Part shown: one piece after another, positions 1 through 45,917 of the stretch | Numbering within the stretch: position 1 is the first letter of the stretch | Layout: the number at the start of each line of letters is the position of its first letter | Source: Escherichia phage 2725-N35 | Sequence record: MN840485.1 | Length of the DNA: 45,917 bases | Direction: 5' to 3' (one strand) | Program-made: the position numbers and the translations under genes | The notes under the pieces: model-generated | Databases searched by the model: none | The model's input: only the letters and a program-made list of their open reading frames with translations | What the model was told of the DNA's origin: nothing

Positions 1-983
1 CATCTTTAGCTAGGGCTAACTTCGAAAGAGTAATCTCCATCCATTACATCAATGAGGATGTAACCATCTTCTGTGATGACCAACTCATATTCGTAACCAG
101 TTTTGCGTGATTCGTAGAGAATTTTCCAGTGTAGATAGTAGCCATTTTATTTCTCTCTTTGTGTTTCGTTTCGATGGAGTAACTATACCCCATCTTTTAA
201 AATCGCCTTTAGCAATTCGTGCTATTTTGAAATCATTTCTTTGAATGCTGCAAGAAAACCCTCACGTCCGTAGGCGACTGCCGAGAAACCGCCTGATTCC
301 ATTACACTTTTCAGGAATGCCTTCTGTTCTTCGCTGACTGGACTTGCTTGAGTTTTGCCAGCCCTCTTTAGCTCTATAGCTCCGAAAGGATACTTACCTC
401 GAAGTGATTCAGGAATAAGAAACATACAGTCTGATACGCCTTTTAGAAGCCCCTTAGCCTGGTCTTTTCTTGCTTGACCAATGGTTTTCTTTCCCTCATT
501 CACGCAATGGAAAAATACCATATCTGGGTAGTTATACTTAACCCAATCAGAGCAAAAGATTTGTTCGTCATCCTCTTTAGGGCATGACTTAACCGGACCA
601 GGGTAAAACTCAATGTAATCTTCTTTATCTGTAATCTTCATAATAATTCTCCAAAATTCTTAAACGCTATCACGTCCTTTCCTTTTGCATTCCGGCGATG
701 CGTAACCTGAACTGGCGCACGGAACTTATCTACGTTAGTCATAATCATTCTGGCATTTTTAAGCCTGCCAATTCGCGCCGCTTCCGTGCGATTCTCAATA
801 TGAGCTAAGCAAAAGTTCTTCCAGAGCACACTGCAAACTCGATGGTCTGATTCTGGATTAAAGAACTCCCAAGCGTTAAATCTCTCTCCGTTATGAGCCA
901 TTATATTGTACTTAACTACAATGCCTGTCTGATTCTTACTTAACCCAACTTGAAAATCATAAACACGAAGGTAATCACCACGA
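1..983. repeat. Terminal direct repeat, copy A (matches ~44935..45917); contains the 3' end of the helicase gene, the VRR-NUC gene, one promoter element and the 5' part of a small gene
   Basis: Window start and end are collinear and near-identical; ORF-track proteins at 222..641 and 45156..45575 are identical. Two 2-bp indels between copies: 'gtagaga' at ~115 vs 'gtaga' in copy B, and 'ctttag' at ~5 vs 'ctttgtag' in copy B. Confidence 0.9.
222..641 (-). CDS. VRR-NUC-like (PD-(D/E)XK superfamily) nuclease
   Basis: 139 aa with 'FHCVNEG...', 'GAIELKRAGK' and an E/K-containing core typical of VRR-NUC; start overlaps the helicase stop (ATGA). Confidence 0.6.
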   Translation of the reverse strand: MKITDKEDYIEFYPGPVKSCPKEDDEQIFCSDWVKYNYPDMVFFHCVNEGKKTIGQARKDQAKGLLKGVSDCMFLIPESLRGKYPFGAIELKRAGKTQASPVSEEQKAFLKSVMESGGFSAVAYGREGFLAAFKEMISK

Positions 984-2632
984 CGATACATTTTGCCAGT
1001 CAGGTTAGCATTTGGGTCTTTAAGCATCTCGCCGCATTCCCTGCAAACCTTTGCTGCTATGTCATTGCGAGCGCCACAACCCTTTTTAATTACCGATTTA
1101 GTTTGCGCGTCGGTAATGTCTTCGCAAATTGTGAACTGAAAGAAGTGATCGCACCTAACGCCATCAATCTTATTGCTACAGCGACGAGCGAATGGGGAAT
1201 TTTCATATCCACATTGCGGACACTGACGAACCTCATCGCCACCTTTTCTTGAGGATTTAAACTTCTCAGCCTGAATCTCTTCAATAATTGGGTCAAAGTA
1301 AAGCTCAGCCATATCATCAAGTGCGCCAGCAAAATCCAGCACAAGGTGATCTTCTTTATGAAAACCAGCATCAATATGAGATCTCTTAAGTTTGCGCATC
1401 CCCCTACCAAGAAGCTGAATCATAAGCGTTAGGCTGCCAATCTTGCGTAGTATGACGCTAGTATCCCACAGCGGCTGGTTTACGCCCGTAGTAAGACAAC
1501 CAATCTGGAATATTATTTTGTACTTACCTGTCTGGCAATCAGCTAGAATCTCCCTGCGCTTCCTCTCTCCCGTAGAGTCTGTGATGATGGCGTAAGGGTA
1601 TCCATCTGGTAGTGCCGCAGCAGCCTCATCACAATGGAGTTTGCCAGCGCATGTTACCAATGCAGCGTTACGAGTCTCGAGTATTTTCACAACAAAACCC
1701 ATTATCTTTTGGGTCATTGATTGGTTGTCGTGAATCTTTGCAGCCATTGCATCCATTTCTTTCTTGCTGAAGTCTTTAACGCCATCGCTTCCGTCTGGCG
1801 CAAACTCACTAAGGTCATAACCCAGGTCACCAACTTCACCATAAACAGTAGGAACAACGAAGCCCAAATCAACCAGATAATTTGTTGGCACCTGAATCAC
1901 TGTTTTGCGCCAGAATCCACGGATGTTTGGGTTGCTAACGACGATATGATCGTTGTTACGATACGGGCTGCCAGTAAGACCGAATATACGAAGCTCACGC
2001 CCGTACTTCTCACGACAACGACGTTTCATCTCGGTGATAATTAGCGTGTACTGCGCACGACCAGTACCAAGCAATCCTGTGTTTACGCCATCCTTAAAAA
2101 CCATATCGCCTTTCTTTGTGCTCATTTGCTCAAATGTTTCTTCATTCTCTTCAGCCTCCACGATATCCATGTGATCGACCATGTGACACTCATCTATAGC
2201 GATAACTGCCGGAACATAGTCACCAAGCCCCTTAAACAAGCCGTTGGCTGCCGTACCCTCACTGGCCACTATAGTTGGGTGGTAAACTGATTTGACGTTA
2301 AGGCCAGCGCAATAGACGCTATTACGTATGCCGAAATTACGAAGCTCTTCTGAGTTCTGGCTGATAATCTCTGACTGGCGAGAGAGAACCATATAGGGAA
2401 GCCCAAGCTGCTCCATGCGCTTACCAATCATGGCAAGAATGATTGTCTTACCCGCAGATACTGAAAGGTCTGCGATAAATGGTGCCTCGTACTTGCCAAT
2501 AGCCTTTCCGATTGCATCAAATGTCACGCACTGGAATTCGTAAGGGGTTATCTCTCCAAACTGATAGTCTTTCTGAATCTGTTTGATTCTTTCTTTATCG
2601 AAATTTGCAACCAGCTTCTCGATAGGCAACAT
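638..2632 (-). CDS. SF2 DNA helicase with C-terminal Cys4 zinc ribbon
   Basis: 664 aa; Walker A-like 'SVSAGKT', DExH-like 'IDECH', and C-terminal CPQCG...C..C / CRECG cysteine pairs. Confidence 0.8.
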   Translation of the reverse strand: MLPIEKLVANFDKERIKQIQKDYQFGEITPYEFQCVTFDAIGKAIGKYEAPFIADLSVSAGKTIILAMIGKRMEQLGLPYMVLSRQSEIISQNSEELRNFGIRNSVYCAGLNVKSVYHPTIVASEGTAANGLFKGLGDYVPAVIAIDECHMVDHMDIVEAEENEETFEQMSTKKGDMVFKDGVNTGLLGTGRAQYTLIITEMKRRCREKYGRELRIFGLTGSPYRNNDHIVVSNPNIRGFWRKTVIQVPTNYLVDLGFVVPTVYGEVGDLGYDLSEFAPDGSDGVKDFSKKEMDAMAAKIHDNQSMTQKIMGFVVKILETRNAALVTCAGKLHCDEAAAALPDGYPYAIITDSTGERKRREILADCQTGKYKIIFQIGCLTTGVNQPLWDTSVILRKIGSLTLMIQLLGRGMRKLKRSHIDAGFHKEDHLVLDFAGALDDMAELYFDPIIEEIQAEKFKSSRKGGDEVRQCPQCGYENSPFARRCSNKIDGVRCDHFFQFTICEDITDAQTKSVIKKGCGARNDIAAKVCRECGEMLKDPNANLTGKMYRRGDYLRVYDFQVGLSKNQTGIVVKYNIMAHNGERFNAWEFFNPESDHRVCSVLWKNFCLAHIENRTEAARIGRLKNARMIMTNVDKFRAPVQVTHRRNAKGKDVIAFKNFGELL

Positions 2633-2678
2633 ATCTAAATTCCTATAAAAATTGTCTTGTAGCGTTTAATTGAGTACA

Positions 2679-2722
2679 ATAATACCATCAAATCAGGATG
2701 ACTTTTAACAAAAAATGCTATT
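2679..2722 (-). promoter_or_regulatory. P-box promoter-like element upstream of the helicase operon
   Basis: Minus-strand reading: AATAGCATTTTTTGTTAAAAG, ~21 nt, TATTAT; then ~45 nt leader to the helicase ATG. Confidence 0.5.
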
Positions 2723-2733
2723 GAGGTAATGAA

Positions 2734-3213
2734 ATGAATACAGTCGACAAGCGAACAATTAACGGCAATAACGGAACCATCCGCACCGAAGACAAAAAGC
2801 AACGTAAACGACCTTCAGGCTACTATGTTTTAAAAGATGAAGTAAGAGCCGGGCTACGCGCGCGGCTAGAGATAGTTCTTGATTTCTTCGGCACAAAGGC
2901 GAATATCGCAAAGCAGTTAAAGGTAACACCACAGGCTGTAGAAGAATGGTTTAAGCGCGGTATGATTTCTGCGCGTGGGGCTCAACTTTCTCACAACTAC
3001 TATAAGCGAAATGGAGAAGGTTTTCGCGCTACATTCTGCCGACCAGACCTGCAATTCGACGGCAACGGGAGACCGCTGACACTTCGGTGCAAAAAGCGCC
3101 ATATGCTGCGAGTCGTCACTGAGGCTGAATTAGCCACTAAGCCAGAGTGTCGTTCATGGCGCAAGATAAAATTAGAGAACCAAAAGAAGAAAGAGCAAAA
3201 CAGCACGATTTGA
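2734..3213 (+). CDS. DNA-binding protein with Cro/YdaS-like helix-turn-helix; putative transcriptional regulator
   Basis: 159 aa; 'TKANIAKQLKVTPQAVEEWFKRGMIS' HTH; SD GAGGT upstream of ATG. Confidence 0.55.
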   Translation: MNTVDKRTINGNNGTIRTEDKKQRKRPSGYYVLKDEVRAGLRARLEIVLDFFGTKANIAKQLKVTPQAVEEWFKRGMISARGAQLSHNYYKRNGEGFRATFCRPDLQFDGNGRPLTLRCKKRHMLRVVTEAELATKPECRSWRKIKLENQKKKEQNSTI

Positions 3214-3268
3214 TAAACAATGGCACTTTGCATTATGTATAGTGCCTTTATTGTTTATGGAGGTAATT

Positions 3269-4195
3269 ATGAGTCACAATGATAAGAACGAAGTGATAGC
3301 CAAGATGAAAGGGATGTGGAGTGAGTTCTACTCATCGCATCTTGGATGGACAAAGGAGAATCTCAGCAAGAAACATGGTCCGTGCCCTTACTGCTTTGGC
3401 AAGGATAGGTTTCGCTTCACTGATGAGTTAGGTCAAGAAAAGGGAAATGGCGCAGCAATATGCAACCAGTGTGGAAATGATTCTGGTGTTGGTTGGGTAA
3501 TGAAGTGTTCTGGAATGAGTTATAGTGAAACAATAGATACGCTTGGTGATTGGCTGAATCTCGTTCCAGTAGAGGTTATATCAAAAGCAAACAAAAGAGC
3601 TTCAAGAACATCACCATACAAAATGGGCGCTCAGATTGATCACGAAAGATGCTTAGAGATAATGGAAAGGACGGAAAGAGTAGAATCAACTCCTCTCAGT
3701 ACATACGAGGGTATCTATAGCGAGTTCGGTTTTGATGTTGGCAGGACGAAATCAGGTGAATTAATCCACGCAGTTCCGTGCTTTATGGCTTATAGCGACG
3801 GTATATCAGAAGAAATGTGTAATGTAATGTTTATCAATGAAGAGGGAGATGTTAGTTATGCTGCAAAAGATTATACTCGCCAGTCTATTTCTGTTATTGG
3901 TTCCCTTAAGGATGATGAGTACGCTTATCTGGTCGATAATCTCATTGACGGCTATCATGTTCACATTGCTACTGGCAACCGCTGCGTGCTTGTTTGCCAC
4001 TCCAGTTACAACATGGAAATGGTTGCTTACGCGCTTAGAAACTACAAGTTACGCATCGCTTGTACTCGCAGCGATTTTGATTTACTCGCCGTTGCTGACG
4101 ATCGCAATCTTGATGTTGTAATGCCAAATAATGATAACCACTTCAAATCAGGAATAAGAAAGCGAATATACAAGGCGAGCGAATTACTAGACTAA
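3269..4195 (+). CDS. DNA primase (zinc-finger type), putative
   Basis: 'CPYCFGKDRF...CNQCGN' zinc-binding motif; sits next to the helicase; start moved to the ATG preceded by GGAGG (track ORF begins at GTG 3242). Confidence 0.55.
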   Translation: MSHNDKNEVIAKMKGMWSEFYSSHLGWTKENLSKKHGPCPYCFGKDRFRFTDELGQEKGNGAAICNQCGNDSGVGWVMKCSGMSYSETIDTLGDWLNLVPVEVISKANKRASRTSPYKMGAQIDHERCLEIMERTERVESTPLSTYEGIYSEFGFDVGRTKSGELIHAVPCFMAYSDGISEEMCNVMFINEEGDVSYAAKDYTRQSISVIGSLKDDEYAYLVDNLIDGYHVHIATGNRCVLVCHSSYNMEMVAYALRNYKLRIACTRSDFDLLAVADDRNLDVVMPNNDNHFKSGIRKRIYKASELLD

Positions 4196-4216
4196 CCTCC
4201 TTCGGGAGGTTTTTTT
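4196..4216 (+). terminator. Rho-independent terminator after primase
   Basis: CCTCC-ttcg-GGAGG hairpin followed by T7. Confidence 0.8.
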
Positions 4217-4221
4217 ATGAC

Positions 4222-4258
4222 TCAAAGATGCTACAATCCACTTTAGCAATTCGTGCTA
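4222..4258 (+). promoter_or_regulatory. Extended -10 promoter (TGcTACAAT) followed by an inverted copy of the P-box upstream motif; candidate operator
   Basis: gaTGCTACAATccacTTTAGCAATTCGTGCTATTTT immediately upstream of the tail fibre gene. Confidence 0.45.
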
Positions 4259-4282
4259 TTTTACAAATGGAGACTCTACACA

Positions 4283-6817
4283 ATGGCAATTTATGACTCA
4301 GGAACAGCTTCTCTAGCAGCAAGTGGTGAGGTGACTGGCGTCGGGACAACATGGAAAGCACCTCTTACACTGATTCGTGTAGGTGCAACCATTGTATTTA
4401 AAACTGAACCAGTACAGATTTACACCATCTCAGAAATTATCAGCGATACGCAGATTAATGTTTACAACCCTAACTCCGAAACTGTTCCTGCTGGAACTGG
4501 TTACGCTATCCTTGCGCATGATGGAATTACCGTTCAGGGATTGGCTCAGGATGTAGCAGAGACTTTGCGTTACTACCAGTCTAAGGAGACATCCATCGAA
4601 GGATTGCTGCAATTTATTGGTCAAGACACTTTCGACTGGCCTCGCTTCGAGCAACTTGCAAATCAATCAATCACTGGAGCTGCGGAGGCGCTTGCTAGTC
4701 AGGTTACTGCCGCAGAGAGTGCTTCTACTGCTGTTAGCGCAAGAGACGCAACAACATCAGCGAGAGATGCTACTATTGAGGCAATTAATAGTGCTGGTGA
4801 TGCCAGCACGCTGGTTACTCTTGCTAATATTGGTATTGGTACATCATCACAGCCGCAGATAAGTGCGATTGACTGGCAGACGTATGATTTCAAGTCAATG
4901 TCTAGCTTCACAACGACGCTGCAGTCGATGAGTAACTTGCCTGCGGGGTTGAATTTTGCAACCGGAAACCCATACCTTTTTGTTACAGTTCTTTCATCAA
5001 GGTCTGTCGCAGGGACTGTATCGGCAAAGGTTCAAGTTTCAACAAGGGCCGATAACGACAACAACACAAGAGTTTACGACGTTTACGTAAATGGGAACGT
5101 CGGGTCTAGGGTTTTTTCTGTAAGAGAGAATCTTAGCCTTGTTTCAAACTCAACAACACCCGACGGAGGTGTAACTGCGGATAGAATCAGAAGCAGACTT
5201 GATATTTACTCAAAGAGTGAGACTGATGGGGTTGTAGATGCTCTTAAAAACTTCAAGCTTAATAATGTTTCATCAGTAGTTAGAAGTGTGGAATCAAAAC
5301 TTGGTGACTTTGTTAACGTCATGGATTTTGGTGCTACAAACAATGGTACTTTAGTTCCTCTTTCATCTAAATTTTCGACAATTGAGGATGCGCGGTTTGT
5401 TTATCCATTTGCATCAAACCTTAACGAGTCACTTGACGCAGTTGCGCTTCAGGCGGCGGTTAATACTGGCAAAACGGTATACATACCAAAAGGATTTATG
5501 TTTATTAACAGGACTGTAAGGATTGGCAACAGCACGAGAATTATTGGTGAGGGGACAAGCCAAATAAACAGGGCGCAAACATTTATATCAGTTGATGGAA
5601 ACATAAACCTGTTTGCCTTGGTTCAGGGTGGTGCTGAAAACATAAGAATGTATCAAGTATTTATTGAAGGACTTTACATTTTTTATAACCCAGGAACTAC
5701 ACCGACCGTAGCATCAGGGAATGATCAAAAGATAGCATTCAACTTTGTTTCTAATGTTGGTTCTGCCACAGGGCTAGAAAATTCATGTATCAAAGATTGC
5801 ACAGTTCATGGAGCGTGGGGTTGCTACCTTGATACTACTGGAACGTATCAAACAAAGCTGCAAAACGTATGGGCAAGGAACTGTAGAAACGGATTCATTA
5901 AAGCCACAGGAACTACAATTCTTATGGAAACATGCTACGCATCTGGCTGCGTTTCTCCTTTTGAATTTGGTTCAGTAATGAGTGTGACAATGATTAACTG
6001 CGCAATGGATGCCAGTAATATATCATCAACATCAGGTTCTTATGGTGGGGCTGGAATTAACTTCATCAACAGCCATAGTGTAAACATACTAGGGATGGAC
6101 GTCGAAGGTAACATTATTGACACCAACGGTTCTCAGGATTGCTGCCTTATTAGGTTTAATAACTCAAATGGCAGGATTTCTGGACTAACGTCATGGAAAA
6201 ACGAGGTTAGAACAACTGGAGGTGGTTCTGGTGGTGTGGTTTCATATATCAAGGCCTCTGGAACGTCTCACGTCATTATTGACTCGTCTGAGGATGATAT
6301 TAATGATAGCGGATTGGTTTACACTGGAACTGGTGGATATCCAGTAACAATTTACGCGGCAGATTCGGCGTCAAGGATTGATATTCTCAGCGGTAGGTTC
6401 CAGTCAGCTAAAGGGGGCTCCCCTTCGATATCGGTTGTTAGTCAGGGCAATGTGAACTGGTTTACTGAGCCTATGGGTGGTTCTATTGCTGGTGGTTATA
6501 AGCAGACATACTCATCAGAAGGATTGAGGACTAATGGTGTTTATACGGATAAAGGTTCAAAGGTGGTACAGGCAAGCGTTCCAACTGGGCTATTTGAATT
6601 ACCAAACTCACCAGGCTTGTACAAGGTTTGTACCTGGGTGGCTAATGCTGGAACAAACTATAGCGTCATAGCTGACGTTCTATTTGATGGAGCCACATCA
6701 TCAATTACAGTCACTAAGACGGCAGCATTTACAACACTGGATGTTAGTTCAAGGACTGTCAGTATAACTGCACGGGGTGCAGCCACTTACAAATGGACTT
6801 ACACTAAAATAGGTTAA
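4283..6817 (+). CDS. Tail fibre/tailspike protein with predicted right-handed beta-helix (possible depolymerase) domain
   Basis: 845 aa; N-terminus 'MAIYDSGTASLAASGEVTGVGTTWKAPLTLIRVGATIVFK' as in T1/T5-type fibre anchors; central region rich in N/G/T/S beta-helix-like repeats. Confidence 0.65.
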   Translation: MAIYDSGTASLAASGEVTGVGTTWKAPLTLIRVGATIVFKTEPVQIYTISEIISDTQINVYNPNSETVPAGTGYAILAHDGITVQGLAQDVAETLRYYQSKETSIEGLLQFIGQDTFDWPRFEQLANQSITGAAEALASQVTAAESASTAVSARDATTSARDATIEAINSAGDASTLVTLANIGIGTSSQPQISAIDWQTYDFKSMSSFTTTLQSMSNLPAGLNFATGNPYLFVTVLSSRSVAGTVSAKVQVSTRADNDNNTRVYDVYVNGNVGSRVFSVRENLSLVSNSTTPDGGVTADRIRSRLDIYSKSETDGVVDALKNFKLNNVSSVVRSVESKLGDFVNVMDFGATNNGTLVPLSSKFSTIEDARFVYPFASNLNESLDAVALQAAVNTGKTVYIPKGFMFINRTVRIGNSTRIIGEGTSQINRAQTFISVDGNINLFALVQGGAENIRMYQVFIEGLYIFYNPGTTPTVASGNDQKIAFNFVSNVGSATGLENSCIKDCTVHGAWGCYLDTTGTYQTKLQNVWARNCRNGFIKATGTTILMETCYASGCVSPFEFGSVMSVTMINCAMDASNISSTSGSYGGAGINFINSHSVNILGMDVEGNIIDTNGSQDCCLIRFNNSNGRISGLTSWKNEVRTTGGGSGGVVSYIKASGTSHVIIDSSEDDINDSGLVYTGTGGYPVTIYAADSASRIDILSGRFQSAKGGSPSISVVSQGNVNWFTEPMGGSIAGGYKQTYSSEGLRTNGVYTDKGSKVVQASVPTGLFELPNSPGLYKVCTWVANAGTNYSVIADVLFDGATSSITVTKTAAFTTLDVSSRTVSITARGAATYKWTYTKIG

Positions 6818-6818
6818 T

Positions 6819-6849
6819 AAAAAAAGGCCCCGAAAGGGGCCTTATCTTT
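6819..6849. terminator. Bidirectional rho-independent terminator between convergent tail fibre and SSB genes
   Basis: A7-GGCCCC-gaaa-GGGGCC-TTATCTTT. Confidence 0.8.
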
Positions 6850-6853
6850 GATA

Positions 6854-7282
6854 TCAGAACGGGATATCGTCGTTGAATTGCTGTTGTTGCTGTGGCTGTG
6901 GCTGATATTGCTGTTGTGGCTGCCGCTGTGGCTGTTGCTTAGGCTTCTGCTGGCTGCCAGAATCCACGCGCTGACTAAACTCAAGTCGTGGGTTGTTCAT
7001 GTTAATCGTTACGTAAGTCTTACCATCTTTATCTCGAACATCAACAGCCAGACTTTCGGCGCTAACGCTAACAACCTTACCCTCTTGAAATGCTTCATTG
7101 TACCAATCTAGCATTGACTCTTTCGCGAAGAAGACTGCGCGATAGTTACTATACTGAGTCTGACCATCTTTATCTTTGTATCGCTCACTCAAATCAACCG
7201 CAAACATTTTCCAGGTACCATTAGCATTCTGACCTTCTTTAGTGAATGGAGCGCGGCGAATCTGACCAGTAATTACGTGCAT
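6854..7282 (-). CDS. ssb: Single-stranded DNA-binding protein
   Basis: OB-fold-like N-terminus, Q/P-rich linker, C-terminal acidic tail ending DDIPF. Confidence 0.9.
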   Translation of the reverse strand: MHVITGQIRRAPFTKEGQNANGTWKMFAVDLSERYKDKDGQTQYSNYRAVFFAKESMLDWYNEAFQEGKVVSVSAESLAVDVRDKDGKTYVTINMNNPRLEFSQRVDSGSQQKPKQQPQRQPQQQYQPQPQQQQQFNDDIPF

Positions 7283-7323
7283 GTTTTTATCTCTCTATTG
7301 TTGGGGCCTAAGCCCCTCTTAAA

Positions 7324-7974
7324 CTAGAATGTGTCGATTTGTTGTGATTCTACTTCATTCTTTTCTTTATCACTACTTTTTTCTGCAACTTTCTTAGGCG
7401 TTGCTGGGTTAAAGCCAGTCATTGCATTAGCTTCGATTTCTGCTTTTCGCTCGATAATGTGAGGTTCAAAAACCTTCCATCCTGCCGCATCAAGTGATTG
7501 TTTGGCCTCTTTCCATACATTACGAAGCTCATCAAGAGTGTTGCATTTCTCGAGTTCTCGCTTGAAATCCTTAACACCCTTAGCGGCGAGATTGCCATCA
7601 TCATCTGCCTGGCTGAGACCTAAAGCTGCCGTTATTCCGTAACGTCGAGCATATGTTAATGCTGAGCCGTAACCTTGAGCATCATTCTTGCTGATTGGTA
7701 CAATCATTAAGAAGCTAACCCACTCTCCAGATTCTGCGTGAAATAGCTTTGTCTCAACCTTTAGTAGTCCATTTGCTTCGCTATCAATTACGCTCTGAAA
7801 CATCACAAGACCACATTCTTCAAGGCCAGGCTCTACAGCGGCAAGAACATCATCAAGAGTACTATATCTGTTCTTGAGGTGAGAGTTCTGCTTCGACTTT
7901 TCAGCCTTCGCAAATAGCGATTTAGCGGTGTGCAGCGCGTTTAAAATTGATTTGCATGATTCTGAAATTTGCAT
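7324..7974 (-). CDS. erf: Erf-family single-strand annealing recombinase
   Basis: 'GSALTYARRYGITAALGL...DDDGN' matches the P22 Erf signature 'SSYARKY..NGLFGIDD'. Confidence 0.8.
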   Translation of the reverse strand: MQISESCKSILNALHTAKSLFAKAEKSKQNSHLKNRYSTLDDVLAAVEPGLEECGLVMFQSVIDSEANGLLKVETKLFHAESGEWVSFLMIVPISKNDAQGYGSALTYARRYGITAALGLSQADDDGNLAAKGVKDFKRELEKCNTLDELRNVWKEAKQSLDAAGWKVFEPHIIERKAEIEANAMTGFNPATPKKVAEKSSDKEKNEVESQQIDTF

Positions 7975-8003
7975 CTTTAACCTCGTTCGTTGTTGATGGG
8001 ATA

Positions 8004-8050
8004 ATCATACCCCGCATTTTAATTTTGTCTTTAGCAATTCGTGCTGTTTA
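8004..8050 (-). promoter_or_regulatory. P-box promoter upstream of the erf-ssb operon
   Basis: AACAGCACGAATTGCTAAAG, 22 nt, TATGAT; 29-nt leader to erf ATG. Confidence 0.6.
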
Positions 8051-8224
8051 AATTTCTTTATACTTCCTCATATCCCACTCAGTAACATCTAAATCAATCT
8101 CTGTTGCGCCCATTGCATAACCTGGCCACACATCATTCTCTTTGCACTTCTTGTAAGTGGCAAGCGCCTCTAAGTACATCCTGCGACCAACCCTCAGTTG
8201 CTCTTCTGTAATATTATAAAGCAT
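8048..8224 (-). CDS. Small hypothetical protein (58 aa, below ORF-track cutoff)
   Basis: ORF MLYNITEEQLRVGRR...; stop lies inside the P-box motif; weak RBS. Confidence 0.3.
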   Translation of the reverse strand: MLYNITEEQLRVGRRMYLEALATYKKCKENDVWPGYAMGATEIDLDVTEWDMRKYKEI

Positions 8225-8262
8225 TGGTAAGTAAGGCTCTTCTTTCTCGATTGCAAGCAGCC

Positions 8263-9012
8263 TTACTTTTGTTTCTCTTTTTCATTAAAAGCTCTAACAA
8301 AAACATCGTTCTGAAGCGCCATTTTTGCAAGATAACCGTGCTTAAATGCAAGCCTTCCAAACTCCTGAGGTGATGCGCTGGCTGTCGTTTTCAGATCGGT
8401 AATACACACCACGCCGTCAACAACGTCAACATGGTCAATTCGAATCTTAACGCCGACGCCGAGAATCTCACCGAAGATTGATAACTCTTTCTGCGCCGTC
8501 TCACTATTCACGATTGCATTGTATGCCGGAATATTGCAAAGAACCTCACGCATAGCCACAACTTTGTCATAGTCTGCTGCGCTAACTAGCTCCTTACCCT
8601 CCACAAGCGCTTGAGCGCTTTCCAGCTGATCAATTAGCCACTTAATGGGCCAGTCCTCGCCAGAACGATACATCATCTCTACAAGCTCGCTATAGCCCTT
8701 CCCTGATGTTCCAGCCACACCGACTTTTTTAAGTGCTGCTGCTAATCCTGCCTGGCTTGTAATTAAGCCTTCAATCGCGTCAAGGTCTGCTGCTCGCAAA
8801 TACTCCTTGTCGAATACATCTTGTTCGAGAATCATGCAGTGAGATAAGGTACCAAACTTAAGCGCCTTGCTATCGCTATTGCGTTGCTTGAACTTCCACT
8901 TAGCTGGTGATCCTTGGATAATCTCGACAAGTGAGCTGCCGGAGATATGATCTTGCTCTGAGTGGTAATCCTCGTTGCTTAGCTCCTCTCGTGTGTAAAC
9001 CCTGAAAGTCAT
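8263..9012 (-). CDS. PD-(D/E)XK exonuclease (YqaJ/lambda-Exo-like), putative partner of Erf
   Basis: 249 aa; 'IRIDHVDVVDGVVCITDLKTT' D...D/E-x-K motif; lies upstream of erf. Confidence 0.6.
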   Translation of the reverse strand: MTFRVYTREELSNEDYHSEQDHISGSSLVEIIQGSPAKWKFKQRNSDSKALKFGTLSHCMILEQDVFDKEYLRAADLDAIEGLITSQAGLAAALKKVGVAGTSGKGYSELVEMMYRSGEDWPIKWLIDQLESAQALVEGKELVSAADYDKVVAMREVLCNIPAYNAIVNSETAQKELSIFGEILGVGVKIRIDHVDVVDGVVCITDLKTTASASPQEFGRLAFKHGYLAKMALQNDVFVRAFNEKEKQK

Positions 9013-9206
9013 TTTATTTTCACCTCAACATTTCTCGTTGAAACAGTAACAGGAACTTCACTACAACCCATAAGTGCTTTCGCTAAATCAGAACATGTAG
9101 TTGTTATATTTATCTCCCTTCCTGTGCTAAATTTTACCCTTAATCTTACCTCAGGATCTTTCTCGTCGTTGTATGGTGACTTATTTATGTCTATAAAAGC
9201 CTTCAT
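9009..9206 (-). CDS. Hypothetical small protein
   Basis: 65 aa ORF in operon context, 4-nt overlap with downstream gene. Confidence 0.45.
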   Translation of the reverse strand: MKAFIDINKSPYNDEKDPEVRLRVKFSTGREINITTTCSDLAKALMGCSEVPVTVSTRNVEVKIK

Positions 9207-9209
9207 ATT

Positions 9210-9404
9210 TTATTCCTTAACCTTAACCACTTTAACAGACTTCAAATCTTCTTCAGTGAAGTAACCAGTCAGCACATCTCGGGCTTCTTCTTTAGTCTCG
9301 AATCTGTCAGCCTCTTTCTTATCTGTTGTGTACCCAGCAGGTCCACCAAAGTAGCAGTCGCCGAACAGTGCGTTGTTTTTCTCTTTGATAATGTAGTAGG
9401 TCAT
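9210..9404 (-). CDS. Hypothetical small protein
   Basis: 64 aa ORF, first gene after divergent region A. Confidence 0.45.
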   Translation of the reverse strand: MTYYIIKEKNNALFGDCYFGGPAGYTTDKKEADRFETKEEARDVLTGYFTEEDLKSVKVVKVKE

Positions 9405-9424
9405 TTCTCTATCTCTATGGTTGT

Positions 9425-9480
9425 TTGCTTTCGATTGGTTAACTATATATTCGGCACCGTAGCCAGTCCAATTGGTTTTG
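9425..9480 (-). promoter_or_regulatory. Degenerate P-box promoter for the 9404-leftward operon
   Basis: Minus reading: ...GCAAAACCAATTGG, 22 nt, TATATAGTTAACCAATCGAAAGC leader. Confidence 0.4.
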
Positions 9481-9711
9481 CCAATCGTTGATTCAATTTT
9501 ACGCGTTAATCATTGTAATTCCGTGTAGGTATTGCCGCTAGTTACGTTTCTTGGCATCTCAGCCCAGCTATAGCTCAATGTAACTAGTGTGTATGTCGTG
9601 TATATCATTTATTGCTGAGGGTGCATTGGTATAGCAGCCGCGCAATACTGTATAAATCCACATGATATTAAAATTATAACCGGAACACTCTATAGAAGTG
9701 GTTACATGATA

Positions 9712-9775
9712 TACACAGTAATATATATAATAATAATAATAAGAGTAAAAGGTTGTTATATATAGATATTTTAAT
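9712..9775. repeat. AT-rich element with (TAA)n microsatellite, copy 1 (copy 2 at ~36306..36372)
   Basis: acacagtaatatatataataataataataagagtaaaaggttgttatatatagatatt; ~90% identical to copy 2. Confidence 0.8.
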
Positions 9776-9867
9776 GTAACTAATGCGTAAATTAGCGTAA
9801 CAGAGCGTATATCATTTTCCGCGGATGAGATTGTATACATCGAGTTACATCGGTTACGTGTATGCAA

Positions 9868-9935
9868 TAGCACGAATAGCTAAAGACATTCCGCACTGAC
9901 GGTTGTATTATTACTACATCGAAACGAAACAACTT
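9868..9935 (+). promoter_or_regulatory. P-box promoter for the lipoprotein/receptor-binding protein operon
   Basis: AATAGCACGAATAGCTAAAG, 23 nt, TATTAT, TACTACATCGAAACGAAAC leader. Confidence 0.55.
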
Positions 9936-9950
9936 AATAAGGAATACAAA

Positions 9951-10196
9951 ATGACTAACTTCATCAAATCAGCAATCATAGCGGCGGCAGTAATCATGAC
10001 GGTAGGTTGTTCTTCTGGTCCTCGACCTGATGGGTGGTGTGCAACACAAGCAAACGGCGTGTGCGTAGCTAAGTGGAAAGGCGGTGTAGTTGTTCCGGCT
10101 GGTGATGTTGATATTCGCTACGCTGGCATTGAAAGCAAATCTGGCGGCGGTTACGGCGGTTCTGTTGCAGATCACGGCAGTAAGGAGTGGAAATAA
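9951..10196 (+). CDS. Small lipoprotein; candidate superinfection-exclusion factor
   Basis: Signal peptide with lipobox (...IMTVGC SSG); SD AAGGA; track ORF trimmed to this ATG. Confidence 0.6.
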
Positions 10197-11158
10197 TGCC
10201 GCAGGGTATATTGATTGACCTCAATGACGGAAGACCAGCGATGGAAATCACGGCAGGATTAAGGGCACCTGCTGTGACTGGATCAATAAATACCAATGGA
10301 CTTTCAACCCCAGCAATCTCGTGGGATTTTGGATTGACAATGTCTCCTGGCTCTACGGCTTTCTGCCTACCAACGAAGGCAGTCCACGTTGACGCTTACG
10401 ATGTTATACCCGAAGTTTATTACATGAACGGGTTTCAAAAGGTAAATGACGGAACTGGCAGGATAACTCTCAGCAACTTCAATGGTGCTAATGGTCGAAT
10501 AATTGACTTTGCTGGTAATTGCTTTGAGATACTACCGGCTTCACCCTCATCAAGTCCTGGAATACTTGTTGAGAACTCAACTGATTTCCTTGCTATATCA
10601 AGCAACTCGCGTCTAATGTCTGCGGCCTGGGTTGGTGGCATACAGGTTAACGGTGCAGCATCGCTACCAGTTAGCGGAATACCATTCGGCAAGTGGGATA
10701 ATCCAAACGTATCACTTGAATCAGATGGATCAACAATATGGTGTAGGGATATAACCTACGGAGGTACAGATGATGTTGCGGCAAGTACCCATGTTCAGCT
10801 GGTGATATTCAGGAATGAACCACCACCAGCAGGGCCCGGGCTCACAATGTCAAATAGTTCTGGTCAGATTGTTTTTTCAAGTGTTCGCCGCCCATTCGTT
10901 CTTGGTGGATTTATACAAATAAGCAATGGATATCAGTCAATAAATGGTGGTTTCTTCCCGCTGCTTAGGTGCGGCGCTACGACTAGAGTTACCGGAGGGT
11001 ATAACAACTTACGATACAAGGGTGTTTGCATGTCTGGAGGCTCCGTTAGGGCTGTTCCTGGATCTGTAATAGGTAACTACTCAACTCAGACAGGCGCTCA
11101 GTTTCCTTTCGACACGAACATATCAATGGCACTTCCATTTATCCCAAACTTCTACTAA
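10196..11158 (+). CDS. Putative receptor-binding or distal tail protein
   Basis: 321 aa; ATG overlaps the lipoprotein stop (TAATG); convergent on the J-like gene. Function inferred from context only. Confidence 0.4.
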   Translation: MPQGILIDLNDGRPAMEITAGLRAPAVTGSINTNGLSTPAISWDFGLTMSPGSTAFCLPTKAVHVDAYDVIPEVYYMNGFQKVNDGTGRITLSNFNGANGRIIDFAGNCFEILPASPSSSPGILVENSTDFLAISSNSRLMSAAWVGGIQVNGAASLPVSGIPFGKWDNPNVSLESDGSTIWCRDITYGGTDDVAASTHVQLVIFRNEPPPAGPGLTMSNSSGQIVFSSVRRPFVLGGFIQISNGYQSINGGFFPLLRCGATTRVTGGYNNLRYKGVCMSGGSVRAVPGSVIGNYSTQTGAQFPFDTNISMALPFIPNFY

Positions 11159-11159
11159 A

Positions 11160-11189
11160 AGAAAAGCCCCAATTAAGGGGCTTTATTTA
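11160..11189. terminator. Bidirectional terminator between the putative receptor-binding protein gene and the J-like gene
   Basis: GCCCC-aattaa-GGGGC flanked by T-runs on both strands. Confidence 0.75.
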
Positions 11190-14100
11190 TTACCACACTC
11201 CAACTACCACTCTTCCTCCGTTCGGTAAGTTTACAGTGATTCCGTTATTGTTAATCTGAACCGTGTTATTGGTTCCGTTAAAAGCAAAGTTACCATTGTT
11301 AGCGTAAAGATTGCCCCTTACAGTTGTGTTATTGAACTCTGACGCACCACTTTTCAGTATCGCCCATCCCTGAGAGCCTGCTACATAATCATTTGATGAA
11401 ATTATATTACCAATCTTAGCGTTAGTAATTGAGCCATCGCCGATTACTGCGCTTTGGATGATTACGTTTCCGTTCTCGACAACGAAGGGGAGCTGCCACT
11501 GACCGGAACCAGAACCAATGCCGTTACTGATTGCGAATCTGTTTGCGTCAAAGATGAACTGACTGCGAACATTCCCACCAGTACCAACAAGTTCCATACT
11601 CATGCCTGATGAATAAGTCTGTCCATTGTATTTCAGGCCAAGACTAATTCCGTACTGTACACCAGTTGACGTGGCATTAGAGAAAGCATCCAGCTTCTGG
11701 TTTAGAGCTGCCTCGTTATTACCAACCCTTGCGCTCAAAGCCGTGTCGGCTGTCGCTCTTGCCTCTGTCTCTGTGGCTAGCGCTGTTTCAATTGTTGTAA
11801 TCTGACCAACAACCTCATCATCAATCTGCGCTTTAAGCTGCGTAAGAGCCTCTACACGCGCCTGAGTTTCATCAGCTATGAGATTAACAGCCTGAACATA
11901 TTCAGCCTTACGCTTACCGTTCTCCTTGGTCATGCGGCGAACATCGGCATCATTAGCTAATGAATTCTCAAGAATTGACTCTGCCTGATTCTGAATATCC
12001 TGGTTCTTTTGAATCGCATTCTGCTCTAGGTATTTAAAACCATCCGAGCCTTCAATATCAACCTTGATATAATCGTTGATGATGTTGGCGTCGTCAGTAC
12101 TCATTCCTCTTGCGAAGGCAGACCAATCAGACGTATTTCCGATTCTGTCGATCAATCTTGCGCGATACCAAATCACCTTGCCTGGCTGAATTGGCGTGTG
12201 CCAGTACTCATAGGCTGGATAAGGCAGTAACGTCAGTAAGCTTGCGTTATCAGGATTGTAAGTGCCGTCACCATTATCAGGGACCTGCTGAAGTTCAGTG
12301 TAAGCAGTGTCACCAGAACCCTCAGGGAAACCCCACTTAACACGGATGCCAAATACCTCATCTGTTGATGCCGTGATAACAGTAGGTGCCGATGGACGAC
12401 CAATCTTGCCAGTTAGCGATACGGTTACAATGCCAGACCAGGCAGACACGTTTTCAGTATCTGATACGCTGCGAACCCTAACGTCATAGATTCCTGCGTA
12501 AATACCTTCAATATCAACTTCTGTGCTAGCTGTTCTTGGTACGTTAATCCAGTTACCATTTTCTTTCCTCCATTGAACATTATATGTTTTAGCGTATGGC
12601 GCCTTATCCCATCCTATAACCATCGTCTCAACTGACAACCCTTGAACAACCTTACTGTAGCTTGATACGGTCAGGTTTTCTGGTGGCGATAGTCTGTCAG
12701 GCTCAACAATTGAAGTCGGGCGGTCAACAATGTTAACGCCGTAGTCAATCTCATCATACTTGTTCGGGTCATACTCTACTGCGGTAATTGTATACTGGAA
12801 TGAATCCGAACCGTCAGAATCTGCTTTTTGAATCCCGGTCACAACGTATTGCTGAAGAGCAAGATTATCCTTATCGATTGCGAATACAGTGTCAGGCTGA
12901 GCTAAAAAACTGAAAGCAGTGTTAAGGTTGATTGTTCTTCCATCCTCCGAAACGCTGGCAATAGTTCTTGCCTCTGGACTTCCGTCTGGCTTGTTCAGAA
13001 GAATTCTGTCACCAGGCGCTGCGTCAACTTTAAAAGGGGTAAAAACCTGCAACCCCTGAACTGACTCAATACGACCGGAAAGGTTTAACTGATAGTTGCT
13101 AGACCATGCGGCGTCATTGACCGCAATTACCTCGCCAATCATCGGAATCATACCTTCCAACCCTGTAGTGAAGCTGATAGTTTCGCTTCTCAGGTTTGTT
13201 TTCAGGAGCCATCTGCCACGTCTGTTTGCTTCACTTCTGCGAGTGCATCCAATCGCAGTTAAATCTACAGGGTTAAATCCAAAACGACGAGTTGCCTCTA
13301 ATTCAAATACCGGCTCAACATCCTGTTGATAGTTGTTCTCTACATCATCAAACTGGACGTTTGCCGTGGTGTAAAGGCTTTTATCACTGGCAAAGGTTCG
13401 ACTGAACAATCCGTTTACAACGTTATCATTGGTGAAGATGTAAGATGGGTTGCGAGGCTTATCAACCACGATACCAATCTTTTCACCGTCATAGAAAGTC
13501 AGACCACGGAAGATTGAGCAGATATCACGAATTAGCGTGTAGGCCTCAACCTTGTTTTGCACAACCATATCGCAAAGGTAACGCGGCTCTAAACCACCCT
13601 TACCATCCGGAACCATCTGGTCACAGAATTGCGCGGCTTCATACAAGCCCCATTTATCAATCTCTACACCCAACTCTCGCTGGTCAAGCCCATAGCGTCG
13701 GTTTGTCACCAGGTCATAGAGAACCCATGCCGGGTTATTCGACCATGCCATCTTGAATAAGCCATTCCATGTCCCGCTGTAAGTCCTTGTCTCCGTGTCG
13801 TAGTTTGTCGGTACCTGAATTAGCTTCCAACGCTTCTTTATTGAGATTGTCGGGATGCCGTTAGGGAACAAGTCAGAACCAAACTCAACATAGACCAGAG
13901 CCGTAAGCGGGTAGCGGAATTTGGCGTCGATTACTTCCTGATAGGTTGTAATCTGCATACCATTGACCAGCGTACTGCTTGTTGAATCGGGTGTAATCTT
14001 GCGGATTCGAACCAGTGCGCTATCAAATTCAGCCGGAAGGTTCACGCGAATGCTGCGGTCATAACCTGTAGTTGTCTTGCCGTTAGCAACTCCGCGAGTG

Positions 14101-14615
14101 TATTCCTGATATGCTCCACCATTAACAGACAGGTCAATTGCGTACTCACAAGTTGTTCCGTTCAGGTCTCCATTGCTTTCTTGCTTAACCAGTCTAGGCC
14201 AATATAGCTTTACACGAATCGCTGATAGCTGAGTATTGTTAACCGCAATGATGTACGGGGTATCGTTCTTGATTTCTCTGGATGCCTGAATCTCTGAGTT
14301 AGCACCGTCAAGCCCGGCGATATAATCCTGATACTGCGTGCCGGCACGGAACTCAGCGCGAACACCTTCGTAGTTGTAGCTACCATCCTGGTTTTGCACC
14401 GGAACGTCGGCAAGGTATAAATCTTTCATTGAGAAATTGGGGTCAACCTCACCATCAGCAACCGCCAAAAGAACCTTAACCTTGTTTAGTGAAATGAGGT
14501 TATCTTCCTGCTCCACTGGTTGATGCTGCTTCTGGCTACCACCTTTAGCACCATAAATCTTAATATCTTCAGCCATATCACAAAGCCTCATGTTTGTTTT
14601 GATCATTTGTGCCAT
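11190..14615 (-). CDS. Tail tip/central fibre protein, lambda gpJ-like (host specificity protein)
   Basis: 1141 aa; conserved gpJ region 'YPLTALVYVEFGSD...IQVPTNYDTETRTYSGTWNGLFK..AWSNNPAWVLYDL'. Confidence 0.9.
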   Translation of the reverse strand: MAQMIKTNMRLCDMAEDIKIYGAKGGSQKQHQPVEQEDNLISLNKVKVLLAVADGEVDPNFSMKDLYLADVPVQNQDGSYNYEGVRAEFRAGTQYQDYIAGLDGANSEIQASREIKNDTPYIIAVNNTQLSAIRVKLYWPRLVKQESNGDLNGTTCEYAIDLSVNGGAYQEYTRGVANGKTTTGYDRSIRVNLPAEFDSALVRIRKITPDSTSSTLVNGMQITTYQEVIDAKFRYPLTALVYVEFGSDLFPNGIPTISIKKRWKLIQVPTNYDTETRTYSGTWNGLFKMAWSNNPAWVLYDLVTNRRYGLDQRELGVEIDKWGLYEAAQFCDQMVPDGKGGLEPRYLCDMVVQNKVEAYTLIRDICSIFRGLTFYDGEKIGIVVDKPRNPSYIFTNDNVVNGLFSRTFASDKSLYTTANVQFDDVENNYQQDVEPVFELEATRRFGFNPVDLTAIGCTRRSEANRRGRWLLKTNLRSETISFTTGLEGMIPMIGEVIAVNDAAWSSNYQLNLSGRIESVQGLQVFTPFKVDAAPGDRILLNKPDGSPEARTIASVSEDGRTINLNTAFSFLAQPDTVFAIDKDNLALQQYVVTGIQKADSDGSDSFQYTITAVEYDPNKYDEIDYGVNIVDRPTSIVEPDRLSPPENLTVSSYSKVVQGLSVETMVIGWDKAPYAKTYNVQWRKENGNWINVPRTASTEVDIEGIYAGIYDVRVRSVSDTENVSAWSGIVTVSLTGKIGRPSAPTVITASTDEVFGIRVKWGFPEGSGDTAYTELQQVPDNGDGTYNPDNASLLTLLPYPAYEYWHTPIQPGKVIWYRARLIDRIGNTSDWSAFARGMSTDDANIINDYIKVDIEGSDGFKYLEQNAIQKNQDIQNQAESILENSLANDADVRRMTKENGKRKAEYVQAVNLIADETQARVEALTQLKAQIDDEVVGQITTIETALATETEARATADTALSARVGNNEAALNQKLDAFSNATSTGVQYGISLGLKYNGQTYSSGMSMELVGTGGNVRSQFIFDANRFAISNGIGSGSGQWQLPFVVENGNVIIQSAVIGDGSITNAKIGNIISSNDYVAGSQGWAILKSGASEFNNTTVRGNLYANNGNFAFNGTNNTVQINNNGITVNLPNGGRVVVGVW

Positions 14616-14623
14616 TCTACACT

Positions 14624-14649
14624 AAATAAAAAACCCGCACTAGGCGGGT
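14624..14649 (-). terminator. Intra-operon hairpin with T-run between the I-like and J-like genes
   Basis: ACCCGC-ctagt-GCGGGT then T6AT3 on the minus strand. Confidence 0.5.
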
Positions 14650-14656
14650 ATGATAT

Positions 14657-15229
14657 TTAAGCAATGTCTTCACTATATGAACCCGCACTAAACACAGAAC
14701 CGCCAACCGTTCGATATCCATACGGAAGACAAACTGGATAACCAGCAGCTACAGTGTTCACAGCCGAGCCAAATGCATATGACGCCCTGTTACTTGTCTG
14801 GTTGCTCTGGTCTTTCAATCCAGTAGCTTGAGGTGATAGCAACTGAGCTACGCCGCCAGCAGCAAGAGAGATACCTGCACCAACAAGGTAGTATTGCTGG
14901 AATACAACACCAACAACGATTAGTGCGGCACCAAGTATTGTCTGAAATAACCCTCCAGACTTACGACCTTGTGGAATTGGCAAGATGCGTATCTCCTGAA
15001 CGGCACTAAAATCAGCAATTCGATGCTCGTTCACATTTTTACCATCCACAAAAATAGCATATCTTGTGTTTTGCCCTACATGGCTATTCATGAACTCTTT
15101 GAAGGATGGAATCTGAGAACAAAGCGCTCGCATTGCTTCTGGCACGCTACTCACTGCCATTTGGTGAACCTTGCCAAACCTCCTACCTAGAGACAGGCCT
15201 AACTTAATATCAATCAGTTTCTGGGTCAT
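14657..15229 (-). CDS. Tail assembly protein, lambda gpI-like
   Basis: 190 aa, position between K-like and J-like genes, hydrophobic G/A-rich segment. Confidence 0.65.
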   Translation of the reverse strand: MTQKLIDIKLGLSLGRRFGKVHQMAVSSVPEAMRALCSQIPSFKEFMNSHVGQNTRYAIFVDGKNVNEHRIADFSAVQEIRILPIPQGRKSGGLFQTILGAALIVVGVVFQQYYLVGAGISLAAGGVAQLLSPQATGLKDQSNQTSNRASYAFGSAVNTVAAGYPVCLPYGYRTVGGSVFSAGSYSEDIA

Positions 15230-15968
15230 AACTTACATCCTCTGGTAAATCCTTATGGCGAACAATTCGCACTGTTCTTTCGCGCCAGTAATCGGAGTAG
15301 ATATCAATGGAACTCATTTTACCATAAAGATGGTGAATGAATCTGTTGTTGCCAATGTAGATTCCTGCGTGGTTTGTCACCTCACTTTGCACCTGCATCA
15401 TAATCATTGAGCCAATAGGAATATCCGAATTTTTTACCAGCTCAAAGCCTTCCTTGATCCAGTTGTCGTCATAGATATTTTCGCTGTACTTCTTCTCCCA
15501 CCATGGGTAATTAACGCGATAGTCATTCAGTTTGACTCCGTATTTCTTGTGGAATGCCATTACCAGCCCCCAGCAATCGAAGCTACCCAACCCCCATGGT
15601 CGACCAATCAGTGGCATGGTTGATGGCTCAAGAATCCGCATGTCTCCCTCCGGGATACTTACGATAACGTAAGGAATCTCGCATTCATTACAGCTGCAAA
15701 TATCCGCAGGACTGGGCCTTGTTGTCGCTCCGTCACCAGTGTGAGAGTGGACTACGTAAACAATAGATTCATTGTGAGCCAATTCAAAGAGAACATCTGC
15801 ATACTCATTTGAGTCAAGCAGGAATTCATTCTCCGGGTCTTTGCTTGCGTTTGTTATCCTGTGATACTTCTGCGCCCTACCCTTCTGCGTGACAACTCCA
15901 CAGCACTCATGCGGGTAAACTTCCTTTGCGTGCTGGAAGATTTCCAGTTTAACTTTTGGTGTTAACAT
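15210..15968 (-). CDS. Tail tip protein, lambda gpK-like (MPN/JAB + NlpC/P60 domains)
   Basis: 'VVHSHTGDG' JAMM-like motif, Cys/His peptidase-like C-terminal half; conserved position. Confidence 0.8.
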   Translation of the reverse strand: MLTPKVKLEIFQHAKEVYPHECCGVVTQKGRAQKYHRITNASKDPENEFLLDSNEYADVLFELAHNESIVYVVHSHTGDGATTRPSPADICSCNECEIPYVIVSIPEGDMRILEPSTMPLIGRPWGLGSFDCWGLVMAFHKKYGVKLNDYRVNYPWWEKKYSENIYDDNWIKEGFELVKNSDIPIGSMIMMQVQSEVTNHAGIYIGNNRFIHHLYGKMSSIDIYSDYWRERTVRIVRHKDLPEDVSYDPETD

Positions 15969-15977
15969 TGTTCCCCC

Positions 15978-16733
15978 TTAGCTCTGATTCGCTTTAGCTT
16001 GAAGGCTTGCTGCTGCGCATCCACCAAATGAAAGCTGGTTATTCTCTCCAAATCTAATCTTACAGCTATTAACTGTTCCGGCGCAGAAATCTAGAGACGG
16101 ATCACTGACCGGGTTGTCGTCTTTGTCAAAATAACGATTGCCAGCGTAGTCGCATCCATTACCGCTGCGATACCAACCCCTAGAAGCCCAATAGCAAACA
16201 GACTGAACAAGTCTTGCGGGGATATAAATACCATCCATATCCATCGGGCTGCTTAGCTCAAACGATGCGGTCTTGTAGTCAACCTGCTTCGGTCGCTCAA
16301 TAAAGTAAACGAATCTGCGATAGTCACCGTCAGCAATGCTTCCATCCTCATTGATGTTATCGCGCGTAGTAATCCAGATTGTAACCTTAGCTTTAACAAG
16401 TCCGTTGTATGTTCGGATTAACGCACTAATACGCTGGTCAACGTTTGATACCGTTAATGTAACCTTATTGGCCTTTCCGTCAGAAGTCATATTTATGCCA
16501 GAGATTCCAAATGGTCTAGGCCCGTACTCTTCACCACGAAATGTGATGGTTTTCTCTGGTAGTGGCTCGCCATTCATTTGAGCCAGCATGATTTCTTCTG
16601 GAGTGTATGAGATGTTCTCATTGTGGAACGAATAAACGAGACCCCCGAAGGACGTGCCGTCAACCTGGATTAGTGTCACAATCTCACCAGGGAAAAGGCT
16701 TTGCAACTGATTTTCAAACTTTGGACTTAACAT
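15978..16733 (-). CDS. Minor tail protein, lambda gpL-like
   Basis: Position and size; C-terminal Cys cluster; start set at ATG with GGAG SD (track uses upstream TTG at 16748). Confidence 0.65.
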   Translation of the reverse strand: MLSPKFENQLQSLFPGEIVTLIQVDGTSFGGLVYSFHNENISYTPEEIMLAQMNGEPLPEKTITFRGEEYGPRPFGISGINMTSDGKANKVTLTVSNVDQRISALIRTYNGLVKAKVTIWITTRDNINEDGSIADGDYRRFVYFIERPKQVDYKTASFELSSPMDMDGIYIPARLVQSVCYWASRGWYRSGNGCDYAGNRYFDKDDNPVSDPSLDFCAGTVNSCKIRFGENNQLSFGGCAAASLQAKANQS

Positions 16734-16750
16734 ATATTTCTCCAACAAAA

Positions 16751-16767
16751 AGCCCCATATAGGGGCT
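16751..16767 (-). terminator. Intra-operon hairpin with T-run between the M-like and L-like genes
   Basis: GCCCC-tatat-GGGGC then TTTTTGTT. Confidence 0.45.
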
Positions 16768-16771
16768 TAGT

Positions 16772-17122
16772 TTAACGCATTGAGCTAAAAACTTCTACGA
16801 ATTGCATGTTTACAGTCTGAACTTCGCTACTAATTGGTGTAACTGAAATGCTATCCTGCTGAATAACAAACATAGAAGTATCACCTTGCGGTGTTTTCCA
16901 GAAGAATGGTGTGATGATGTGATTGAAGCAGAAATCCATAACCTCACGCCAGTCCTTGTTTGTATAGGTCATCTGGTAGCTGCGCTTATTACTGCGGTAG
17001 CCCCCTGTTCCTCTTTGCTCAAAACCATTGCCAAAGCTAACAATACGAACATTGTTTGTATTGGAAAATGCAGCTCCACCATTCTGGATTTGTGTACACC
17101 ATGTAAAATTATCTATTGCCAT
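16772..17122 (-). CDS. Minor tail protein, lambda gpM-like
   Basis: 116 aa, immediately downstream of the tape measure gene. Confidence 0.6.
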   Translation of the reverse strand: MAIDNFTWCTQIQNGGAAFSNTNNVRIVSFGNGFEQRGTGGYRSNKRSYQMTYTNKDWREVMDFCFNHIITPFFWKTPQGDTSMFVIQQDSISVTPISSEVQTVNMQFVEVFSSMR

Positions 17123-17133
17123 AAAAATCCTTA

Positions 17134-17147
17134 GGGGCCGAAGCCCC
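17134..17147 (-). terminator. Intra-operon hairpin between the tape measure and M-like genes
   Basis: GGGGC-ttcg-GCCCC followed by taaggattttt and ATG. Confidence 0.4.
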
Positions 17148-17152
17148 GTTAA

Positions 17153-20134
17153 TTAGTTAAATCCGCGCAGGTACTGATAAGCTCTGCCACCCTGCTGGAA
17201 AGACTGAGAAATCTCTTCAGCTACAATTGCCTTAACGCCATTTTGCAGCGCCTTGGCCTGCTCTGGGTCACTTCCAATTCCACTATTAACGTTAACCGTA
17301 ATTCCACTAACATTAACATCTGTGCCTCCAGAAACCAAGCCACCATTTGCATAGCCAGAGGGACCACCAACGACACCACCGTTTGCGTAACCTTTCATTA
17401 GAGCGTAAAGGTTCTTAACACCGATTCGACTAGTTGCTTCTTTTGTGAATACAAACTCACCACGGTGTACGGTTCCTGCTGGTTGGTATTTCCCTCCATT
17501 ACCAGTATAACCACCGTTAGCGAATCCACCACCAATCGCAGATGCGATAGAGCCAATCGCGCCACCAGTACCACCAAAGCTACTTAAACTAGACTCGATA
17601 GCCTTAACAATAAGAAGCTGAGCCGCAATCTTAGCAATCTGTTTAAGGATGTTAACAGTGAACTCTCTGAAGTTAGTTTCACCAGTTGTTACAAGGTCAG
17701 TAATCTGGTCAGTAATGCCTTCAAATACTGTGGTGGTTAAACTTCCAGCAATTGAGAATGCATCCGTCGCGCTCTCAGCCCAATTAGCAAAGGATTGGTT
17801 CACACCAGCAAGCCAGTTTTCACGTAGCGCATCTTCCTGAGCATAAAAGTTACGTCTTGCCTCGAGAAGCTGCTGAAAATCCACGTCATCAATTGCGCCA
17901 CCAGCATTAACCTGATTGGACTGAAGAGCCTGAATCTCTTTGGCTCTCTGTTGTTCACGAGAAGATAGACCAGCCCCCAAATCAATGTTTTTTGCTTCGT
18001 TGTTAATCTGAAGAATCTTCTTGCGGTTATCTTCAGCTAACTTATTGGCTCGCTCCTGCAAAACAATCTGATCACCCAATTCAGCCTTCTGCCTGGCCAA
18101 CTCAAGAACTTTATCCTTTTCAATTAGAAGTCTTGCTTGCTCTTTGGTAATTGAGCCATCAAGTTGCCTCTGCTCAAGAATCCTGAATTTAGCCTCCTCC
18201 TGAAGATACTGCTTGCGCTCATTGCTTATTACTGCGCCAATATCCCTATTTTCCTGAAGTACCTTGAGTTGGGCCTGAAGCGCTAGAACGCCAGATTCAT
18301 AACCAATTGTTAAATCTATTTGCTCCTTAACCCTACTATTTTCTTCTTTCCTGTTCTTCTTGATCGCATCAAGCTCATCCTGAAGCGCCTTCTTCCTTTT
18401 TGCAAATTCCTCATCAGTACCTGACTGCTCATTGGTATTCTGATTTTCTCTGCGAGTAACGTAACCAAGCTCTCCCTCTCTGATTCTGGCATCTCGCTCC
18501 TTGATAGACTTCTCTAGCTCAAGGTTTTGCTTCTTGGCGGCATCGATAATCTTCTGCTGCCCCTTGATAACATCATCACCAACGCCATCAAGACCAGGAA
18601 TGTTCTGCAATGCCTGAGTTGCGCTAATTACGAATTCACCAATCAGCGCATCACCCTGATTAATGAAGACCCTGATCTGCTCAATTGTTCCGGCGATTAC
18701 GTCAACAAACAGGTTTAGAGCCCCAACCGTTCTACGGCTAATTGCATCCCAGATATCAGAGATGTACTTTCTGAAATCATTCCAGGCTAGCTCAAGCGGA
18801 GTTAACTGCTCTGCTATGTCGTTAAGGTTGGCTTCCTGCGACTTGCTGAAAATGTCAATTGCGGCGGTAACAGCCTCAACCTCTCCCTTTGTCTTCCTAA
18901 GGTTTTCAATTGTCGTCAACTGCCCCTGAGTGAGGAAGTTAAAGCGCTTATCCAAATCAACCAATCCCTGTATTGGGTCGCTAGCAATCTGGTTGTAGTA
19001 ACCAGTAATTTCCTTTGCATCCTTACCTGTCAACTGCGCCCATCTTGCGGTTGATTTAGTAATCTTGTCAATCTGCGTCAGCGTAAGGTTTCCTTGCTCA
19101 ACAAGGCTCGTTGCGATGCTAGTCACAAGTCCCCTAGTGGCTCCTGTTGCATCAGAAACAGAACTAACCAACTCTCTAACCTGCGAGATTGATGCTATTG
19201 TAGAGTTGTTGGAGAACGCAATTGCGGAGTTTAACGCCCTGAATTCACTTTCAGCCTGAGCCGCACCAACACCAAGAGCTACAAGCGCCCCACCCAAAAC
19301 ACCAACAGCAACATTGAATGGATTTAAGGCTGCAAGCGCGAATCTAAATGTGTTGCCAATACCGCCAAAGCTATCCTTAATCTGCCCACCCTGCTGGATT
19401 GCAATAAGCCAAACAGGCATGCCGCTAGCTAATGACGTGGTAATATCAGTTATCTGTGCCGGAAGCATCCTGATAGCATTCCTGTATTGACCGGCACTTA
19501 ATCCTGATCTCAGAAACGCCTTACTTTGGTTTGCTAATTGAACATTAGCCCTCTCTGAAGCCTCTGCGATTCTGTCAATAATAGGTGCTGCCTGAGAGCT
19601 TACGCCAAGCTGAGAAGCCTGTAACTTTAAGTACTCCTCACGCGTCAATGTTGCCGCTTGAGCCTGTCGCTCAAGTGAAGCAATGAATCTATCAGCTTCA
19701 GCCTTTGCCTTTGCCTTATCCTTTGCGGCTTGAGCTGCCGCCCTACCCTCTTCAGTTAGTGCCGCACGTGAACGGGCGAGCTTTGCATTCTGCGTTTCAA
19801 GAGCCTCGCCTAAGCGGAAAAACTCCTCATCAGGAACTACGCCAGCAGCAAATGCCTTATCAAGTCCTACAGCCGCCTCTTGCAGCTTACGGAACTTTGC
19901 CGCAGTTGGATCAATAGCAGTTTGCAATTTAGCTAAAGATGCTTGTTGCTCAGCAAGTGCGTGAGCGGTATCTCTAGCCTGGTTTTTCGCAACCTGCTCA
20001 GCATTGACGAACTCACTAATACCGGAAGCGGCTTGCTGGTTGGCCTGTCTGAACTTCTGTAGGGATTGCGTACCCCTGTCTACCTGAGATACGTCTACGG
20101 CTAGTGTGATTCCGGCTAATTCATTTGTTGCCAT
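17153..20134 (-). CDS. Tail tape measure protein
   Basis: 993 aa, long coiled-coil-rich (A/Q/E/K/L) sequence, located between the chaperones and the tip genes. Confidence 0.85.
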   Translation of the reverse strand: MATNELAGITLAVDVSQVDRGTQSLQKFRQANQQAASGISEFVNAEQVAKNQARDTAHALAEQQASLAKLQTAIDPTAAKFRKLQEAAVGLDKAFAAGVVPDEEFFRLGEALETQNAKLARSRAALTEEGRAAAQAAKDKAKAKAEADRFIASLERQAQAATLTREEYLKLQASQLGVSSQAAPIIDRIAEASERANVQLANQSKAFLRSGLSAGQYRNAIRMLPAQITDITTSLASGMPVWLIAIQQGGQIKDSFGGIGNTFRFALAALNPFNVAVGVLGGALVALGVGAAQAESEFRALNSAIAFSNNSTIASISQVRELVSSVSDATGATRGLVTSIATSLVEQGNLTLTQIDKITKSTARWAQLTGKDAKEITGYYNQIASDPIQGLVDLDKRFNFLTQGQLTTIENLRKTKGEVEAVTAAIDIFSKSQEANLNDIAEQLTPLELAWNDFRKYISDIWDAISRRTVGALNLFVDVIAGTIEQIRVFINQGDALIGEFVISATQALQNIPGLDGVGDDVIKGQQKIIDAAKKQNLELEKSIKERDARIREGELGYVTRRENQNTNEQSGTDEEFAKRKKALQDELDAIKKNRKEENSRVKEQIDLTIGYESGVLALQAQLKVLQENRDIGAVISNERKQYLQEEAKFRILEQRQLDGSITKEQARLLIEKDKVLELARQKAELGDQIVLQERANKLAEDNRKKILQINNEAKNIDLGAGLSSREQQRAKEIQALQSNQVNAGGAIDDVDFQQLLEARRNFYAQEDALRENWLAGVNQSFANWAESATDAFSIAGSLTTTVFEGITDQITDLVTTGETNFREFTVNILKQIAKIAAQLLIVKAIESSLSSFGGTGGAIGSIASAIGGGFANGGYTGNGGKYQPAGTVHRGEFVFTKEATSRIGVKNLYALMKGYANGGVVGGPSGYANGGLVSGGTDVNVSGITVNVNSGIGSDPEQAKALQNGVKAIVAEEISQSFQQGGRAYQYLRGFN

Positions 20135-20154
20135 CTAAGCCTCCATAATAGAAA

Positions 20155-20180
20155 ACCCGCCGAAGCGGGTTATTTTTTTC
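20155..20180. terminator. Hairpin between the chaperone and tape measure genes, with a strong T-run on the plus (antisense) strand
   Basis: ACCCGC-cgaa-GCGGGT followed by TATTTTTTT on the plus strand. Confidence 0.45.
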
Positions 20181-20481
20181 TCAGGTTATCCATCATCTCA
20201 AGAGCCTTAGCTTCAAGGATGCGTAAATCGCTGAGCACCAATTCTTCTTCAGAGACATTATACACTCTAAAGAGGAAATTTAGCACGTTGTAATCCATCC
20301 CTGTAGCTCCGTTAGCTCCGACTCTCCACTGCGTAGCCATTGAACAATAAATGTCCCACGCTTTCATCATGTTTTCGTCGAAGTTTAAAACTTCAGGCTC
20401 TTCGTCTTCGTAATCAGAGCGGCGCATCCCAATAGCTTCCAGTTCGGCATCAGTTGGCTCTGACTGGTACTGTAGATACAC
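20170..20481 (-). CDS. Tail assembly chaperone, downstream (gpT-like) frame
   Basis: Overlaps the upstream chaperone ORF by 32 nt; no ATG at its 5' end (track starts at GTG), consistent with expression as a frameshift fusion. Confidence 0.55.
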   Translation of the reverse strand: MYLQYQSEPTDAELEAIGMRRSDYEDEEPEVLNFDENMMKAWDIYCSMATQWRVGANGATGMDYNVLNFLFRVYNVSEEELVLSDLRILEAKALEMMDNLRKK

Positions 20482-20803
20482 CGCTCGTTTTAGTTTTTAC
20501 TCGCTGACCAGCAAGTGCTTGCATATAAGCCGTGGTCAGTGCAACGGTTGAAGCTGGGAACAGGTCGGAGAACTCATTAACGTTATCCTCGTTGTATTCC
20601 TCTTCCAAATCCCAATCAGAAGCAATTGCCATAATAAGCTCTTTGGTGCTCAAGTCTTCCTTGTTAAGCAATTCCTGAAGTTCAGAAGTCTTCTTGTGCT
20701 TAACTGTAAAAATAACCTCTACATCCTGGTCGTTAGCCAGCTTGAATTTTACTGGTAGCTTGAAGTCTGGCAGTGCCGCCAGTGAAAGTTTGAACTTTGC
20801 CAT
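20450..20803 (-). CDS. Tail assembly chaperone (gpG-like)
   Basis: 117 aa acidic protein directly upstream of the tape measure gene, downstream of the major tail gene. Confidence 0.65.
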   Translation of the reverse strand: MAKFKLSLAALPDFKLPVKFKLANDQDVEVIFTVKHKKTSELQELLNKEDLSTKELIMAIASDWDLEEEYNEDNVNEFSDLFPASTVALTTAYMQALAGQRVKTKTSGVSTVPVRAN

Positions 20804-20842
20804 TTTTGTTAATCCTCTTATTGTTTGTGAGTATGTATTCTA

Positions 20843-21091
20843 TTACTTAGTGTTTTCTTTTGCAATATTAGCAGCCGAGTCCTTGCAGACCTCTTTGCCA
20901 TATTTCATGATTTGGTCAACTTTACCACCTACAAGTTCCTGGCATGCTCGCTCAGCTTTAGCGAACTCAACAGTATATTTGTTTGCCTTGATATTTGCAT
21001 CAGCCTCACCAGTTGGGTTAACAATCTGAACCACTGCATAAAAAGCAACCAGAACTGCAGCAAGCTTGATGATGTTTTTAACGTTATTCAT
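20843..21091 (-). CDS. Moron: small secreted or membrane-anchored protein
   Basis: 82 aa; N-terminal hydrophobic segment IIKLAAVLVAFYAVVQIV; own P-box promoter and an upstream terminator; inserted between the major tail and chaperone genes. Confidence 0.6.
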   Translation of the reverse strand: MNNVKNIIKLAAVLVAFYAVVQIVNPTGEADANIKANKYTVEFAKAERACQELVGGKVDQIMKYGKEVCKDSAANIAKENTK

Positions 21092-21109
21092 TTCTTTAAT
21101 CTCTCATTT

Positions 21110-21170
21110 CGTTTCGATGAGTTAACTATACAGGAAGATTGGATTAACGCTTTAGCAAAAAGTGCTATGC
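21110..21170 (-). promoter_or_regulatory. P-box promoter for the moron gene
   Basis: ATAGCACTTTTTGCTAAAG, 22 nt, TATAGTTAACTCATCGAAACGAAATGAG. Confidence 0.6.
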
Positions 21171-21175
21171 AATAA

Positions 21176-21201
21176 AAAACCCTCCGAAGAGGGTTTGTGT
21201 T
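21176..21201 (-). terminator. Terminator after the major tail protein gene
   Basis: ACCCTC-ttcg-GAGGGT then T6. Confidence 0.75.
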
Positions 21202-21858
21202 TTAAACTTCCGCTGCAACTGAGGACAGCCGACCATGAATGGATACAGCGATGGATACCGTTTCGATTTCGTTTACGCCGATAGTTGGCGTGTCGTTGAA
21301 AGCGATAGTGCCGGACTGCAAGCGCATTTCACTGGCGCGAGGAACAAACAGACGAATCGCAACAACCTGTCCTGACTCATCATAGTTACGCAGAACCGGA
21401 TAGACCGGGTTGGTGTACTCGTGAGCGAAGGTGAAGGTGTTCGTTACCGCAGACTTATAAGTAGGAATCTGCTGTTCACGGTCACTAGAAAGACACTGGA
21501 AGTTAACGAATTGCTGTTCGCCACCATCAGTAGATACATCCTGAACACAAGGAACTTCGAACCATGAAGTGATCTTAACAACTTCACCAGTTAAACCGGC
21601 CGGGAACTTGGTGGTGCTGGAGGTGTCAATACCTTCAACAGTTACTGACGTATCAGTGATTGCAGTCACTCGAACTTGCTTGTAAGCCAGAAGCGTTGAA
21701 GCAGAAGAGGTGAAAAGCAGGTAATCACCAACGACCAAACCAGAAGCGTTAGATACAGTTAAAACAGGGGTAACTGCGTTAGAAATTGCAGTTACGTCAA
21801 TCGCATCACCGCGAGAGCCTTCTACGAACACCTGAGTGCCGTTTGATAAATGAGCCAT
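21202..21858 (-). CDS. Major tail protein
   Basis: 218 aa, position (lambda gpV equivalent), followed by a strong terminator. Confidence 0.7.
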   Translation of the reverse strand: MAHLSNGTQVFVEGSRGDAIDVTAISNAVTPVLTVSNASGLVVGDYLLFTSSASTLLAYKQVRVTAITDTSVTVEGIDTSSTTKFPAGLTGEVVKITSWFEVPCVQDVSTDGGEQQFVNFQCLSSDREQQIPTYKSAVTNTFTFAHEYTNPVYPVLRNYDESGQVVAIRLFVPRASEMRLQSGTIAFNDTPTIGVNEIETVSIAVSIHGRLSSVAAEV

Positions 21859-21873
21859 GTATTTTTCCTTTTG

Positions 21874-22275
21874 TTAGTCTAGACGAACATAAAAACGAAC
21901 CGGGATAAACCACCCAGATTTGGATTTGATAACCGGGTTAACAATTCCAGACTCATAAATGGTCCCGCTGTCAAGCATTGTACCATCAACGATAGATTCT
22001 GCCAATTGATTAGCGATTTGTCTCGGCTTATCAATACCAGTACCAGGGCTGAAGAAAACAGAAATTTGCACCATTCCAACGTAGTATTTGCACTTCCTGC
22101 TTAGCCCGTAGGTTACAGTGTCAACCTCTGTGTAGTCGTACTTAAGCCAGATTGAGCCGTCAGCAGGGGGAGTAAATGCAGTATTCTCCCACGCAACTGG
22201 ATACCTGACTGGAAATTCATTTACCAACAAATCGTTGACGAATTTCCTTGCTGCTAATGATAATTTATATTGCAC
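21874..22275 (-). CDS. Tail terminator protein (gpU-like), putative
   Basis: 133 aa directly upstream of the major tail gene. Confidence 0.45.
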   Translation of the reverse strand: MQYKLSLAARKFVNDLLVNEFPVRYPVAWENTAFTPPADGSIWLKYDYTEVDTVTYGLSRKCKYYVGMVQISVFFSPGTGIDKPRQIANQLAESIVDGTMLDSGTIYESGIVNPVIKSKSGWFIPVRFYVRLD

Positions 22276-22702
22276 GACGAGCCTCCTCTACAGCTTCCTG
22301 GAAATACCTGCCAAGCCTCGCTTGCACCACGCCCAAAACACCAGACGGAGCCTGATTTGAAGCTCCATACTCAAGGTTGGCTGCGTAATCAAGTCGGTTA
22401 GTAATATAAATAACACTAGTGGCTTTTGAATTGGCTACTGCTCTGGCTTGTCTGGCGAGATATGTTTTTGTCTGCCCGCCAGTCTGATCGTACTCATTCA
22501 GAGACTGCTGGGCTGGTGAGTTTGCGGTAATTTGCCAGTTAGCCTTGAATCTACCAGTGTCGACAGGGGAAAGGTCCACAATTGCGTTGGCTGTCTTGGT
22601 AACCGTGTTGGCGACTACAATTTCAAATCCCTTATCTGCTCTGTTAATCCAGTCAGCAATAGATTTCTCAAAAGTAGCAACGCTTCCAATATTTCTAGCC
22701 AT
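22265..22702 (-). CDS. Tail completion/neck protein, putative
   Basis: Start trimmed to ATG (MARNIG...) with GGTGG SD; position in the connector module. Confidence 0.4.
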   Translation of the reverse strand: MARNIGSVATFEKSIADWINRADKGFEIVVANTVTKTANAIVDLSPVDTGRFKANWQITANSPAQQSLNEYDQTGGQTKTYLARQARAVANSKATSVIYITNRLDYAANLEYGASNQAPSGVLGVVQARLGRYFQEAVEEARRAI

Positions 22703-23066
22703 AAGTAGCCACCCTACGAAGAATCGGTCTGTAACCAACCACTGTACCAGTTGGTTTAACTGGTCGCGGATCAACAACAACAAAAGTCTCGCCATCAACT
22801 TTAATCTGATAACCCTGCTTAATTTCCGCCTGTGCTGTGAAGATTCCGCGCTTATCGCCAAACTGGATAAACTCGCCATCAATATCTCGCGTCTTGATTT
22901 CTCGCACTAAGCCTTTTAGCTGGAATGTTTGCGCTGGCACTTCTACTTCAACGCCATTGACGATTTTAACATATCCAGCACCAGTGCTCATCTCGTAGAC
23001 GCCATTGGCATCACTAAAGAAGTTAATTCCAGCGCGAGTGATTGATTCAATTTCGTTGTAGTTCAT
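22695..23066 (-). CDS. Head-tail adaptor protein, putative
   Basis: Position; ATGA overlap with the upstream gene. Confidence 0.35.
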   Translation of the reverse strand: MNYNEIESITRAGINFFSDANGVYEMSTGAGYVKIVNGVEVEVPAQTFQLKGLVREIKTRDIDGEFIQFGDKRGIFTAQAEIKQGYQIKVDGETFVVVDPRPVKPTGTVVGYRPILRRVATYG

Positions 23067-23464
23067 CGGCAACCGCACCCACCGCCACGAGCGGAAGTAA
23101 TCAGTCCAAAGCCGCCACCTTTCTTGCGGAGAAGTGATTTGTACATACGGCCCCAGGAGGAAGATGATAAATCACCTTGGATTGCTGATTGGTTATCATA
23201 GGTGATAGAGAATTCACCGCTAAGTGCATAACTTGCCATTCTACGGCTGTATGTCTCAAGGCCTTCATTCTCACCCTTAAAAGCGCCATCAGAAAGCATC
23301 AGGTGTAATGCATAAAGGCCCACAGCGCGATCTGCATCATTACCAAGCTTACTCTCACATACGTAGAGACGTGCCAAATCGATCCACACATTAATTGATT
23401 CGTCATCCACTGCCTTGAGCGCAGGAACAAGTGAGCGCATAAACGCCAAAATTGCATCATTCAT
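23063..23464 (-). CDS. Head-tail connector (gp6-like), putative
   Basis: Position downstream of the capsid gene; start set at ATG with GGAG SD (track starts at TTG). Confidence 0.35.
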   Translation of the reverse strand: MNDAILAFMRSLVPALKAVDDESINVWIDLARLYVCESKLGNDADRAVGLYALHLMLSDGAFKGENEGLETYSRRMASYALSGEFSITYDNQSAIQGDLSSSSWGRMYKSLLRKKGGGFGLITSARGGGCGCR

Positions 23465-23505
23465 ATTAACTCCATACAATAAAGGACGCCGAAGCGCCCT
23501 GTTTG

Positions 23506-23751
23506 TTATTTGTACTCGTTGCCAGTCTCAGCTTCGGAGATGGTTTTCGGTTCTTTGCGCTTTTTCTTGCTAACAATTTCTTGCGCGATCTGTTTGGTTG
23601 TTTTTGCGTCACCCTCAATGGTTAGCTTACCCTCTGCAATTAAACGCTTGAGTCCGTCGCAAATTACATCAACCTCGAAAGTGTCACCAGGCAGATATTT
23701 CTCACCCTTATAAACGATAAGGCAAGCGCCAGTGTGTTCTAAACGAATCAT
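23506..23751 (-). CDS. Hypothetical small structural-module protein
   Basis: 81 aa ORF between the capsid and connector genes. Confidence 0.4.
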   Translation of the reverse strand: MIRLEHTGACLIVYKGEKYLPGDTFEVDVICDGLKRLIAEGKLTIEGDAKTTKQIAQEIVSKKKRKEPKTISEAETGNEYK

Positions 23752-23812
23752 TTTTGTCTCCTTTGTTTATCTGATTGAGTGATTATAACTCAACAAATCC
23801 ATTTGGTACAGA

Positions 23813-23843
23813 CGTAAAAAAGCCCTACGAAGAGGGCCATTTA
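23813..23843 (-). terminator. Terminator after the major capsid gene
   Basis: GCCCTC-ttcg-(T)AGGGC then T6. Confidence 0.7.
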
Positions 23844-24785
23844 TTACTCGTAGGTAATGCCTTTCATTACTGCCATCGTCAGAGGACGATATAAAATCAA
23901 ACCTGTAGCCTTAGAGGTTACGGGGTACTTAAAGTGCAAGTCCTTAGGTTGACCAGGAAGCACATTGGTAGCCTCTGGAATCTCGATAGACATATTGAGC
24001 GGGTTCTTCTCAAATGCCAGGGCAGCCTTACCACCTGCGCCATCGTAGTTATCCAGGAACTGAAGATAACGCAGATTGATACCAGAGTTGTTGGTAGCGA
24101 ACAGCTGAGCGTAACTGATAGAGGTGTTAGGAACCAGCTCTTGCATCAGGCGGCGAGCGGAAGCAGGTAGCAAGATATCAGTTGCGGTGTGAGTTCCATT
24201 AGTCGAAGTCTCGATTGCATCAATAAGTGCGGTAATATCAGTCATGGCGGCAGCTGCGGAGTTCCACGTACCAGCAACAACGTTGTTTATGTTCGGGTGG
24301 TCGAATACGCTAGGAATGCCGTGCGGAGCAGAGCCAGACCAAACCAGTTTGTCCAGCAGGTTATCGTGCGCTTCGAAAGCCAGTGCTTGCTTGCGAGTTG
24401 ACAGAGACTGACCAGTTGCGGCGCCTGCTTTAATTTCATCGGTAGAAATCAGGAATGCGTTACCGAAACGGAACACTTTACCTTGTTTCTCGGTCATGAA
24501 AGCGTCAACCAGCGGCAAGTCGTCAGAGTAATCAGCGATAATCTGAGCGATACCAACACCATCAAATTCTGGGTATTCGAAATATTTCGCATGACCAGGG
24601 ATTTCATTGGTCACAGGGAAGATATTAACAACGGAGTTGTCTGCATATTCTTTTTCGTAAGCTCGTGCCAGATTGGCGGTCAGTTGCTTAACAGTCCAGA
24701 TACCAGCGGCATCTGCTTTCTCTACGCCCATTTGCTCGAGGTGAGCGGTGATTTTTGCTTGTTCTGCATCAAATTTAATGGCCAT
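23844..24785 (-). CDS. Major capsid protein, putative
   Basis: 313 aa; position between the head morphogenesis and connector genes; flanked by a terminator. Confidence 0.55.
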   Translation of the reverse strand: MAIKFDAEQAKITAHLEQMGVEKADAAGIWTVKQLTANLARAYEKEYADNSVVNIFPVTNEIPGHAKYFEYPEFDGVGIAQIIADYSDDLPLVDAFMTEKQGKVFRFGNAFLISTDEIKAGAATGQSLSTRKQALAFEAHDNLLDKLVWSGSAPHGIPSVFDHPNINNVVAGTWNSAAAAMTDITALIDAIETSTNGTHTATDILLPASARRLMQELVPNTSISYAQLFATNNSGINLRYLQFLDNYDGAGGKAALAFEKNPLNMSIEIPEATNVLPGQPKDLHFKYPVTSKATGLILYRPLTMAVMKGITYE

Positions 24786-24877
24786 TCTTTATTGTTCCTT
24801 TTCAGTTAGGTGTCTACGAGCTTATTATACAGTAGGGCGACCGCAAATCAATAGATAAGTTAGCTGCCCATAATGTG

Positions 24878-25567
24878 TTAGCTCGCGATAATCTTAGCTA
24901 CTCGAAGCTGCGCCAGGAGGTCGTTTACTTTAGTGACTACTGCGTTAACTGCCGCAGTAGCCGAGGTGGCAACTGCTTCCGCGTCAGCACCTGTCACAGT
25001 CTGACTCACAACGTTAGCGACAGCCGCGCCAGCAACAAACTTGTTTCCAGGCATGGCGTTTTTCGCTCCAGCACCGATCTGGATAACGCCAGCCTCAGTG
25101 GTGCTTGCGGCAGGAAGGCTGGCTACAGGAACGACACCACCAATGTTAGCCAGCGTCTTATTTCCAGCCATAGCTTGGTTTGCGCCAGTGCCAACAATCG
25201 GTGCAAAAGTGGCTGGTTTTCCGGTCACGTCACCCCAAGCTACTGAAACAGATCCGCCCGAACTTCCTTTATATGCATAAGCAAATAGCTGACCAGCATC
25301 AAGACTCAGGCTTGATGTATCAATGGTGAATCCGTCATCAGATGCTTCCTCGATAGCGTCGAACAACTTACGCATACTTGTGGAAGTGATCACCTTAGCT
25401 TCAGTGATTGAGCTATCAGCGCCCTTAGCAACAACGATGGAATATGACTGTGAGCCATTTACCGTGATTTTACTTACTGGCTGAAAGCCTGCCGTGATTG
25501 CCGCTTGCAGCAGTGTATTGAATCGACCGCTATCTGCACTGATAGCCTTAACTTCTGTGTAAGCCAT
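24878..25567 (-). CDS. Head-module structural protein (possible decoration/fibre-like protein)
   Basis: 229 aa; A/G/V-rich C-terminal half with 'WGDVTGKPATFAP' motif; role uncertain. Confidence 0.3.
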   Translation of the reverse strand: MAYTEVKAISADSGRFNTLLQAAITAGFQPVSKITVNGSQSYSIVVAKGADSSITEAKVITSTSMRKLFDAIEEASDDGFTIDTSSLSLDAGQLFAYAYKGSSGGSVSVAWGDVTGKPATFAPIVGTGANQAMAGNKTLANIGGVVPVASLPAASTTEAGVIQIGAGAKNAMPGNKFVAGAAVANVVSQTVTGADAEAVATSATAAVNAVVTKVNDLLAQLRVAKIIAS

Positions 25568-25624
25568 GATTTATCTCCTTTTCTAAGTGAGAATTGAATA
25601 TAACATAGGCGTAATTTGATTACA

Positions 25625-25660
25625 AAAAAACCTCCCGAAGGAGGCTTTATATATCTTAAT
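25625..25660 (-). terminator. Terminator-like hairpin after the 25663..26184 gene
   Basis: CCTCC-ttcg-GGAGG then T7. Confidence 0.6.
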
Positions 25661-25662
25661 TA

Positions 25663-26184
25663 TTAAACAGCGACAGTTGAGTCTGCTGATTGAATCAACT
25701 GAACCTCAACCATTGCACCATCAACGCTTTCACCTTGCTTAATTGGGTCAGCGCCGCCAGCGTAAGCCGACACATAGCCACCAGCAAATGTAAAACCAGT
25801 TTCCCAGGTAGTGGTAGCAGCCTCAGCAGCAACAACGCCACTCGCGTTTACGTAAACCTTACTACCAAAAACTGGCGCAGCCGCTAGAGTTGTACGAACC
25901 CAGATTCGACCGTGTGTCATCACGTTAACCGCTTCATTTACGCGAGCGGTGCCATCTGGAGTCTCATAATGAGATTTAACAACAACACCGTAAGGTTTAA
26001 CTGGTGTGCCAGTCACAGCAGGAAGCCCAACAACTTTGTGACCATCTACAGGCTGAGCGGATGTAACGCCAACAAAAGTGCCAACCGGAATGGCTGCTGC
26101 GCCGCCAACTACGCAAGCGCCGTCGATGTTGTACAGAGAAGTATCAGAAACCATACCAGCCAGTGCTACGGAACGAATTGCCAT
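25663..26184 (-). CDS. Head-module protein (possible decoration or scaffold-like)
   Basis: 173 aa, G/A/V-rich; position only. Confidence 0.3.
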   Translation of the reverse strand: MAIRSVALAGMVSDTSLYNIDGACVVGGAAAIPVGTFVGVTSAQPVDGHKVVGLPAVTGTPVKPYGVVVKSHYETPDGTARVNEAVNVMTHGRIWVRTTLAAAPVFGSKVYVNASGVVAAEAATTTWETGFTFAGGYVSAYAGGADPIKQGESVDGAMVEVQLIQSADSTVAV

Positions 26185-26196
26185 GTTTATAACTCC

Positions 26197-27291
26197 TTAT
26201 TTCTTAATTTTAGCTAAACGAGCACGTGGGTCTAATTTCTTAGGCTCATCGGCGCTGTCAGATTTGTCGGAAGCAGTAGTTGCTTTACGTACTTCAGCCA
26301 TTTTATCAGATTCTTTGGCAATGTCGAATGCCGCGTCGATGTATGCGTCAGACTTCTCACTAACATCAAGACCGGAGACTTCTTTAACGTAAGCAACTTT
26401 AATGCCTTTAGCATCCAGACCGTCAGCCTTAACACCAGCCTCAGCAGCAACAGCAACCAGAGCGGCTAGGGCATCAGCATCAGCTTTCGCTTTAGCAACG
26501 GCAGCTTCGATTTCAGCTGGCATTGCATCTACTTTAGCTTTCAGAGAATCGCGCTCTGCGATTGCAGTGTCAGCCTTTGCGTTCAGTGCTTCGATGTGAG
26601 AAGCGATTTCCGGGGCAACTTCAAATTCCTGTGCTCCGTCGAGTTTAATCTTAATCATTTTCTGTTTATCCTCTTTATTGATATCAACGTCAGTAGTATA
26701 CGGGTTTTCCTGTTGAGCGTCAAAATTTAACTTTGCCACCTGAGCTCTTCCTTTGTATACCAGTGCGACATGGTTTACTTTAATTTCAGTCTGCAGCGCA
26801 TCGAATCTAACCCAGTCAGAAGGAATTTCATCCTGTGATTGATACTCACCGTCTAGCTTGTACTCACCAGTTTCGTTACTACCCCAGCCTTTAGACTCAA
26901 CGTCAACAGTTGAGTACCCTACGGATAGCTCACCAGCAATGCCATTTTTTGCCTTCTCGATTGATTCCTTGTCATAAATAGTTAGTGGAACAATAACATT
27001 TGAATCTTCACGCATTGCTGAGCCAGATACCGCCCCTACAACGACCTCTTTAGCATTCTCTGAGTTAACAAAAACATGACCTAAGGTAATTGGCTTACCC
27101 TGATAACTAGCCAGAGAATCATGCTTAAATACCTCTGAGGCTGGTCTAAATTCTCTGCGTTCTTTGCCATCTGGAAGGTAGTAGGTTTGCACCCCGACGC
27201 GTGCAACAATCGGGGTATCAACCAGAAAGCCGTTTTCATCAAATCTAGCTTTCACCTTCGCGCTGTCATAGCGCAATTTCTTCATTAACAA
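26197..27291 (-). CDS. Head morphogenesis protein (possible prohead protease/scaffold fusion)
   Basis: 364 aa directly downstream of portal; C-terminal A/K/E-rich coiled-coil-like region. Confidence 0.45.
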   Translation of the reverse strand: MLMKKLRYDSAKVKARFDENGFLVDTPIVARVGVQTYYLPDGKERREFRPASEVFKHDSLASYQGKPITLGHVFVNSENAKEVVVGAVSGSAMREDSNVIVPLTIYDKESIEKAKNGIAGELSVGYSTVDVESKGWGSNETGEYKLDGEYQSQDEIPSDWVRFDALQTEIKVNHVALVYKGRAQVAKLNFDAQQENPYTTDVDINKEDKQKMIKIKLDGAQEFEVAPEIASHIEALNAKADTAIAERDSLKAKVDAMPAEIEAAVAKAKADADALAALVAVAAEAGVKADGLDAKGIKVAYVKEVSGLDVSEKSDAYIDAAFDIAKESDKMAEVRKATTASDKSDSADEPKKLDPRARLAKIKK

Positions 27292-28534
27292 CCTCCGTCT
27301 CTGTGATTAATTCCGATTCCTCGGCCTGGATATCGCCATCACCAATCTTAATTTCTGGTGCGATAGTGCGTAGTGTATCACGGGCTTCGTTAGTATCCAT
27401 AGCGCCAGATGCAATTAGCGTCGCGATGCTGCTTACGTTCTTCTCAAGAATCTCAGCCTTATCCTTGCTTGACTCCTGAGCTAAGGGATAAAACTCAACT
27501 GACCACTCTTCTACATTTACGATGAACGGGATTAAGAACCCAAGAATAGGAAGCAACTCAGAGTTACGTTTGCGGTCAACTAGCTTATGGAATGTCTCAA
27601 GGGCTGTATTCTGGCTTGATGACACACCACCAACGTTCTTGTTTTTCAGGATGATTTCATGGATACCGCTCAGGGCAACGATTCTATCGAACTTCTTATC
27701 CAGGAACGCATCGATCCCGCCAATATCGGAGTTGAGAATGCTGTATTCTTCAGATTCCGCATCGATACCAATCGCCTGGCCTACGCCGCTATTGTTGTCA
27801 ACCTGTGCAAGTCTCAATCGAGCTGCACCAAATCCTTCGCTATCATCACATAACTCAGCCAGACCTTTCGCCTTCCACACCGCCTGCTGCTTGCGCTTCA
27901 GTAACTGCGTAGCAAGTCGTTCACAGTTGGTGTAATCCTTAATTGAGTCAAGAATGTCACTGGATAGAACGCTACGGCCCCAGCCATCATTTTGCCGACG
28001 CATTACGTTAGGAATTCGCTCACCATCTATGATATGAATGCGGCTATAATGCACATCGTAGAACATATCGCTTTCGTTTGTGGTGATGCGATAGGTTAGG
28101 GGATTACCAAAACGTGCGTTGCGTGGATTCTCCTCTCGAGTTTGTACTTTCACCTGCGTGCGGTCGTAAACACGAACGGTTTCAAGTTCTGCGCCTTCTC
28201 TTACCGGGCTTGTTAGAGATCTATTGTCTTTGACGATAGCCACAATAGCAGAACCGCCGAACAATCTAGCCCACGACCAGGCTTCGTTGATGTGCTTTGT
28301 CAGCTCCAGGTAGTCCCAACGAGACCAAAATGCTGGCTCATCATCAATACCATCAATGTGGAATCCTGCCGCTAATGCTGTCTCAGGGATTGTGTCGATA
28401 ATTCTACGTACCAGCGCATTATTCGCATAAAGAGAAGCCAGGATTGTAGGCTCCTGATTCTGTAAGCTCCCGTAAATCTCACTACCATCACTGCCGCCGA
28501 GAAAGATATTGGCGTAGCTGTCTGTCTTTACCAT
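27266..28534 (-). CDS. Portal protein
   Basis: Size and position downstream of terminase; start trimmed to ATG (MVKTD...) after the upstream hairpin. Confidence 0.7.
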   Translation of the reverse strand: MVKTDSYANIFLGGSDGSEIYGSLQNQEPTILASLYANNALVRRIIDTIPETALAAGFHIDGIDDEPAFWSRWDYLELTKHINEAWSWARLFGGSAIVAIVKDNRSLTSPVREGAELETVRVYDRTQVKVQTREENPRNARFGNPLTYRITTNESDMFYDVHYSRIHIIDGERIPNVMRRQNDGWGRSVLSSDILDSIKDYTNCERLATQLLKRKQQAVWKAKGLAELCDDSEGFGAARLRLAQVDNNSGVGQAIGIDAESEEYSILNSDIGGIDAFLDKKFDRIVALSGIHEIILKNKNVGGVSSSQNTALETFHKLVDRKRNSELLPILGFLIPFIVNVEEWSVEFYPLAQESSKDKAEILEKNVSSIATLIASGAMDTNEARDTLRTIAPEIKIGDGDIQAEESELITETEVVNEEIAL

Positions 28535-28551
28535 TGCATTTCTCCAATAAA

Positions 28552-28575
28552 AAAGCCCCATGTGGGGGCTAGTTT
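28552..28575 (-). terminator. Hairpin with T-run upstream of portal
   Basis: GCCCCC-acat-GGGGC then T5. Confidence 0.5.
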
Positions 28576-28591
28576 ATCACACGGTTTTTGA

Positions 28592-28966
28592 TTACTCGAA
28601 TTTTACTTCGAACTTGATTGATGATGTATCAACCCCACTAGATTCAAAGTCCTTGACGCATAATAGCGTATCGTCGAACTTTACCTTAGTAACCACTTCG
28701 CCATTGATGTAATATCTAAACTCGGGTTTTTTATCGGCGCTAGGATGCATGGATGCGCACTCAGTTTCAGTTACAAAATGATCCTCATTGATTAGTTTAA
28801 ACTTGTAGAACGTTCCGTTTTTAATACAACGTTCAGTATCATTATCATCGCAAAGACCAATAAATCCATCACCAAGATCGTAAAAATCGTACTCTCTTCC
28901 CGGCGTGAATTCACAACACTCGTCATAAGTGTTTCCAAGATATAAAGCCTTTGATTTGTTTTTCAT
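28592..28966 (-). CDS. Moron: Cys-rich small protein between TerL and portal
   Basis: 124 aa with several Cys; own P-box promoter upstream, hairpin downstream. Confidence 0.55.
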   Translation of the reverse strand: MKNKSKALYLGNTYDECCEFTPGREYDFYDLGDGFIGLCDDNDTERCIKNGTFYKFKLINEDHFVTETECASMHPSADKKPEFRYYINGEVVTKVKFDDTLLCVKDFESSGVDTSSIKFEVKFE

Positions 28967-28989
28967 TTGCCTTTTCTCCTCTTGTTTGT

Positions 28990-29045
28990 GTGAAGTAACT
29001 ATACGCCATCCGTGGCTCTAGCGTTTAGCAATTCGTGCTATTTAA
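28990..29045 (-). promoter_or_regulatory. P-box promoter for the 28592..28966 moron
   Basis: AAATAGCACGAATTGCTAAAC, 22 nt, TATAGTTACTTCACACAAAC; the TerL stop codon (TAG) lies within the motif. Confidence 0.6.
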
Positions 29046-30609
29046 TTCCCGCTATGCGCATTAGTCGCGCTTTGGGGTCATCTGAGATATTGAGAACAAG
29101 GTTTACCGCCATTGTCATGGTATCAATTTGGTCGTCGTGCTTATGCGAGTCGTCTGCAGTGAAAGCCGCAATCTCAGTGAGTAATCCGCTTAGCCACGGT
29201 GCTGACTCCGGAAGAACGACGTTACCAGCCTTAATCTGTGGCAATGCGCTCATTACCCTAGTTAGCTTGTCGTTATCCGGTACGTATGGCTCTATCGGTG
29301 TTCGCATAACCCTGCCAGCTGATTGAATAAGGCCGATACCAGACGCTTTCTTCTCGATAATAATCTTTCGGAGGATACCATCCGACTGACTGGTTGCCCT
29401 TGATTTCTTCTCGAAGTCCAGTAGTTCAGCTTCCAATTCCGGCGCTTCCCACTTACCTCTGCGCTGGTCTATCAGGTAAATCCTAGCATCCTTATAGCCC
29501 CATAACTGAAGCACGGAGAAGTCACTATAACTCTTTGTGGTCATCGCAGTATCGCAAGTTATGAATCTATAATCGTACTTGGCTGGAGGCCTGAATGTAT
29601 CACTAAGACGCTGGAACCAGTCTACGTTAATCAGATTGCCACCAAGTGCTACAGGTTCTTGTTGATACTGACTTAGGAAAGTGTACGGGTCAGCATCCCA
29701 CATAGCCATCAAGTCTTCTATTGATTCCTTTGCCGGAAAGTAGCTGTAATACTTAACTCCATCCCGCTCTACGAATGGCGAAGAAAGAACATCATCAATA
29801 AATTGTTGCTTAATCCAATCAGGAAGCGTGTCTACGTAATCCTCTGTGACTATGGCTGGAACTTTCACTACGTCGAACTTGATGCCCATTTGTCCAGACT
29901 CCATGAAGTGGCTAGTATCCAGAACATGAAGTCTTTGCTGAACTGCAAGTATTGGCGTTTCCTTTCCCTTTACTGAGCTAGCTCGACGTGAACGAATTGT
30001 GTTCTTGAGAAGCATATTGACAGCCTCTCTTCTTACATTACTTAGCGCGTCATCAGGTTTTAGTGGGTCATCCAGCATTATGCAACCACTATAATCGTCA
30101 GTCATGTAGCCACCCCTACTTCCCGTCACCTGTCCAGCCATCGCCTTAGATATAGACTCAAACCTAACTTTGCCACTCTCATCCAGCACCTGAATCTCGT
30201 CATCCCTGCATGTTCCAAAGGTGCAAGGCCAAAGCTCCTGGAACTCCTTTGACTTAATTAGGTCACGGACGCGCTTGGAGTTGCGCTTAACCAATGAGTC
30301 AGAGAATGACAAACTAAGATTCCTGACCTTCTTAATCTTAATCATGCTATACACAGGGAAGTGAATGCTAAAAAGTTCGGTTTTGGCAGATCCAGGAGCT
30401 ATGTTTATGATGGTGTCCTTTCTCTTTCCCTCAAGAATCTCATCTATAACACGGCATAGGTACTTAGTATGCCAATTCATTTTGAATCTCTCGCCCTGAG
30501 TTATCTGGAAGAAACACCGCAAGAACCACTCGAAACTATGCTCAGAGATGGCCTTGATAGCCATTTTTTCTGCATACGTCAGTTCATCCCACACGATTAA
30601 ATCACTCAT
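29038..30609 (-). CDS. Terminase large subunit
   Basis: Walker A-like 'IAPGSAKT', Walker B 'CIMLDDP', C-terminal nuclease-like region; start chosen at ATG after GGAGG (track ORF extends to 30690, overlapping the HNH gene). Confidence 0.85.
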   Translation of the reverse strand: MSDLIVWDELTYAEKMAIKAISEHSFEWFLRCFFQITQGERFKMNWHTKYLCRVIDEILEGKRKDTIINIAPGSAKTELFSIHFPVYSMIKIKKVRNLSLSFSDSLVKRNSKRVRDLIKSKEFQELWPCTFGTCRDDEIQVLDESGKVRFESISKAMAGQVTGSRGGYMTDDYSGCIMLDDPLKPDDALSNVRREAVNMLLKNTIRSRRASSVKGKETPILAVQQRLHVLDTSHFMESGQMGIKFDVVKVPAIVTEDYVDTLPDWIKQQFIDDVLSSPFVERDGVKYYSYFPAKESIEDLMAMWDADPYTFLSQYQQEPVALGGNLINVDWFQRLSDTFRPPAKYDYRFITCDTAMTTKSYSDFSVLQLWGYKDARIYLIDQRRGKWEAPELEAELLDFEKKSRATSQSDGILRKIIIEKKASGIGLIQSAGRVMRTPIEPYVPDNDKLTRVMSALPQIKAGNVVLPESAPWLSGLLTEIAAFTADDSHKHDDQIDTMTMAVNLVLNISDDPKARLMRIAGIK

Positions 30610-31114
30610 CTTTCCTCCCATGGTTTTTATGATACCCAAGAATAAATTCAGCCCTCGCCCTGACAATCGACGCGTCGTGAATATTATCAAAGAATCCCAA
30701 GTGAATATTCTCTCCGTCCTTTTTTATTTGAGCCGCATACTTACCAGTCCTGGATACTATGCAGACTCCGGTAACCCCGGTCTTATTCCTCGAATTTATT
30801 GATTGATTCTTTCTATTTTCCTGAATTGTAACTAACCTAAGGTTTTCTATCCTGTTATCATTTCTAACATGATTTATATGGTCAATTTGCATACCTTCTG
30901 GTATTGCTCCGTTATGCATTTCCCAGATTATTCTATGAACCCAATATTTTTTACCCGGCATGTTTACCCTAACATACCCTAGGCTTTTATCAATGCCGCC
31001 AACCTCTTTCCCTATGAATCTTCGCTGTATCCTTCTCCTTCCAAGCTTCTCGCTATCGTAATCTTTCCAGTAAATCTTCCCATCTTTGTATTCAAAATAA
31101 TCATGCCAATTCAT
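30602..31114 (-). CDS. HNH endonuclease (homing-endonuclease-like)
   Basis: 'IDHINHVRNDNRIENLRLVTIQENRKNQ' HNH motif; inserted between terS and terL. Confidence 0.8.
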   Translation of the reverse strand: MNWHDYFEYKDGKIYWKDYDSEKLGRRRIQRRFIGKEVGGIDKSLGYVRVNMPGKKYWVHRIIWEMHNGAIPEGMQIDHINHVRNDNRIENLRLVTIQENRKNQSINSRNKTGVTGVCIVSRTGKYAAQIKKDGENIHLGFFDNIHDASIVRARAEFILGYHKNHGRKDE

Positions 31115-31182
31115 ATCGCCACCTCGTTAGTTTGTTGGGCCCATTATCTCATTGATTGGGCCTCTTCTTTTAACAATAATTG

Positions 31183-31689
31183 CTATAACTTACTAATAAC
31201 AGACTCCAGCGCTTCCTTCATGCTATCAACGTCGTTAGCTGTGGAGTTGTTGCTAATGGTAATCTCCTGCGGCTTATCAATCCCTAGCTCTTTACCAACG
31301 ATTGTGGAGTTGATGATGCCTGCAACGCCAAGCTGATACTTCTGCTCGTAAATTACGTTATCAATAAATTCCATCACATCAGAGTATCCAGCCTCTGTAC
31401 GCCAGCGTGCGAATCTATTGATGTTAACACCCATGAAGAGCGCCAGACCTGTTAATGTGAATACTCGAGGCTTGTGCACTAAACTCTCGCTAACCACGCC
31501 CTGGAATGCCGCCGTCTCAATGGCTTTGATTGCCTCATTCTCAGCCCATGAAAAGTATCTCACTGCAAAGTCAAATACCTCCTCTGGAGTGCACTTGCGG
31601 TTGATTGCCACCATAGCAATATCGCCATACTTCTTGTTATAAAGCGCCTTGAAATTTCCATCACCCATCTTTAATGCTGCTTTGCTCAT
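31183..31689 (-). CDS. Terminase small subunit, putative
   Basis: 168 aa directly upstream of HNH/TerL; first gene after a strong promoter. Confidence 0.6.
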   Translation of the reverse strand: MSKAALKMGDGNFKALYNKKYGDIAMVAINRKCTPEEVFDFAVRYFSWAENEAIKAIETAAFQGVVSESLVHKPRVFTLTGLALFMGVNINRFARWRTEAGYSDVMEFIDNVIYEQKYQLGVAGIINSTIVGKELGIDKPQEITISNNSTANDVDSMKEALESVISKL

Positions 31690-31699
31690 TTAATCCTCC

Positions 31700-31730
31700 T
31701 TTGTTGAGGTCAGATTATACCATATTGCAG
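31700..31730 (-). promoter_or_regulatory. sigma70-like extended -10 promoter (TGgTATAAT) for the packaging/late operon
   Basis: Minus reading: tgcaataTGGTATAATctgacctcaacAAAGGAGGattaaATG. Confidence 0.55.
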
Positions 31731-31732
31731 AC

Positions 31733-31760
31733 GAAAAAAAGCCCTCAAGCGAGGGCTAAA
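31733..31760 (-). terminator. Rho-independent terminator ending the tRNA/small-gene transcript
   Basis: AGCCCTCGCTTGAGGGCT then T7 on the minus strand. Confidence 0.75.
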
Positions 31761-31801
31761 AACAACGAGAGAAACGAAACTTAACGAGGGTATAACACTT
31801 T

Positions 31802-31984
31802 TTACTTTCGCTCACGAACGTAAGCTACCAGGAATTTGTGAGTGTCATGGTCAGCACCTGACATCCCTTTTACTTTCGCTACCGCATCCTCAGCGCTGAT
31901 TGCGGCAACTGACGCGATGTAATCTTGAGTGCAATTCTTGCACGAGCGGCCCATTAAGCGAATGGACAGTTTCACATCCCACAT
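31802..31984 (-). CDS. Hypothetical small protein
   Basis: 60 aa; strong SD AAGGAG 7 nt upstream; immediately follows the tRNA. Confidence 0.55.
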   Translation of the reverse strand: MWDVKLSIRLMGRSCKNCTQDYIASVAAISAEDAVAKVKGMSGADHDTHKFLVAYVRERK

Positions 31985-31999
31985 AATGAACTCCTTTAT

Positions 32000-32077
32000 T
32001 GGCGCTCCGCACTGGATTCGAACCAGTAACCTACGACTTAGAAGGTCGTTGCTTCTGTCCTGTTGAGCTAGCAGAGC
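32000..32077 (-). tRNA. tRNA-Arg(UCU): tRNA-Arg (anticodon UCU) with encoded CCA
   Basis: Minus-strand GCTCTGC...ACGAC-CTTCTAA-GTCGT...ACTGG-TTCGAAT-CCAGT-GCGGAGC-G-CCA: 7-bp acceptor, 5-bp anticodon stem with UCU, canonical T-arm. D-arm is irregular. Confidence 0.75.
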
Positions 32078-32445
32078 ATTTTAATGAGTCCCGGTTACGG
32101 CTCCGGGGCTGCCTGATACAGCCGCTTAATCTGCCTATTTGCGCTAGGTCTTAATGCCGCATACGCTACTTAATGAGCAACGGACTTACCGTGTAGTGCG
32201 CTCCGTGCGCCGTTCCATCTTGGATGGCTGTGTTCTACGTGGTTAATGTTAGATGGTTCCGCTCAGTGATGCAAGCTCTTTTTAACAATCTCCATCTAAC
32301 CGATTAAAAAGTAAGCCCAAGCAACCAGCCCTGCGATAAACCAGATTGCTAACTCACTCATAGATAACCCACAATTTTCAGACTTAGCACAACACACCCC
32401 AGGATTAGAGCTGCGCATAATATGAAAATTACATATCCTATTAAG

Positions 32446-32685
32446 TTACTCATAAAGGCTATTCCCATTCTCGTCATGACCAACGCGACCCTTAAGATAC
32501 CCACTCGTCCAAACAAAGCGATCTCGACTAATGATTGTAAACACTGGTTCCCACATCTTTGAGATCAATGCCGCAACCTGCCTATCATCCTTGCGCTGCT
32601 TTGGTGATAACTTGCTGTACTCCTCGTTCAACTTTGCGGCCTGACGCTTAACCACGTTAAAGTGTGCCTCTGATAATCCGAACAT
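32446..32685 (-). CDS. Hypothetical protein
   Basis: 79 aa ORF in an early operon. Confidence 0.5.
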   Translation of the reverse strand: MFGLSEAHFNVVKRQAAKLNEEYSKLSPKQRKDDRQVAALISKMWEPVFTIISRDRFVWTSGYLKGRVGHDENGNSLYE

Positions 32686-32688
32686 TAT

Positions 32689-32838
32689 TTAATATCCTCT
32701 TTAAATGTCTCAATAACCAGTTTAACTTGAAGATAATCACCATCACACTCAAACTCCTTACCGTAAATCTCATTGAGGTAAATAAGGTCATCAATAAACT
32801 CTTCTTCATATTGGAAGCCAAATACATGTTTCATTCTC
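32689..32838 (-). CDS. Hypothetical small protein (~49 aa)
   Basis: ORF MKHVFGFQYEEEF... directly downstream of a P-box promoter; coordinates approximate. Confidence 0.35.
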
Positions 32839-32854
32839 AATCTCTCGTTGTGTT

Positions 32855-32915
32855 GATAAGGTAATTATATGCCATCCGTGGCACCTGCGTTTAGCAATTA
32901 GTGCTATTTATAGAA
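32855..32915 (-). promoter_or_regulatory. P-box promoter
   Basis: AAATAGCACTAATTGCTAAAC, 22 nt, TATAATTACCTTATCAACAC. Confidence 0.6.
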
Positions 32916-33067
32916 TGACTTAACAAAAGCCTCTGGCGTAACACCTTGCTTGTACGGCTTGATTAAATCCTTAATGATGAACCAGTGAAAGGTTTTCATA
33001 TCAAAGACCAGTCGTTCACATTCGATAACATATTCAGTGAAGCTCATTCTTTCTTCTCCTGTTCCAT
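32904..33067 (-). CDS. Hypothetical small protein (MSFTEYVIECERL...)
   Basis: ATG overlaps the stop of the upstream small ORF (ATGA); the track's 32904..33194 ORF is a GTG-started fusion across frames. Confidence 0.4.
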
Positions 33068-33204
33068 CCCCGTTTGCGCCATCCACATTTGCTCCAGCTC
33101 GTAGTAAGCCATCGCCTCTTCGCCCGTTTTGGCTTCGTCCTGCATTCGCTTGCACCACTCTACTGGGCTTTCCTGCATTTCCATGATGAATCACCTTACT
33201 TAAA
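33064..33204 (-). CDS. Hypothetical small protein (MEMQESPVEW...)
   Basis: ATG with AGGTGA SD; acidic 46-aa ORF; coordinates approximate. Confidence 0.35.
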
Positions 33205-33235
33205 TTATTGTTAGTTAGAATGCGCTTTAGGCGCT

Positions 33236-33418
33236 TTAAATTCGGTTCAATTGCTCTAGAATTTCGTAAGCCAGCTCTCGAGCCTGCTCTTCGGTTAAGT
33301 GGATTGTGTGAACCTGTGGCTCTTTACGCATTCCGCAAGCCTGGGCAATGATGAATGTGGCATATCCGTCGAAGTGATTAGCTTGTAGCTTAGGCTCTGA
33401 TTGGTGAAACTTGGTCAT
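33236..33418 (-). CDS. Hypothetical small protein
   Basis: 60 aa, first ORF after a P-box promoter. Confidence 0.5.
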   Translation of the reverse strand: MTKFHQSEPKLQANHFDGYATFIIAQACGMRKEPQVHTIHLTEEQARELAYEILEQLNRI

Positions 33419-33429
33419 TCTTGTAACCT

Positions 33430-33495
33430 CTCATTGTTTCGATGGGGTAACTATAACAAATTACCCCAATTCTGCTTTAGTAATTCGTGCTACTT
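33430..33495 (-). promoter_or_regulatory. P-box promoter
   Basis: AGTAGCACGAATTACTAAAG, 22 nt, TATAGTTACCCCATCGAAACAATGAGAG. Confidence 0.6.
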
Positions 33496-33636
33496 GTATT
33501 CTTGAGTTACTTCACAGTACTTAATTGTTCCACCAAGAACCGCCTGCTGCTTGAGTGCATCAATCAGTGATTCATAAACCCGAACATGCTTAACGCTGTT
33601 AAACTTTCCAGTGTAGTAAGTGTGGACGTAAATCAT
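33490..33636 (-). CDS. Hypothetical small protein (~48 aa)
   Basis: [15 protein letters not shown]...; ATGA overlap with the upstream gene; stop TAG lies in the P-box. Confidence 0.35.
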   Translation of the reverse strand: MIYVHTYYTGKFNSVKHVRVYESLIDALKQQAVLGGTIKYCEVTQEYK

Positions 33637-33857
33637 TTCTTTGTCGCCTTATCCCAGTCAGCCAGGTATGCAGCATTGACGCTAAGCGCCTCGTACTGAC
33701 GTGATGACTCGAAGTCACTGACGTCGAACTGCTGGTTGTTGATTTGCTTGACAATCTCTTTAGCAACACGCATTTGCTCAAATGGGCTGGAGTTACTGAA
33801 TTGAGCTATGCTCTTAAGGATTGTGGCATCTTTATCTGACAGGTTAATCGTAATCAT
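33633..33857 (-). CDS. Hypothetical protein
   Basis: 74 aa ORF. Confidence 0.5.
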
Positions 33858-33964
33858 TTTCCAAATACTCCCTTAGTCTTCAGATTGTGGCGATAGAACT
33901 GCATGATGTGACCATTGTGGTGATTGCTTGATGGATATTGCTTCATCTCTATTTCCTCTCGTTT

Positions 33965-34025
33965 GGTGTGAACTAACTATAACAAAACCAGCCGGAGCGG
34001 GTTTAGCAATTCGTGCTATTTGCCA
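33965..34025 (-). promoter_or_regulatory. P-box promoter
   Basis: AAATAGCACGAATTGCTAAAC, 22 nt, TATAGTTAGTTCACACCAAACGAGAGG. Confidence 0.6.
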
Positions 34026-34276
34026 TTCTGTAGTTGGTTACCCGACTCATAAATCACCCTCTGTCCATAAAGCTCTTTAGCCTTCTGCAAAGACTCAATC
34101 GAATCATTAAGATCAGTCAGATAATCCTTGTGACCACGCAAACCCATGCAAAGCATCTTCTTTATTGCATGCTGCGTCGCTGGGTCAGTTACACCAAACG
34201 CATCAAGTACGCGATAAACATCCACTGTTGTTACTGTGCCATCAATGCCAATAATTTTACGGTCGTACTTGCTCAT
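34016..34276 (-). CDS. Hypothetical protein
   Basis: 86 aa; stop TAG embedded in the P-box. Confidence 0.5.
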   Translation of the reverse strand: MSKYDRKIIGIDGTVTTVDVYRVLDAFGVTDPATQHAIKKMLCMGLRGHKDYLTDLNDSIESLQKAKELYGQRVIYESGNQLQNGK

Positions 34277-34409
34277 ACCTTAATCCTCGTTATTGTGCCG
34301 CCATGCGTCTTAAGCATGAGATTTGCGTATTTTTCGTCTACATAGTGCAGGAGCATATCAATACCCCTGCTACTGAATTTATGTTCGTATATCGTCACTT
34401 AACTTCCAT

Positions 34410-34475
34410 TCATGTGGTTGATGCTGGGGATTATACCAGTCAGTATGAATCCCCTTTTATCAATTCGTGCGATCT
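34410..34475 (-). promoter_or_regulatory. P-box promoter (variant upstream box) with perfect TATAAT
   Basis: GATCGCACGAATTGATAAAAG, 22 nt, TATAAT; long (~130 nt) leader. Confidence 0.55.
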
Positions 34476-34720
34476 GTCTGAACTGTTTCTTGTTTCATGG
34501 CCCTGCCGGACCTGTACTCACTCTGAGTACTGCCATGGCAATTTGTGTAGTAGATTGCTCTATCGCCATCTCGGAATCGGTAGGCGGTACATCCATCCAC
34601 TGTGAATAGACGCTCCACATTGAATTCACCTGACTTAATCTGAACCTCCGGTGCCTTCTCGCAACCAGTAAGAGCAATCATTGCCGCAATAATGGTCATG
34701 CATGTCATTAAACGTTTCAT
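34460..34720 (-). CDS. Small lipoprotein; candidate Cor-like receptor-blocking/exclusion protein
   Basis: 86 aa; signal peptide with lipobox 'IALTGC'. Confidence 0.55.
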   Translation of the reverse strand: MKRLMTCMTIIAAMIALTGCEKAPEVQIKSGEFNVERLFTVDGCTAYRFRDGDRAIYYTNCHGSTQSEYRSGRAMKQETVQTDRTN

Positions 34721-34923
34721 TGCTTCTCCACCTCGTCCGCCGCCAGGATTAATGCCGACGCCAATTTGCGCGCCTTATCAGGACTGTAGTGCATCAGCAT
34801 CTGGCCGCCCCCATCGTCATCCGGATCAAAGTCCAGATATACAACGTCTTCTCCGCAAGCGCTTTTTGTGATTCCGACCTCAGCTTCGTCAAAGTGAACA
34901 TCTTCAATACGAAAATTTCCCAT
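34717..34923 (-). CDS. Hypothetical acidic small protein
   Basis: Start trimmed to an ATG downstream of the P-box -10 (alternative ATG at 34929); D/E-rich. Confidence 0.45.
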   Translation of the reverse strand: MGNFRIEDVHFDEAEVGITKSACGEDVVYLDFDPDDDGGGQMLMHYSPDKARKLASALILAADEVEKQ

Positions 34924-34944
34924 CTTCATTTCCTCTTTGTTGTC

Positions 34945-35005
34945 GATGTGGTAATCATATCCGATTACCCGATACATTGTTTAGCAATTCGTGCTATTTA
35001 GCACT
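34945..35005 (-). promoter_or_regulatory. P-box promoter
   Basis: AAATAGCACGAATTGCTAAAC, 22 nt, TATGATTACCACATCGACAACAAAGAGG. Confidence 0.6.
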
Positions 35006-35296
35006 TTAATCAATAAGACTTAAATTCAAAGCATGCAAGGCTTCTGTGCTGTTTTCATATCTATCGCCATCAAATACCCAGCTAGCACCATCCTTTGATT
35101 TGTATATCAACCCCTCGGTCTTTGCCTCTATGAATGTGTATGATTCCCTTTCCGTAACCACCTTTCGATACCCCTTTACTCCTCTTGATTTTCTTGATGA
35201 AAGGTATCTGATAACTCTCTCGCACCGATCCTCTTGAAAGCCATGCATATCCCAAATCGCCATCCTGAAGTGCTTGATTAGTGATTCTGTGTTCAT
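35006..35296 (-). CDS. Hypothetical protein
   Basis: Track ORF 35006..35341 begins upstream of the promoter -10; start moved to an internal ATG (uncertain). Confidence 0.4.
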   Translation of the reverse strand: MNTESLIKHFRMAIWDMHGFQEDRCERVIRYLSSRKSRGVKGYRKVVTERESYTFIEAKTEGLIYKSKDGASWVFDGDRYENSTEALHALNLSLID

Positions 35297-35324
35297 TTCA
35301 CTGTTCCACATTGCTGTTGGTGTG

Positions 35325-35375
35325 GTAATTATGCCATCCATGACATTACCGCGTTAGGCAAAAAGTGCTATTCAC
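35325..35375 (-). promoter_or_regulatory. P-box promoter (AAAAG-type upstream box)
   Basis: GAATAGCACTTTTTGCCTAAC, 22 nt, CATAATTACCACACCAACAG. Confidence 0.55.
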
Positions 35376-35478
35376 CGCTCATGGGTGATTTCATTTCCCA
35401 AAAGCATTCCATCTACGATACAAATCCATAGCCACCTCCACCTCTTCCTCACTGTACCGCAAGTGGTATGGTAGTCTA

Positions 35479-36027
35479 CTACTTAGTCTCCTTAATCATT
35501 TCCTGATAAGCATTAATCATTGTAACAGCGCCCTTAAGTTCTTCACCTTCCAAGCCAGCAACACTTGGTGACAGCTTGAGCAGTCTAGACTTGAACTTTT
35601 CAATGATAGCCGCCTCTTTCTCCGCTTCCTGCTTTTTCTTTTCGCGACTCCCAGTCCAGTGCGCGCCGTTCTCAATGTATATGACCAGGTATTTATCAGC
35701 GCCATCACCGTCGAAGCTACCGGGCCTTGTTTGCTCTCCGTCATCATCAATCCAGATGAACTTATATCTCGCTCGCTTATTAGCATCGCGAAGCTCTGTC
35801 ATTCTCGACACTGTGTTATAGATGTATGAGTTCTTTAGTTCCGGCATCGCCCTATCTGCCAGGTTGAGGATCTCACTAGTCTCTTCGTCATACACCATTT
35901 CAGGGTATTCCTTGCCTCGAACCAGTTTGAATATCTGGCTAACCGGAACTTTAAACTCACCACTCTCGGACACCATCGCGTTGCGCACCATCTCACGGAT
36001 AACTTCACCTAGTGTTACTTTCTGCAT
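35479..36027 (-). CDS. Hypothetical early protein
   Basis: 182 aa; first gene leftward of divergent region B. Confidence 0.5.
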   Translation of the reverse strand: MQKVTLGEVIREMVRNAMVSESGEFKVPVSQIFKLVRGKEYPEMVYDEETSEILNLADRAMPELKNSYIYNTVSRMTELRDANKRARYKFIWIDDDGEQTRPGSFDGDGADKYLVIYIENGAHWTGSREKKKQEAEKEAAIIEKFKSRLLKLSPSVAGLEGEELKGAVTMINAYQEMIKETK

Positions 36028-36039
36028 GTTGATACCTCG

Positions 36040-36110
36040 TTTGTTTTACTTCGTTTCAGTGACTGCTATATTGCCATCTATTTACGTGTCGGTCAATGTA
36101 TATTTTCGTC
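36040..36110 (-). promoter_or_regulatory. Promoter for the 36027-leftward operon (TTGACC -35-like, TATAGC -10-like)
   Basis: Minus reading: ATACATTGACCgacacgtaaatagatggcaaTATAGCagtcactGAAACGAAG; resembles P-box downstream half. Confidence 0.4.
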
Positions 36111-36305
36111 TATTTTATCATGGATACGCTTTTTGCCTCCAGAGGCCCCTCCATTGCTGGTTGTAAATGTGCCGTATCCGATGTGTACAGATTTTTGAAG
36201 CCATTCCCTATATATGTGCCTTTTATTCCTACAATGCCATCCATTTCTGACAGGTGTCAGAATATCTGCGCGGAACATATCAATAATCTCACCAATTACC
36301 GGTAT

Positions 36306-36372
36306 ACACAGTATACATATATATAATAATAATAATAATAATAAAGTAAAAGGTTGATATATATAGATATTA
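36306..36372. repeat. AT-rich element with (TAA)n microsatellite, copy 2
   Basis: acacagtatacatatatataataataataataataaagtaaaaggttgatatatatagatatt; matches copy 1 at ~9712..9775. Confidence 0.8.
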
Positions 36373-36479
36373 TATTGTATATCGTGTGTATATATCGCGT
36401 AAAAACGTAGGTTAGTGGTCACTAACTTTTGTGACGACACTGAGTATACGGAGGATACGCGTATATCCGTGAGGCTCCC

Positions 36480-36660
36480 ATAGATTGGTAAAAATCAACT
36501 TGTATGGTAGTCAATCCATCTTTCATTCACTCACTCACCACTTCATTTCACTTTTCGCAACAATCAAAAACATCATTGCATCTGAAGCAATATTGCTATA
36601 TGCGCAATAATCATGTGAATCATTGCAATATCTGCAACAATCCATAAATCTGACGAATGG
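36480..36660. repeat. Cluster of short direct/inverted repeats (iteron-like) in divergent region B
   Basis: Repeated GCAACAATC, CATTGCA(A)T, palindrome GCAATATTGC, and tcattcac/tcatttcac direct repeats. Confidence 0.5.
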
Positions 36661-36715
36661 CACTTTTTGCTAAAGACATGCGGGGATGGCGAGGATATAG
36701 TTAACTCATCAAAAC
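36660..36715 (+). promoter_or_regulatory. P-box promoter for the rightward small-gene operon
   Basis: AATGGCACTTTTTGCTAAAG, 23 nt, TATAGTTAACTCATCAAAACGAGG. Confidence 0.6.
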
Positions 36716-36727
36716 GAGGGGATAGAA

Positions 36728-36955
36728 ATGAAAGTAAAGGTTATTGATCTTGATTTCTGTGGTGATATTTATGATGACGAGTATGAGTACTATGGCATCA
36801 ATAAAGGCGGTGTGTATGAAGTGGTAACTACTTATCCTGACCTTGAGGCAATTGTAGTGGTTAACAAGTATTGCCGTAATGTTATGCTCTACAATAATGA
36901 GGTTGAGATCTATGAAGAAAAAATAAAGATGAATTACGTAATGAGTGCGCACTGA
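36728..36955 (+). CDS. Small protein, paralog family member 1
   Basis: MKVKVIDLDF...YYGINKGGVYEV; shares MKIK..FD...YYG(I/V).(N/D)G.VY(E/D)V pattern with two downstream ORFs. Confidence 0.55.
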   Translation: MKVKVIDLDFCGDIYDDEYEYYGINKGGVYEVVTTYPDLEAIVVVNKYCRNVMLYNNEVEIYEEKIKMNYVMSAH

Positions 36956-37101
36956 TTGGGCTTAACGAAGATTACACTGACCTTGTGTTGCGCGGAAAGT
37001 TGGACATAGACTTAGCTAAGCAATTCCAGTCAGAAGATGAATTCATGTGCTGCGATGGACTTGGCTGCGTCGAATGCTTACCATTTATTTGAGGATTGAG
37101 A

Positions 37102-37275
37102 TATGAAAATTAAGATTGTTAAGTTTGATACGATTTACACAACAGATTATTACGGCATTGACATTGGCAAAGTTTATGATGTGTTCATGGATTGCATGGA
37201 TGGAAGGGTTGTAATAATTGACGGTACATCTAAGCCGCTTGTTATTCATCCTGGTGAGTTTGAGGTGGTAGAATG
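37102..37275 (+). CDS. Small protein, paralog family member 2 (~58 aa)
   Basis: MKIKIVKFDTIYTTDYYGIDIGKVYDVF...; SD GAGG; coordinates approximate. Confidence 0.45.
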
Positions 37276-37512
37276 AAAATTCGCTGCAATAACGTTATTA
37301 CAAGCACCGACAAGAAAGTATTAACACCATTCGTAAAAGGCTCTGTATACGACGCTGAGCCGCTAATCATTAACGGCAAGACAATCCCGAACGAGTGGTT
37401 GATTAATGGCGCTGAGCGACCTCACAAGCACGATTCTGGGTGGATTGCCATTTCTGGCTGGAAGGTAGGAATGTTTATTCCTGGGATTGCAACTTTTGAT
37501 GAGGTGAAGTGA
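37273..37512 (+). CDS. Hypothetical small protein
   Basis: 79 aa, overlaps neighbours by 4 nt. Confidence 0.5.
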   Translation: MKIRCNNVITSTDKKVLTPFVKGSVYDAEPLIINGKTIPNEWLINGAERPHKHDSGWIAISGWKVGMFIPGIATFDEVK

Positions 37513-37700
37513 TGAAAATTAAATTAATCAGATTTGATTCAAATCACGCAGAAGACGAGAAAGAATTCTACGGAGTGGAGAATGGAGGGGTTTACGAAGT
37601 AATGCGACAGTATGAGTCTGGCGGGGTTAGCGTTAAGACGCCTTCCGGAAAGGAGCTCCCTTTGTTTACGTTCGAGTTTGAATACATTATGGAGGCCTGA
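37509..37700 (+). CDS. Small protein, paralog family member 3
   Basis: MMKIKLIRFDSNHAEDEKEFYGVENGGVYEV... Confidence 0.55.
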   Translation: MMKIKLIRFDSNHAEDEKEFYGVENGGVYEVMRQYESGGVSVKTPSGKELPLFTFEFEYIMEA

Positions 37701-37704
37701 GTAA

Positions 37705-37866
37705 TGCTATTACCATCTGAGATAAATTATTTCGATCTTGAGGTCGTAAGTGCCTATAGCGGAAAGGGCTGGCCTTGTGGAGATTGGTTCCGAGAGGACT
37801 TGCTAGAGAGTCACGAGATTATGCTTAAGGCGATAGAAAAAGCACGAAATAGCACGAATTGCTAAA
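37705..37866 (+). CDS. Hypothetical small protein (~53 aa)
   Basis: ORF MLLPSEINYFDLEV...; stop codon is the TAA of the next P-box (TTGCTAA); coordinates approximate. Confidence 0.35.
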
Positions 37867-37905
37867 TCCATACGTGGCTTTTCCTGTATATTAACCTCAT
37901 CGAAA
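37850..37905 (+). promoter_or_regulatory. P-box promoter
   Basis: AAATAGCACGAATTGCTAAAT, 22 nt, TATATTAACCTCATCGAAACGGGAG. Confidence 0.6.
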
Positions 37906-37918
37906 CGGGAGATGTAAA

Positions 37919-38098
37919 ATGAAAGTTTACTTACTTAATGCTTATACTGACTATGACGGTTTTGAAATTTGTGGTGTTTTTGATACAGAGGAGCTAGCTG
38001 AATTACAAAAGAATATACTAATAGGCATCGATATAGAACGTGGTTATGGTCCTGATTATTATCTCATTGAAGAATTTGACGTTAAGGTAGCGATTTAA
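37919..38098 (+). CDS. Hypothetical small protein (59 aa)
   Basis: ORF MKVYLLNAYTDYDGFEICG...; SD GGGAG; TAATG overlap with the next gene. Confidence 0.45.
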   Translation: MKVYLLNAYTDYDGFEICGVFDTEELAELQKNILIGIDIERGYGPDYYLIEEFDVKVAI

Positions 38099-38262
38099 TG
38101 TTCGACAATTTTTATGACGCAATGGAAGAGGCAGTATGCCGCGCGTCACTTGATGGAAAGATTTACGGTTTAGTCCAGAAGGTTGATAGGATTGTTGTGC
38201 GAATCGTGCGCAAATCAGTACCAAACAAATTCATGTGGACAACGAAGAGATTAACAAAATGA
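38098..38262 (+). CDS. Hypothetical small protein (54 aa)
   Basis: ORF MFDNFYDAMEEAVCRA...; ATGA overlap with the next gene. Confidence 0.4.
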   Translation: MFDNFYDAMEEAVCRASLDGKIYGLVQKVDRIVVRIVRKSVPNKFMWTTKRLTK

Positions 38263-38648
38263 CTAGTACACCTACTAAAAACTTCATTAGCAAAGAAAAC
38301 GTATTATACAAGGCTCGCGTTAAAAAGGTTCACCAATGGGTTAATGGTGTCCCTGAGGAGGTTGAGTTTGAGCAAATTAAGAAGAATGGCAAATGGATTA
38401 ACCTGGAAGAACGTGGAAAGTATATCAAGACCAAAACTATTTACTGCACAAAGGTTAACCAAAAGTCAGAACTTAAAAAATACTTTAAAGAAGGGAAACG
38501 CTATCAGGTGGCACTTCATGCTGGTCTTGGTCAGTCTGCCGGTTATATTTACGATGAAGATGGTAATGCCTGGCAGCTTTACCGCAGCGAGGACGTTGGT
38601 TTTTACACTCTTTGCCAGACTTACTTATTTGAAGCTCAATACATGTAA
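38259..38648 (+). CDS. Hypothetical protein
   Basis: Track ORF 38235..38648 trimmed to the ATG coupled to the upstream stop. Confidence 0.45.
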   Translation: MTSTPTKNFISKENVLYKARVKKVHQWVNGVPEEVEFEQIKKNGKWINLEERGKYIKTKTIYCTKVNQKSELKKYFKEGKRYQVALHAGLGQSAGYIYDEDGNAWQLYRSEDVGFYTLCQTYLFEAQYM

Positions 38649-38700
38649 ATAGCACAAATTGATAATGCTTTATAAGAGGTCGTTGATATAATGGCCTCTC
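38645..38700 (+). promoter_or_regulatory. P-box promoter (variant upstream box) with perfect TATAAT
   Basis: AAATAGCACAAATTGATAATG, 22 nt, TATAAT. Confidence 0.55.
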
Positions 38701-38722
38701 AAAAACAATACGGAGATAAGTA

Positions 38723-40306
38723 ATGTTTGATTTCAACGAAGATAAACTATCTGTTGAGCAGGTTATGGCAATTGCTGCTGCGGACAATCTTCCACCTCTG
38801 CGCGTCGCTATTAATGCTAATGGCTATCGCCAGTCTCAATCATTCTGGAAAGCGCCAGTCGAGATTGATGCAGCTAATGACAAGTATCCCGTAATCTCAC
38901 TCGGTAATGACATTGATGTTGTTGGGAAGCTGTCATCTAACATCGCTCGCTCAGTTCAGTTTCCTGAGTCTTCAGCATACATGCACTTCCTTGGGTGTAT
39001 TTCAGCCGCCATGCTTGGTCGATTCACTGTTGAGTACCACGGAACTCAGCAGCCAACATCTCTTTACGTAGTAACCAGTCAGCCACCATCCACAGGTAAA
39101 TCAGCAATTAACTCGCTTTCTATTGCGCCAATGATTGCTGAGACTGAGCGGCTTAATGAAGTGCGAAAGCGTGAGCGTAAAAAGATTATGGCAAAGCTGT
39201 CTGCATTATCCAAAGAGATGAAGCAGGAAAAGTCACCATCAGAGATGGCGTCTCTCTTTGAGGAGAAAGAGGATTTAGAGGAGAAGCTGGAAAAGATGTG
39301 CGATATCGTATTTCCAGTGTCAGATACCACTCCGGAAGGTCTTGCACGAATAAACAACCGCCAGGGTAACTTTGCTGTAATCTCGGATGAAGCAACTAGC
39401 GTCAACTCACTTCTTGGCATGACCTATGGTGACGGCTCTAAGAAAACGAACAGCGAGCTCGTACTCAAGGCGTGGGATGCTGGTAACGTGTCCATTGCGC
39501 GTGCGAACGCAGAAAACAACATGAGCTTCGTTGCTATGGGATGCATCTCTGTAATTGCGCAAGATGAGACAATAAACGCAATCATGAATGCTGGTGCTCG
39601 TGGTATTGGTGTGTCGGAACGTTTTCTACTTGTGCGTGAAAAATCATTCCTTGGCGAGCGTGTATTCGTCGATGAGAATGGAGACTCAACGTATGAGCCA
39701 ATTGATGGTAGCCTGAAGGCTGACTACTTCCGCCTGGTTCACGAAATCATGAGTGAGCAAGATGTTAAGTTGACGGTAAGCAACTCAGCGATGAAATATC
39801 TCAACCGAGCACGTCAGGAAATGGAGCCGCACCTTGCAGACGGCGGTAAGTATTCACACACAATGTTGCGCGGTGCTCTTGGTAAGTTCGATAAGCAGGC
39901 TATCAAGATTGCAGCGGTTCTTCACACGGTGCGTAACTGGTTCAACCCTAGCGGTGGGAGTCCACAGAAATCAAGAGAGATTGAGCTTGATACCATGCAA
40001 GAAGCCGTCATTATGTTTCAGGAACTTAGCAAGACTTATCTTTCATCCGCTAACGCCGCTGGTCACGCTGGCGACAATGCTGAGATGAACAAGTTGATTG
40101 ATATACTAATCAAGCAAGGCAAAAACGGAAAGGGCGTAGTTGGTATTCGCTCGTTGTATGAAGCTGCTCGCAAGGTTAAGCCATTCGAAGCTCAGGCTGG
40201 AGTGATGACGAAGATTAAAGATCACTTGCTGCCAATGCTTGATGAGAAAAACTACACGTGCCTGATTGGTGATAAGGTTTACATTAATCCGCGATTGCTG
40301 GGGTGA
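38723..40306 (+). CDS. P-loop NTPase of unknown function (Walker A/B)
   Basis: 527 aa; Walker A 'SQPPSTGKS', Walker B-like 'FAVISDEA'; a coiled-coil-like insert lies between them. Confidence 0.6.
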   Translation: MFDFNEDKLSVEQVMAIAAADNLPPLRVAINANGYRQSQSFWKAPVEIDAANDKYPVISLGNDIDVVGKLSSNIARSVQFPESSAYMHFLGCISAAMLGRFTVEYHGTQQPTSLYVVTSQPPSTGKSAINSLSIAPMIAETERLNEVRKRERKKIMAKLSALSKEMKQEKSPSEMASLFEEKEDLEEKLEKMCDIVFPVSDTTPEGLARINNRQGNFAVISDEATSVNSLLGMTYGDGSKKTNSELVLKAWDAGNVSIARANAENNMSFVAMGCISVIAQDETINAIMNAGARGIGVSERFLLVREKSFLGERVFVDENGDSTYEPIDGSLKADYFRLVHEIMSEQDVKLTVSNSAMKYLNRARQEMEPHLADGGKYSHTMLRGALGKFDKQAIKIAAVLHTVRNWFNPSGGSPQKSREIELDTMQEAVIMFQELSKTYLSSANAAGHAGDNAEMNKLIDILIKQGKNGKGVVGIRSLYEAARKVKPFEAQAGVMTKIKDHLLPMLDEKNYTCLIGDKVYINPRLLG

Positions 40307-40308
40307 CC

Positions 40309-40395
40309 TATGATTGAATCGATACTATTGATAATACTTGGTTTTGTTGTAACAACTTCGATGCTTCTATTTGTTTTGGCAGTGCTCGGGAGTTA
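40309..40395 (+). CDS. Tiny hydrophobic peptide (~28 aa), possible membrane peptide
   Basis: MIESILLIILGFVVTTSMLLFVLAVLGS; tightly packed between neighbours; coordinates approximate. Confidence 0.3.
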
Positions 40396-40398
40396 ATT

Positions 40399-40734
40399 AT
40401 GTTCATCCTTGACTTGTACCGGTTCTGCGAATCTTACAGCTATTTCACGCGCCAGCATTTGGCGCGATTCATCTACCAACACAAGGACTCCCAGAGATTC
40501 AGCAAGTCGGCAGGCTTATCGCATAGAGAGTTTTGCAGCGCTGCTTCAAAGGAGTTCTGCGCAAAGATGCTTAGTGCAGGTTACATTGATGGTAAGTGCG
40601 GTGAGTTTTCTAGCAATGGTAGCTTGAAGAGGCCATTTGAGTTTAACTTCGAGGCGCTTAACGGGTATCAAAGCAAGTACATAAAAGAGATGATGAATAT
40701 AGGAACAATGACTGACGACGAGTTATTTAGCTAA
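40399..40734 (+). CDS. Hypothetical protein
   Basis: 111 aa, last gene of the rightward operon. Confidence 0.5.
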   Translation: MFILDLYRFCESYSYFTRQHLARFIYQHKDSQRFSKSAGLSHREFCSAASKEFCAKMLSAGYIDGKCGEFSSNGSLKRPFEFNFEALNGYQSKYIKEMMNIGTMTDDELFS

Positions 40735-40736
40735 AA

Positions 40737-40765
40737 ATATAGCCTCCATTAGGAGGCTTTTTTAC
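40737..40765 (+). terminator. Rho-independent terminator ending the rightward operon
   Basis: GCCTCC-atta-GGAGGC then T6. Confidence 0.8.
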
Positions 40766-41138
40766 GTCTTAAGATTGATGCCATGAGAATTAAAACCAGC
40801 AGGCCCATAGCTCCTGTTCCAACCCACGGAAGCGCTGATGATTCGTTATTGGTAATCTCAATCTTTTCGGCTGTGATTGTAGAGGCCTTAATCGAGTTGT
40901 CAGCAGTCTTTTTCCCGCTAGAGCTATCCAGTGATCCGACCTTAGAATCTTTAACCGTGGCTTCACTGGAGCTGCTTGAGTCAACCTTGTTCGTTAACCC
41001 AACTCCAACCTTGTTATTCTCTGCACCAGCCTGCGCACTAATTTCCGGCTTACTGCCAATCAATCCGGTCAGTGCATCAGTCGCTGAACATCCAGATAAA
41101 GCTAAGCACATTACTAACGCTGCAATCCGCTTAAGCAT
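40749..41138 (-). CDS. Unimolecular spanin (u-spanin), putative
   Basis: N-terminal lipoprotein signal 'CLALSGC', Ser-rich periplasmic region, C-terminal transmembrane helix; immediately after the endolysin. Confidence 0.65.
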   Translation of the reverse strand: MLKRIAALVMCLALSGCSATDALTGLIGSKPEISAQAGAENNKVGVGLTNKVDSSSSSEATVKDSKVGSLDSSSGKKTADNSIKASTITAEKIEITNNESSALPWVGTGAMGLLVLILMASILRRKKAS

Positions 41139-41599
41139 AACTTAATCTCCTCATTCCTGCGGTTTACCAAGCCCTTAACCACAACCTTCTTGCCATTAAC
41201 GGTAGCTTTATTCCAAAGACTCAAAGACTTACAACCTTGCTCCACTTTACCCTGGTTGATTAGCCTTACAGCCGTAGACTTCCTCATCGCTGAGCCGCCA
41301 ACATTATAGCTAAAGCTGATTAACGCTGCCCTTGTCTGCGGTGCGATTGTGTAGGTAACTGCATCCTGAACATACTTAGCATGAATCTGGATGTGCTTCT
41401 CCAGTAAGTTCCGGCACTCACTATTGCTGTAGGTCTTACCCCAAACAACGTCAGGGCCAGTAACGCCAGAGCAAACAGTAGGGATTCCAGCAATGTCCAT
41501 GTAAGGCTTGTTTTCCACACCCTCTACGAGCTCAATAATCGGTGCTGCGATGTATATTGCCGCAGCCGTAGCCGCGCTAATTAGCAGCTTCTGCTTCAT
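41114..41599 (-). CDS. SAR endolysin (phage-21 R-like lysozyme)
   Basis: N-terminal signal-anchor-release helix; 'GKTYSNSECRNLL' and 'TRAALISFSYNVGGSAMRKS...INQGK' closely resemble P21 R. Confidence 0.85.
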   Translation of the reverse strand: MKQKLLISAATAAAIYIAAPIIELVEGVENKPYMDIAGIPTVCSGVTGPDVVWGKTYSNSECRNLLEKHIQIHAKYVQDAVTYTIAPQTRAALISFSYNVGGSAMRKSTAVRLINQGKVEQGCKSLSLWNKATVNGKKVVVKGLVNRRNEEIKLCLSGLQR

Positions 41600-41842
41600 T
41601 TACTTACTCCTTATATTGATTGCTGTTTTTAAGTCTCCTGATTCAAGAGCGCGCCGAATCGCCTGGCTATCCTTAAACTTCCAGTAAGCACCCCACGCAC
41701 CAAAAATGATTAAAGCGATAAGGCTGATTATTGCTATAGTCATCTGACCAGTTGCCGCTCCAGTTACCGCTGCCCCTCCAGTTGACGCCGTAGCGGCGTT
41801 GATTACTTCCCTCATGTGATCCTCCATTTGTCTATCTGTCAA
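41600..41842 (-). CDS. Holin (pinholin-like), with possible dual start
   Basis: Three in-frame ATGs (MTDRQ-MEDH-MREV), SD GGAGGA before the third; G/A-rich weak helix followed by a hydrophobic helix. Confidence 0.65.
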   Translation of the reverse strand: MTDRQMEDHMREVINAATASTGGAAVTGAATGQMTIAIISLIALIIFGAWGAYWKFKDSQAIRRALESGDLKTAINIRSK

Positions 41843-41944
41843 TGTTTAAGTTAGTAATAGAATGATACAGCAACCCTGCTCGGAAAAGAAGCATAAAAAG
41901 GGGAGCCAAAAGGCCCCCACTTGTAAAGCTATGTTTTAGATGCG

Positions 41945-42120
41945 CTAGTCTGCGATAATAAATTCAACCAGCGAACCATCAATCGGCGCTAAAATCCACG
42001 TCATATCGTCACCGTAAATCTTGTAATATCCATCCCCTTGATACTCTGCATTGTACGGCTGGTTAACTGTAAATGGCAGCGTTTTGGAGTTGTTTTTGGT
42101 GCAATAAATCATTTTAGTCA
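41945..42120 (-). CDS. Hypothetical small protein (~55-58 aa) upstream of the holin
   Basis: ORF MTKMIYCTKNN... following the P-box promoter; coordinates approximate. Confidence 0.3.
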
Positions 42121-42154
42121 TTTTGTGTTTCCTTGTTTAGTTCATCTCGTTTCT

Positions 42155-42215
42155 ATGTGGTAATTATGCCGCATTTCTACGGCATGCGTTAGGCAAAAAG
42201 TGCTATTAACTAAAC
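42155..42215 (-). promoter_or_regulatory. P-box promoter for the lysis cassette
   Basis: TAATAGCACTTTTTGCCTAAC, 22 nt, CATAATTACCACATAGAAACGAG. Confidence 0.55.
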
Positions 42216-43336
42216 ATTTCCGGGCGGCAAGTAAATCGTCCAATCTCACCAAACTCAGGACTATAAATTATCACCGAAGCCTGTCGGTAAGAGCGATAAC
42301 CTCCGTTAGCACTGTACGCATCTTTCGCTCCAAGCTGGCCGTGTGATTCATCAATACCCAGATTTCCTTCCGTAATAGTTTGATGGTGATAGTGGCCTGA
42401 ATGGGTGTAAACATACTCTGATTCACCAAATGCTTTGCGATGGTCACGAGCCAGTGCTGATAGTCGGGTATCAGGCTTTTTGAGTTCGTGCCCATGGCAG
42501 TAACCAAGCAGTGTCTTCCCAAATTGCGTTACGTGAAGCGCAGCGGGGGACGTATCAACATTAACTCGAGGCTCATCCATATAGAAAGCTGCCATTGCAG
42601 CACGAAGCCAAATCATACCTGAGAGATCGTGGTTACCTGGAATAATCTGAACCTCAACCTCGGCGTGCTTATCAAGCATACGGCTAATTGCTCGACGTGT
42701 CGATCGCACTGCTACGTAAACAAGTTTGTGATAACGGCTATCTTGATCAAGAACATGACGACTGGTTGGTGTTACCGCTTCCATTCCGTCAGAGTGAAGG
42801 AAGTCACCCCCAATCAGCAATACAGCTTTCTTGGAGTTGGGGGCCTTTGCAACCGCGTAATCAAAGTAATCATTAAGAACTCTCTCAGCGATTTCAGTAC
42901 TATAGTTCTCACCACACTCAGCATGATGAGCCATTGCTCCAATGTGGAGGTCGAACACGGGGTAAAGGCTTAAAGTATCTTCCCATAAACCAACCCTTAA
43001 AGCTTTAGCTTTCTCACGCGGCAACTCATCAGTTAGGGCCTGAATTGCCTGAAGCATCATCTCTTCTTGCTTCTCCTTGTCGATATCTGATTTAACCCAC
43101 TGTTGCTTAATCTCGCCATCAGCACCAATTAAGCTGGATACGCCTTTAACTGCATAGCCCTGAGGGATTAAGTTGCTTACATCGCGACCATGCCCTTCGC
43201 CTTGTTTAGCTAATTTACTGCGACGCAATTCAACGTTGCGAATGTTCATTCCGTACTTCTCTGCGATTGCCTTGTTGGTCATGCCATTTGCTAACTCTTC
43301 GCGCAATTGTTCGTTGGTGATTTTTGCGGTTGCCAT
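42206..43336 (-). CDS. HTH domain fused to a calcineurin-like metallophosphoesterase
   Basis: N-terminal 'LANGMTNKAIAEKYGMNIRNVELRRSKL' (LuxR/sigma-r4-like HTH); phosphoesterase motifs DLH, GGDFLH, GNHD, HGH, HSGHYHH. Confidence 0.7.
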   Translation of the reverse strand: MATAKITNEQLREELANGMTNKAIAEKYGMNIRNVELRRSKLAKQGEGHGRDVSNLIPQGYAVKGVSSLIGADGEIKQQWVKSDIDKEKQEEMMLQAIQALTDELPREKAKALRVGLWEDTLSLYPVFDLHIGAMAHHAECGENYSTEIAERVLNDYFDYAVAKAPNSKKAVLLIGGDFLHSDGMEAVTPTSRHVLDQDSRYHKLVYVAVRSTRRAISRMLDKHAEVEVQIIPGNHDLSGMIWLRAAMAAFYMDEPRVNVDTSPAALHVTQFGKTLLGYCHGHELKKPDTRLSALARDHRKAFGESEYVYTHSGHYHHQTITEGNLGIDESHGQLGAKDAYSANGGYRSYRQASVIIYSPEFGEIGRFTCRPEMFS

Positions 43337-43419
43337 TATAGAAGTTCCTTAATTCATTACGATAAAGTATAAGATGGTAAAGCTAAACAGTGGTAACGAT
43401 GCTACTAGTATTAGGCTCG

Positions 43420-43671
43420 TCATTCAACTTCTTTCAACCAGTAGTCTATCACTTCCGCACTAATTGCTAATTTCTGATCAAGGTCAGTCATGCAAAGGTT
43501 TCCGCATGCTGGGGAGTAGTAAATCTGTACCCACTTTCCTTCTTTAGTTTTTGCATTCACATCCACATAGTCAGGAGGAAACCAGTCAGAGATAGGTATC
43601 GCTCTAAACTTCGCTCCACTTTGCCCATATACTAAATCGTAATGCTCTGGCTGAAAATCTAAACCCAACAT
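43420..43671 (-). CDS. Hypothetical protein
   Basis: 83 aa ORF. Confidence 0.45.
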   Translation of the reverse strand: MLGLDFQPEHYDLVYGQSGAKFRAIPISDWFPPDYVDVNAKTKEGKWVQIYYSPACGNLCMTDLDQKLAISAEVIDYWLKEVE

Positions 43672-43673
43672 AC

Positions 43674-43922
43674 TTAATCCTTAGGCTTCGTTATCTTAAA
43701 CTTGAATCCCTCAGATTTAAGGAATTCATTAACATCAATCCTGATACCTGGCTTAACTCTTACGTATTTTCTTGGTCGCTCATCCATGTATGAGAATTTA
43801 CCATTAAAGACAACACTGATATCTTTTATTTCAAAGAAGCGGGATATCTGCTTAATGTCATCTTGCAATCCAGCCTCTCCACAATGCGCCCATACTGCTG
43901 CTCGCCCAGTTTCAACTATCAT
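43674..43922 (-). CDS. Hypothetical protein
   Basis: 82 aa ORF. Confidence 0.45.
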   Translation of the reverse strand: MIVETGRAAVWAHCGEAGLQDDIKQISRFFEIKDISVVFNGKFSYMDERPRKYVRVKPGIRIDVNEFLKSEGFKFKITKPKD

Positions 43923-44044
43923 AAGCCGTAGGCCATTTTCATGTATTCTTTAGCGCACATCCAGCAATAATCAGAGCCAGTTTTTACAGCATCATTTGCG
44001 TATATCTGTGCGATCTCAAACATCTCTCTGTCTACAATTTTCAT
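43919..44044 (-). CDS. Hypothetical small protein (41 aa)
   Basis: ORF MKIVDREMFEIAQ...; ATGA-coupled to the downstream gene. Confidence 0.3.
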   Translation of the reverse strand: MKIVDREMFEIAQIYANDAVKTGSDYCWMCAKEYMKMAYGL

Positions 44045-44115
44045 CTCTTAATCCTATGTGTTGTTGATGTGCTTAATATAATCCATACGTGGATTTGAGT
44101 TTTAACAAAAAGTGC
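44045..44115 (-). promoter_or_regulatory. P-box promoter (AAAAG-type)
   Basis: GAATAGCACTTTTTGTTAAAAC, 22 nt, TATATTAAGCACATCAACAACAC. Confidence 0.55.
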
Positions 44116-44309
44116 TATTCAACTAAGAAGCTAACTTCTTTTCCATTCGAATCTCTACACCCGTAATACCCGTCACCTTGATAACTAACGAACCAATAGC
44201 ATCCATTATCGCTCAATACTGTTATTGCGCCATCTGAATTAAAGATAATTTCGTAATCTTCAAGTAGAGTAAAGAAACCATTTGCTTTTACACAAGTTGC
44301 ATTAATCAT
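44115..44309 (-). CDS. Hypothetical small protein
   Basis: 64 aa ORF. Confidence 0.45.
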   Translation of the reverse strand: MINATCVKANGFFTLLEDYEIIFNSDGAITVLSDNGCYWFVSYQGDGYYGCRDSNGKEVSFLVE

Positions 44310-44506
44310 CTCACAATCTCCACATCTAATTTTGAAACACTAACAACAATACCCGCATCGTTTTTAACGATGTATCTATCTGAGTCTGCGGAAATTTCAA
44401 GAACAAAATAGCTATTCCCGCGCTTTAGAAGGTACTCATCAATATCCATCCGTGGGGTGTTGTTTCTTGGCTTAAACGTAACAACGAACGGTCTATTATT
44501 AATCAT
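44306..44506 (-). CDS. Hypothetical small protein
   Basis: Start trimmed to the ATG overlapping the upstream stop. Confidence 0.45.
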   Translation of the reverse strand: MINNRPFVVTFKPRNNTPRMDIDEYLLKRGNSYFVLEISADSDRYIVKNDAGIVVSVSKLDVEIVR

Positions 44507-44724
44507 AAGAAATCCTCCGGGCAATCTTTCTTCATTTCTTCGATATCAGCAACCATACGGTCGCGCCACGTTTCGATATCAGTGTTCAGGTAATCTTCTT
44601 CAAAGCTATAGTCCAATGACTCAGCAAGATCGTATGAGTTTGGTTGATATCCTGCTTTATTTAACTCCTGCATTGCCATTAATTTAAATACTTCCCATTG
44701 ATTATCAAATGTAAAAATTGCCAT
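44503..44724 (-). CDS. Hypothetical acidic small protein
   Basis: 73 aa ORF. Confidence 0.45.
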   Translation of the reverse strand: MAIFTFDNQWEVFKLMAMQELNKAGYQPNSYDLAESLDYSFEEDYLNTDIETWRDRMVADIEEMKKDCPEDFL

Positions 44725-44882
44725 TATTCCGATACCTCCAATCCATCAACCAGCTTAATTGGAACAACAACCTCACACCCACCATCAATTACGAAAACAA
44801 ACTTATCAATGTATTGTGAGAATGTATTGAAGAAGAACGTTGAATCCTCCCCAGTTTTCCAGTTTACAATTGCCTCTCTCAT
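44724..44882 (-). CDS. Hypothetical small protein (52 aa)
   Basis: ORF MREAIVNWKTGED...; ATGA-coupled to the upstream gene. Confidence 0.3.
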   Translation of the reverse strand: MREAIVNWKTGEDSTFFFNTFSQYIDKFVFVIDGGCEVVVPIKLVDGLEVSE

Positions 44883-45079
44883 TCTGATACCTCATCAAAT
44901 TTTTCGCCAAATTCGTTTTTAACAGTTTCTAAATCATCTTTGTAGCTAGGGCTAACTTCGAAAGAGTAATCTCCATCCATTACATCAATGAGGATGTAAC
45001 CATCTTCTGTGATGACCAACTCATATTCGTAACCAGTTTTGCGTGATTCGTAGAATTTTCCAGTGTAGATAGTAGCCAT
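44879..45079 (-). CDS. Hypothetical small protein
   Basis: Start set at ATG (MATIYTGKFY...) 30 nt downstream of the P-box -10; track ORF extends to 45127. Confidence 0.45.
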   Translation of the reverse strand: MATIYTGKFYESRKTGYEYELVITEDGYILIDVMDGDYSFEVSPSYKDDLETVKNEFGEKFDEVSE

Positions 45080-45116
45080 TTTATTTCTCTCTTTGTGTTT
45101 CGTTTCGATGGAGTAA

Positions 45117-45162
45117 CTATACCCCATCTTTTAAAATCGCCTTTAGCAATTCGTGCTATTTT
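45117..45162 (-). promoter_or_regulatory. P-box promoter (archetype; duplicated at ~182..228)
   Basis: AAAATAGCACGAATTGCTAAAGG, 22 nt, TATAGTTACTCCATCGAAACGAAAC; VRR-NUC stop TAG lies inside the box. Confidence 0.6.
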
Positions 45163-45575
45163 GAAATCATTTCTTTGAATGCTGCAAGAAAACCCTCACG
45201 TCCGTAGGCGACTGCCGAGAAACCGCCTGATTCCATTACACTTTTCAGGAATGCCTTCTGTTCTTCGCTGACTGGACTTGCTTGAGTTTTGCCAGCCCTC
45301 TTTAGCTCTATAGCTCCGAAAGGATACTTACCTCGAAGTGATTCAGGAATAAGAAACATACAGTCTGATACGCCTTTTAGAAGCCCCTTAGCCTGGTCTT
45401 TTCTTGCTTGACCAATGGTTTTCTTTCCCTCATTCACGCAATGGAAAAATACCATATCTGGGTAGTTATACTTAACCCAATCAGAGCAAAAGATTTGTTC
45501 GTCATCCTCTTTAGGGCATGACTTAACCGGACCAGGGTAAAACTCAATGTAATCTTCTTTATCTGTAATCTTCAT
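45156..45575 (-). CDS. VRR-NUC-like nuclease (duplicate of 222..641 within the terminal repeat)
   Basis: Identical 139-aa translation. Confidence 0.6.
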   Translation of the reverse strand: MKITDKEDYIEFYPGPVKSCPKEDDEQIFCSDWVKYNYPDMVFFHCVNEGKKTIGQARKDQAKGLLKGVSDCMFLIPESLRGKYPFGAIELKRAGKTQASPVSEEQKAFLKSVMESGGFSAVAYGREGFLAAFKEMISK

Positions 45576-45917
45576 AATAATTCTCCAAAATTCTTAAACG
45601 CTATCACGTCCTTTCCTTTTGCATTCCGGCGATGCGTAACCTGAACTGGCGCACGGAACTTATCTACGTTAGTCATAATCATTCTGGCATTTTTAAGCCT
45701 GCCAATTCGCGCCGCTTCCGTGCGATTCTCAATATGAGCTAAGCAAAAGTTCTTCCAGAGCACACTGCAAACTCGATGGTCTGATTCTGGATTAAAGAAC
45801 TCCCAAGCGTTAAATCTCTCTCCGTTATGAGCCATTATATTGTACTTAACTACAATGCCTGTCTGATTCTTACTTAACCCAACTTGAAAATCATAAACAC
45901 GAAGGTAATCACCACGA
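45572..45917 (-). CDS. Helicase gene, 3' portion (duplicate, truncated by the window end)
   Basis: Translation identical to the C-terminus of the 638..2632 product. Confidence 0.6.
   Translation of the reverse strand, partial: RGDYLRVYDFQVGLSKNQTGIVVKYNIMAHNGERFNAWEFFNPESDHRVCSVLWKNFCLAHIENRTEAARIGRLKNARMIMTNVDKFRAPVQVTHRRNAKGKDVIAFKNFGELL

Follow-up and report, generated by a model that had tools for sequence, protein, structure and literature searches.

Lipoproteins of related phages

The Cor proteins of the phages phi80, N15, HK022 and T1 are small superinfection-exclusion lipoproteins predicted to reside in the inner leaflet of the outer membrane, and Cor has been associated with the use of FhuA (PMC13164509). 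Another type is represented by Rtp45 (PF24052, 'Phage lipoprotein family'), an LptDE-binding exclusion protein (PDB 9RPS) that is also a small, disulfide-containing outer-membrane lipoprotein. Genes of the Cor and Rtp45 types are found downstream of the J-like tail gene as part of a receptor-binding cassette (PMC8594841, PMC13164509, PMC12685063). The FhuA-binding exclusion lipoprotein Llp of phage T5 (PDB 8A60) is a small protein that is expressed early and sits on the periplasmic side of the outer membrane (PMC9586334). Finally, T1 encodes ST72, a predicted lipoprotein of only 57 aa with the lipobox VVSGC, in the left (small-gene) arm of its genome.

Here, we analysed the 45,917 nucleotides of Escherichia phage 2725-N35 (MN840485.1); this whole stretch of DNA is called the window below. 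According to its sequence, it can be assigned to an Rtp-like phage of the Drexlerviridae, subfamily Braunvirinae, i.e. to the same kind of genome in which Rtp45 is found. The phage probably uses LptD as receptor. Its receptor-binding region comprises the following features:

11190..14615, J-like tail gene
9951..11158, receptor-binding cassette
9951..10196, Rtp45 homologue (PF24052, E=1.4e-38; 74% identical to Rtp45), coupled to the gene of a DUF6453 receptor-binding protein

By homology, the exclusion lipoprotein of phage 2725-N35 would be this Rtp45 homologue at 9951. The first-pass annotation had pointed to an additional lipoprotein gene, which was regarded as a second, Cor-like candidate with its own promoter. 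An 86-aa ORF is indeed found exactly at 34460..34720 on the minus strand (ORF list and sequence). It is located in the small-gene arm upstream of the terminase and is correctly regarded as an additional lipoprotein gene, separate from that at 9951. The relation to Cor and the promoter turned out differently, as discussed below.

The lipoprotein gene and its family

The gene and its product can be subdivided as follows, all on the minus strand:

34460..34720, minus strand, coding sequence of a DUF4884/PHROG 6360 lipoprotein precursor of 86 aa, homologue of Rtp rtp3 (ORF list, PHROG match, dN/dS)
34664..34720, minus strand, predicted signal peptide, residues 1-19 (MKRLMTCMTIIAAMIALTG; sequence, modelled helix of residues 2-16, PS51257-type pattern)
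34661..34672, minus strand, predicted lipobox L17-T18-G19-C20 (conservation of the Cys column; flanking positions suit lipobox preferences)
34463..34663, minus strand, predicted mature domain of 67 aa, consisting of the tether C-E-K-A-P-E and a six-stranded antiparallel beta meander (AlphaFold2)
34589..34591, minus strand, codon of Cys44
34538..34540, minus strand, codon of Cys61
34462..34460, minus strand, stop codon TGA

The precursor starts with MKRLMTCMTIIAAMIALTGC and continues as EKAPEVQIKSGEFNVERLFTVDGCTAYRFRDGDRAIYYTNCHGSTQSEYRSGRAMKQETVQTDRTN, with EKAP... coming directly after MKRLMTCMTIIAAMIALTGC. The closest relatives of the locus are found among Rtp-like phages. A region of 1.5 kb showed about 92% identity to Veterinaerplatzvirus T145P1 and 90% to SU57 over approximately 72% aligned sequence, and 89% identity to Rtp over 55%. 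At the protein level, identities amount to 93% with SU57_0006, 87% with Rtp rtp3, 86% with JeanPiccard bas02_0065 and 79% with the ZL19 homologue. The orthologues of Rtp (rtp3, YP_398947), SU57, JeanPiccard and T145P1, which are 86-93% identical to the protein of the window, have equal length and the same lipobox, and their genes lie downstream of the DUF7174 gene that opens the small-gene arm, as in the window. The window differs from them in that two extra small ORFs are inserted between this first gene and the lipoprotein gene. Between relatives, dN/dS values of the lipoprotein gene ranged from 0.05 to 0.47 (0.31-0.47 in the comparisons with Rtp and SU57), which indicates a gene under purifying selection.

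Profile searches place the protein in the family PHROG 6360 (E=2.1e-20, residues 5-86). With Pfam DUF4884 (PF16225), the protein alone gave a match of E=0.0074 and 16.5 bits, which is below the gathering threshold of 30. The precomputed PF16225 match was present in all 22 of its close homologues (word index), and 78 of 79 aligned relatives matched the profile at E<=0.01, the best of them at 3.1e-11. Hence, we assign the protein on sequence grounds to DUF4884/PHROG 6360, a family without assigned function. The family is large and uncharacterised; an exhaustive profile search retrieved 1441 representative clusters with E<=1e-3, and 387 of them reached E<=1e-10. Within it, the protein from the window can be regarded as a member that is new among deposited proteins (at most 93% identical) of an already catalogued family.

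The protein shares the core motif, the N-terminal lipobox and the length of about 85 aa with the other members. Across 173 family sequences, hardly any variation is seen in the core motif LFTxDGCxVYRFxD...Y[FY]TNCxG...GK; in the mature domain from the window it reads LFTVDGCTAYRF...YYTNCHG, with L38, F39, D42, G43, C44, Y47, R48, F49, D51, Y57, N60, C61, G63 and G72 being present. The position of K73 is occupied by Arg, which is also seen in 7 of the 173 sequences (Lys in 153). Many members contain a second cysteine pair, CGKxC, whereas the lineage of the window protein has SGRAM at this place.

Further searches did not add a function. No function is assigned to DUF4884 or Rtp3 in the literature on the family, on Rtp phages or on phage-encoded lipoproteins. 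Matches to NCBIfam profiles (YgdI/YgdR, EexN and others) all stayed below threshold and covered the signal peptide only, the profile search of PDB sequences returned only signal-peptide noise, and PADLOC found no match for the lipoprotein gene or its three upstream neighbours.

Lipoprotein signal, predicted sorting and mature domain

According to the PROSITE rule PS51257, lipoprotein precursors have positive charges in the n-region, a hydrophobic core and a Cys within positions 15-35 that ends the lipobox [LVI][ASTVI][GAS]C. In the protein from the window, these elements are K2 and R3, a hydrophobic core and the lipobox LTGC, and the PS51257-type pattern is matched by IIAAMIALTGC (residues 10-20) with Cys20. 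The clear lipoprotein signal claimed before is thus confirmed at the level of the sequence rule. The lipobox Cys is kept in 171 of 173 family sequences, and 150 of the 173 fit the complete pattern. Accordingly, Cys20 is predicted to be the lipid-modified first residue of the mature protein. It is directly followed by Glu, and Asp is rare at this position across the family; according to the Lol rule of E. coli, a Glu after Cys20 predicts sorting to the outer membrane, which we infer to be the destination of the lipoprotein.

In the whole window, the scan with the PS51257-type pattern gave three matches in plausible genes, namely 34460..34720, 9951..10196 and the spanin gene at 40749..41138. The same scan also picks up a few spurious ORFs.

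The mature protein of 67 aa is hydrophilic, including its C-terminus (pI about 6.8, GRAVY -1.0). AlphaFold2 with 79 sequences gave a model with pLDDT 88 and pTM 0.66; the model obtained with 17 sequences was weak (pLDDT 64.5). After the signal helix, strands were modelled at residues 26-30, 33-41, 44-51, 54-59, 63-71 and 74-82, such that the first strand begins only about six residues from the lipidated Cys. The conserved residues are mostly found in turns and in the hydrophobic core of this model and may therefore serve the fold rather than a binding site. A Foldseek search of BFVD yielded hits with poor TM-scores, which were either apparent family members or small lipoproteins without a name.

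Among the 173 family sequences, Cys44 and Cys61 are both present in 161 and both absent in 11, and only one sequence has a split pair. In our view, this covariation strongly supports a disulfide and therefore also a location in the periplasm; a bond between Cys44 and Cys61 is probably formed also in the protein from the window. The model is consistent with it, since it puts both residues in adjacent turns on one end of the sheet. Taken together, we are highly confident about the identity and topology of this lipoprotein.

Operon context and expression signals

The lipoprotein gene is an internal gene in the first co-directional string of the small-gene arm, for which the following features were found:

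34460..36027, minus strand, co-directional gene string (DUF7174 first gene, 111-aa ORF, small ORF, lipoprotein gene)
35479..36027, minus strand, DUF7174-type first gene of the small-gene arm
35006..35341, minus strand, 111-aa ORF
34954..34983, minus strand, weak sigma-70-like match (TAAACA, 18-nt spacer, TATGAT) upstream of the small ORF
34717..34929, minus strand, small ORF of 70 aa upstream of the lipoprotein gene (PHROG 13316), ATG at 34929, Shine-Dalgarno sequence AAGAGGA at 34937..34931
34717..34734, minus strand, translational coupling junction with the Shine-Dalgarno sequence GAGGTGGAG at 34734..34726 and the ATGA overlap at 34720..34717 (sequence)

The small ORF, which belongs to PHROG 13316 with unassigned function, has homologues in SU57 (SU57_0005) and CEB_EC3a (gp04). 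Rtp, SU57, FritzSarasin, PeterMerian, JakobBernoulli and KarlJaspers all have a first gene of the DUF7174 type that is followed by a DUF4884 gene. No terminators were predicted between 36027 and 34460, so the string is presumed to form a single transcription unit. The ATG of the lipoprotein gene (34720..34718) overlaps the TGA of the small ORF (34719..34717), and GAGGTGGAG is located inside that ORF. A start/stop overlap of 4 nt with the preceding gene is also annotated in SU57, PeterMerian, phage Jeremy, MyoSmar and RsoM2USA.

The ATGA overlap with the upstream stop codon argues for an operon-internal gene without its own promoter, and the previous proposal of a dedicated promoter is therefore not supported. 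The only promoter-like match nearby on the minus strand is the sigma-70-like sequence at 34983..34954, which lies upstream of the preceding ORF. Across the region, nine promoter-like matches were found compared to 8.0 +/- 3.1 in shuffled sequences, i.e. without any excess. At best, the match at 34954..34983 represents a promoter shared with the small ORF, and it is indistinguishable from chance. The annotators of SU57 placed a BPROM promoter at the equivalent position. In addition, a perfect extended -10 motif, TGGTATAAT, occurs at 34438..34430 just downstream of the stop codon, where it faces the next genes. Early expression of the lipoprotein gene is plausible from its position; transcript data for T1-like phages were not found in the literature.

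Distribution and relation to the receptor

The receptors of the BASEL phages, taken from the BASEL S5 table, permit a comparison of the lipoproteins with receptor use. The DUF4884 proteins of FritzSarasin (BtuB) and PeterMerian (FhuA) are 98% identical, and the same value was obtained for JakobBernoulli (FhuA) and KarlJaspers (BtuB), with a dN/dS of 0.05. Compared to the LptD-associated group (Rtp, SU57), the proteins of these four phages are only 52-58% identical. Hence, the protein tracks phage phylogeny and not the receptor, and by these comparisons the DUF4884 lipoprotein appears to be receptor-independent.

The pattern of presence and absence can be set beside these identities. The receptor-binding protein family was found in 406 phage records and DUF4884 homologues in 119. 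Phage CEB_EC3a encodes a receptor-binding protein 95.7% identical to that of the window and its own Rtp45-type lipoprotein. Its whole genome contains no DUF4884 gene; at the corresponding place, behind the conserved small ORF, CEB_EC3a has a 72-aa gene that is unrelated. No DUF4884 gene was found in the whole genome of T1 either. In two subfamilies of the Drexlerviridae, the family has a conserved slot directly behind the gene that opens the small-gene arm, while close relatives manage without it, and the gene at 34460..34720 can be classified from these comparisons as an accessory gene of Rtp-like phages.

Within the Drexlerviridae, DUF4884 occurs in LptD-, BtuB- and FhuA-using phages. Outside this family, it was found in Serratia and Erwinia myoviruses, in Pantoea and Pseudomonas phages (including Pseudomonas phage Jeremy), in the Ralstonia jumbo phage RsoM2USA and on a 351-kb metagenomic contig. 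In these phages and on the contig, the gene is located in a run of small unannotated genes. A search for related loci with closer alignment gave seven bacterial loci. A prophage-like Pseudomonas region with a reverse transcriptase, a methyltransferase and an AlpA-type regulator carries DUF4884, and so does a chromosomal region of Paludibacter that does not resemble a prophage. An all-against-all comparison of neighbouring ORFs at 21 loci revealed no partner gene that is conserved outside the Drexlerviridae; therefore the DUF4884 gene behaves as a stand-alone module. No copy of the lipoprotein gene was found at the DNA level among 5,426 complete genomes of E. coli, or at the protein level in the plasmids of PLSDB, indicating that it is not a prophage or plasmid gene in E. 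coli.

Comparison with Cor, Rtp45 and ST72

The protein at 34460..34720 and Cor are both small phage lipoproteins for which the inner leaflet of the outer membrane is predicted, but their mature domains are non-homologous. The Cor family PHROG 1119 matched the protein with E=0.095 over residues 1-26 only, the alignment of the family HMM with T1 Cor was restricted to HMM positions 1-26, and hhalign aligned only 27 columns of the signal peptide; none of the three comparisons gave homology in the mature domain. The situation is similar for Rtp45. PF24052 matched with E=0.55 over residues 2-23 only, BLASTP returned no alignment with Rtp45, and hhalign gave a probability of 15%. Hence, sequence similarity to Rtp45/PF24052 is lacking, although both proteins are small outer-membrane lipoproteins with a (predicted) disulfide and are encoded in genomes of the same kind. 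ST72 of T1 resembles the gene from the window by its place in the equivalent small-gene arm. However, it is shorter and not homologous (HMM E=0.41).

Possible functions

On balance, we favour the reading of the gene as an operon-internal rtp3 orthologue that encodes a DUF4884 envelope lipoprotein with a receptor-independent protective role. The precursor would be exported by Sec, its signal peptide would be cleaved by signal peptidase II and Cys20 would become lipidated. In the periplasm, Cys44 and Cys61 would form the disulfide, resulting in a compact, hydrophilic six-stranded beta domain of 67 aa that is held about six residues from the membrane, as suggested by the model. On the periplasmic side of the outer membrane, the lipoprotein could then act on an envelope component that is broadly conserved, whichever receptor is used by the phage. 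Such an action might provide a general protection of the infected cell, either by blocking a step of superinfection after adsorption or by damping an attack or stress at the envelope. This protective role in the envelope is a tentative guess from location and distribution, and it is clearly less certain than the assignment of the protein itself.

Several other explanations have to be weighed against it. A second Cor-like lipoprotein, which binds the receptor of the phage from the periplasmic side and blocks the adsorption of superinfecting phages, was suggested initially. The protein is small, predicted to be located in the outer membrane and has a short tether, as do Cor, Llp and Rtp45, and most characterised non-spanin lipoproteins of Gram-negative phages are exclusion proteins (PMC9586334, PMC12685063, PMC13164509). 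Nevertheless, we consider this function very unlikely, given that the similarity to T1 Cor is restricted to the 27 columns of the signal peptide and that there is none to Rtp45/PF24052. Cor is FhuA-linked and belongs to the receptor-binding cassette, while the gene discussed here lies approximately 24 kb away from the cassette at 9951..11158, which already holds the Rtp45 homologue with 74% identity. Phages using BtuB and phages using FhuA carry homologues that are 98% identical, the family extends over phage types and bacterial phyla whose receptors are unrelated, and CEB_EC3a does without the gene in spite of its nearly identical receptor-binding protein. The label Cor-like is also not supported by a protein that follows phage phylogeny instead of the receptor, lacks a dedicated promoter and is absent from CEB_EC3a and T1. 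A contribution to lysis, as outer-membrane spanin subunit or lysis regulator, is even less probable. The small outer-membrane lipoprotein would suit such a role in principle, and a PHROG model of Rz-like spanins matched over the signal peptide with E=0.11. However, a complete lysis cassette exists at 40749..41842, which encodes a holin, an endolysin and a T1 gp11-like unimolecular spanin (PHROG 1804) that has a lipobox itself, and the gene at 34460..34720 is located in the small-gene arm without a partner gene for an inner-membrane spanin subunit. Moreover, the protein has no C-terminal membrane segment, its C-terminus being hydrophilic. Characterised Rz1-type spanin subunits are proline-rich; the lipoprotein is not, and it is predicted to form a compact beta domain instead. 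The idea of a spanin was dropped because of the full lysis cassette elsewhere in the window.

The most probable alternative to the favoured protective lipoprotein is a periplasmic inhibitor or immunity-type lipoprotein, which would neutralise a cell-wall-degrading or membrane-damaging enzyme and thereby protect the infected cell irrespective of the receptor in use. Its targets could be an incoming tail lysin, a lytic enzyme of the host, or a competitor's bacteriocin or secreted effector. The Spackle protein of T4, for example, neutralises the tail lysin of the incoming phage. A small, disulfide-bonded and, according to the model, beta-rich periplasmic lipoprotein would fit such an inhibitor, as would its occurrence in bacterial chromosomes as well as in phages, its independence of receptor identity and the lack of a conserved neighbour. 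Despite these points, we regard the inhibitor as unlikely, albeit less so than a function in exclusion at the receptor or in lysis. The chance that the ORF is meaningless or belongs to a decaying gene without function appears negligible. It might be argued that the relatives are merely annotated as 'hypothetical protein' and that some close relatives do without the gene, but the dN/dS of 0.05-0.47, the invariant core residues across 173 diverse sequences, the 1441 representative clusters of the family and the confident AlphaFold2 model (pLDDT 88) speak against it. Furthermore, BT_3183, a Bacteroides protein annotated as DUF4884, was detected in a proteome study (PMC8931616). The idea of a chance ORF was therefore dropped on the basis of dN/dS and conservation.

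Going beyond the protective role in phage 2725-N35, one may speculate that DUF4884 lipoproteins represent a widespread, receptor-independent class of phage effectors at the envelope, made from one of the first transcribed operons. We consider this generalisation rather improbable, more so than the protective role itself. Such effectors would bind a component on the periplasmic side of the outer membrane that diderm bacteria have in common, for example a cell-wall enzyme or one of the machineries Bam, Lpt and Tol-Pal. If true, a class of effectors would exist that blocks superinfection after adsorption or envelope-based host defence across phage families, from Bacteroidota to Proteobacteria. 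Homologues are available in well-phenotyped BASEL phages with different, known receptors, which makes the test of such a receptor-independent class by expression and plating simple and cheap.

For annotation purposes, the gene at 34460..34720 should be named a DUF4884-family lipoprotein (rtp3-like) and not Cor, which prevents mislabelling. At present, the homologues in Rtp, SU57, JeanPiccard and ZL19 are all annotated as 'hypothetical protein'.

Exclusion and receptor genes

Two overlapping genes far from the DUF4884 lipoprotein gene were found to resemble the exclusion and receptor-binding genes of phage Rtp:

9951..10196, + strand: 81-aa lipoprotein gene like Rtp45, the LptDE-binding exclusion lipoprotein of Rtp (74% identity; PF24052, E=1.4e-38)
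10187..11158, + strand: DUF6453 receptor-binding protein gene, its start overlapped by the final 10 nt of the lipoprotein gene

These genes represent the genuine exclusion/receptor cassette of the window. The DUF6453 protein shares 39% identity with Rtp44 and 95-99% with its counterparts in T145P1, ACG-M12 and CEB_EC3a, and because of this resemblance LptD is probably the receptor of the phage.

The DUF4884 gene and its slot in related phages

DUF4884 is absent from T1, and the left small-gene arm of that phage carries ST72 (2099..2272), which encodes a 57-aa lipobox protein (MMRILICMMAAVAMAILVVSGC...) unrelated to DUF4884. Drexlerviridae may repeatedly carry an extra gene for a small lipoprotein in their early arm. 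In CEB_EC3a, the slot that holds DUF4884 in the window, immediately behind the conserved small ORF (homologous to gp04), is filled by gp05 (1699..1917), which encodes an unrelated protein of 72 aa without signal peptide; the presence of DUF4884 in one phage and gp05 in the other looks like a cassette exchange at a fixed junction.

According to the family alignment, the last hairpin of many DUF4884 members bears at its tip a second cysteine pair (CGKxC), of which both cysteines were lost in the proteins of Rtp-like and Tempevirinae phages. Almost all members keep the Gly-Lys/Arg of the hairpin tip.

It must also be mentioned that, among records of almost identical T1-like genomes, several bear the label 'Campylobacter phage' (A16a, E6, C4, A139), and another, its length equal to that of one E. 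coli phage record, is named Pseudomonas phage PsgS01F. These host labels may be wrong.

Candidate signals around the lipoprotein gene

The following sequence elements were found upstream and downstream of the lipoprotein gene (34460..34720, - strand):

36030..36700: AT-rich region with (ATT)n and (TA)n runs, upstream of the DUF7174 gene that opens the gene string
34990..35003, - strand: perfect 14-bp palindrome GTGCTAAATAGCAC, directly 3' of the stop codon of ORF 35006..35341
34430..34438, - strand: perfect extended -10 motif TGGTATAAT in the 61-bp gap 3' of the lipoprotein stop codon, oriented toward the next genes
31714..31722, - strand: second copy of TGGTATAAT, directly upstream of ORF 31183..31689

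The AT-rich region, which harbours several promoter-like matches on both strands, among them TTGACC (36091..36096, - strand), is probably the control region driving transcription of the lipoprotein's gene string. The palindrome also lies a short way upstream of the small ORF preceding the lipoprotein gene and may act as an operator or form a short hairpin. The extended -10 motif has four matches in the whole window versus 2.1 expected, by itself no significant excess.

Genes downstream of the lipoprotein gene

34273..34398: 41-aa ORF, between the lipoprotein gene and the next ORF
34016..34276, - strand: 86-aa ORF, second gene downstream of the lipoprotein gene

The 86-aa ORF matches polynucleotide kinase/P-loop NTPase PHROGs (2452 and 17613), but of these PHROGs only the C-terminal third is covered. 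The ORF resembles a remnant or a shortened version of the kinase encoded by the Rtp gene rtp4. The near-identical gp06 of CEB_EC3a is annotated as 'terminase large subunit', which appears to be an error.

Follow-up and report, generated by a model that had tools for sequence, protein, structure and literature searches.

The 700-bp divergent gap at positions 36028-36727 of Escherichia phage 2725-N35 is most likely the "genome-start" hub of a T1-like phage with headful packaging, composed of four separable elements, namely a probable pac region, a putative promoter on either side and an AT-rich module; a conserved non-coding block within it (36491-36655) is probably the pac region at which headful packaging would be initiated. 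Positions are those of the window, that is, the whole stretch of 45,917 nucleotides analyzed here (MN840485.1), and the features discussed below are listed in Table 1. The first-pass annotation had described the gap as a divergent control region, and this description is borne out, the gap combining a non-random repeat cluster with an AT-rich element and with outward-facing promoters. The gap is largely ordinary and in part already known for the T1-like phage family, and our analysis does not overturn the current understanding but mostly refines the locations of known kinds of elements.

Table 1. Coordinates of the features described in the text (positions in the window)
Feature	Position	Strand	Sequence, evidence or context
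Large terminase gene	29038-30690	-	Pfam Terminase_6C, E = 9.8e-8; syntenic with the large terminase genes of T1 and Rtp
Small terminase gene	31183-31689	-	Pfam PF16677 GP3_package, E = 9.7e-13, 48.6 bits (cut-off 29.4)
AT-rich composite module, copy A	9703-9815		Other divergent gap, between the recE operon (leftward) and a cor-type lipoprotein gene (rightward)
DUF7174 gene, putative leftward promoter and 5' leader	36028-36110	-	Sequence reading; alignment with relatives
Palindrome, operator-like candidate	36226-36262		TTCCTACA at 36226-36233, then TTCTGACA-gg-TGTCAGAA at 36245-36262; position conserved in relatives
AT-rich composite module, copy B	36296-36426		GTATACACAGTATAC, AT tract at 36302-36382 (at least 88% A+T), then the features given in the text
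Imperfect palindrome	36448-36470		ACGGAgGATACG/CGTATaTCCGT, conserved core TACGCGTATA; left of the predicted cut, in the DNA that would be packaged
Predicted first-cut zone	36490-36514	-	Homology to relatives' termini only
Conserved non-coding block, proposed pac recognition region	36491-36655 (conservation to 36680)		CTCACTCAC at 36528-36536 and GCAAY/RTTGC cluster at 36557-36646
Upstream element of the putative rightward promoter	36657-36675	+	ATGGCACTTTTTGCTAAAG; T1-family 21-nt direct repeat aaATAGCACnnnTTGnTAAAA with 1 mismatch
-10 element, leader and start of the putative rightward promoter	36696-36730	+	TATAGT at 36696-36701, leader ...CATCAAAACGAGGGGA, RBS, ATG at 36728; first rightward gene 36728-36955

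Genome and non-coding gap

The window corresponds to a T1-like phage (Drexlerviridae, Veterinaerplatzvirus), with 96-98% identity to Veterinaerplatzvirus T145P1 and synteny with T1 and Rtp. The equivalent gap measures 704-709 bp in 12210I, JeanPiccard and AHP42, 669 bp in AugustePiccard and ~700 bp in T1, and no gene is annotated in the homologous gap of any of these relatives. The gap had been presented as the largest non-coding region of the genome, which agrees with the annotations of the relatives; a greedy tiling of open reading frames was uninformative in this respect, spurious ORFs filling the gaps. The ORFs found inside the gap do not retain their reading frame across relatives and have no Pfam matches. 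The gap is bordered by a gene with a Pfam DUF7174 match on the left (35479-36027) and by a gene for a 75-aa protein without Pfam match on the right.

Conserved repeat block

All the repeat motifs that had been listed for the right half of the gap were found at their positions, comprising GCAACAATC at 36557-36565 and 36634-36642 (with one further copy in the 45.9 kb), CATTGCA(A)T starting at 36574 and 36621, the direct repeats TCATTCAC at 36523 and TCATTTCAC at 36543, and a 10-bp palindrome, GCAATATTGC, at 36587-36596. The latter occurs once in the window and lengthens to a perfect 12-bp palindrome, AGCAATATTGCT, at 36586-36597; the cluster also contains ATTGCAAT at 36622. The common denominator of the listed motifs is the pentamer GCAAY/RTTGC, which starts at 36557, 36575, 36587, 36592, 36604, 36622, 36625 and 36634, in both orientations and at irregular spacing. 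With 8 pentamers, 36557-36646 is the densest 90-nt stretch of the genome and its only such peak (at most 5 elsewhere, the count of the runner-up), compared with a background of 6.5 per kb, equivalent to ~0.6 in a stretch of this length; a chance origin of the cluster is unlikely. The longest family of direct repeats in the cluster comprises 2 copies of 28 nt with 75% identity.

The cluster lies in a block (36491-36655) that shares 77-97% identity across Braunvirinae and Rogunavirinae, with sharp borders and diverged flanks, and that is homologous to the T1 gap (score of 92, compared with 38 +/- 6.8 in shuffles). The more distant TLS-like subfamilies carry AATCA, GATC and GGAATAAT repeats at the equivalent place, and the GCAAY motif is therefore not universal. 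Conservation in related phages, which the first-pass annotation had named as a check on the repeats, was thus found in Braunvirinae and Rogunavirinae and did not extend to the TLS-like subfamilies, where other repeats stand in their place.

We considered a coding function of the block, whether for a small protein or for a structured small RNA, extremely unlikely. Several ORFs of 40-50 codons overlap it, a "membrane" or "hypothetical" protein is annotated there in some records, a weak terminator-like hairpin is found on the - strand (36644-36616), and Rfam family ES003 (E = 0.15) is one of two sub-threshold matches obtained on the gap at E <= 1. However, the ORFs break or shift frame among relatives, every frame is equally "conserved", the variable columns of the block have no 3-nt periodicity (entropy by codon position of 0.46, 0.43 and 0.52, that is, flat) and Pfam returned no match, which led us to reject a hidden small gene. 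A structured RNA was likewise rejected, as RNAalifold on 13 homologues gave a consensus energy of -7.7 kcal/mol over 170 nt with compensatory support for none of the 13 predicted pairs and an unfavourable covariation term, and as Rfam at gathering threshold found one tRNA in the whole window and nothing in the gap.

Sharp bounds, a single occurrence in the genome and the lack of periodicity, covariation and Rfam matches suggest that the block behaves as a protein-binding element at the DNA level. A satellite or prophage carrying the block would have favoured pac, and a search for such elements in 5,426 E. coli genomes yielded no match.

Virion termini and packaging

T1-like phages package DNA by a pac-initiated headful mechanism (PMC11447400), and the T1 pac is described as lying in the untranslated region between two arms of small genes (PMC7718038). 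We mapped the virion DNA ends or record ends of relatives onto the window. The PhageTerm peak of MSK, a single terminus at 36,862 in the forward direction (PMC8421802), maps to 36507/36508, its forward direction corresponding to decreasing window coordinates. The start of the UDF157lw record, which was reorganised by PhageTerm (PMC10838988), maps to ~36513, and the end of the SU57 record, set at an abrupt change in read frequency with a PhageTerm verdict of "several possible ends" (PMC7718038), maps to ~36490; these three termini derive from sequencing reads. Position 1 of T1 (a linear record with a terminal repeat at 1-2800) aligns inside the block, to ~36592, within the T1 copy of GCAACAATCAC, and position 1 of Rtp to 36597/36598, although both record starts may be inexact, or one may have been adopted by convention from the other. 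Position 1 of TLS, which is its restriction-mapped pac, falls in the homologous repeat zone. Altogether the termini of relatives spread over ~100 bp (36490-36598); for KanT1, another T1-like phage, PhageTerm gave no obvious termini. Left of ~36490, many relatives abruptly lose homology. That the cluster is the place where the virion ends of relatives map points to a pac site.

Both a small and a large terminase of headful type are encoded by phage 2725-N35, the small terminase gene being syntenic with the annotated small terminase genes of T1 (ST54) and Rtp (Rtp19). In the mechanism that we propose, the array of GCAAY/RTTGC half-sites would be the assembly site of the small terminase, a member of the P22-gp3 family, and the large terminase (nuclease/ATPase) would make the first cut at the left border of the block, at ~36490-36514, perhaps as the main one of a staggered set extending to ~36598. 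The first headful would be packaged in the direction of decreasing coordinates, taking in the AT-rich module and then the leftward early genes, and subsequent headfuls would be cut by capacity rather than by sequence. Cutting of phage 2725-N35 DNA at 36490-36514 is a prediction from the termini of relatives, and the half-sites could be used by a protein other than the small terminase, with the cut merely adjoining them; the GCAAY array as the recognition sequence of T1-like pac sites is a proposal of the present analysis.

The gap takes the same place in the genome as the T1 and TLS pac regions, as a divergent gap of ~700 bp that separates two arms of small early genes and lies upstream of the arm with the gp09-type helicase, and the small terminases are of one family. 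With the T1 gap it shares two copies of GCAACAATC(AC), CATTGCA, a CTCAC motif and the promoter module. Differences are that T1 and TLS-type phages have added GATC clusters and GGAATAAT repeats, both missing from phage 2725-N35, and that in T1 the cluster is preceded by a second promoter module.

The P22 pac was included in the comparison because the TLS authors used AGATTT and because the small terminase is gp3-like. P22 shares with phage 2725-N35 the GP3_package family of small terminases and headful packaging from a single site. Its staggered first cuts are spread across ~100 bp, a series with which the scatter of the termini of relatives is compatible. The P22 pac lies inside gene 3 and consists of a 22-bp site recognised by gp3, whereas the site proposed here is non-coding, ~4.8 kb from the small terminase gene, and made up of multiple half-sites rather than of one asymmetric 22-mer. 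Sequence similarity to the P22 site is not above chance: the match of the 22-mer GAAGATTTATCTGAAGTCGTTA around the 8-mer AGATTTAT at 36644-36651 (- strand) reaches only 11/22, with 8/12 in the core, and was discarded as not significant, the best score genome-wide being 15/22 at three unrelated places.

In P1 and SPP1, short repeated boxes flank a central cut (pacL-pacC-pacR) in bent or AT-rich DNA, with an IHF site in P1. The gap, with GYGTAW repeats, an AT tract and an IHF-like core to the left of the predicted cut and the GCAAY array to its right, resembles this layout, and the whole of 36296-36655 might be read as a bipartite pac with the bent AT module as one arm, the GCAAY array as the other and the cut between them. 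The predicted cut would then stand about midway, at ~80-110 bp from the GYGTAW repeats on one side and ~50-130 bp from the GCAAY cluster on the other, the AT module contains an exact match to the IHF core, one of just 3 genome-wide, and, according to the MSK paper (PMC8421802), ATATA repeats had been indicated in earlier work as the T1 pac. We nevertheless regard this reading as unlikely. The AT module is duplicated in a second divergent gap (region A) in the window, T1, Rtp and UDF157lw, yet the MSK terminus is single, and many relatives retain the GCAAY block at 95-97% identity with an unalignable sequence left of ~36490, so that the two halves are not inherited as a unit. P1 and SPP1 have no sequence relationship with the gap and their small terminase families differ, their sites differ in that the AT-rich arm is here duplicated elsewhere, and the Dam-regulated GATC hexamers of P1 are missing from the phage 2725-N35 cluster. 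Our preferred reading remains a pac region confined to the conserved block.

Putative promoters and operator-like sites

The outward-facing promoter-like elements that had been reported on both sides of the gap were recovered, the right one as a clear copy of a genome-wide module and the left one as a plausible promoter followed by the leader motif of the family. On the left, TTGACC read on the - strand (+ strand positions 36091-36096), a 17-nt spacer and CAATAT/TATAGC (36065-36073) form a plausible sigma-70-like leftward promoter (~36065-36096), followed by the leader ...CTGAAACGAAG..., an RBS and the ATG at 36027; the leader and the -10 region are conserved as far as Rogunavirinae.

On the right, 36657-36701 appears to be a promoter of the T1-family "ATAGCAC-N3-TTGCTAAA ... 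TATAGT" type, of which the genome has ~19 modules, and it would drive the rightward early operon leading to the DUF3987 helicase (38723-40306). Its upstream element has no substantive difference from the T1-family direct repeat, whose consensus, orientation along transcription and placement ~76 nt upstream of the start codon were published for TLS (PMC11447400), and the start of the repeat at 36657 is 71 nt from the ATG. In the literature, this direct repeat is a candidate UP-like element, activator site or "stoperator". Citrobacter phage Miller carries a nearly identical promoter module, and no HTH homologue from RB43-like phages carrying the module was found among the matches listed. The PeSL promoter cassettes of RB49 are analogous to the 36657-36701 module but not the same. 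A literature search for transcriptome data in the T1-like family returned nothing relevant.

A further palindrome, at 36226-36262, may be an operator-like site. In Rogunavirus (AHP42, e4/1c and UDF157lw), both arms of its 36245-36262 part are co-changed to ATTCCTACA-g-TGTAGGAAT, and AugustePiccard has another palindrome at the equivalent place.

The repeat cluster itself had been proposed as a multi-operator switch, with the half-sites serving as operators of a phage regulator, such as the Cro-like HTH protein encoded at 2734-3213, acting at the divergent early promoters. The 12-bp palindrome AGCAATATTGCT does resemble the promoter element TAGCAC-N-TGCTA with a spacer one base shorter (36599-, 3 mismatches), the T1 cluster has a promoter module on either side, and the abstract of the Rtp paper reportedly proposes that the HTH protein Rtp52 acts at the inverted repeat of the module. 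The arrangement in the gap nonetheless makes this reading very unlikely: the half-sites differ (TTGCA in the cluster, TAGCA in the promoter element), the cluster stands upstream of the upstream element and overlaps the -35/-10 of neither core promoter, no regulator gene is adjacent, no DNA-binding domain is recognisable in the flanking genes and no HTH was found in the right arm. The termini would also be left unexplained, in contrast to the pac reading.

Candidate replication origin

The AT-rich element in the left half of the gap had been annotated as the second copy of an element seen elsewhere in the genome, and this duplication was confirmed, 36303-36402 aligning with 9710-9800 with a score of 100 (22 +/- 2.6 in shuffles). 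These two copies hold the only 50-nt segments of the window with at least 88% A+T. In copy B, the AT tract includes the IHF-core match TATCAACCTTTTA at 36347-36359 (- strand) and is followed by G(C/T)GTA(A/T)-type repeats at 36386, 36397 and ~36406 and by the palindrome GTTAGTG-gt-CACTAAC at 36411-36426. Copy A has GCGTAA, GCGTAA and GCGTAT at 9785, 9795 and 9805, with a 10-bp period, and a promoter module at 9867. The skeleton of region A is otherwise like that of the gap, with an AT module followed by a promoter, but without a GCAAY/RTTGC cluster.

We collected loci from IMG/VR with the DUF7174 protein (6 loci) and the helicase (39 loci) as queries, and the module was present in the same gap in T1, Rtp, UDF157lw and 14 further IMG/VR loci, counting those that extended far enough upstream. 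The two copies are likewise paralogous to each other in Rtp, T1 and UDF157lw; the module occurs twice per genome in four phages. No description of the module was found in the open literature searched.

No replication origin has been found for T1-like phages (PMC11447400). The first-pass annotation had seen the layout of an iteron-type origin in the gap, with the cluster at 36520-36650 supplying the iterons and the AT-rich element serving for unwinding. In favour of this reading, the repeats are genuine and conserved, the same gap contains an AT-rich tract, a helicase gene is found 2 kb downstream, and the role of origin is vacant in T1-like phages (PMC11447400). We nonetheless judged this assignment improbable and did not retain it. 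The repeats are short (5-9 bp), in both orientations and unevenly spaced, with no set of at least three same-orientation direct repeats of ~17-22 bp at regular spacing in the cluster, and the cluster is ~175 bp from the AT tract (36302-36382), which instead adjoins the 6-bp GYGTAW repeats at 36386-36411. Region A has the AT module without the cluster, and no initiator of Rep or O type is encoded nearby: neither a Rep, O or DnaA-type domain nor a repressor was recognised among the flanking genes. The replication gene closest to the gap is that of the DUF3987 helicase, 2 kb away, and the primase, which has a Zn-ribbon, is encoded elsewhere in the genome (3242-4195). Finally, the virion termini of relatives map to the cluster, which an origin does not predict. 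GC skew was rejected as an origin indicator, since it merely follows gene orientation.

Iterons are typically direct repeats of 17-22 bp in at least 3-4 copies, located in or next to the initiator gene, as in lambda ori and plasmid oriV. The gap resembles such origins in having repeats and an AT-rich block within one non-coding region, with helically phased GCGTAW repeats of 10-bp period; it differs in that the cluster at 36520-36650 has none of the iteron traits and in that the GCGTAW repeats are just 6 bp long and come without an identified initiator. The earlier remark on repeats next to an AT-rich block therefore applies to the G(C/T)GTA(A/T) repeats, which it had not listed and which adjoin the AT tract at a ~10-bp period in both copies of the module, and not to the cluster it referred to.

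The AT-rich module is the better origin candidate of the two. Among its possible functions we rank that of a replication origin or DNA-unwinding element first, tentatively. Each copy would comprise a conserved GTATACACAGTA box, an ~80-bp AT tract with an IHF-like core, two to four helically phased G(C/T)GTA(A/T) repeats and a short palindrome, and would sit between divergent promoters. It is conceivable, though we hold it with low confidence, that the module is the replication origin of T1-like phages, present twice per genome, with transcription-driven negative supercoiling opening each copy. The gap studied here would then fuse an origin, a pac site and the early promoters into a single "genome start" hub.

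Significance

T1-like phages are common contaminants of laboratories and fermentations as well as candidates for phage therapy, and their cis-acting sites are poorly defined. Placing pac within ~150 bp, together with a candidate recognition array, would aid the correct orientation of genomes, the prediction of generalised transduction and the engineering of T1-like phages. The AT-rich module, conserved twice per genome, offers a concrete and easily testable candidate for the replication origins of the family.

Genome layout and content of the gap

The window is the complete genome of a T1-like siphophage. Over 35400-37400, identity reaches 96-98% with Veterinaerplatzvirus T145P1 and about 87% with other Braunvirinae; the gene order of the genome is that of T1 and Rtp on the opposite strand. 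Positions 1-983 are identical to 44935-45917, which leaves about 44.93 kb of unique genome. This overlap falls in the helicase region, away from the proposed headful packaging initiation site (pac), and so appears to stem from assembly or permutation and not to be a physical terminal repeat. Outside the gap, an HNH endonuclease gene (Pfam HNH_3) separates the small terminase gene from that of the large terminase and, with the ORF limits as listed, overlaps the beginning of the latter; Rtp has the same arrangement. The left arm of early genes carries a tRNA-Arg gene, which JeanPiccard and other relatives also have. Records named "Campylobacter phage A110b" (search match H5), "Pseudomonas phage PsgS01F" (H82/H184) and the 143-kb "Enterococcus phage vB_EfeBG-143" (H172) contain this T1-like sequence too (84-97% identity) and probably reflect mislabelled hosts, contamination or chimeric assemblies.

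Features of the divergent gap and its surroundings
Feature	Position	Strand	Remark
Leftward gene flanking gap	35479-36027	-	Pfam DUF7174
Rightward gene flanking gap	36728-36955	+	75 codons; first gene of operon reaching DUF3987 helicase
DUF3987 helicase	38723-40306	+	T1 gp09 homologue
Predicted rightward promoter	upstream element 36657-36675; TATAGT 36696-36701; ATG 36728	+	module copy
HNH endonuclease gene	30602-31114	-	Pfam HNH_3
tRNA-Arg	32000-32077	-	anticodon TCT

The equivalent gap in relatives (669-709 bp) has no annotated gene. A coding role for the repeat cluster at ~36520-36650 was rejected, as the gap ORFs break or shift frame among relatives and variable columns hardly differ in entropy between the three codon positions; searched against Pfam, these ORFs gave no match. 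An RNA was rejected as well, with no Rfam match reaching threshold and a 13-sequence consensus fold in which no pair had compensatory changes and the covariation term was unfavourable.

Repeat cluster and putative pac region

All motifs listed for the cluster by the first-pass annotation were recovered at the positions given, and all come down to GCAAY/RTTGC pentamers. Eight of these pentamers fall within 36557-36646, the densest 90-nt stretch of the genome (runner-up 5, background 6.5 per kb), and the reported 10-bp palindrome is part of a 12-bp one (AGCAATATTGCT, 36586-36597). The proposal that the cluster is an iteron-type origin did not hold: its repeats are short, point both ways and lie at irregular spacings, the AT tract lies ~175 bp off and there is no initiator or repressor gene nearby, which sets it outside the known iteron origins. 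The cluster likewise falls outside multi-operator switches, again with no repressor gene nearby.

The cluster belongs to a block with sharp borders (36491-36680) that is 77-97% identical over Braunvirinae and Rogunavirinae and was not found in 5,426 E. coli genomes. For many relatives, the alignment with the window sets in abruptly at ~36490 and continues rightward at 95-97% identity, the left side not being alignable. The homologous T1 gap aligns with a score of 92 (shuffles 38 +/- 6.8) and has in common with the window two copies of GCAACAATC(AC), CATTGCA, a CTCAC motif and the promoter module.

The decisive clue to the role of the cluster is the location of the genome ends of relatives. The linear record of T1 has a terminal repeat at 1-2800 and both ends inside the homologous gap, its position 1 lying inside the second GCAACAATCAC and aligning to window ~36592; the T1 pac was placed in the same untranslated region by the SU57 authors (PMC7718038). 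Position 1 of Rtp maps to 36597|36598, and the record of TLS, whose pac was restriction-mapped (PMC11447400), starts in the homologous repeat zone, immediately right of a ACTCACTCAC motif. Read-based ends show closer mutual agreement: the MSK PhageTerm peak (36,862, forward strand only; PMC8421802) maps to 36507|36508, the start of the UDF157lw record reorganised by PhageTerm (PMC10838988) to ~36513, and the SU57 end, set where read frequency changes abruptly (PMC7718038), to ~36490.

Since these ends map in the block and the small terminase is of the P22 gp3 family (Pfam), we read the cluster as the probable pac region, and file the whole gap region with the left-end hub of T1 and TLS that combines pac with early promoters. 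The small terminase would read GCAAY half-sites, the first packaging cut would fall at the left border of the cluster, and packaging would run toward lower coordinates. The terminase family is common to P22 and the window phage but the pac sequence is not: a P22-type pac sequence was rejected, the match to the P22 22-mer being not above chance, though the 8-mer AGATTTAT is common to both.

In distant relatives (TLS-like and others), the order of AT module, repeat zone and promoter module is kept, with AATCA runs, GATC clusters and GGAATAAT in place of the window repeats, so the GCAAY motif is subfamily-specific. Conserved architecture with differing repeats is the pattern that a co-evolving recognition site would show. 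The cluster-homologous zone of T1 and TLS-type phages (L005 and loci L032-L048, upstream of the promoter module) carries 2-4 close GATC sites and GGAATAAT/ATTCCAG repeats, whereas the window cluster has none; this arrangement recalls the Dam-sensitive hexamers in P1 pac. Dam methylation is encoded or used by T1 and TLS. What is new here, modest in content, is a base-level proposal for the pac region of the T1-like family, together with the AT-rich module described below.

Promoters and operator-like sequences

Promoter-like elements face outward on both sides of the gap, as the first-pass annotation had noted. The right one is a copy of a family module present ~19 times in the genome, upstream of early and late genes, and corresponds to the 21-nt repeat aaATAGCACnnnTTGnTAAAA known from TLS, T1, Rtp and Rogue1, whose function is debated (PMC11447400). 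The left one is a less canonical predicted promoter (TTGACC-17-CAATAT/TATAGC) followed by the family leader GAAACGA, and is conserved into Rogunavirinae.

The full module at 36653-36722 (upstream element, spacer, TATAGTTA, leader ATCAAAAC and RBS) is ~80-83% identical to intergenic sequence of RB43-like T4-type phages (Pseudotevenvirus), among them Citrobacter phage Miller (1199-1278) and Cronobacter, Enterobacter and Klebsiella relatives; there it precedes a small early gene. Among the matches listed, homologues of the T1-type HTH regulator are confined to ~44-52-kb genomes and two short partial records, which argues that host machinery reads the module or that it is mobile as a cassette. A perfect upstream element in reverse (TTTAGCAATTCGTGCTATTT, 4242-4261) lies between the primase and tail-fibre genes, directly past a strong terminator hairpin (4196-4216), and is the copy that opposes the direction of its flanking genes. 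A further upstream element, at 2699-2733 and assigned to the leftward helicase (638-2632), directly precedes the rightward HTH regulator gene (2734-3213), whose own promoter probably overlaps it; this overlap may represent autoregulation.

At 36226-36262, TTCCTACA precedes the palindrome TTCTGACA-gg-TGTCAGAA. In Rogunaviruses this position holds ATTCCTACA-g-TGTAGGAAT, both arms altered together, and AugustePiccard has an unrelated palindrome, a pattern that may point to an operator co-evolving with a protein.

AT-rich module

The AT-rich element of the gap, described by the first-pass annotation as a second copy, is a true paralogue of 9703-9815 (alignment score 100, shuffles 22 +/- 2.6). The window, T1 and Rtp each have only two 50-nt segments of at least 88% A+T, both at homologous divergent gaps; both module copies are present in UDF157lw, and the gap copy in 14 further IMG/VR loci whose sequence reaches far enough upstream. 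The order is fixed: a GTATACACAGTA box, the AT tract, AAGGTTG(A/T)TATATATAGATATT, 2-4 G(C/T)GTA(A/T) repeats with a period of 9-11 bp, and a short palindrome. In the gap copy, the complement of AAGGTTG(A/T)TATATATAGATATT matches the IHF core exactly, as only two other sites in the genome do; the other copy has three exact GCGTAW, the genome's only such triple. Some more distant relatives (L029, L039, L041, L045 and L047) carry an extra strongly AT-rich segment (~9300-9650, ~3.3-3.6 kb past the helicase start) downstream of the helicase/lysis region, with no counterpart above threshold in the window.

The other divergent gap has the same skeleton, AT module then promoter module, without the GCAAY block. 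The two are thus separable elements, and a unique pac cannot depend on the AT module alone. With a meltable tract and phased short repeats between divergent promoters, the module is a reasonable candidate for a replication origin, which, judged from sequence, we put forward tentatively and as rather unlikely. No origin was found in T1-like phages according to the TLS paper (PMC11447400), and this module, conserved and present twice per genome, may be the missing origin of the family.

Follow-up and report, generated by a model that had tools for sequence, protein, structure and literature searches.

Three small paralogous accessory proteins with a predicted SH3-like fold occupy separate slots of one operon in Escherichia phage 2725-N35

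Small early and accessory proteins are the main reservoir of undiscovered takeover and anti-defence functions in phages, and the T1-like phages remain poorly studied. Two described systems are close to the proteins reported here. Gp54 of the Drexlerviridae phage Bas11 (PDB 9AXB) is a dispensable protein of 66 aa and a direct activator of CapRelSJ46 (Zhang et al., Nature 2024, PMC11578894). It is bound by CapRelSJ46 and has been suggested to be an anti-defence factor that inhibits another defence, and escape mutants and spontaneous deletions of gene 54 and its neighbours were found to be viable (PMC11578894). The second system is DUF7244, a standalone SH3 protein encoded beside the lysis cassette of Drexlerviridae, for which a role in lysis has been proposed (2026 paper, PMC13164509).

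The locus under study lies in a 45,917-nt stretch of DNA from Escherichia phage 2725-N35 (MN840485.1), analysed as a whole and called the window below. Three paralogous genes are found on its plus strand: paralogue A (36728-36955, 75 aa) is the first gene of its transcription unit and fills slot 1, paralogue B (37103-37276, 57 aa) fills slot 2 between phrog_9053 and the backbone gene D, and paralogue C (37512-37700, 62 aa from its ATG) fills slot 3 between D and the backbone gene E. An earlier note, made from the sequence, had reported the same three reading frames; A and C lie where it had put them, while B had been placed one base off, at about 37102-37275. The alternative start of C at GTG 37509, as in the open reading frame listing, would give a protein of 63 aa, but ATG 37512 appears the more likely start because it is preceded, at a distance of 7 nt, by the Shine-Dalgarno sequence GAGGTG. 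A is preceded by GAGGGG, and a good Shine-Dalgarno sequence is present for each of the three genes. The sequence of C coincides in full with that of A0A6B9SP38 from Escherichia phage 2725-N35 (100% identity).

The proteins A, B and C resemble Gp54 in being small and acidic (Gp54 only mildly so) and dispensable, in having a predicted SH3-related barrel and in being encoded in a syntenic operon of small genes. In Bas11 (MZ501085.1), gene 54 lies between a divergent intergenic region of ~690 bp and the DUF3987 helicase, and a phrog_2684 homologue confirms that its operon is syntenic with that of the window. The two differ in architecture, since Gp54 is a six-stranded barrel with a loop between strands 1 and 2, whereas A, B and C are modelled with five strands and a helix. 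Comparison of the family with Gp54 (phrog_7421) by hhalign returned a probability of 0.2%. The parallel with Bas11 is therefore one of positional context and not of homology. Like A, B and C, DUF7244 is found in Drexlerviridae as a short protein (~58 aa) that stands alone and has an SH3 fold; the minus strand of the window encodes a copy (PF23896) at 41945-42121. It belongs, however, to another family and to another locus, between the exonuclease and the holin, with lysis as the role proposed for it; none of A, B and C matched PF23896, and hhalign of the family against the DUF7244 protein of the window gave a probability of 0.1%.

Pairwise BLASTP comparison of A, B and C showed 30-35% identity over nearly the entire length of the proteins, with E-values of 9e-10 (A/C), 4e-6 (A/B) and 9e-11 (B/C). 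Smith-Waterman scores were 71-89, whereas shuffled sequences averaged 22-26; for none of the pairs did any of 5000 shuffles equal the observed score, and this result stood after the first 6 residues had been cut from each protein. All three sequences matched the 63-position profile of phrog_14327, A with an E-value of 6.9e-17 (positions 1-62), B with 2.1e-6 (positions 1-62) and C with 6.8e-9 (positions 1-60). The BLASTP values, the shuffles and the common PHROG together establish that A, B and C share ancestry and that they arose by duplication and divergence from an ancestor of ~60 aa, as the earlier note had claimed; the similarity far exceeds chance and extends from end to end of the proteins, rather than being merely N-terminal. 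The N-terminal pattern from which that claim had been drawn reflects real similarity, but its MKxK element is not specific to the family, as D, F and phrog_9053 also start with MK(I/V/K). Likewise, the three paralogues do lie near one another, yet the term tandem array needs qualifying, for they are interleaved with a phrog_9053 remnant and D and are not contiguous. PHROG 14327, which A, B and C match end to end, carries no function, and its entry holds neither the subtype structure nor the slot behaviour nor the fold described below.

The duplications that gave rise to the three genes are old, as judged from the 33-35% identity among the proteins, the lack of DNA repeats between the copies and the existence of separate orthologues. 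Apart from a 21-nt motif at the ribosome-site/ATG junction, no DNA repeats were detected between the A, B and C copies, which rules out a recent duplication in situ, and synonymous sites are scrambled among the three. Each of A, B and C has its own orthologues elsewhere in phages, at 75-92% identity. The duplication was thus probably not local, and the filling of all three slots most likely came about through recombination among phages with differing slot contents.

Selection on the three genes was assessed by the Nei-Gojobori method. As pairwise averages over 57-65 codons and few pairs, dN/dS values against orthologues were 0.40 for A and 0.12-0.21 for both B and C, compared with 0.06-0.18 for D, 0.01-0.09 for E and 0.01-0.02 for the helicase. 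Purifying selection on A, B and C is accordingly 2-10 times looser than on the backbone genes, but together with the good Shine-Dalgarno sequences it identifies all three as functional genes. The earlier suggestion that such proteins diversify under selection was not borne out by the values for orthologues (0.12-0.40), which denote purifying selection; within the limits of pairwise averages over 57-65 codons, all lie below 1 and carry no sign of an arms race.

Upstream of A, a promoter-like region on the plus strand (36656-36701) combines a repeat element with AAGACA, a 17-nt spacer and TATAGT. A 21-nt repeat upstream of genes is known in TLS, T1, Rtp and Rogue1 (PMC11447400). The Drexlerviridae element found here, ATGGCACTTTTTGCTAAA at 36657-36674, is this repeat and fits the motif ATAGCACnnnTTGnTAAA. 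The window contains 21 occurrences of the motif, where 0.5 would be expected, and they are oriented with the genes. The -10 box TATAGT lies at 36696-36701, after the AAGACA and the spacer. Both the element and the -10 box are conserved in five phages while the spacer varies, a pattern that would be expected of a promoter, and a sigma-70 scan also picked this site. Of the next two plus-strand elements, one at 37849-37866, within the 3' end of E, precedes the DUF7336 gene, and one at 38649 precedes the helicase. From these positions we infer that A-(phrog_9053)-B-D-C-E forms one unit with A as its first gene, so that the earlier placement of the array at the start of a rightward operon stands in so far as A is the first gene after the conserved promoter-like element and TATAGT. 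Early expression of the unit is plausible from its position by the replication genes; a literature search for time-course transcriptomes of T1-like phages found nothing.

The region matches T1-like coliphages of the Drexlerviridae subfamily Braunvirinae at 87-90% DNA identity, among them JeanPiccard/Bas02, JulesPiccard/Bas03, the BEK phages and the vB_EcoS series, with no record covering more than 69% of positions 36300-38700. In total, 38 related loci were compared: 9 from annotated phages and metagenomes, 17 from encoding contigs and IMG/VR, and 12 from metagenomes. The sets of 17 and 12 were anchored on backbone gene D, so that there was no bias towards carriers of the family. Half of the loci (19) had no family copy, 15 had one and 4 had two, the zero counts being upper bounds because some loci end at contig edges. 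Three copies were seen only in the window. The search of related phages that the earlier note had proposed thus showed the family to consist of accessory genes that are present or absent slot by slot.

The order of the slots is fixed as promoter / slot 1 / phrog_9053 / slot 2 / D / slot 3 / E ... DUF3987 helicase. Several subtypes were distinguished: A, A' (Rogunavirus; 53% identity to A), B, B' (~37% to B), C and a P0053 type. Slot 1 holds A or A', always before phrog_9053; slot 2 holds B, B' or the P0053 type, between phrog_9053 and D; and slot 3 holds C, between D and E. Any of A, B and C can occur as the sole copy, and the four two-copy loci carry A+B' or A+B. Orthologues of A are 86-92% identical to it, those of B are 91% (BEK2/3), 79% (A110b) and 75% (JeanPiccard) identical, and those of C 79% (JulesPiccard) and 76% (IME542). 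Most of the backbone (phrog_9053 - D - E - ... - phrog_2684 - DUF3987 helicase) is conserved, with D, phrog_2684 and the helicase seen at every locus that extends that far. The flanking phrog_9053, D and E proteins are 89-98% identical among Braunvirinae, E being lower in Rogunavirinae (64% in AHS24), and the closer relatives, which carry 0, 1, 2 or 3 family copies, have helicases of 97-98% identity.

Presence/absence polymorphism at a fixed site between conserved flanks is the behaviour of an accessory ('moron-like') cassette. Unlike classical morons, the A, B and C cassettes have neither a promoter nor a terminator of their own and are better described as in-operon cassettes. Each starts precisely at the start codon, behind a ribosome-binding context which, in the absence of the cassette, is that of the next backbone gene, and junction microhomology of the form GAGG-N7-8-ATGAA(A/G) is found at both cassette ends. 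Gain or loss of a cassette at start codons would keep translation of the operon intact. The codons for the C-terminal E-(F/V)-E, GAG-xTT-GAG-G, double as the Shine-Dalgarno sequence of the downstream gene, and the E-x-E motif is probably under a dual constraint as protein and as ribosome-binding site. As a side observation, conservation of E-x-E may partly stem from the embedded ribosome-binding site and not from protein function.

The AlphaFold2 model of C, built from a 32-sequence alignment, had a pLDDT of 91.5 and a pTM of 0.75. It comprises a strand at residues 2-5, a helix at 14-20 and four further strands at 27-33, 39-42, 48-51 and 56-59, which together form a five-stranded, partly open barrel that can be superposed on SH3, KOW or Tudor domains. 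The predicted fold of the family is hence that of an SH3-like small beta-barrel in which a short helix replaces the RT loop, a feature that sets A, B and C apart from PRC-barrel, SH3, KOW, Tudor and PetP small barrels. A BFVD model of the homologous 57-aa (B-type) protein of 2725-N35 superposed on the C model with a TM-score of 0.82-0.88, and the range for the 57-aa B-type and AHS24 A' models together was 0.79-0.88. Because these independently predicted models superpose, the A', B and C subtypes appear to share one fold, and the structure prediction advocated in the earlier note has in this way yielded a common SH3-like barrel as the modelled core of the subtypes. Sequence identity to SH3 structures was 6-20%; no SH3 Pfam match at E<=1 and neither an ALYDY nor a WW motif was found, which sets the family apart from eukaryote-type SH3 domains. 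For the PRC-barrel domain (PF05239), B scored 19.6 bits (E 9.4e-4), below the cut-off of 21.2, and A and C gave no match; 7 of 32 family members were weak matches to it, the best with an E-value of 1.3e-4.

Positions invariant across the subtypes are M1, K2, K4, the YG after the helix, G-x-VY-x-V in strand 2 and E-x-E in strand 5. All fall in the core or in turns, and the loops vary in length and sequence by subtype. The family is acidic, with a mean net charge of -6.7 and a mean pI of 4.6 over 77 members and with pI values of 4.2-4.7 for A, B and C themselves. By eye, the family sequences have no hydrophobic N-terminal stretch like that of a signal peptide or a membrane segment, and the proteins are probably cytoplasmic.

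The family is rare and restricted to phages. When 5.8 billion proteins were searched by word seeding with a profile of the three sequences, 37 clusters were returned, nearly all on contigs of ~45 kb, and an exhaustive HMM search of 1.84 billion representatives returned just 25 at E<=1e-3; a broader family profile returned 68 clusters. Remote members P0047-P0053 also matched phrog_14327. Contigs related to Pseudomonas syringae phages of ~98 kb encode three adjacent paralogues (L011 and L012) or two (L013), and fused-repeat relatives carry 2-5 domains per polypeptide (P0045, P0049, P0050, P0054 and P0058). A C-terminal coiled coil is present in some of the multi-repeat relatives (in the set of P0045, P0049, P0050, P0054, P0058 and P0059). 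The family profile found the multi-repeat proteins P0045, P0050 and P0054 with E-values of 4e-7 to 8e-4, and these matched many uncharacterised PHROGs, including the repeat proteins of phrog_4927, phrog_15694 and phrog_10169, as well as the likewise uncharacterised Pfam family DUF6501, for which P0054 scored above the cut-off and A, B and C themselves gave no match. These links suggest that the family may belong to a larger superfamily of mini-barrel modules in phages, encoded singly, as tandem genes or as fused repeats, and multiplicity of the module is a recurrent theme. The fused-repeat genes lie amid small accessory genes or genes for nucleotide metabolism and replication, with MazG, nucleoside deoxyribosyltransferase, dNMP kinase, Thy1 and DNA polymerase among their neighbours, and never in structural modules.

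Searches of Pfam (above threshold), NCBIfam, PADLOC and the sequences of the PDB supplied no annotated homologue from which a function of A, B and C could be read. More specifically, Pfam held no match above threshold for A, B or C, searches of NCBIfam and PADLOC with the family gave no matches, and the family profile drew only noise from the PDB sequences (E>=0.95), so that PADLOC, NCBIfam and the PDB sequences contained no known anti-defence or defence-associated family matching them. A literature search on the locus tags, the PHROG identifier, DUF6501 and tandem SH3-like early proteins found nothing specific.

While the structural and evolutionary description of A, B and C is near-certain, we give an even chance to our functional proposal, namely that they are non-enzymatic accessory protein binders acting in host takeover or counter-defence. 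The non-enzymatic part of this reading follows from the proteins being too small for catalysis, from the lack of a catalytic signature and from the invariant positions being those of the core. A, B and C would be made as stoichiometric protein-binding modules from the first transcription unit by the replication genes, with the common core as scaffold and the variable loops conferring a distinct binding specificity on each paralogue. Their targets would be host proteins, modulated or inhibited by the binding, and less likely phage proteins. Each paralogue would be an optional cassette in a fixed backbone slot, all three being filled here. The absence of the family from half of the relatives marks it as dispensable, which could reflect a subtle or host-specific role. 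A part in host takeover or anti-defence, as the earlier note had also supposed, is a hypothesis for which the argument is circumstantial and draws on the analogy with Gp54 in the syntenic Bas11 operon.

A different arrangement, which we regard as unlikely, is that A, B and C act together in one multivalent or hetero-oligomeric assembly, for example as a scaffold that clusters a partner, instead of binding a separate target each. They would then be the counterpart, split into single genes, of the fused-repeat relatives. The fusion of homologous domains into 2-5 repeats, in some cases with a C-terminal coiled coil, would fit such an assembly, as would the independent recurrence of tandem arrays in the Pseudomonas-phage-like contigs. 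However, a single copy is the commonest occupied state in Drexlerviridae (15 of 38 loci), and the ability of any of A, B and C to stand alone implies that no paralogue requires another.

Somewhat less probable still is that the proteins modulate phage replication or nucleotide metabolism, for instance through the DUF3987 helicase, and not host proteins. Their operon leads into the helicase and the fused-repeat relatives have the replication and nucleotide-metabolism neighbours listed above, but the identity of the helicase stays at 97-98% whatever the copy number, and hence shows no co-variation with the family; genes that are dispensable and vary by slot would also be untypical as core replication accessory factors. 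We further judge it improbable that A, B and C are nucleic-acid-binding barrels of the KOW, Sm, Tudor or PRC-like kind that regulate how phage or host RNAs are transcribed or translated. These are barrels of the type onto which the models superpose, yet a mean pI of 4.6 argues against direct nucleic-acid binding and in favour of binding to basic protein surfaces.

A cell-wall-binding or lysis accessory SH3, as proposed for DUF7244, is a very improbable identity for the family. The precedent of a standalone SH3 in Drexlerviridae (PMC13164509), encoded in this very window, is outweighed by the lack of any sequence relation to it, the different locus and transcription unit, the missing N-terminal hydrophobic stretch and the fact that the family never adjoins lysis genes. 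Lastly, that the similarity among A, B and C is due to chance or composition, or that their reading frames are not genes, has next to no probability and is already refuted, as short frames and an MK N-terminus common to unrelated neighbours cannot outweigh E-values of 4e-6 to 9e-11, shuffles that never reach the observed scores even without the N-terminus, one PHROG for all three, purifying selection, conserved orthologues and a confidently predicted fold.

Taking the binder proposal a step further, the three slots might constitute a counter-defence island in which each mini-barrel is a decoy or inhibitor of a different immune sensor or host protein, an idea to which we attach a low probability. 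If it were true, the mini-barrels could themselves be sensed by defence, like Gp54, the filling and emptying of slots in Drexlerviridae would be the trace of an arms race with host immunity, and the family with its fused-repeat relatives would amount to an unrecognised and widely reused binder scaffold in phage-host conflict. The locus offers a natural experiment, in which one scaffold exists in three diverged versions and in 0-3 copies on a near-identical backbone, and for tests the BASEL collection offers Bas02, with B only, and Bas03, with C only. Should A, B and C bind host factors, they would represent a new compact family of ~60-residue binders tied to the Gp54/CapRel operon; should they not, they would still be a well-defined uncharacterised family with a confident predicted fold. 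Overall, A, B and C belong with the small SH3-like accessory proteins of phages; they make a good experimental target and are mechanistically unsurprising so far.

Two backbone genes flank slot 3. Gene D (phrog_4448; 37273-37512, plus strand, 79 aa), between B and C, is unrelated to the family. It bears a superficial resemblance to A, B and C through its MKI... start and a G-S-VYD motif. As a candidate fourth paralogue it was ruled out by shuffle p values of 0.02-0.3 and hhalign probabilities of 6% or less. D is predicted to fold into a six-stranded barrel (model pLDDT 71), and on this pLDDT-71 model it showed a moderate structural match to Gp54, to which direct comparison and a PDB profile search detected no sequence relation. 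Gene E (phrog_4548; 37704-37865, plus strand, 53 aa) is the last gene of the unit.

The gene between A and B is a 35-aa remnant of phrog_9053 (36985-37092, plus strand), which is unrelated to the family and matches positions 26-59 of the 59-position profile with an E-value of 1e-20. In relatives the full-length phrog_9053 orthologues have 59 aa and overlap A by 14 nt. DNA alignment with L003, L005 and AHS24 (column 220) revealed one additional A, relative to these, in an A6 homopolymer of the plus strand at 36917-36922. The insertion lengthens A by 10 aa to 75 aa and throws the phrog_9053 start, ATG 36912, out of frame in this genome; without it, paralogue A would be 65 aa long with a stop at ~36925, as are its orthologues, which have 65 aa and the C-terminal end EIYEEK. 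An Rfam scan of the whole window detected nothing but one tRNA. A programmed -1 frameshift at the A6 run, fusing A to phrog_9053, was considered and appears less likely, as no canonical slippery heptamer was found. The extra A is more likely to be a mutation or a homopolymer sequencing error.

The mosaic make-up of some family genes pointed to exchange within the coding sequences. Family protein P0025 consists of an A-like N-terminal half joined to a B-type C-terminal half, while the B gene of phage JeanPiccard (L001 3454-3627) and a B' gene from a related locus (L005 1180-1368) have their first 24 nt in common and diverge thereafter. Together, the mosaic protein and the common gene start indicate probable recombination inside family genes, besides that at the cassette borders. 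Directly adjacent tandem paralogues were also found among distant family members on two contigs related to the ~98 kb Pseudomonas syringae phages, three on L011 (3049-3541) and two on L013 (3236-3648), and on both contigs the stop and start codons of the tandem genes overlap.

The A6 run at 36917-36922 of the window carries one A more than in four relatives. This additional A lengthens ORF A by 10 aa and decapitates the downstream 59-aa phrog_9053 gene, of which a 35-aa remnant with a CCx4Cx2C motif at its C-terminus stays (region 36912-37092). The additional A could be a genuine mutation or a homopolymer sequencing error; in IME542 the open frame of the phrog_9053 gene is likewise just 35 aa long.

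The oriented repeat ATAGCACnnnTTGnTAAA was found in 21 copies in the window (for example at 208, 4242, 21151, 29024, 34002, 36657, 37849, 38649 and 45142) against 0.5 expected. It corresponds to a 21-nt repeat of phages TLS and T1 that was left unexplained there (PMC11447400). Its position directly 5' of a conserved TATAGT box, which follows shortly downstream, suggests that ATAGCACnnnTTGnTAAA is a phage promoter or UP-like element. Within the 700-bp divergent intergenic region (36028-36727) lie an (AAT)6 tract and TA-rich repeats at ~36320-36400, together with an inverted repeat with a 13-bp stem at 36616-36644. Phage Bas11 has an intergenic region of comparable size in the same place, and an origin of replication and operators are candidate roles for the region.

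A standalone DUF7244 SH3 gene (41945-42121, minus strand; Pfam E 1.3e-29), flanked by exonuclease and holin genes, was identified as the recently described Drexlerviridae lysis-module SH3 (PMC13164509). A, B and C showed no sequence relation to this DUF7244 protein of the window. The leftward arm contains a row of more small ORFs of 64, 72, 52 and 82 aa (44115-45127, minus strand) with beta-rich-looking sequences, and one ORF there (44306-44524, minus strand) gave a weak match to the family profile (E 0.005). The appearance of these sequences and the weak match suggest that additional SH3-like mini-proteins may be encoded elsewhere in the genome. Rfam matched a tRNA gene with 56 bits at 32003-32077 (minus strand), in the part of the leftward arm that carries small genes.

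The top DNA match in the phage collection, MG065688.1 (hit H1), is labelled 'Campylobacter phage A110b' with C. jejuni as host. Since its 44-kb genome is T1-like and collinear with those of coliphages, this host label looks doubtful.

Follow-up and report, generated by a model that had tools for sequence, protein, structure and literature searches.

The locus at 38259..40734 of Escherichia phage 2725-N35 (MN840485.1) raises the question of whether four neighbouring open reading frames, encoding an upstream 129-aa protein, a 527-aa P-loop NTPase, a tiny hydrophobic peptide and a 111-aa protein, constitute a single system and what such a system would do. The window, that is, the whole stretch of 45,917 nucleotides that was analysed, covers almost the whole genome of a T1-like siphophage (Drexlerviridae, Braunvirinae). 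The features that bear on the question are the following:

638..2632: SF2 helicase, Pfam Helicase_C match
3242..4195, + strand: primase with a T7-gp4-type zinc ribbon (Pfam Zn_Ribbon_Prim, E = 8.1e-12)
6854..7282: phage SSB
38259..38648, + strand: 129-aa protein of the T1 gp7 family, phrog_2684 (PHROG E = 1.1e-47)
38675..38699, + strand: stem-loop agaggtcGTTGATATAATggcctct, ending 23 nt before the helicase ATG
38723..40306, + strand: DUF3987-family AAA+ (MCM-like) helicase, 527 aa, orthologue of T1 gp9
39077..39103, + strand: Walker A motif SQPPSTGKS, helicase residues 119-127
39101..39298, + strand: charged antiparallel helical hairpin extending from the Walker A helix, residues 127-192
39371..39394, + strand: Walker B motif FAVISDEA, residues 217-224
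39488..39625, + strand: predicted beta-hairpin before sensor 1, sensor 1 and SERF block, from model secondary structure and invariant columns
40070..40303, + strand: winged helix predicted at the helicase C terminus, residues ~450-527
40310..40396, + strand: 28-aa mini-ORF MIESILLIILGFVVTTSMLLFVLAVLGS, on an accessory insert of ~90 nt
40399..40734, + strand: 111-aa protein of the T1 gp10 family, phrog_2794 (PHROG E = 1.6e-55)
40741-40758, no strand assigned: bidirectional intrinsic terminator that splits the operon from the convergent lysis genes
40749..41138, - strand: spanin of the convergent lysis cassette

All four reading frames that the sequence-only reading had described as one tightly packed operon are present in the ORF listing. 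Close packing holds downstream, where 3 nt separate the helicase from the peptide and 2 nt the peptide from the 111-aa protein; the upstream gene ends 74 nt short of the helicase. The four do not make up one system: the cluster is the module that carries the replication helicase in T1-like coliphages (genes 7, 9 and 10 of T1), already known and ordinary for these phages, and the conserved unit comprises only three genes, the equivalents of T1 gp7, gp9 and gp10, the first of which is dispensable in the related phage SECphi27. Orthology with these T1 genes is accompanied by synteny in 80/80 IMG/VR loci. The counterparts in T1 (NC_005833) are annotated as hypothetical (ST7), 'DNA helicase' (ST9) and hypothetical (ST10), and gene order, strand and the convergent downstream lysis cassette are all shared, with identities of 57% for the helicase, 50% for the 111-aa protein and 49% for the upstream protein, over its C-terminal domain. 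T1 differs in carrying an HNH endonuclease (ST8) between genes 7 and 9, in having no mini-ORF between genes 9 and 10, and in the divergence of the N-terminal half of the upstream protein. The lysis genes (spanin, endolysin and holin) all lie on the - strand, convergent with the helicase operon, and this layout of operon, terminator and lysis genes is also annotated in phage EC3a and T1. Homology to a replication protein with conserved operon partners, which the sequence-only reading had named as the outcome that would overturn it, is thus largely what was found.

The identity of the central protein is provided by its family. Residues 81-430 align with positions 3-349 of the 364 of Pfam DUF3987 (PF13148) with no large gap (E = 1.7e-40, 139.8 bits, against a gathering cut-off of 27 bits), and residues 3-527 match positions 2-515 of the 515 of phrog_2373 'DNA helicase' with E = 4.7e-259. 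In its best aligned segment the protein reaches up to 98% identity to public T1-like phage proteins labelled 'DNA helicase'. It is separate from the SF2 helicase at 638..2632, as had been noticed from the letters; the latter matches Pfam Helicase_C. The NCBIfam search gave no useful match, no solved structure of the DUF3987 family was found, and searches of solved structures by sequence, using the single helicase, a helicase profile and a profile of the 111-aa protein, returned no meaningful match. In the literature we found no biochemical or genetic test of any T1-family helicase and nothing on T1 gp9 or on the host replication genes that T1 requires. MCM helicases translocate with 3' to 5' polarity. 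Comparison of profiles has tied DUF3987 to MCM, and the family was predicted to comprise phage replicative helicases that end in a winged helix (PMC4889955). A PriCT-DUF3987 protein was demonstrated to unwind DNA 5' to 3', to require its Walker A and B motifs for this activity, and to bind its own primase-polymerase (PMC11724360). With the sole tested DUF3987 member running 5' to 3' and MCM in the opposite direction, polarity is not predictable here.

The AlphaFold model of the helicase (pLDDT 89.6) starts with a small helical domain of ~100 residues, followed by an AAA+ core whose nearest fold, by structure comparison, is the MCM ATPase domain, as in the MCM-like AAA+ helicases ('superfamily 6'); the structural matches include MCM8/9, ComM and the winged helices of ORC and Cdc6. 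The SF3 option raised earlier falls, as the protein matches MCM-type AAA+ ATPases best in structure; the SF3 fold and motifs (P4 alpha, D5, Rep and E1 types) were not found in the 527-aa protein. Membership of the MCM family proper was likewise rejected, with no sequence match to Pfam MCM (PF00493) at E <= 1 and an N-terminal stretch of 100 residues that is helical and lacks an OB fold. Compared with archaeal MCM, MCM2-7 and MCM8/9, the protein as modelled shares the hairpin before sensor 1 and the C-terminal winged helix, and shows S-x-R-F where MCM has its SRFD arginine finger; it differs in having ~100 helical residues instead of the N-terminal OB-fold/zinc domain, and a long coiled-coil hairpin after the Walker A helix. 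Both Walker motifs are where they had been noticed. Across 29 homologues, with identity down to 35%, the invariant residues include Q120, P121, P122, S123, G125 and K126 in Walker A, E223 in Walker B (where D222 is replaced by A in four of the 29, a point against the helicase reading), R260, R300 and R383. Assigned from the predicted AAA+ topology, R260 lies in the beta-hairpin before sensor 1 (residues 255-270), VIAQDE (277-282) would be the sensor-1 strand, R300 within SERF (298-301) is a candidate arginine finger and R383, in LRG, a candidate sensor-2 arginine. The charged, coiled-coil-like insert between the Walker motifs is real, with 14 K/R and 14 D/E in residues 127-192 and two long modelled helices (126-166 and 172-191, pLDDT 87-96), and what had been called unusual about it is a family feature, since the DUF3987 model aligns without a large gap and 29/29 homologues keep the segment; any role for it would be a guess.

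We consider, with a probability of about 0.8, that the 527-aa protein serves this T1-like phage as its replicative DNA helicase. It would form a ring and unwind phage DNA at the fork at the expense of ATP, working with the separate zinc-ribbon primase (3242..4195), its presumed partner, and the phage SSB (6854..7282). Ring formation and unwinding are known only for another DUF3987 protein, AgaPH, and would apply here by likeness. Two members of the same Pfam family, AgaPH (PriCT-DUF3987) and dns of phage N4, have in common with the 527-aa protein both Walker motifs, a small or winged-helix domain at the C terminus and a functional tie to primases. AgaPH differs in its N-terminal PriCT domain and in adjoining its own primase-polymerase, and N4 dns in being fused to an archaeo-eukaryotic-type primase domain, whereas the 527-aa helicase stands alone, with the zinc-ribbon primase encoded elsewhere, ~8 kb away on the circular 44.9-kb unit, which weighs against the fork reading. 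In relatives at 35-40% identity the helicase gene overlaps or abuts a zinc-ribbon primase gene, and a primase of this kind adjoins the DUF3987 gene in the distant relatives L084 and L086. Many of the structural relatives among viral proteins are fusions, including some with primase-polymerase and Toprim primase domains. Lacking a polymerase gene of its own, the phage would depend on host DNA polymerase III for synthesis at the fork; no polymerase was found among the window ORFs or in the annotated relative EC3a.

The second helicase opens a different reading, in which the DUF3987 ATPase would be a motor for recombination, repair or fork restart, comparable to MCM8/9, ComM and RuvB, and bulk unwinding would fall to the SF2 helicase or host DnaB. 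MCM8/9 and ComM do appear among the structural matches, and in the 35-40% relatives the neighbours of the helicase gene include recombination genes (ERF and a DUF3799 exonuclease) as well as an SF2 helicase and SSB. However, the SF2 helicase gene of this phage has a VRR-NUC nuclease as its partner, a pairing more in keeping with repair than with unwinding at the fork, and the repeated fusion or adjacency of DUF3987 to primases is the signature of a fork helicase. We consider the repair motor unlikely, and infer that it is the DUF3987 protein, rather than the SF2 helicase, that would drive the fork. Replication initiation had been among the roles suggested earlier. The general area was right, as helicases of this family are predicted, and in one case shown, to act with primases; initiation itself, with the ATPase binding and melting the origin in the manner of P4 alpha or the Rep of staphylococcal pathogenicity islands, the 111-aa protein as specificity factor and host DnaB loaded afterwards, is very unlikely. 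A winged helix at the C terminus of the ATPase, a second winged-helix protein encoded directly after it and the ORC and Cdc6 winged helices among the matches would agree with an initiator, but no iteron-like repeats were found beside the genes (those in 35900-36800 are short and weak), the AAA+ core fits the MCM motor far better than it fits initiators, and the sole tested family member is a true helicase.

The least probable reading, for which we see hardly any room, is that of an exclusion or anti-defence system made up of the four genes, with the hydrophobic peptide as its membrane component. The peptide is indeed strongly hydrophobic (mean Kyte-Doolittle hydropathy 2.3), and its ORF is probably coding, as suggested by the comparison with IME253, with 12, 5 and 13 differences at codon positions 1, 2 and 3 and an in-frame 3-nt indel. 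In addition, the upstream protein belongs to a family that interacts genetically with the defence system Mokosh. Nevertheless, the mini-ORF is missing from 77/81 related loci, being retained in JulesPiccard, T145P1 and IME253, and the many natural phages without it suggest that its loss would have no effect on superinfection, defence sensitivity or burst size. PADLOC yielded noise, its sole match being the JetC coiled coil (E = 0.01) over the charged helices of the helicase, and the flanking proteins matched no defence-system model. Distant DUF3987 helicases do not have these flanking genes as neighbours, the helicase sits in replication modules elsewhere, and the upstream protein triggers a defence and is not a known inhibitor. 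The peptide is rather an occasional inserted mini-gene outside the helicase machinery, and its insert leaves each stop codon of the series close to the next start. In Sd1 and phiEB49 a second, unrelated mini-ORF family occupies the same helicase/gp10 junction, which is a hot spot for insertion.

The upstream protein can be placed more precisely. An alternative GTG start at 38235 would give 137 aa; the ATG at 38259, also chosen in the sequence-only reading, is favoured by homologues that begin M(T/A)TT(I/L)TKN. By sequence, the protein is a member of the family of Mokosh type I triggers: over its full length it shares 41% identity (E = 4e-28) with the 128-aa protein of SECphi27, a phage of the Tempevirinae and not, as here, of the Braunvirinae. 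In SECphi27 the gene has the same position relative to the helicase, upstream of it. The SECphi27 protein was identified as the trigger of Mokosh type I, and it was for this protein that expression proved toxic in Mokosh type I cells; escapers carry E7fs, Y109C or C102*, and the frameshift and nonsense ones grow (Stokar-Avihail et al., bioRxiv 10.1101/2022.08.27.505566). The identity of the published trigger was checked against the genome and Table S2, and nothing newer on the Mokosh trigger was found in the literature. Because the frameshift escapers are viable the SECphi27 homologue is dispensable, and the 129-aa protein would likewise be a dispensable early protein. Conservation in the family is concentrated in the C-terminal ~75 aa, with a variable N-terminal part, and Y109 of the SECphi27 protein aligns with a conserved Y. 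Three small early ORFs of the phage are mutual paralogues; paralogy of the 129-aa protein's C-terminal domain with the small early ORFs is not supported (HMM E >= 1.5).

The 111-aa protein starts 0-10 nt past the helicase stop in 76/81 related loci and would be a lineage-specific accessory made with the helicase. It is predicted to fold as a winged helix, after which comes an acidic tail bearing an invariant D..LF motif. The best AlphaFold model (pLDDT 87.1) has helices at 2-11, 18-27, 31-38 and 42-60 and then strands at 63-66 and 69-72, that is, a helix-turn-helix with a beta-hairpin wing; the five models span 46 to 87 and disagree, and this is the only confident one. A profile search against 1.84 billion representatives retrieved 24 cluster representatives, almost all small; two very long matches, made of many short stretches, look spurious and were rejected as fusions. 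Our guess is that the protein most likely serves as a subunit that binds nucleic acids or acts as an adaptor.

Upstream of the helicase, most Drexlerviridae lineages carry a hairpin of 8-12 bp that ends 15-24 nt before the ATG, with arms that differ by lineage. Stem searches in each lineage and in shuffled sequences gave a mean longest stem of 8.9 bp against 5.7 bp in the shuffles (19 lineages). The stems of this conserved hairpin tolerate G.T pairs and not A.C, which indicates a structure formed in + strand RNA. Given a MAFFT alignment of the helicase leader, RNAalifold predicted no pairs, as variable loop lengths shift the arms out of register, and an Rfam search of 35900-41200 gave zero matches. 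The loop in this phage contains a perfect extended -10 (TGATATAAT) with a -35-like hexamer 22 nt away, so that a sigma-70 promoter at the hairpin is possible; the perfect extended -10 is found in 7/82 loci, the closest relatives only. Six hairpins with TATAAT-like loops occur elsewhere in the window, roughly the number expected by chance on a rough estimate, and a repeated genome-wide signal was rejected on this ground.

A bolder extension, which we regard as rather doubtful, would make the helicase and the gp10-like protein a new, self-contained fork-assembly pair for a phage without a polymerase. The invariant acidic D-D-E-L-F tail of the gp10-like protein would recruit host replisome proteins much as the SSB tail does, the gp10-like protein or the helicase would bind the mRNA hairpin to set the dose of helicase, and the junction would be a hot spot for transmembrane mini-genes that arise by junction duplication.

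These results change little; DUF3987 has been assigned to replication since 2016. The upstream gene, so far 'unknown', can be assigned to the family of Mokosh type I triggers, and throughout Drexlerviridae it is the immediate upstream neighbour of the replicative helicase gene. The upstream hairpin and the helicase/gp10 junction constitute small, testable regulatory puzzles, and T1-type phages offer a convenient system for obtaining the first structure of a DUF3987 helicase and measuring its polarity.

The four ORFs of the sequence-only reading were all recovered in the ORF listing, with successive intergenic gaps of 74, 3 and 2 nt, as laid out here:

38259..38648, + strand, upstream protein, 129 aa from its ATG (137 aa from a GTG at 38235)
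38723..40306, + strand, helicase, 527 aa
40310..40396, + strand, hydrophobic mini-ORF, 28 aa
40399..40734, + strand, gp10-like protein, 111 aa
40741-40758, bidirectional terminator between the cluster and the convergent lysis genes (spanin, endolysin, holin)

The ATG at 38259, already chosen in that reading, is favoured for the upstream protein because its homologues begin M(T/A)TT(I/L)TKN. At the DNA level, the cluster region is 93% identical to Veterinaerplatzvirus T145P1 and about 87% identical to Escherichia phages ZL19 and CEB_EC3a and the Piccard BASEL phages, all of them Drexlerviridae of the subfamily Braunvirinae. The equivalents in phage T1 are ST7 (hypothetical), ST9 ("DNA helicase") and ST10 (hypothetical), although there an HNH endonuclease, ST8, is inserted between ST7 and ST9. 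The window represents approximately one whole genome with a unique length of about 44.9 kb, its last ~850 bases being a copy of bases ~130-983 (offset 44,934). This direct repeat (~130-983 and 45064-45917), which reflects either terminal redundancy or circular-assembly overlap, presents a VRR-NUC gene twice, at 222..641 and 45156..45575. The operon of the cluster also carries three small early ORFs that are mutually paralogous (36728..36955, 37103..37276 and 37509..37700, +; blastp E 1e-7 to 1e-10) and share the start MK(I/V)K(I/V) and the motif YG(I/V)..G.VY(E/D)V. Between divergent operons lie 700 nt of AT-rich non-coding DNA (36028-36727, GC 0.37), in which several promoter-like sites occur together with direct and inverted repeats that are short and weak; the region may contain early promoters or an origin.

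At the family level, the 527-aa protein is matched by Pfam DUF3987 with 139.8 bits (cut-off 27) and, over its full length, by phrog_2373 "DNA helicase" (E = 4.7e-259). Single-sequence and profile searches detected no solved structure for it. An AlphaFold model built from 29 homologues, down to 35% identity, was confident (pLDDT 89.6, pTM 0.87), and its best structural matches were MCM-type ATPases, followed by RavA, BchI, the SCCmec helicase Cch, ComM and BrxL. These matches place the modelled protein in the MCM-like branch of the AAA+ ATPases and therefore contradict the SF3 helicase that had been put forward as an option. In contrast to MCM, the N-terminal 100 residues are helical instead of forming the OB/zinc domain, and Pfam MCM gives no match to the protein; as modelled, it is thus an MCM-type motor outside the MCM family. 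Both Walker motifs recognized earlier are in place, SQPPSTGKS at residues 119-127 and FAVISDEA at 217-224. The elements of the protein are listed below, with secondary structure taken from the model and invariance judged across the 29 homologues:

115-119, strand, followed by Walker A
126-166, 41-residue helix, with a return helix at 172-191 (the "coiled-coil insert" of the earlier description)
217-221, Walker B strand
255-270, beta-hairpin with invariant R260
277-282, strand with VIAQDE at its end
298-301, SERF with invariant R300
382-384, LRG with invariant R383
from about 450, C-terminal winged helix

The charged coiled-coil insert does exist, 66 residues between the Walker motifs comprising 14 K/R and 14 D/E; it is family-typical and not unusually long, since it falls inside the Pfam DUF3987 model and occurs in every homologue. 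The arginine finger motif of MCM proteins is SRFD, and SERF, assigned by position only, is a candidate for its counterpart in the model. Four otherwise well conserved homologues (P0096, P0103, P0116 and P0120) carry alanine in place of the Walker B aspartate at residue 222 (ISAEA), while the glutamate that follows it is invariant.

Ahead of the helicase gene, a hairpin at 38675-38699, agaggtcGTTGATATAATggcctct, stops 23 nt before the ATG. It recurs at the same position in the related loci L001-L052, in most lineages with a stem of 8-12 bp ending 15-24 nt 5' of the ATG, and is absent from the Klebsiella-phage group. Arm sequences are lineage-specific and covarying, loops are TAnAAT-like, and the longest stem averages 8.9 bp in 19 lineages versus 5.7 bp in shuffles. 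Stems lengthen when G.T pairs are allowed and not when A.C pairs are, which suggests that the structure forms in RNA of the mRNA sense. Hairpins of this kind occur elsewhere in the window at about the chance rate. Candidate roles for the upstream hairpin are an operator controlling translation, a site of processing or stabilisation, and a promoter element; in the window its loop reads as a perfect extended -10 (TGATATAAT), perfect otherwise in the closest relatives only.

The hydrophobic peptide had led to the suggestion of an exclusion or anti-defence system with a membrane component. The 28-aa ORF sits on an insert of ~90 nt that is missing in 76 of 81 related loci, where the helicase stop adjoins the next start, and that is spanned by ~11 phage records versus 798 for the upstream gene. 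It is retained in JulesPiccard, T145P1 and IME253; comparison with IME253 gives 12, 5 and 13 differences at codon positions 1, 2 and 3 and a sole indel of 3 nt, a pattern that looks like that of a hydrophobic coding sequence. Therefore, the peptide is probably real but accessory, and the membrane-linked system is judged wrong. At this junction, Sd1 and phiEB49 have a hydrophobic mini-ORF unrelated to that of the window; phiEB49 has it in tandem duplicate, each copy preceded by a repeat of the final ~20 nt of the helicase gene, and an HNH endonuclease occupies the site in one Klebsiella phage. The junction is an insertion hot spot where hydrophobic mini-ORFs of 27-35 aa from two unrelated families occur, the inserts being:

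window, 40307-40398
L011, 3388-3589
L013, 6584-6684
L017, 6584-6674
L076, 6563-7101

The 111-aa protein (phrog_2794), a predicted winged-helix protein, starts 0-10 nt past the helicase stop in 76 of the 81 loci, so that both proteins are probably made together. It is basic over residues 1-75 (pI 8.8) and acidic over the remaining 36 (pI 4.7), with D106, L109 and F110 invariant. The family is narrow: a profile search of 1.84 billion proteins returned just 24 representatives and no informative fusions, and it was not found beside distant DUF3987 helicases. The favoured reading is a helicase partner that binds DNA or RNA or acts as an adaptor.

The upstream gene (phrog_2684) is annotated as hypothetical in all 798 phage records. 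Aligned along its entire length, its product shares 41% identity (E = 4e-28) with a SECphi27 protein of 128 aa. We located the gene of the latter at LT961732 6629..7015, immediately upstream of the SECphi27 DUF3987 helicase, and its sequence agrees with the one that Stokar-Avihail et al. give in their Table S2 (bioRxiv 10.1101/2022.08.27.505566). The SECphi27 protein alone is toxic in cells with the defence system Mokosh type I, and SECphi27 escapers of Mokosh carry E7fs, Y109C or C102* (bioRxiv 10.1101/2022.08.27.505566). Since frameshift and nonsense escapers grow, the gene family would, by analogy with SECphi27, be dispensable and could not be an essential helicase loader. Among relatives, its distance to the helicase gene ranges from 77 to 786 nt, with inserts common in the gap; the C-terminal ~75 residues are conserved and the N-terminal part is swapped between lineages. 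Elsewhere in the window, a 376-aa metallophosphatase ("DNA repair exonuclease", 42206..43336, -) resembles by eye, in N-terminal sequence only, the SECphi4 protein with an in-frame duplication in escapers of qatABCD defence (Table S2, bioRxiv 10.1101/2022.08.27.505566).

Profile comparison by Kazlauskas et al. ties DUF3987, which includes the essential N4 dns protein, to MCM; its members have a C-terminal winged helix, are often fused or adjacent to primases and are predicted phage replicative helicases (PMC4889955). In 2025, a PriCT-DUF3987 protein was described that unwinds DNA 5' to 3', requires Walker A and B for it and binds its own primase-polymerase (PMC11724360). Gene context agrees with this published role: among relatives at 35-40% identity, the DUF3987 gene overlaps a zinc-ribbon primase gene in L084 and precedes one in L086, in the company of SF2 helicase, DUF3799 exonuclease, ERF and SSB genes, and some viral structural relatives are 700-800 aa long and fused to a primase-polymerase or Toprim domain. 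The window itself encodes a zinc-ribbon primase (3242..4195), an SF2 helicase with a paired VRR-NUC nuclease (222..2632), ERF, a PDDEXK exonuclease and an SSB ending NDDIPF. Family, published work and primase context show that replication, as a general role, was the right direction, and the core gene is of a kind already annotated and explained in phages, and so already known.

No DNA polymerase was found among the ORFs of the window or in the annotated relative EC3a. In E. coli, SSB contacts replication and repair proteins of the host through its C-terminal tip, and the matching ...FNDDIPF end of the phage SSB (6854..7282, -) fits a phage borrowing the host replisome, in which the helicase would open the fork for host polymerase III.

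Follow-up and report, generated by a model that had tools for sequence, protein, structure and literature searches.

A T1/Rtp-type lysis cassette behind a conserved terminator in Escherichia phage 2725-N35

Three consecutive minus-strand ORFs in the ORF list of Escherichia phage 2725-N35 (41842-40749) make up a lysis cassette that we consider very probably to be the conserved Drexlerviridae module of the T1/Rtp type, encoding a holin, a SAR endolysin and a unimolecular spanin (u-spanin) and working by the mechanism given below. The window, which is the whole stretch of 45,917 nucleotides analysed here (MN840485.1), is a complete, Rtp/Guelphvirus-like Drexlerviridae genome (~44.9 kb). What was established directly comprises homology, sequence motifs, the arrangement of the genes, the conservation of start codons, and a terminator that is present and keeps its position. 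A preliminary description of this DNA had proposed a cassette with a multi-start pinholin, a SAR endolysin and a u-spanin driven by an early-type promoter element. The three-gene core, homologous to T1 gp13, gp12 and gp11, stands; the multi-start holin and the early-promoter drive do not.

Gene content and relatives of the cassette

The cassette and the signals at its two ends are as follows.

41820..41825, minus strand: Shine-Dalgarno sequence GGAGGA of the holin gene, read from the sequence
41600..41815, minus strand: holin of 71 aa, T1 gp13 family (phrog_2877, 8e-37; 56% identity to T1 gp13)
41114..41599, minus strand: SAR endolysin of 161 aa, a GH24 lysozyme of the R21 type (Pfam and structure matches)
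40749..41138, minus strand: unimolecular spanin of 129 aa, T1 gp11 family (phrog_1804, 1.3e-48)
40741..40758, no strand assigned: bidirectional intrinsic terminator at the end of both the cassette and the convergent gene 40399-40734 (from its fold)

The order holin, phage-21-type SAR endolysin, T1-type u-spanin has been published for the T1 family (PMC6139136; PMC11447400; PMC13164509), and Kongari et al. (PMC6139136) place the T1 gp11 family in cassettes with a pinholin and a SAR endolysin. The pinholin/SAR-endolysin/u-spanin arrangement of T1-like phages is therefore already known, and near-identical or identical proteins have been annotated. Holin, endolysin and u-spanin are annotated at matching places in 83 relatives, and the cassette region shares 92% nucleotide identity with Veterinaerplatzvirus T145P1 and CEB_EC3a. 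The cassettes of the Braunvirinae phages Rtp, CEB_EC3a, SU57 and JeanPiccard (88-92% nucleotide identity) differ from it by point differences only, have the same terminator and intergenic sequence and carry genes annotated as holin, endolysin and u-spanin. The T1 cassette (gp13 holin, gp12 endolysin, gp11 spanin; Summer 2007; Kongari 2018, PMC6139136) has the same gene order, with protein identities of 56% (gp13), 44% (gp12) and 37% (gp11). The preliminary description had called the layout one known from T1, which is correct for the gene order. In contrast, the spanin and endolysin genes overlap by 1 nt in T1, whereas the overlap here is exactly 25 nt (41138-40749 against 41599-41114), as first described.

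The endolysin matches the Pfam family Phage_lysozyme (PF00959) at 7e-35, and its best matches among solved structures are RrrD (4zpu, 3.6e-28) and R21 of phage 21 (3hde, 1.7e-27). It is a clear homologue of R21 (PDB 3HDE/3HDF), with a SAR-type N-terminus and an E-D-T triad, and its first assignment to the phage-21-type SAR lysozymes was upheld. The catalytic motif, E26-8-D35-5-T41, aligns with E35, D44 and T50 of R21, and the same E-8-D-5-T motif is found at the aligned position of T1 gp12. The alignment to R21 begins at residue 12, partway into the N-terminal hydrophobic segment. This N-terminus reads MKQK-LLISAATAAAIYIAAPII-E, with the SAR segment at residues 5-22 (nt 41587-41534); the 19-residue window L5-E23 contains 47% G/A/S/T and has a summed Hessa-scale value of +3.6. 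Pro20 follows the hydrophobic N-terminus, after the only plausible AxA site, and a proline at such a place speaks against cleavage by signal peptidase. The protein thus has what is expected of a SAR endolysin, a lysozyme triad and, before the catalytic Glu, a predicted, weakly hydrophobic N-terminal anchor. Because the SAR segment contains no Cys, regulation would be of the R21 type and not of the P1 Lyz type. The start codon of the endolysin gene directly abuts the holin stop codon (TAAATG).

The spanin gene is preceded by a Shine-Dalgarno sequence, GAGGAG, 8 nt upstream. Its product is 37% identical to T1 gp11 (2e-23) and 95% identical to a 129-aa protein of Rtp, which is entered in SpaninDB (as RTP) as a 129-aa u-spanin; the RefSeq record of Rtp starts the spanin at an internal Met, while SpaninDB keeps the 129-aa form. 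An n-region, MLKR (charge +2), leads to the lipobox LSGC (nt 41099-41088), with Cys17 followed by Ser at +2 and Ala at +3, and this lipobox is identical to that of T1 gp11. Toward the C-terminus, a TMD at about residues 103-123 (nt 40832-40770) is followed by the basic tail RRKKAS. Residues 105-123 sum to -0.67 kcal/mol on the Hessa scale, with a Kyte-Doolittle mean of 2.1; the corresponding TMD of T1 gp11 is more hydrophobic. There is no periplasmic Cys (none after Cys17). Lipobox and TM prediction thus recovered both the lipoprotein signal and the C-terminal helix of the preliminary description, and a lipobox without Asp at +2, a C-terminal TMD with a basic tail, homology and a place as the last cassette gene are together those of the T1 gp11 family. 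For the periplasmic domain of the Rtp spanin, Jpred gave 30% beta-strand and 6% helix (Table S2, PMC6139136). Complementation of a lambda RzRz1 defect, lipoylation and the span across two membranes have been shown for T1 gp11 alone (PMC6139136). Phage 21 differs from the phage analysed here in having a two-component spanin (Rz/Rz1) in place of a u-spanin.

Comparison with Rtp, IME253, JulesPiccard and T1 supported no embedded Rz1-like gene inside the endolysin or spanin gene; the alternative-frame ORFs of 66 to 67 aa found there are not conserved in these four phages and were rejected as genes. At the end of the cassette, the stem of the bidirectional terminator holds the last spanin codons and the stop codon (z = -3.3 on the minus strand, -2.9 on the plus strand), and this terminator is annotated in CEB_EC3a and SU57.

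Start codon and membrane segments of the holin

The holin family is one of 71-aa proteins. The phrog_2877 alignment spans residues 10-80 of the 80-aa ORF, and the identity to T1 gp13, itself 71 aa, extends from end to end. Homologues were matched in 792 phage records, in 651 of these over 80% or more of the 71-aa form, and the annotated GenBank holin of CEB_EC3a is 100% identical to the protein here. A Pfam search returned no holin family at E <= 0.1, just a chance-level match to TatA.

The 80-aa ORF can be opened in frame at TTG 41842, ATG 41827 or ATG 41815 (80, 75 and 71 aa), from which the preliminary description had derived a pinholin/antiholin pair. The window and the phages T145P1, CEB_EC3a and SU57 have all three starts in frame, and two starts have been proposed for TLS-type holins (M1RDFLLM7). 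The locus might on these grounds be a multi-start holin/antiholin locus, with the cassette transcribed from an early-type element at 42206-42189, but we regard this combination as very improbable. Rtp, IME253, JeanPiccard and JulesPiccard, four of the eight close relatives, have AAA-GGTGGATCACATG instead, and in these phages the upstream ATG is absent and the TTG is out of frame. Among seven more distant genomes, none has an upstream in-frame ATG and three are without any upstream in-frame start codon. Neither TTG 41842 nor ATG 41827 is preceded by a Shine-Dalgarno sequence; the latter (41827-41825) overlaps the Shine-Dalgarno sequence of the holin and forms part of it, and this sequence is kept as GGAGGA or GGTGGA in all Braunvirinae relatives. 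The antiholins lambda S107 and S21 71 are made antiholins by extra positive charge. The residues that extend the 75-aa form, MEDH, are instead acidic and carry a net negative charge. Conservation and a Shine-Dalgarno sequence were therefore found for ATG 41815 alone, and we gave up the antiholin pair. As judged from these comparisons, the three-start appearance is an artefact of ORF extension. A leader structure like the lambda sdi as a control of start choice was also ruled out, since the holin leader folds no more stably than its shuffles (z = +0.39) and an Rfam search of 40300-43500 gave zero matches at E <= 1.

Of the two helices first assigned to the holin, one is a strong TMD at about residues 25-45, the sole segment to pass the hydrophobicity threshold. 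The other is just a weakly hydrophobic, Ala/Gly/Thr-rich N-terminal stretch (residues 4-22; 79% G/A/S/T), and the C-terminus is basic. The Hessa-scale insertion energy of residues 4-22, summed by hand, is about +6.7 kcal/mol; script values are +6.4 for TMD1 of S21 and +5.6 kcal/mol for T1 gp13. The protein resembles S21 68 of phage 21 in its small size, its G/A/S/T-rich first segment and its SAR endolysin partner, the partner expected of a pinholin. It differs from S21 68 in belonging to a separate family (phrog_2877, T1 gp13) and in having no dual-start motif and no loop. To our knowledge, neither T1 gp13 nor T1 gp12 has been characterised biochemically to date.

These properties leave room for a holin with a single TMD (N-out/C-in) that is not a pinholin, whose Ala/Gly/Thr-rich N-terminus would always be periplasmic and which would release the endolysin by depolarisation or through larger holes. 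Residues 25-45 alone exceed the threshold, the GenBank record of T1 describes its holin as a 'single transmembrane domain', and only G23-Q24 separate the two segments, essentially without an inter-helix loop. The absence of any Pfam match additionally means that by sequence the holin is unrelated to S21. Set against this are the N-terminal segment, whose composition and insertion energy match the experimentally SAR-like TMD1 of S21 68, and the literature, in which the Young laboratory (PMC6139136) and the TLS and KanT1 papers class such holins as pinholins, though by prediction. We consider the single-TMD topology the less probable of the two, if a serious candidate, and favor the pinholin; with one strongly hydrophobic segment and essentially no TMD1-TMD2 loop, the pinholin assignment stays provisional.

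Terminator, candidate promoter and the upstream SH3 gene

Five further features lie between the holin gene and the end of the exonuclease gene upstream.

41862..41890, minus strand: candidate weak sigma-70 promoter TTCTTT-17-TATCAT
41895..41918, minus strand: intrinsic terminator between the SH3 and holin genes (stem GGGGGCC/GGCUCCC, UUUU loop, CUUUUU; from its fold and z)
41945..42121, minus strand: DUF7244/standalone SH3 gene, 58 aa, homologue of T1 gp14 (PF23896, 1.3e-29; phrog_4788)
42163..42168, minus strand: -10-like hexamer CATAAT, exactly 20 nt after the repeat element
42189..42206, minus strand: Drexlerviridae repeat ATAGCACnnnTTGnTAAA, here ATAGCACTTTTTGCCTAA (2 mismatches)

The terminator at 41918-41895 folds at -18.5 kcal/mol (z = -3.27), a stability reached by 0 of 200 shuffles, and the CEB_EC3a record carries an ARNold terminator ahead of its holin. 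T1 has the same arrangement, with a terminator-like hairpin (-16.9 kcal/mol, z = -2.87) between the SH3 gene (gp14, preceded in T1 by an HNH gene) and the holin gene. A hairpin with a T-run is found 71-84 nt upstream of the holin ATG in all eight diverse Drexlerviridae compared, with stems that differ in sequence. The terminator accompanies the holin even where there is no SH3 gene, as in KarlJaspers, U136B and tuinn.

Past this terminator, the TATCAT of the candidate promoter lies 27 nt beyond the T-run. On our own approximate PWM the candidate stands at the 99.93rd percentile (top 0.07% of window positions), a score that is not strong evidence by itself; a stock promoter scanner made no call at 41862..41890. 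Six of the eight genomes have a -10-like hexamer (5/6 or better) 24-29 nt past the T-run, and at the aligned position T1 reads TTGTGT-17-TAAAAT. In front of late gene blocks, terminator/-10 junctions of a similar kind are found. Another sequence, TTGACA-17-TCACAT (41842-41814), scores well on our matrix and was rejected as the holin promoter because its -10 overlaps the start codon, so that transcripts would begin inside the holin gene. TTGACA-17-TCACAT is conserved in Braunvirinae and Tempevirinae.

The repeat at 42206-42189 is an ATAGCAC-type element, listed under families D2 and D6, and overlaps the stop codon of the exonuclease gene. ATAGCACnnnTTGnTAAA occurs in 21 copies in the window (0.52 expected by chance), and the element is conserved among relatives, T1 included. 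The same 21-nt repeat (aaATAGCACnnnTTGnTAAAA) has been described in TLS, where no function was assigned to it and where it stands roughly 76 nt ahead of start codons (PMC11447400). In the copy here, which agrees with the family in consensus and orientation, the start codon that follows 85 nt after its beginning is the ATG of SH3 and not that of the holin. A -10-like hexamer (5/6 or better) is present at offset 20 in 17 of the 21 copies, against a background of 0.004 per position; in this copy, the first bases of CATAAT form the 3' arm of an inverted repeat, ATGCCG-8-CGGCAT (fold z = -3.8). The TTGnTA of the repeat was rejected as a -35 box since nearly all copies have 22 nt between it and the -10, too long a spacer for sigma-70. 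The element-type promoter would in fact serve the SH3 gene, whose Rtp counterpart is annotated as 'similar to gp14 of T1' and which lies 102 nt ahead of the 80-aa ORF and 129 nt ahead of the real start of the holin.

The preliminary description, which gave no strand, had correctly placed the cassette downstream of a repeat-family element, but had overlooked the SH3 gene and the terminator that intervene; element and cassette both lie on the minus strand. None of the eight genomes examined has a copy of the element within 170 nt of the holin. The family also precedes the virion structural protein/portal block and other late-region genes and is therefore not early-specific. With its own gene and then a terminator following the element, the early-type drive first ascribed to it is not supported, and the multi-start, early-element account of the locus, contradicted by the comparative data, appears largely refuted.

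Transcription from this element could matter to lysis in another way, if the SH3/DUF7244 protein, produced along with the cassette, were a fourth lysis component that binds the cell wall and helps the endolysin, and the element promoter became the lysis promoter by read-through. The gene does lie on the same strand just ahead of the holin, and strict synteny beside the lysis module has been reported in 188 of 522 Drexlerviridae (PMC13164509). The same survey makes it missing from most of the family (PMC13164509), a strong terminator separates it from the holin, and that terminator stays with the holin in genomes where the SH3 gene is absent. Additionally, the SH3 protein has no signal sequence or TM segment, so that, in a pinholin system, it would have no way to reach the murein ahead of lysis. 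We think this role unlikely, although less so than the multi-start account. Read-through from the element promoter into the cassette may nevertheless contribute, possibly substantially. A literature search found no transcriptome of any T1-like phage; a PNAS 2026 paper in which the Drexlerviridae are mentioned contains no such data on them.

Proposed lysis pathway and control of its timing

Pinholin behaviour, topology, promoter activity, expression timing and every functional step in the following pathway are proposed from homology to T1 gp11 and R21. The 71-aa holin, made from the single start ATG 41815, would gather in the inner membrane and depolarise it at an allele-specific time; it is probably a pinholin, with a weakly hydrophobic N-terminal segment that would behave like the SAR TMD1 of S21 68. 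The endolysin would be exported by Sec, and its uncleaved N-terminal SAR domain would then keep it in the inner membrane, inactive, until depolarisation freed it, whereupon it would refold like R21 and degrade the murein. The spanin, after lipoylation of Cys17, would go to the outer membrane, with its C-terminal helix remaining in the inner membrane, and once the murein meshwork was gone it would fuse or disrupt both membranes. The holin and endolysin genes are translationally adjacent at TAAATG, and the spanin start lies within the last 25 nt of the endolysin gene. The cassette would be a separate transcription unit, with a terminator directly upstream of the holin and then, probably, a weak, -35-poor sigma-70 promoter, and transcripts from the ATAGCAC module that serves the SH3 gene would enter it only by terminator read-through.

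A more tentative reading, which we consider less probable than not, has two separate parts: that the T1-like lysis cassette is a terminator-gated unit and not a simple extension of an early or middle operon, and that the ATAGCAC modules are a distinct promoter class. The gate may consist of a terminator, conserved in position and divergent in sequence, ~75 nt before the holin, followed by a -10 without a -35, 24-29 nt past the T-run, and junctions of this style also stand before late structural blocks. In the promoter class, the -10 would always follow the element after 20 nt, the element would be centred near -41.5, and hairpins that vary from copy to copy would flank the -10; such a class might need a host or phage factor. 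In lambda, the pR'-tR'-S region has a terminator immediately upstream of the holin that is overcome by Q antitermination. The gated unit may be loosely like pR'-tR'-S, with a putative factor of its own: in both, a short promoter-proximal unit ends at an intrinsic terminator directly before the holin. The likeness is one of analogy only. Unlike in lambda, the short unit codes for a protein (SH3), a -10-like promoter follows the terminator, and no Q-like antiterminator or qut site was identified.

For T1-like phages, the analysis corrects an over-long holin ORF to 71 aa, assigns the neighbouring promoter-like element to a gene other than those of the cassette and points to a terminator immediately upstream of the holin as a family-wide feature. 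That terminator bears on the question of co-expression of the cassette with the SH3 gene, for which a role as 'lysis accessory' has recently been proposed. It also bears on how late and lysis genes are timed in T1-like phages, whose genomes lack genes for an RNA polymerase or sigma factor: in a terminator-gated unit, the dosage of holin, and with it the time of lysis, would depend on read-through or antitermination that is regulated, or else on a weak promoter.

Layout of the lysis cassette

The window is a complete genome of approximately 44.9 kb belonging to the T1-like family Drexlerviridae, subfamily Braunvirinae. Nucleotides 1-983 and 44935-45917 are identical except for two 2-nt indels, and because this 983-nt end repeat is either terminal redundancy or an assembly overlap, the unique genome is ~44.93 kb. 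Elsewhere, two related AT-rich blocks, TACACAGTATA..ATAATAATAATAA..AGTAAAAGGTTG.TATATATAGATATT, lie at 9703-9792 and 36296-36393, ~26.6 kb apart in the same orientation (65-82% identity; repeat families D11 and D18).

Across 40600-42300, identity is 92% with Veterinaerplatzvirus T145P1 and Escherichia phage CEB_EC3a and 87-90% with Rtp, IME253 and JeanPiccard; at least 80% of the region is covered by 83 phage records. The three genes carry the labels holin, endolysin and either Rz-like or unimolecular spanin in these 83 records. All lysis-region features discussed here are on the minus strand:

41842-41600 (-): holin ORF, 80 aa from TTG
41599-41114 (-): endolysin ORF, 161 aa
41138-40749 (-): spanin ORF, 129 aa

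Thus, the cassette exists as the preliminary description had it, with three contiguous ORFs. Endolysin and spanin share exactly 25 nt, and the stop codon of the holin abuts the endolysin start (TAAATG). Three points need correction: where the holin begins, what the 400 nt upstream contain and what the promoter element does.

The endolysin had been likened to phage-21-type SAR lysozymes, and at the sequence level this is borne out. It matches Pfam Phage_lysozyme (7e-35), and its best solved-structure matches are RrrD (4zpu, 3.6e-28) and the phage 21 SAR endolysin R21 (3hde, 1.7e-27), the 3hde alignment beginning at query residue 12, inside the N-terminal hydrophobic region. The catalytic motif E26-8-D35-5-T41 corresponds to R21 E35/D44/T50 and to T1 gp12 from E27 onward, and overall identity to T1 gp12 is 44%. 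The N-terminus, MKQK-LLISAATAAAIYIAAPII, is without Cys and has Pro after its sole AxA-like site, which fits a predicted R21-type SAR anchor that is not cleaved.

The spanin matches phrog_1804 'Rz-like spanin' (1.3e-48) and is 37% identical to T1 gp11 (2e-23) and 95% identical to a 129-aa Rtp protein. In SpaninDB the RTP and ACG-M12 u-spanins are 129 aa, with a periplasmic domain of 86 aa (Jpred 5.8% helix, 30% strand), and T1 gp11 complements lambda RzRz1 (PMC6139136). The lipobox LSGC (Cys17) is the same as that of T1, with Ser at +2 and no further Cys, and the C-terminal TMD is followed by RRKKAS. The T1-type unimolecular layout stands with respect to lipobox, TMD and gp11 homology but not the overlap, which is 1 nt in T1 and whose 25-nt form is specific to the window's lineage. 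Stop-to-stop frames compared with Rtp, IME253, JulesPiccard and T1 contained no conserved embedded ORFs in endolysin or spanin. The Rtp RefSeq record (L004 1433-1795) begins its spanin at an internal Met, an annotation inconsistency which yields 121 aa and loses the signal-peptide n-region.

Start codon and topology of the holin

Three in-frame starts, TTG (41842), ATG (41827) and ATG (41815), are present in the 80-aa ORF and had been read as a multi-start pinholin. The phrog_2877 holin profile (PHROG, 8e-37) covers ORF residues 10-80, and T1 gp13, which is 71 aa, aligns end to end with the window holin at 56% identity. A tblastn search with the 71-aa form returned 792 phage records, 651 with at least 80% query coverage, and the CEB_EC3a holin is 100% identical to it. 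In an alignment of nine genomes, AAATGGAGGATCACATG is read in the window, T145P1, CEB_EC3a and SU57, and AAA-GGTGGATCACATG is read in Rtp, IME253, JeanPiccard and JulesPiccard, where the upstream ATG is absent and a 1-nt deletion places TTG out of frame (stop-to-stop frames agree). The conserved feature is the Shine-Dalgarno (SD) sequence GGAGGA or GGTGGA, 4 nt 5' of ATG 41815, and ATG 41827 is part of this SD. Among seven more distant Drexlerviridae, none has an in-frame ATG upstream of the holin start and three are without any in-frame start codon there. Extension from ATG 41827 would prefix the acidic Met-Glu-Asp-His; the lambda S107 and S21 71 antiholins rely on one extra basic residue. 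Because of the profile span, gp13 length, start and SD conservation and acidic extension, the three starts are an ORF-extension artefact, with upstream starts lost or frameshifted in four close relatives, and the gene is 41815-41600, at the family length of 71 aa. The IME253 record (L006 689-958) is inconsistent in annotating its holin too long, at 89 aa.

Braunvirinae and Tempevirinae conserve a TTGAC(A/T) hexamer, perfect or nearly so, 23-29 nt before the holin ATG (window 41837-41842, minus strand; columns about 380-386 of A1, the alignment of relatives; also KarlJaspers, U136B and tuinn). Because a matching -10 would have to fall on the SD and start codon, the hexamer makes no sensible holin promoter.

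Two helices had also been claimed for the holin, and one is clear: residues 25-45 form a single TMD of strong hydrophobicity, and the C-terminus after it is basic. Only Gly-Gln separates this TMD from residues 4-22 (VINAATASTGGAAVTGAAT), which are 79% Gly/Ala/Ser/Thr. Their Hessa-scale insertion energy is ~+6.7 kcal/mol (summed by hand), and a script gave +6.4 for TMD1 of the phage 21 pinholin S21 68 and +5.6 for T1 gp13. This segment is compatible with, not proof of, a SAR-like TMD1. T1-family holins have been classed as class II pinholins, by prediction only (PMC6139136; PMC11447400; PMC13164509), whereas the T1 GenBank record states 'single transmembrane domain'. A Pfam search of the window holin gave no holin-family match, so the protein is unrelated to S21 in sequence.

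Terminator and candidate promoter upstream of the holin

A hairpin and U-run at 41918-41895 lie between the holin and a 58-aa gene, the SH3 gene. The hairpin has a stability of -18.5 kcal/mol (z = -3.27; 0 of 200 shuffles as stable), and the CEB_EC3a record annotates a terminator here; T1 has a different hairpin plus UUUUU in the same place (-16.9 kcal/mol, z = -2.87). The eight genomes surveyed come from Braunvirinae, Tunavirinae and Tempevirinae and from Klebsiella phages. Each has a hairpin and T-run starting 71-84 nt before the holin ATG; the stems are unrelated in sequence, and the arrangement is the same with SH3 or with exonuclease/phosphoesterase as the preceding gene. In none does the ATAGCAC element (at most 3 mismatches) occur within 170 nt of the holin. 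Because position is kept behind either upstream gene and with no element nearby, the predicted terminator appears to travel with the cassette and insulate it.

Past the T-run, a -10-like hexamer (at least 5/6) follows within 24-29 nt in six of the eight genomes: TATCAT in the window (41867-41862, minus strand) and, in T1, TAAAAT with TTGTGT 17 nt upstream. TTCTTT-17-TATCAT ranks at the 99.93rd percentile of all window positions by our own approximate sigma-70 matrix, which is suggestive and no more. Three junctions in the structural-gene region, ahead of late structural blocks, are built from a strong intrinsic terminator, a -10 or extended -10 within 14-33 nt, then SD and gene, with no recognisable -35 box at any of the three:

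31757-31700 (-): terminator, then TGgTATAAT
25648-25590 (-): terminator, then TGtTATATT
23838-23770 (-): terminator, then TATAAT

Junctions of this kind may serve these phages as late promoters; the stretch ahead of the holin resembles a weaker form of them. We infer that the cassette has a putative weak, -35-poor promoter of its own, possibly plus read-through.

The ATAGCAC module, the SH3 gene and lysis timing

The ATAGCAC element, ATAGCACnnnTTGnTAAA, occurs in 21 copies in the window compared to 0.5 expected, for example:

208-225 (-)
29024-29041 (-)
34980-34997 (-)
37849-37866 (+)
42189-42206 (-)

The element corresponds to a 21-nt direct repeat already reported in TLS, T1 and Rtp, for which the TLS paper gives no function (PMC11447400). 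A -10-like hexamer (at least 5/6; background 0.004 per position) lies exactly 20 nt past the element in 17 of 21 copies and 19-21 nt past it in 20. The ~85-nt module runs element, 20 nt, -10-like hexamer, TAC..CATCGAAACGA... conserved leader, SD and ATG, and T1 copies have the same geometry. TTGnTA within the element was rejected as a -35 box because its distance to the -10 is 22 nt. The element covers roughly -50 to -33, centred near -41.5, where class II activators bind.

Most copies have a copy-specific 5-9 bp inverted repeat bracketing or overlapping the -10 hexamer, such as TGGGGTAA-10-TTACCCCA, GGTAATC-6-GATTACC, ATGCCG-8-CGGCAT and, in T1, AAGGGCATT-6-AATGCCCTT:

33440-33475 (-), window
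34945-34979 (-), window
34420-34455 (-), window
42150-42188 (-), window
3218-3255 (+), window
31130-31168 (-), window
2287-2325, T1 (L003)
3553-3590, T1
4362-4400, T1
4882-4920, T1

Mean folding z-scores for the 40 nt past the element are -1.8 (21 window copies) and -2.8 (23 T1 copies). Stems that vary in sequence while staying paired suggest a possible structural function, either in the DNA or in read-through RNA.

The copy at 42206-42189 is followed by CATAAT (42168-42163) and the 58-aa gene at 42121-41945 (-), a T1 gp14 homologue (Pfam DUF7244, 1.3e-29) that the preliminary description had missed. Other copies of the element stand ahead of an HNH gene that runs into the ORF of the large terminase, a block with virion structural protein and portal, a gene next to that for the major tail protein, and replication genes; the element family is not an 'early-type' marker. 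The proposal that an early-type element drives the cassette is thus not supported, as this copy precedes the SH3 gene, a terminator intervenes and the family also lies before structural genes. The DUF7244 protein was recently described as a standalone SH3 domain adjoining Drexlerviridae lysis modules and proposed as a cell-wall-binding lysis accessory (PMC13164509). The window protein has no signal peptide or TM segment, and the terminator separates its gene from the holin. A cytoplasmic 58-aa SH3 domain would have no obvious pre-lysis route to murein in a pinholin system, so that proposal would face a topological problem.

All components and the overall layout are already published for T1, TLS, KanT1 and Rtp and annotated in GenBank relatives; in these papers (PMC6139136, PMC11447400, PMC13164509) we did not find mention of a terminator immediately before the holin throughout the family, of the separate transcription of SH3 that it implies, or of the fixed geometry of ATAGCAC modules. 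How active the promoters and terminators are, how the holin sits in the membrane and when the genes are expressed are all inferred. Going by homologues, the 71-aa holin would build up and depolarise the inner membrane, freeing the SAR endolysin to degrade murein, and the freed u-spanin would fuse or disrupt the inner and outer membranes. In lysis systems of this kind, holin allele and dosage are the main determinants of timing. Dosage would be held down by the terminator and the weak promoter, so the worry over an early promoter driving lysis would largely dissolve.

Follow-up and report, generated by a model that had tools for sequence, protein, structure and literature searches.

The sequence of Escherichia phage 2725-N35 (record MN840485.1; the whole stretch of 45,917 nucleotides is referred to below as the window) represents the genome of a T1-like siphophage of the family Drexlerviridae, subfamily Braunvirinae, and its gene order agrees with those of phages JeanPiccard and EC3a. 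Positions 1–983 of the window repeat positions 44935–45917, save for two 2-bp indels, so that the genome is about 44.9 kb long, with an end overlap. The minus strand of the window contains an open reading frame for a helix-turn-helix domain fused to a metallophosphoesterase (HTH-MPE; Table 1). The original prediction had reported the same 376-aa product at the same coordinates, to which the strand can now be added. The ORF is real and correctly read; the opposite, plus-strand translation of this interval contains stops throughout. A tblastn search started with the protein identifies bas02_0047 from Escherichia phage JeanPiccard (Bas02) with 99.5% identity, and the identity to the counterparts in JeanPiccard and Veterinaerplatzvirus T145P1 is 99.5–99.7%; gp16 of phage T1 is 63% identical over the full length. 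By these alignments, HTH-MPE is an ortholog of T1 gp16 and of bas02_0047, and the gene in this genome is an ordinary, near-identical copy of sequences deposited earlier. The protein matches PHROG 704 (“DNA repair exonuclease”) with E=2.8e-149, residues 4–375 covering positions 2–389 of the 390 in the profile, and on the strength of this match is a full-length member of that family.

The PHROG 704 label is an annotation transfer. Between them, the labels found in databases (“DNA repair exonuclease”, “phosphoesterase”, “sigma70_r4_2 domain-containing protein”) already cover both halves of the protein. A literature search for functional studies of the PHROG 704/T1 gp16 family identified no experiment on any member; it returned only genome reports and a single comparative paper, in which the annotation name appears but the enzyme itself is not the subject (PMC13164509). 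The HTH-MPE gene is not mentioned in a Tn-seq preprint or in the PUA-Cal-HAD and daunorubicin papers.

In the minus-strand order, the genes for a SNF2-like helicase and a VRR-NUC protein come first, followed by a unit that consists of about ten small ORFs and the HTH-MPE gene. A box-type promoter is predicted upstream of this unit, with the box TAGCACGAATTGCTA at 45144–45158, a 22-nt spacer and the –10 element TATAGT at 45116–45121; through the terminal redundancy, it is duplicated at 182–224. Another box-type promoter (box TAGCACTTTTTGCCT, 22-nt spacer, –10 element CATAAT) begins one base past the HTH-MPE stop codon. Judging from its location, this second promoter is suitably placed for transcription of the DUF7244/SH3 gene and perhaps of the lysis genes as well. 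The DUF7244 gene has HTH-MPE on one side and the holin gene on the other, with an intrinsic terminator-like hairpin in the gap between the DUF7244 and holin genes, at a place that matches an annotated terminator in the EC3a record; past the terminator, the minus strand encodes holin, endolysin and spanin. The T1 locus shows the same arrangement, with gp16 in the place of HTH-MPE and the box TAAATAGCAC at 41953, at the end of gene 16.

Table 1. Features of the HTH-MPE gene, its product and the surrounding locus (positions in the window)
Feature	Position	Strand	Details and basis
HTH-MPE coding sequence	42206..43336	–	376 aa plus TAA stop; ORF list, tblastn, PHROG 704
GerE/LuxR / sigma-70 region-4-type HTH (residues 5–45)	43202..43324	–	Model helices, Pfam matches of relatives, family profile
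Flexible linker (residues 46–60)	43157..43201	–	No secondary structure; model
Family-specific beta-hairpin and helix (residues 61–105)	43022..43156	–	KG.S..(G)..QWVK; model, conservation
MPE catalytic domain (residues 118–376)	42209..42985	–	Motifs and model
MPE motif I	42938–42958	–	VFDLHIG; DLH 129–131
MPE motif II	42788–42811	–	GGDFLHSD; GDFLH 177–181
MPE motif III	42623–42640	–	PGNHDL; GNHD 234–237
MPE motif IV	42485–42499	–	CHGHE; HGH 281–283
MPE motif V	42383–42400	–	SGHYHH; GHYH 314–317
SNF2-like helicase	2632..638	–	First in the minus-strand order leading to HTH-MPE
VRR-NUC	641..222, duplicated at 45575..45156	–	After the SNF2-like helicase
Box-type promoter upstream of the small-ORF/HTH-MPE unit	45116..45158	–	Predicted from sequence only
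Box-type promoter one base past the HTH-MPE stop codon	42163..42205	–	Box TAGCACTTTTTGCCT, 22-nt spacer, –10 CATAAT
DUF7244 (standalone SH3-like) gene, 58 aa	41945..42121	–	Pfam DUF7244, E=1.3e-29; between HTH-MPE and holin
Intrinsic terminator-like hairpin and T-run	41901..41918	–	GGGGGCCTTTTGGCTCCCCTTTTT; consensus scan; gap between DUF7244 gene and holin

The C-terminal part of the protein contains all five signature motifs of the MPE superfamily, whose residues bind metal ions and carry out catalysis, and the characteristic beta-alpha-beta-alpha-beta sandwich. Pfam Metallophos (PF00149) yields 20.9 bits against a gathering cutoff of 21.5 (E=5.2e-4), and only 18 of 68 relatives match it at E<0.01; this subfamily is divergent and scores below the threshold, so that its membership in the PF00149 superfamily rests on the motifs and the fold. 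Across these relatives (68 family members at 30–40% identity), D129, H131, D178, N235, H236, H281, G282, G314 and H317 are invariant, and H181, D237 and H315 are conserved in at least 90%. The invariance of the motif residues indicates that the enzyme activity of the MPE domain is under selection.

An AlphaFold2 model built from the 68-sequence alignment has a pLDDT of 92.7 and a pTM of 0.83. A Foldseek search of all PDB chains up to April 2026 identifies DNA-bound Mre11 and PolD DP1 as the best matches, with E about 1e-7 and TM about 0.4, values which imply that no close homolog has a solved structure. The solved folds nearest to the MPE core are those of the PolD DP1 proofreading exonuclease, SbcD and Mre11, whereas Ser/Thr protein phosphatases obtain far lower structural scores. 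At the sequence level, a search of PDB with the single protein gives no match at E≤10, and the catalytic part of the family profile retrieves Nuclease MPE, SbcD and Mre11, all weakly. The NCBIfam matches fall into two themes, namely PdeM and, weakly, the HTH region of FixJ/TtrR/UhpA. BFVD contains many phage relatives, several of which are automatically annotated as “DNA polymerase II small subunit”. With respect to the C-terminal capping domain and homodimer interface of Mre11/SbcD, the model includes about 60 residues of beta-structure after motif V, and the alignment with Mre11/SbcD covers the core only. The MPE fold is not a sharp criterion for distinguishing nucleases from other phosphodiesterases.

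The N-terminal domain consists of three helices in the model (residues 8–16, 21–28 and 32–44), with IRNVELRRSKLAK as the putative recognition helix. For the protein itself, the Pfam matches are below the threshold (GerE, E=0.044; Sigma70_r4_2, E=0.22). A scan of the N-termini of the 68 relatives detects HTH_8 in 12, HTH_1 in 11, Sigma70_r4_2 in six and GerE in three, the best of these reaching 1.5e-9 for Sigma70_r4_2 and 2.4e-8 for GerE, and the N-terminal part of the family profile weakly matches GerE (1fse, E=0.048), RhlR, DesR and ComA among PDB sequences. The segment is conserved across the 68 relatives, with the pattern helix, G-[ST]xxxAAxxLG[IV]xxx[TN]V, helix (the fuller signature is G-x-[ST]-x(3)-[IA]A-x(2)-[LY]G-[IVM]-x(3)-[TN]-V). 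In the relatives, the domain is clearly GerE/sigma-region-4-like as judged by these profile matches. The original prediction of a LuxR/sigma-region-4-like HTH at the N-terminus is consistent with the model helices and with the Pfam matches of the relatives, and its assignment of the remainder to a metallophosphoesterase with a complete calcineurin-like motif set agrees with the motifs found in the translation, the AlphaFold2 fold and the structural neighbors; both domain calls hold. The linker that follows the HTH is the least confident part of the model (pLDDT 68–71 versus more than 87 elsewhere). It leads to a family-specific element that consists of two strands (61–70 and 76–85) and a helix (87–103), in which G74 and W80 are conserved in at least 90% of the 68 relatives. 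This element is retained in homologs that lack the HTH; the homolog from a Campylobacter phage begins there.

The family is broadly distributed. At E≤1e-3, an exhaustive profile search, prophages included, yields 5503 cluster representatives, of which 1400 remain at E≤1e-30; most of the representatives are 375–400 aa in length and are matched over nearly the full length. A tblastn search finds the protein in 2049 phage records, which include Drexlerviridae, Jerseyvirus, Kagunavirus, Dhillonvirus, one member each of Casjensviridae and Schitoviridae, and Campylobacter and Vibrio phages; a scan of IMG/VR detects only close T1-like, Kagunavirus and Jerseyvirus relatives. PHROG 704 is among the more widespread conserved gene families of virulent siphophages and is persistent in T1-like therapeutic and laboratory-contaminant phages. 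The homolog in phage phiJLA23 appears shortened, but its record has ambiguous bases exactly at the break point, and it was rejected as a sign that the MPE domain is dispensable.

Analysis of the genomic contexts reveals diverse settings. In Jerseyvirus, the gene belongs to a small leftward island within the tail module, together with genes for an HNH endonuclease and an antirepressor; in Dhillonvirus, it is located past the lysis genes, directly ahead of the terminase genes, and in RcPeripeteia (Casjensviridae), it is likewise found past the lysis genes. The homolog in Vibrio phage K122 has SSB/endonuclease genes on one side and head genes on the other, that in a Ruegeria N4-like phage lies in a group of nucleotide-metabolism genes, and the HTH-less form in Campylobacter myoviruses adjoins genes for a ligase and a Holliday-junction resolvase. 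A scan of bacterial genomes with the single protein identifies 11 loci, three of which have annotated neighbors, and all three are prophage-like: in Luteimonas and Pantoea, the homolog is downstream of a replication helicase and is followed by the terminase large subunit or a DNA methyltransferase, and in Sphingomonas, it is within a tail module. A Rad50/SbcC-like ATPase gene was not found next to the homolog in any genome or locus examined.

These observations are best compatible with the hypothesis that HTH-MPE is a DNA-tethered, Mn-dependent nuclease that operates without a Rad50/SbcC partner. The probability of this reading is put at about 0.5 because the fold is not sharply nuclease-specific and the neighborhoods vary. 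Of the roles listed in the original prediction, the Mre11/SbcD-like nuclease is accordingly the favored one. The protein comprises two modules, an intact binuclear, nuclease-type MPE and a GerE/sigma-region-4-type HTH, joined by a flexible linker of about 15 residues. Under this hypothesis, the HTH would hold the protein, perhaps in dimeric form, on duplex DNA and would stand in for the DNA-binding role of the Rad50/SbcC ATPase partner; the MPE domain would hydrolyze DNA phosphodiester bonds in a Mn2+/Mg2+-dependent manner. In a T1-type life cycle, such an enzyme would belong to the DNA metabolism of mid infection, where its candidate jobs are the processing of ends, of hairpins or of branched intermediates in replication and recombination ahead of headful packaging or, alternatively, help in the breakdown of host DNA. 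Classical T1 genetics has defined a “gene 2.5” that is needed for host DNA degradation, and its possible correspondence to gp16 is a lead only. Thousands of annotations would be either corrected or justified once the role of such an Mre11/DP1-like enzyme, Rad50-less and HTH-tethered, is known, and the nuclease responsible for the breakdown of host DNA or the processing of concatemers in T1-type phages could be identified as well.

Several other functions have to be weighed against that of a tethered nuclease. The protein could be a phosphodiesterase or phosphatase that acts on targets other than the DNA backbone, with the HTH used for localization or autoregulation. It might then be an end-healing enzyme, i.e., a partner of the phage polynucleotide kinase (PNK) with 2',3'-cyclic phosphodiesterase or 3'-phosphatase activity, or a degrader of nucleotide second messengers with a counter-defense function. 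Such activities appear unlikely: the top structural and sequence neighbors are nucleases, it is not obvious what a small-molecule enzyme would gain from a conserved DNA-binding HTH, and adjacency to the PNK gene is not conserved, being absent in the window, T1, Jerseyvirus and Dhillonvirus. A search with the PADLOC defense and counter-defense models gives no family at E≤1, and the role of a defense or counter-defense protein was rejected on this account; the NCBIfam “anti-phage phosphoesterase” model yields 12.6 bits against a cutoff of 420.

It is decidedly unlikely that HTH-MPE plays a regulatory or takeover role as a site-directed enzyme, in place of that of a housekeeping repair nuclease. 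In that case, a specific sequence of the phage or the host, or RNA polymerase, might be the target of the HTH, and the nuclease might be directed in this way to start the destruction of the host chromosome or to process a defined site in the phage DNA. DNA cleavage would then be coupled to the transition to lysis and packaging, a coupling that could explain why unrelated phage groups keep this gene next to their lysis or packaging modules. Were this reading correct, partner-less MPE nucleases guided by an HTH would constitute a class that is new and very widespread, its sequence clusters numbering more than 5000.

The original prediction also named HTH-MPE as a candidate binder of the box found upstream of the promoters. 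The core of this box, the 15-bp dyad TAGCA-N5-TGCTA (fuller form aAATAGCAC(G/T)(A/T)(A/T)TTGCTAAA), is present in nine copies in the window compared with 0.09 expected by chance. It nearly always lies exactly 22 nt ahead of a good –10 element (TATAGT, CATAAT or TATAAT), which places the dyad center near –42, where LuxR-type and other class II activators classically bind; no –35 element occurs at normal spacing in these promoters. From this layout, the box promoters look like an activator-dependent class. The box was detected in all four Drexlerviridae sequences examined, T1, phiJLA23 and SmellyBerry among them, and these sequences include Rogunavirus and Webervirus loci; in T1, it heads many transcription units.

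HTH-MPE could be the transcription factor for this box, a class-II-type activator or an autoregulator, with the MPE activity coupled or secondary. Compatible with this possibility are the reality, dyad symmetry and –42 position of the box, the absence of a –35 element, the LuxR/GerE type of the HTH, its weak match to a “late transcriptional activator” PHROG (E=0.05), and the location of one box next to the HTH-MPE stop codon and of another at the head of its transcription unit. However, the fusion is encoded also in Jerseyvirus SeF1 and Dhillonvirus EP23, with recognition helices RRNVQLRSARLAK and LRNVYMRKARLSK, respectively, that are about as similar to IRNVELRRSKLAK from the window as is the helix of T1, and the complete genomes of these two phages contain no box, even in the relaxed form AGCA-N5-TGCT. 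Jerseyvirus has a different dyad, TAATAG-N4-CTATTA, which, in the one copy checked, occupies an operator-like position within the spacer of a sigma-70-like promoter. The phyletic range of the box is matched instead by a Cro-like regulator (2734..3213 in the window), which is found in 824 records, mainly of T1-like phages (Drexlerviridae). Its gene is divergent from a box promoter located beside its start codon (about 2705–2719 in the window; 36445 in T1), the usual arrangement of a regulator and its operator, and it appears to be a better candidate for the box-binding protein than HTH-MPE. Furthermore, the HTH-MPE gene itself is behind a box promoter, so that its product cannot be the first activator, and the invariance of the catalytic residues points to enzyme activity as the selected function. 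Within Drexlerviridae, a comparison of changes in the recognition helix with changes in the box was uninformative: the box is constant between T1 and the window, and HTH-MPE and the Cro-like regulator have both diverged. Because of the absence of the box from SeF1 and EP23 and the fit of the Cro-like regulator, binding of the box by HTH-MPE is rated very unlikely and this part of the original prediction is not supported. The judgment is based on two outgroup genomes in addition to the four Drexlerviridae sequences and does not amount to proof.

There is at best a slim chance, by analogy with phage T5 A1, that HTH-MPE is an RNA polymerase (RNAP)-associated host-takeover factor, which would use its sigma-region-4-like domain to dock on RNAP or promoter DNA and its MPE domain to degrade host DNA. 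The relatives match Sigma70_r4_2 at 1.5e-9, as indicated above, and A1 contains all MPE motifs and shares with the HTH-MPE family the extended motif III, NHD-x-[AS]-x-S-x-WL. According to its annotation, A1 is needed for host DNA degradation and for the shut-off of host and pre-early gene expression, and it is described as associating with RNAP (PMC13250531). Nevertheless, comparisons by hhalign, hmmsearch and PHROG do not detect specific homology: the hhalign probability is 22% over 20 columns, with only motif III aligned, hmmsearch gives 2.4 bits, and A1 matches PHROG 1745 only and not PHROG 704, so that A1 was rejected as a specific relative. Also, the HTH-MPE gene is outside the first-injected early region.

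Finally, the protein phosphatase named in the original prediction, a lambda-PP-like enzyme acting on Ser/Thr/Tyr residues of host or phage proteins, is extremely improbable: lambda phosphatase belongs to the same superfamily (Pfam Metallophos), but phosphatases score far lower than nucleases, and HTH-MPE shows neither the GDxVDRG and GNHE signatures of the PPP family (lambda PP type) nor the PPP-like fold details.

Among the known systems, T1 gp16 and the rest of PHROG 704 show no meaningful difference from HTH-MPE of the window, and T1 gp16 occupies the same spot ahead of the DUF7244/SH3 gene and the holin-endolysin-spanin cassette. With Mre11/SbcD, HTH-MPE shares the nuclease-type MPE core; however, only about 188 core residues align, at 12–18% identity and with non-significant sequence E-values, and an N-terminal HTH takes the place of the partner-mediated DNA clamp. 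No gene for a Rad50/SbcC SMC-like ATPase is present among the ORFs of the window or in the annotated JeanPiccard and T1 genomes. HTH-MPE is not a member of the Mre11/SbcD family because it lacks this partner and a significant sequence match. PolD DP1 and the eukaryotic B-subunits are 10–12% identical to HTH-MPE. DP1 contains a full OB fold, whereas HTH-MPE has only the two-strand hairpin (61–85) and the helix (87–103) before the MPE core, and no gene for DP2, a B-family polymerase or any other DNA polymerase is annotated in JeanPiccard or T1; without the OB fold and the polymerase partner, HTH-MPE does not belong to the DP1 family either.

The HTH resembles those of GerE/LuxR/NarL and sigma-70 region 4 in its three helices and typical sequence pattern, but differs from GerE/LuxR in being N-terminal instead of C-terminal, in lacking, in the model, the fourth (dimerization) helix of the GerE type, and in the fusion of the predicted DNA-binding domain to an enzyme and not to a receiver or ligand domain. 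Nuclease MPE (PdeM) from Pseudomonas putida, a ligase-associated DNA-damage-response endonuclease, is about 200 aa in length and has no HTH; the PdeM family score of HTH-MPE is 19.6 bits against a cutoff of 150. T5 A1 and Gp48 of mycobacteriophage A10ZJ24 (PMC12287305) are similarly phage-encoded proteins with MPE motifs that are linked to host DNA degradation; in Gp48, motif I is at residue 10, which leaves no room for an N-terminal HTH. These two proteins set a precedent for phage MPEs that attack host DNA. There is about an even chance that HTH-MPE works like a partner-less nuclease of the Mre11/SbcD/DP1 type that carries a DNA-binding module of its own.

Promoters of one family in the window are defined by the dyad box TAGCA-N5-TGCTA (full form aAATAGCACGAATTGCTAAA), which is found 9 times compared to a chance expectation of 0.09. 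The distance from the box to a good -10 element is exactly 22 nt, except at the copy at 4258, where a -10 is missing and a terminator lies downstream. Because the box is located 22 nt upstream of the -10, the dyad centre falls near -42; there is no -35 element at normal spacing. The box is also present in the phages T1, phiJLA23 and SmellyBerry and is absent from one Jerseyvirus and one Dhillonvirus. The original prediction named the product of the HTH-MPE gene (an N-terminal helix-turn-helix followed by a metallophosphoesterase domain) as a candidate binder of the box; we consider the Cro-like regulator encoded at 2734..3213 the likely binder. The gene for this regulator occurs mainly in T1-like phages, and its start codon adjoins a variant of the box (near 2719).

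Coordinates of the boxes, repeats and neighbouring genes in the window and in related genomes
Feature	Genome	Position	Strand	Remark
Box starts	window	45158 (= 224), 42205, 35370, 34996, 34018, 32906, 29040, 21167, 4258	-	
Box variant	window	near 2719	-	
Boxes	window	37850, 38650	+	
Second element, examples	window	downstream of 32906, 29040, 35370	-	(C/A)(A/T)GGATGG(C)
Second element, examples	phiJLA23	1279, 2161, 2847		(C/A)(A/T)GGATGG(C)
DUF7244 gene (standalone SH3-like)	window	41945..42121	-	58 aa; own box promoter; just before holin gene
Strong terminator	window	41901..41918	-	after DUF7244 gene, before holin
HNH homing-endonuclease gene	T1	42028-42510		directly downstream of HTH-MPE gene
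HNH homing-endonuclease gene	Jerseyvirus SeF1	13755-14225		directly downstream of HTH-MPE gene
HNH homing-endonuclease gene	Vibrio phage K122	5448-6014		one gene further downstream of HTH-MPE gene
TAATAG-N4-CTATTA	Jerseyvirus SeF1	15630, 27892, 31507, 36952, 37816		
TGCAACCAAT	Dhillonvirus EP23	6461, 22005, 26578, 26595, 40072 + others		

Several box promoters contain in their spacer a second semi-conserved element directly upstream of the -10, often within a short inverted repeat (GCCA-CGGA-TGGC, or ATGCCG-N8-CGGCAT at 42205). [quoted passage not shown] Between the terminator that follows its gene and the holin start, neither a box nor an evident strong sigma-70 promoter was seen.

HNH endonuclease genes are located near the HTH-MPE gene in three unrelated phages, T1, SeF1 and K122, and these positions fit the idea that mobile endonucleases use the HTH-MPE gene as a conserved target region. 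Shortened members of the HTH-MPE family also exist. The homolog of Enterobacteria phage phiJLA23 (3001-3333) consists of the first ~100 aa only, i.e., the HTH and a hairpin, with the MPE domain absent, and the record contains ambiguous bases exactly at the break point. The truncation could be natural, leaving an HTH-only remnant, or could stem from an assembly defect. BFVD also contains short fragments of this family, and separate PHROGs represent the N-terminal (20703) and the C-terminal (20762) parts.

Positions 1-983 of the window repeat the sequence of 44935-45917, with two indels of 2 bp as the only differences, one near positions 6/7 and the other near 116/117. This end repeat represents an overlap left by the assembly or the terminal redundancy of a genome of ~44.9 kb. 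It yields two copies of the VRR-NUC gene (222..641 = 45156..45575) and a spurious 87-aa ORF (45572..45835), which corresponds to the 3' end of the gene for the helicase.

Two other phages that encode HTH-MPE proteins have repeats of their own. Salmonella phage SeF1 possesses five copies of the dyad TAATAG-N4-CTATTA, one of which is located in the divergent region heading the HTH-MPE operon; the copy at 31507, the one whose flanks were checked, lies inside a sigma-70-like promoter spacer, an operator-like position. In Shigella phage EP23, the repeat is a different 10-mer, TGCAACCAAT, which is present in 9 copies and may represent this phage's own promoter or operator family.
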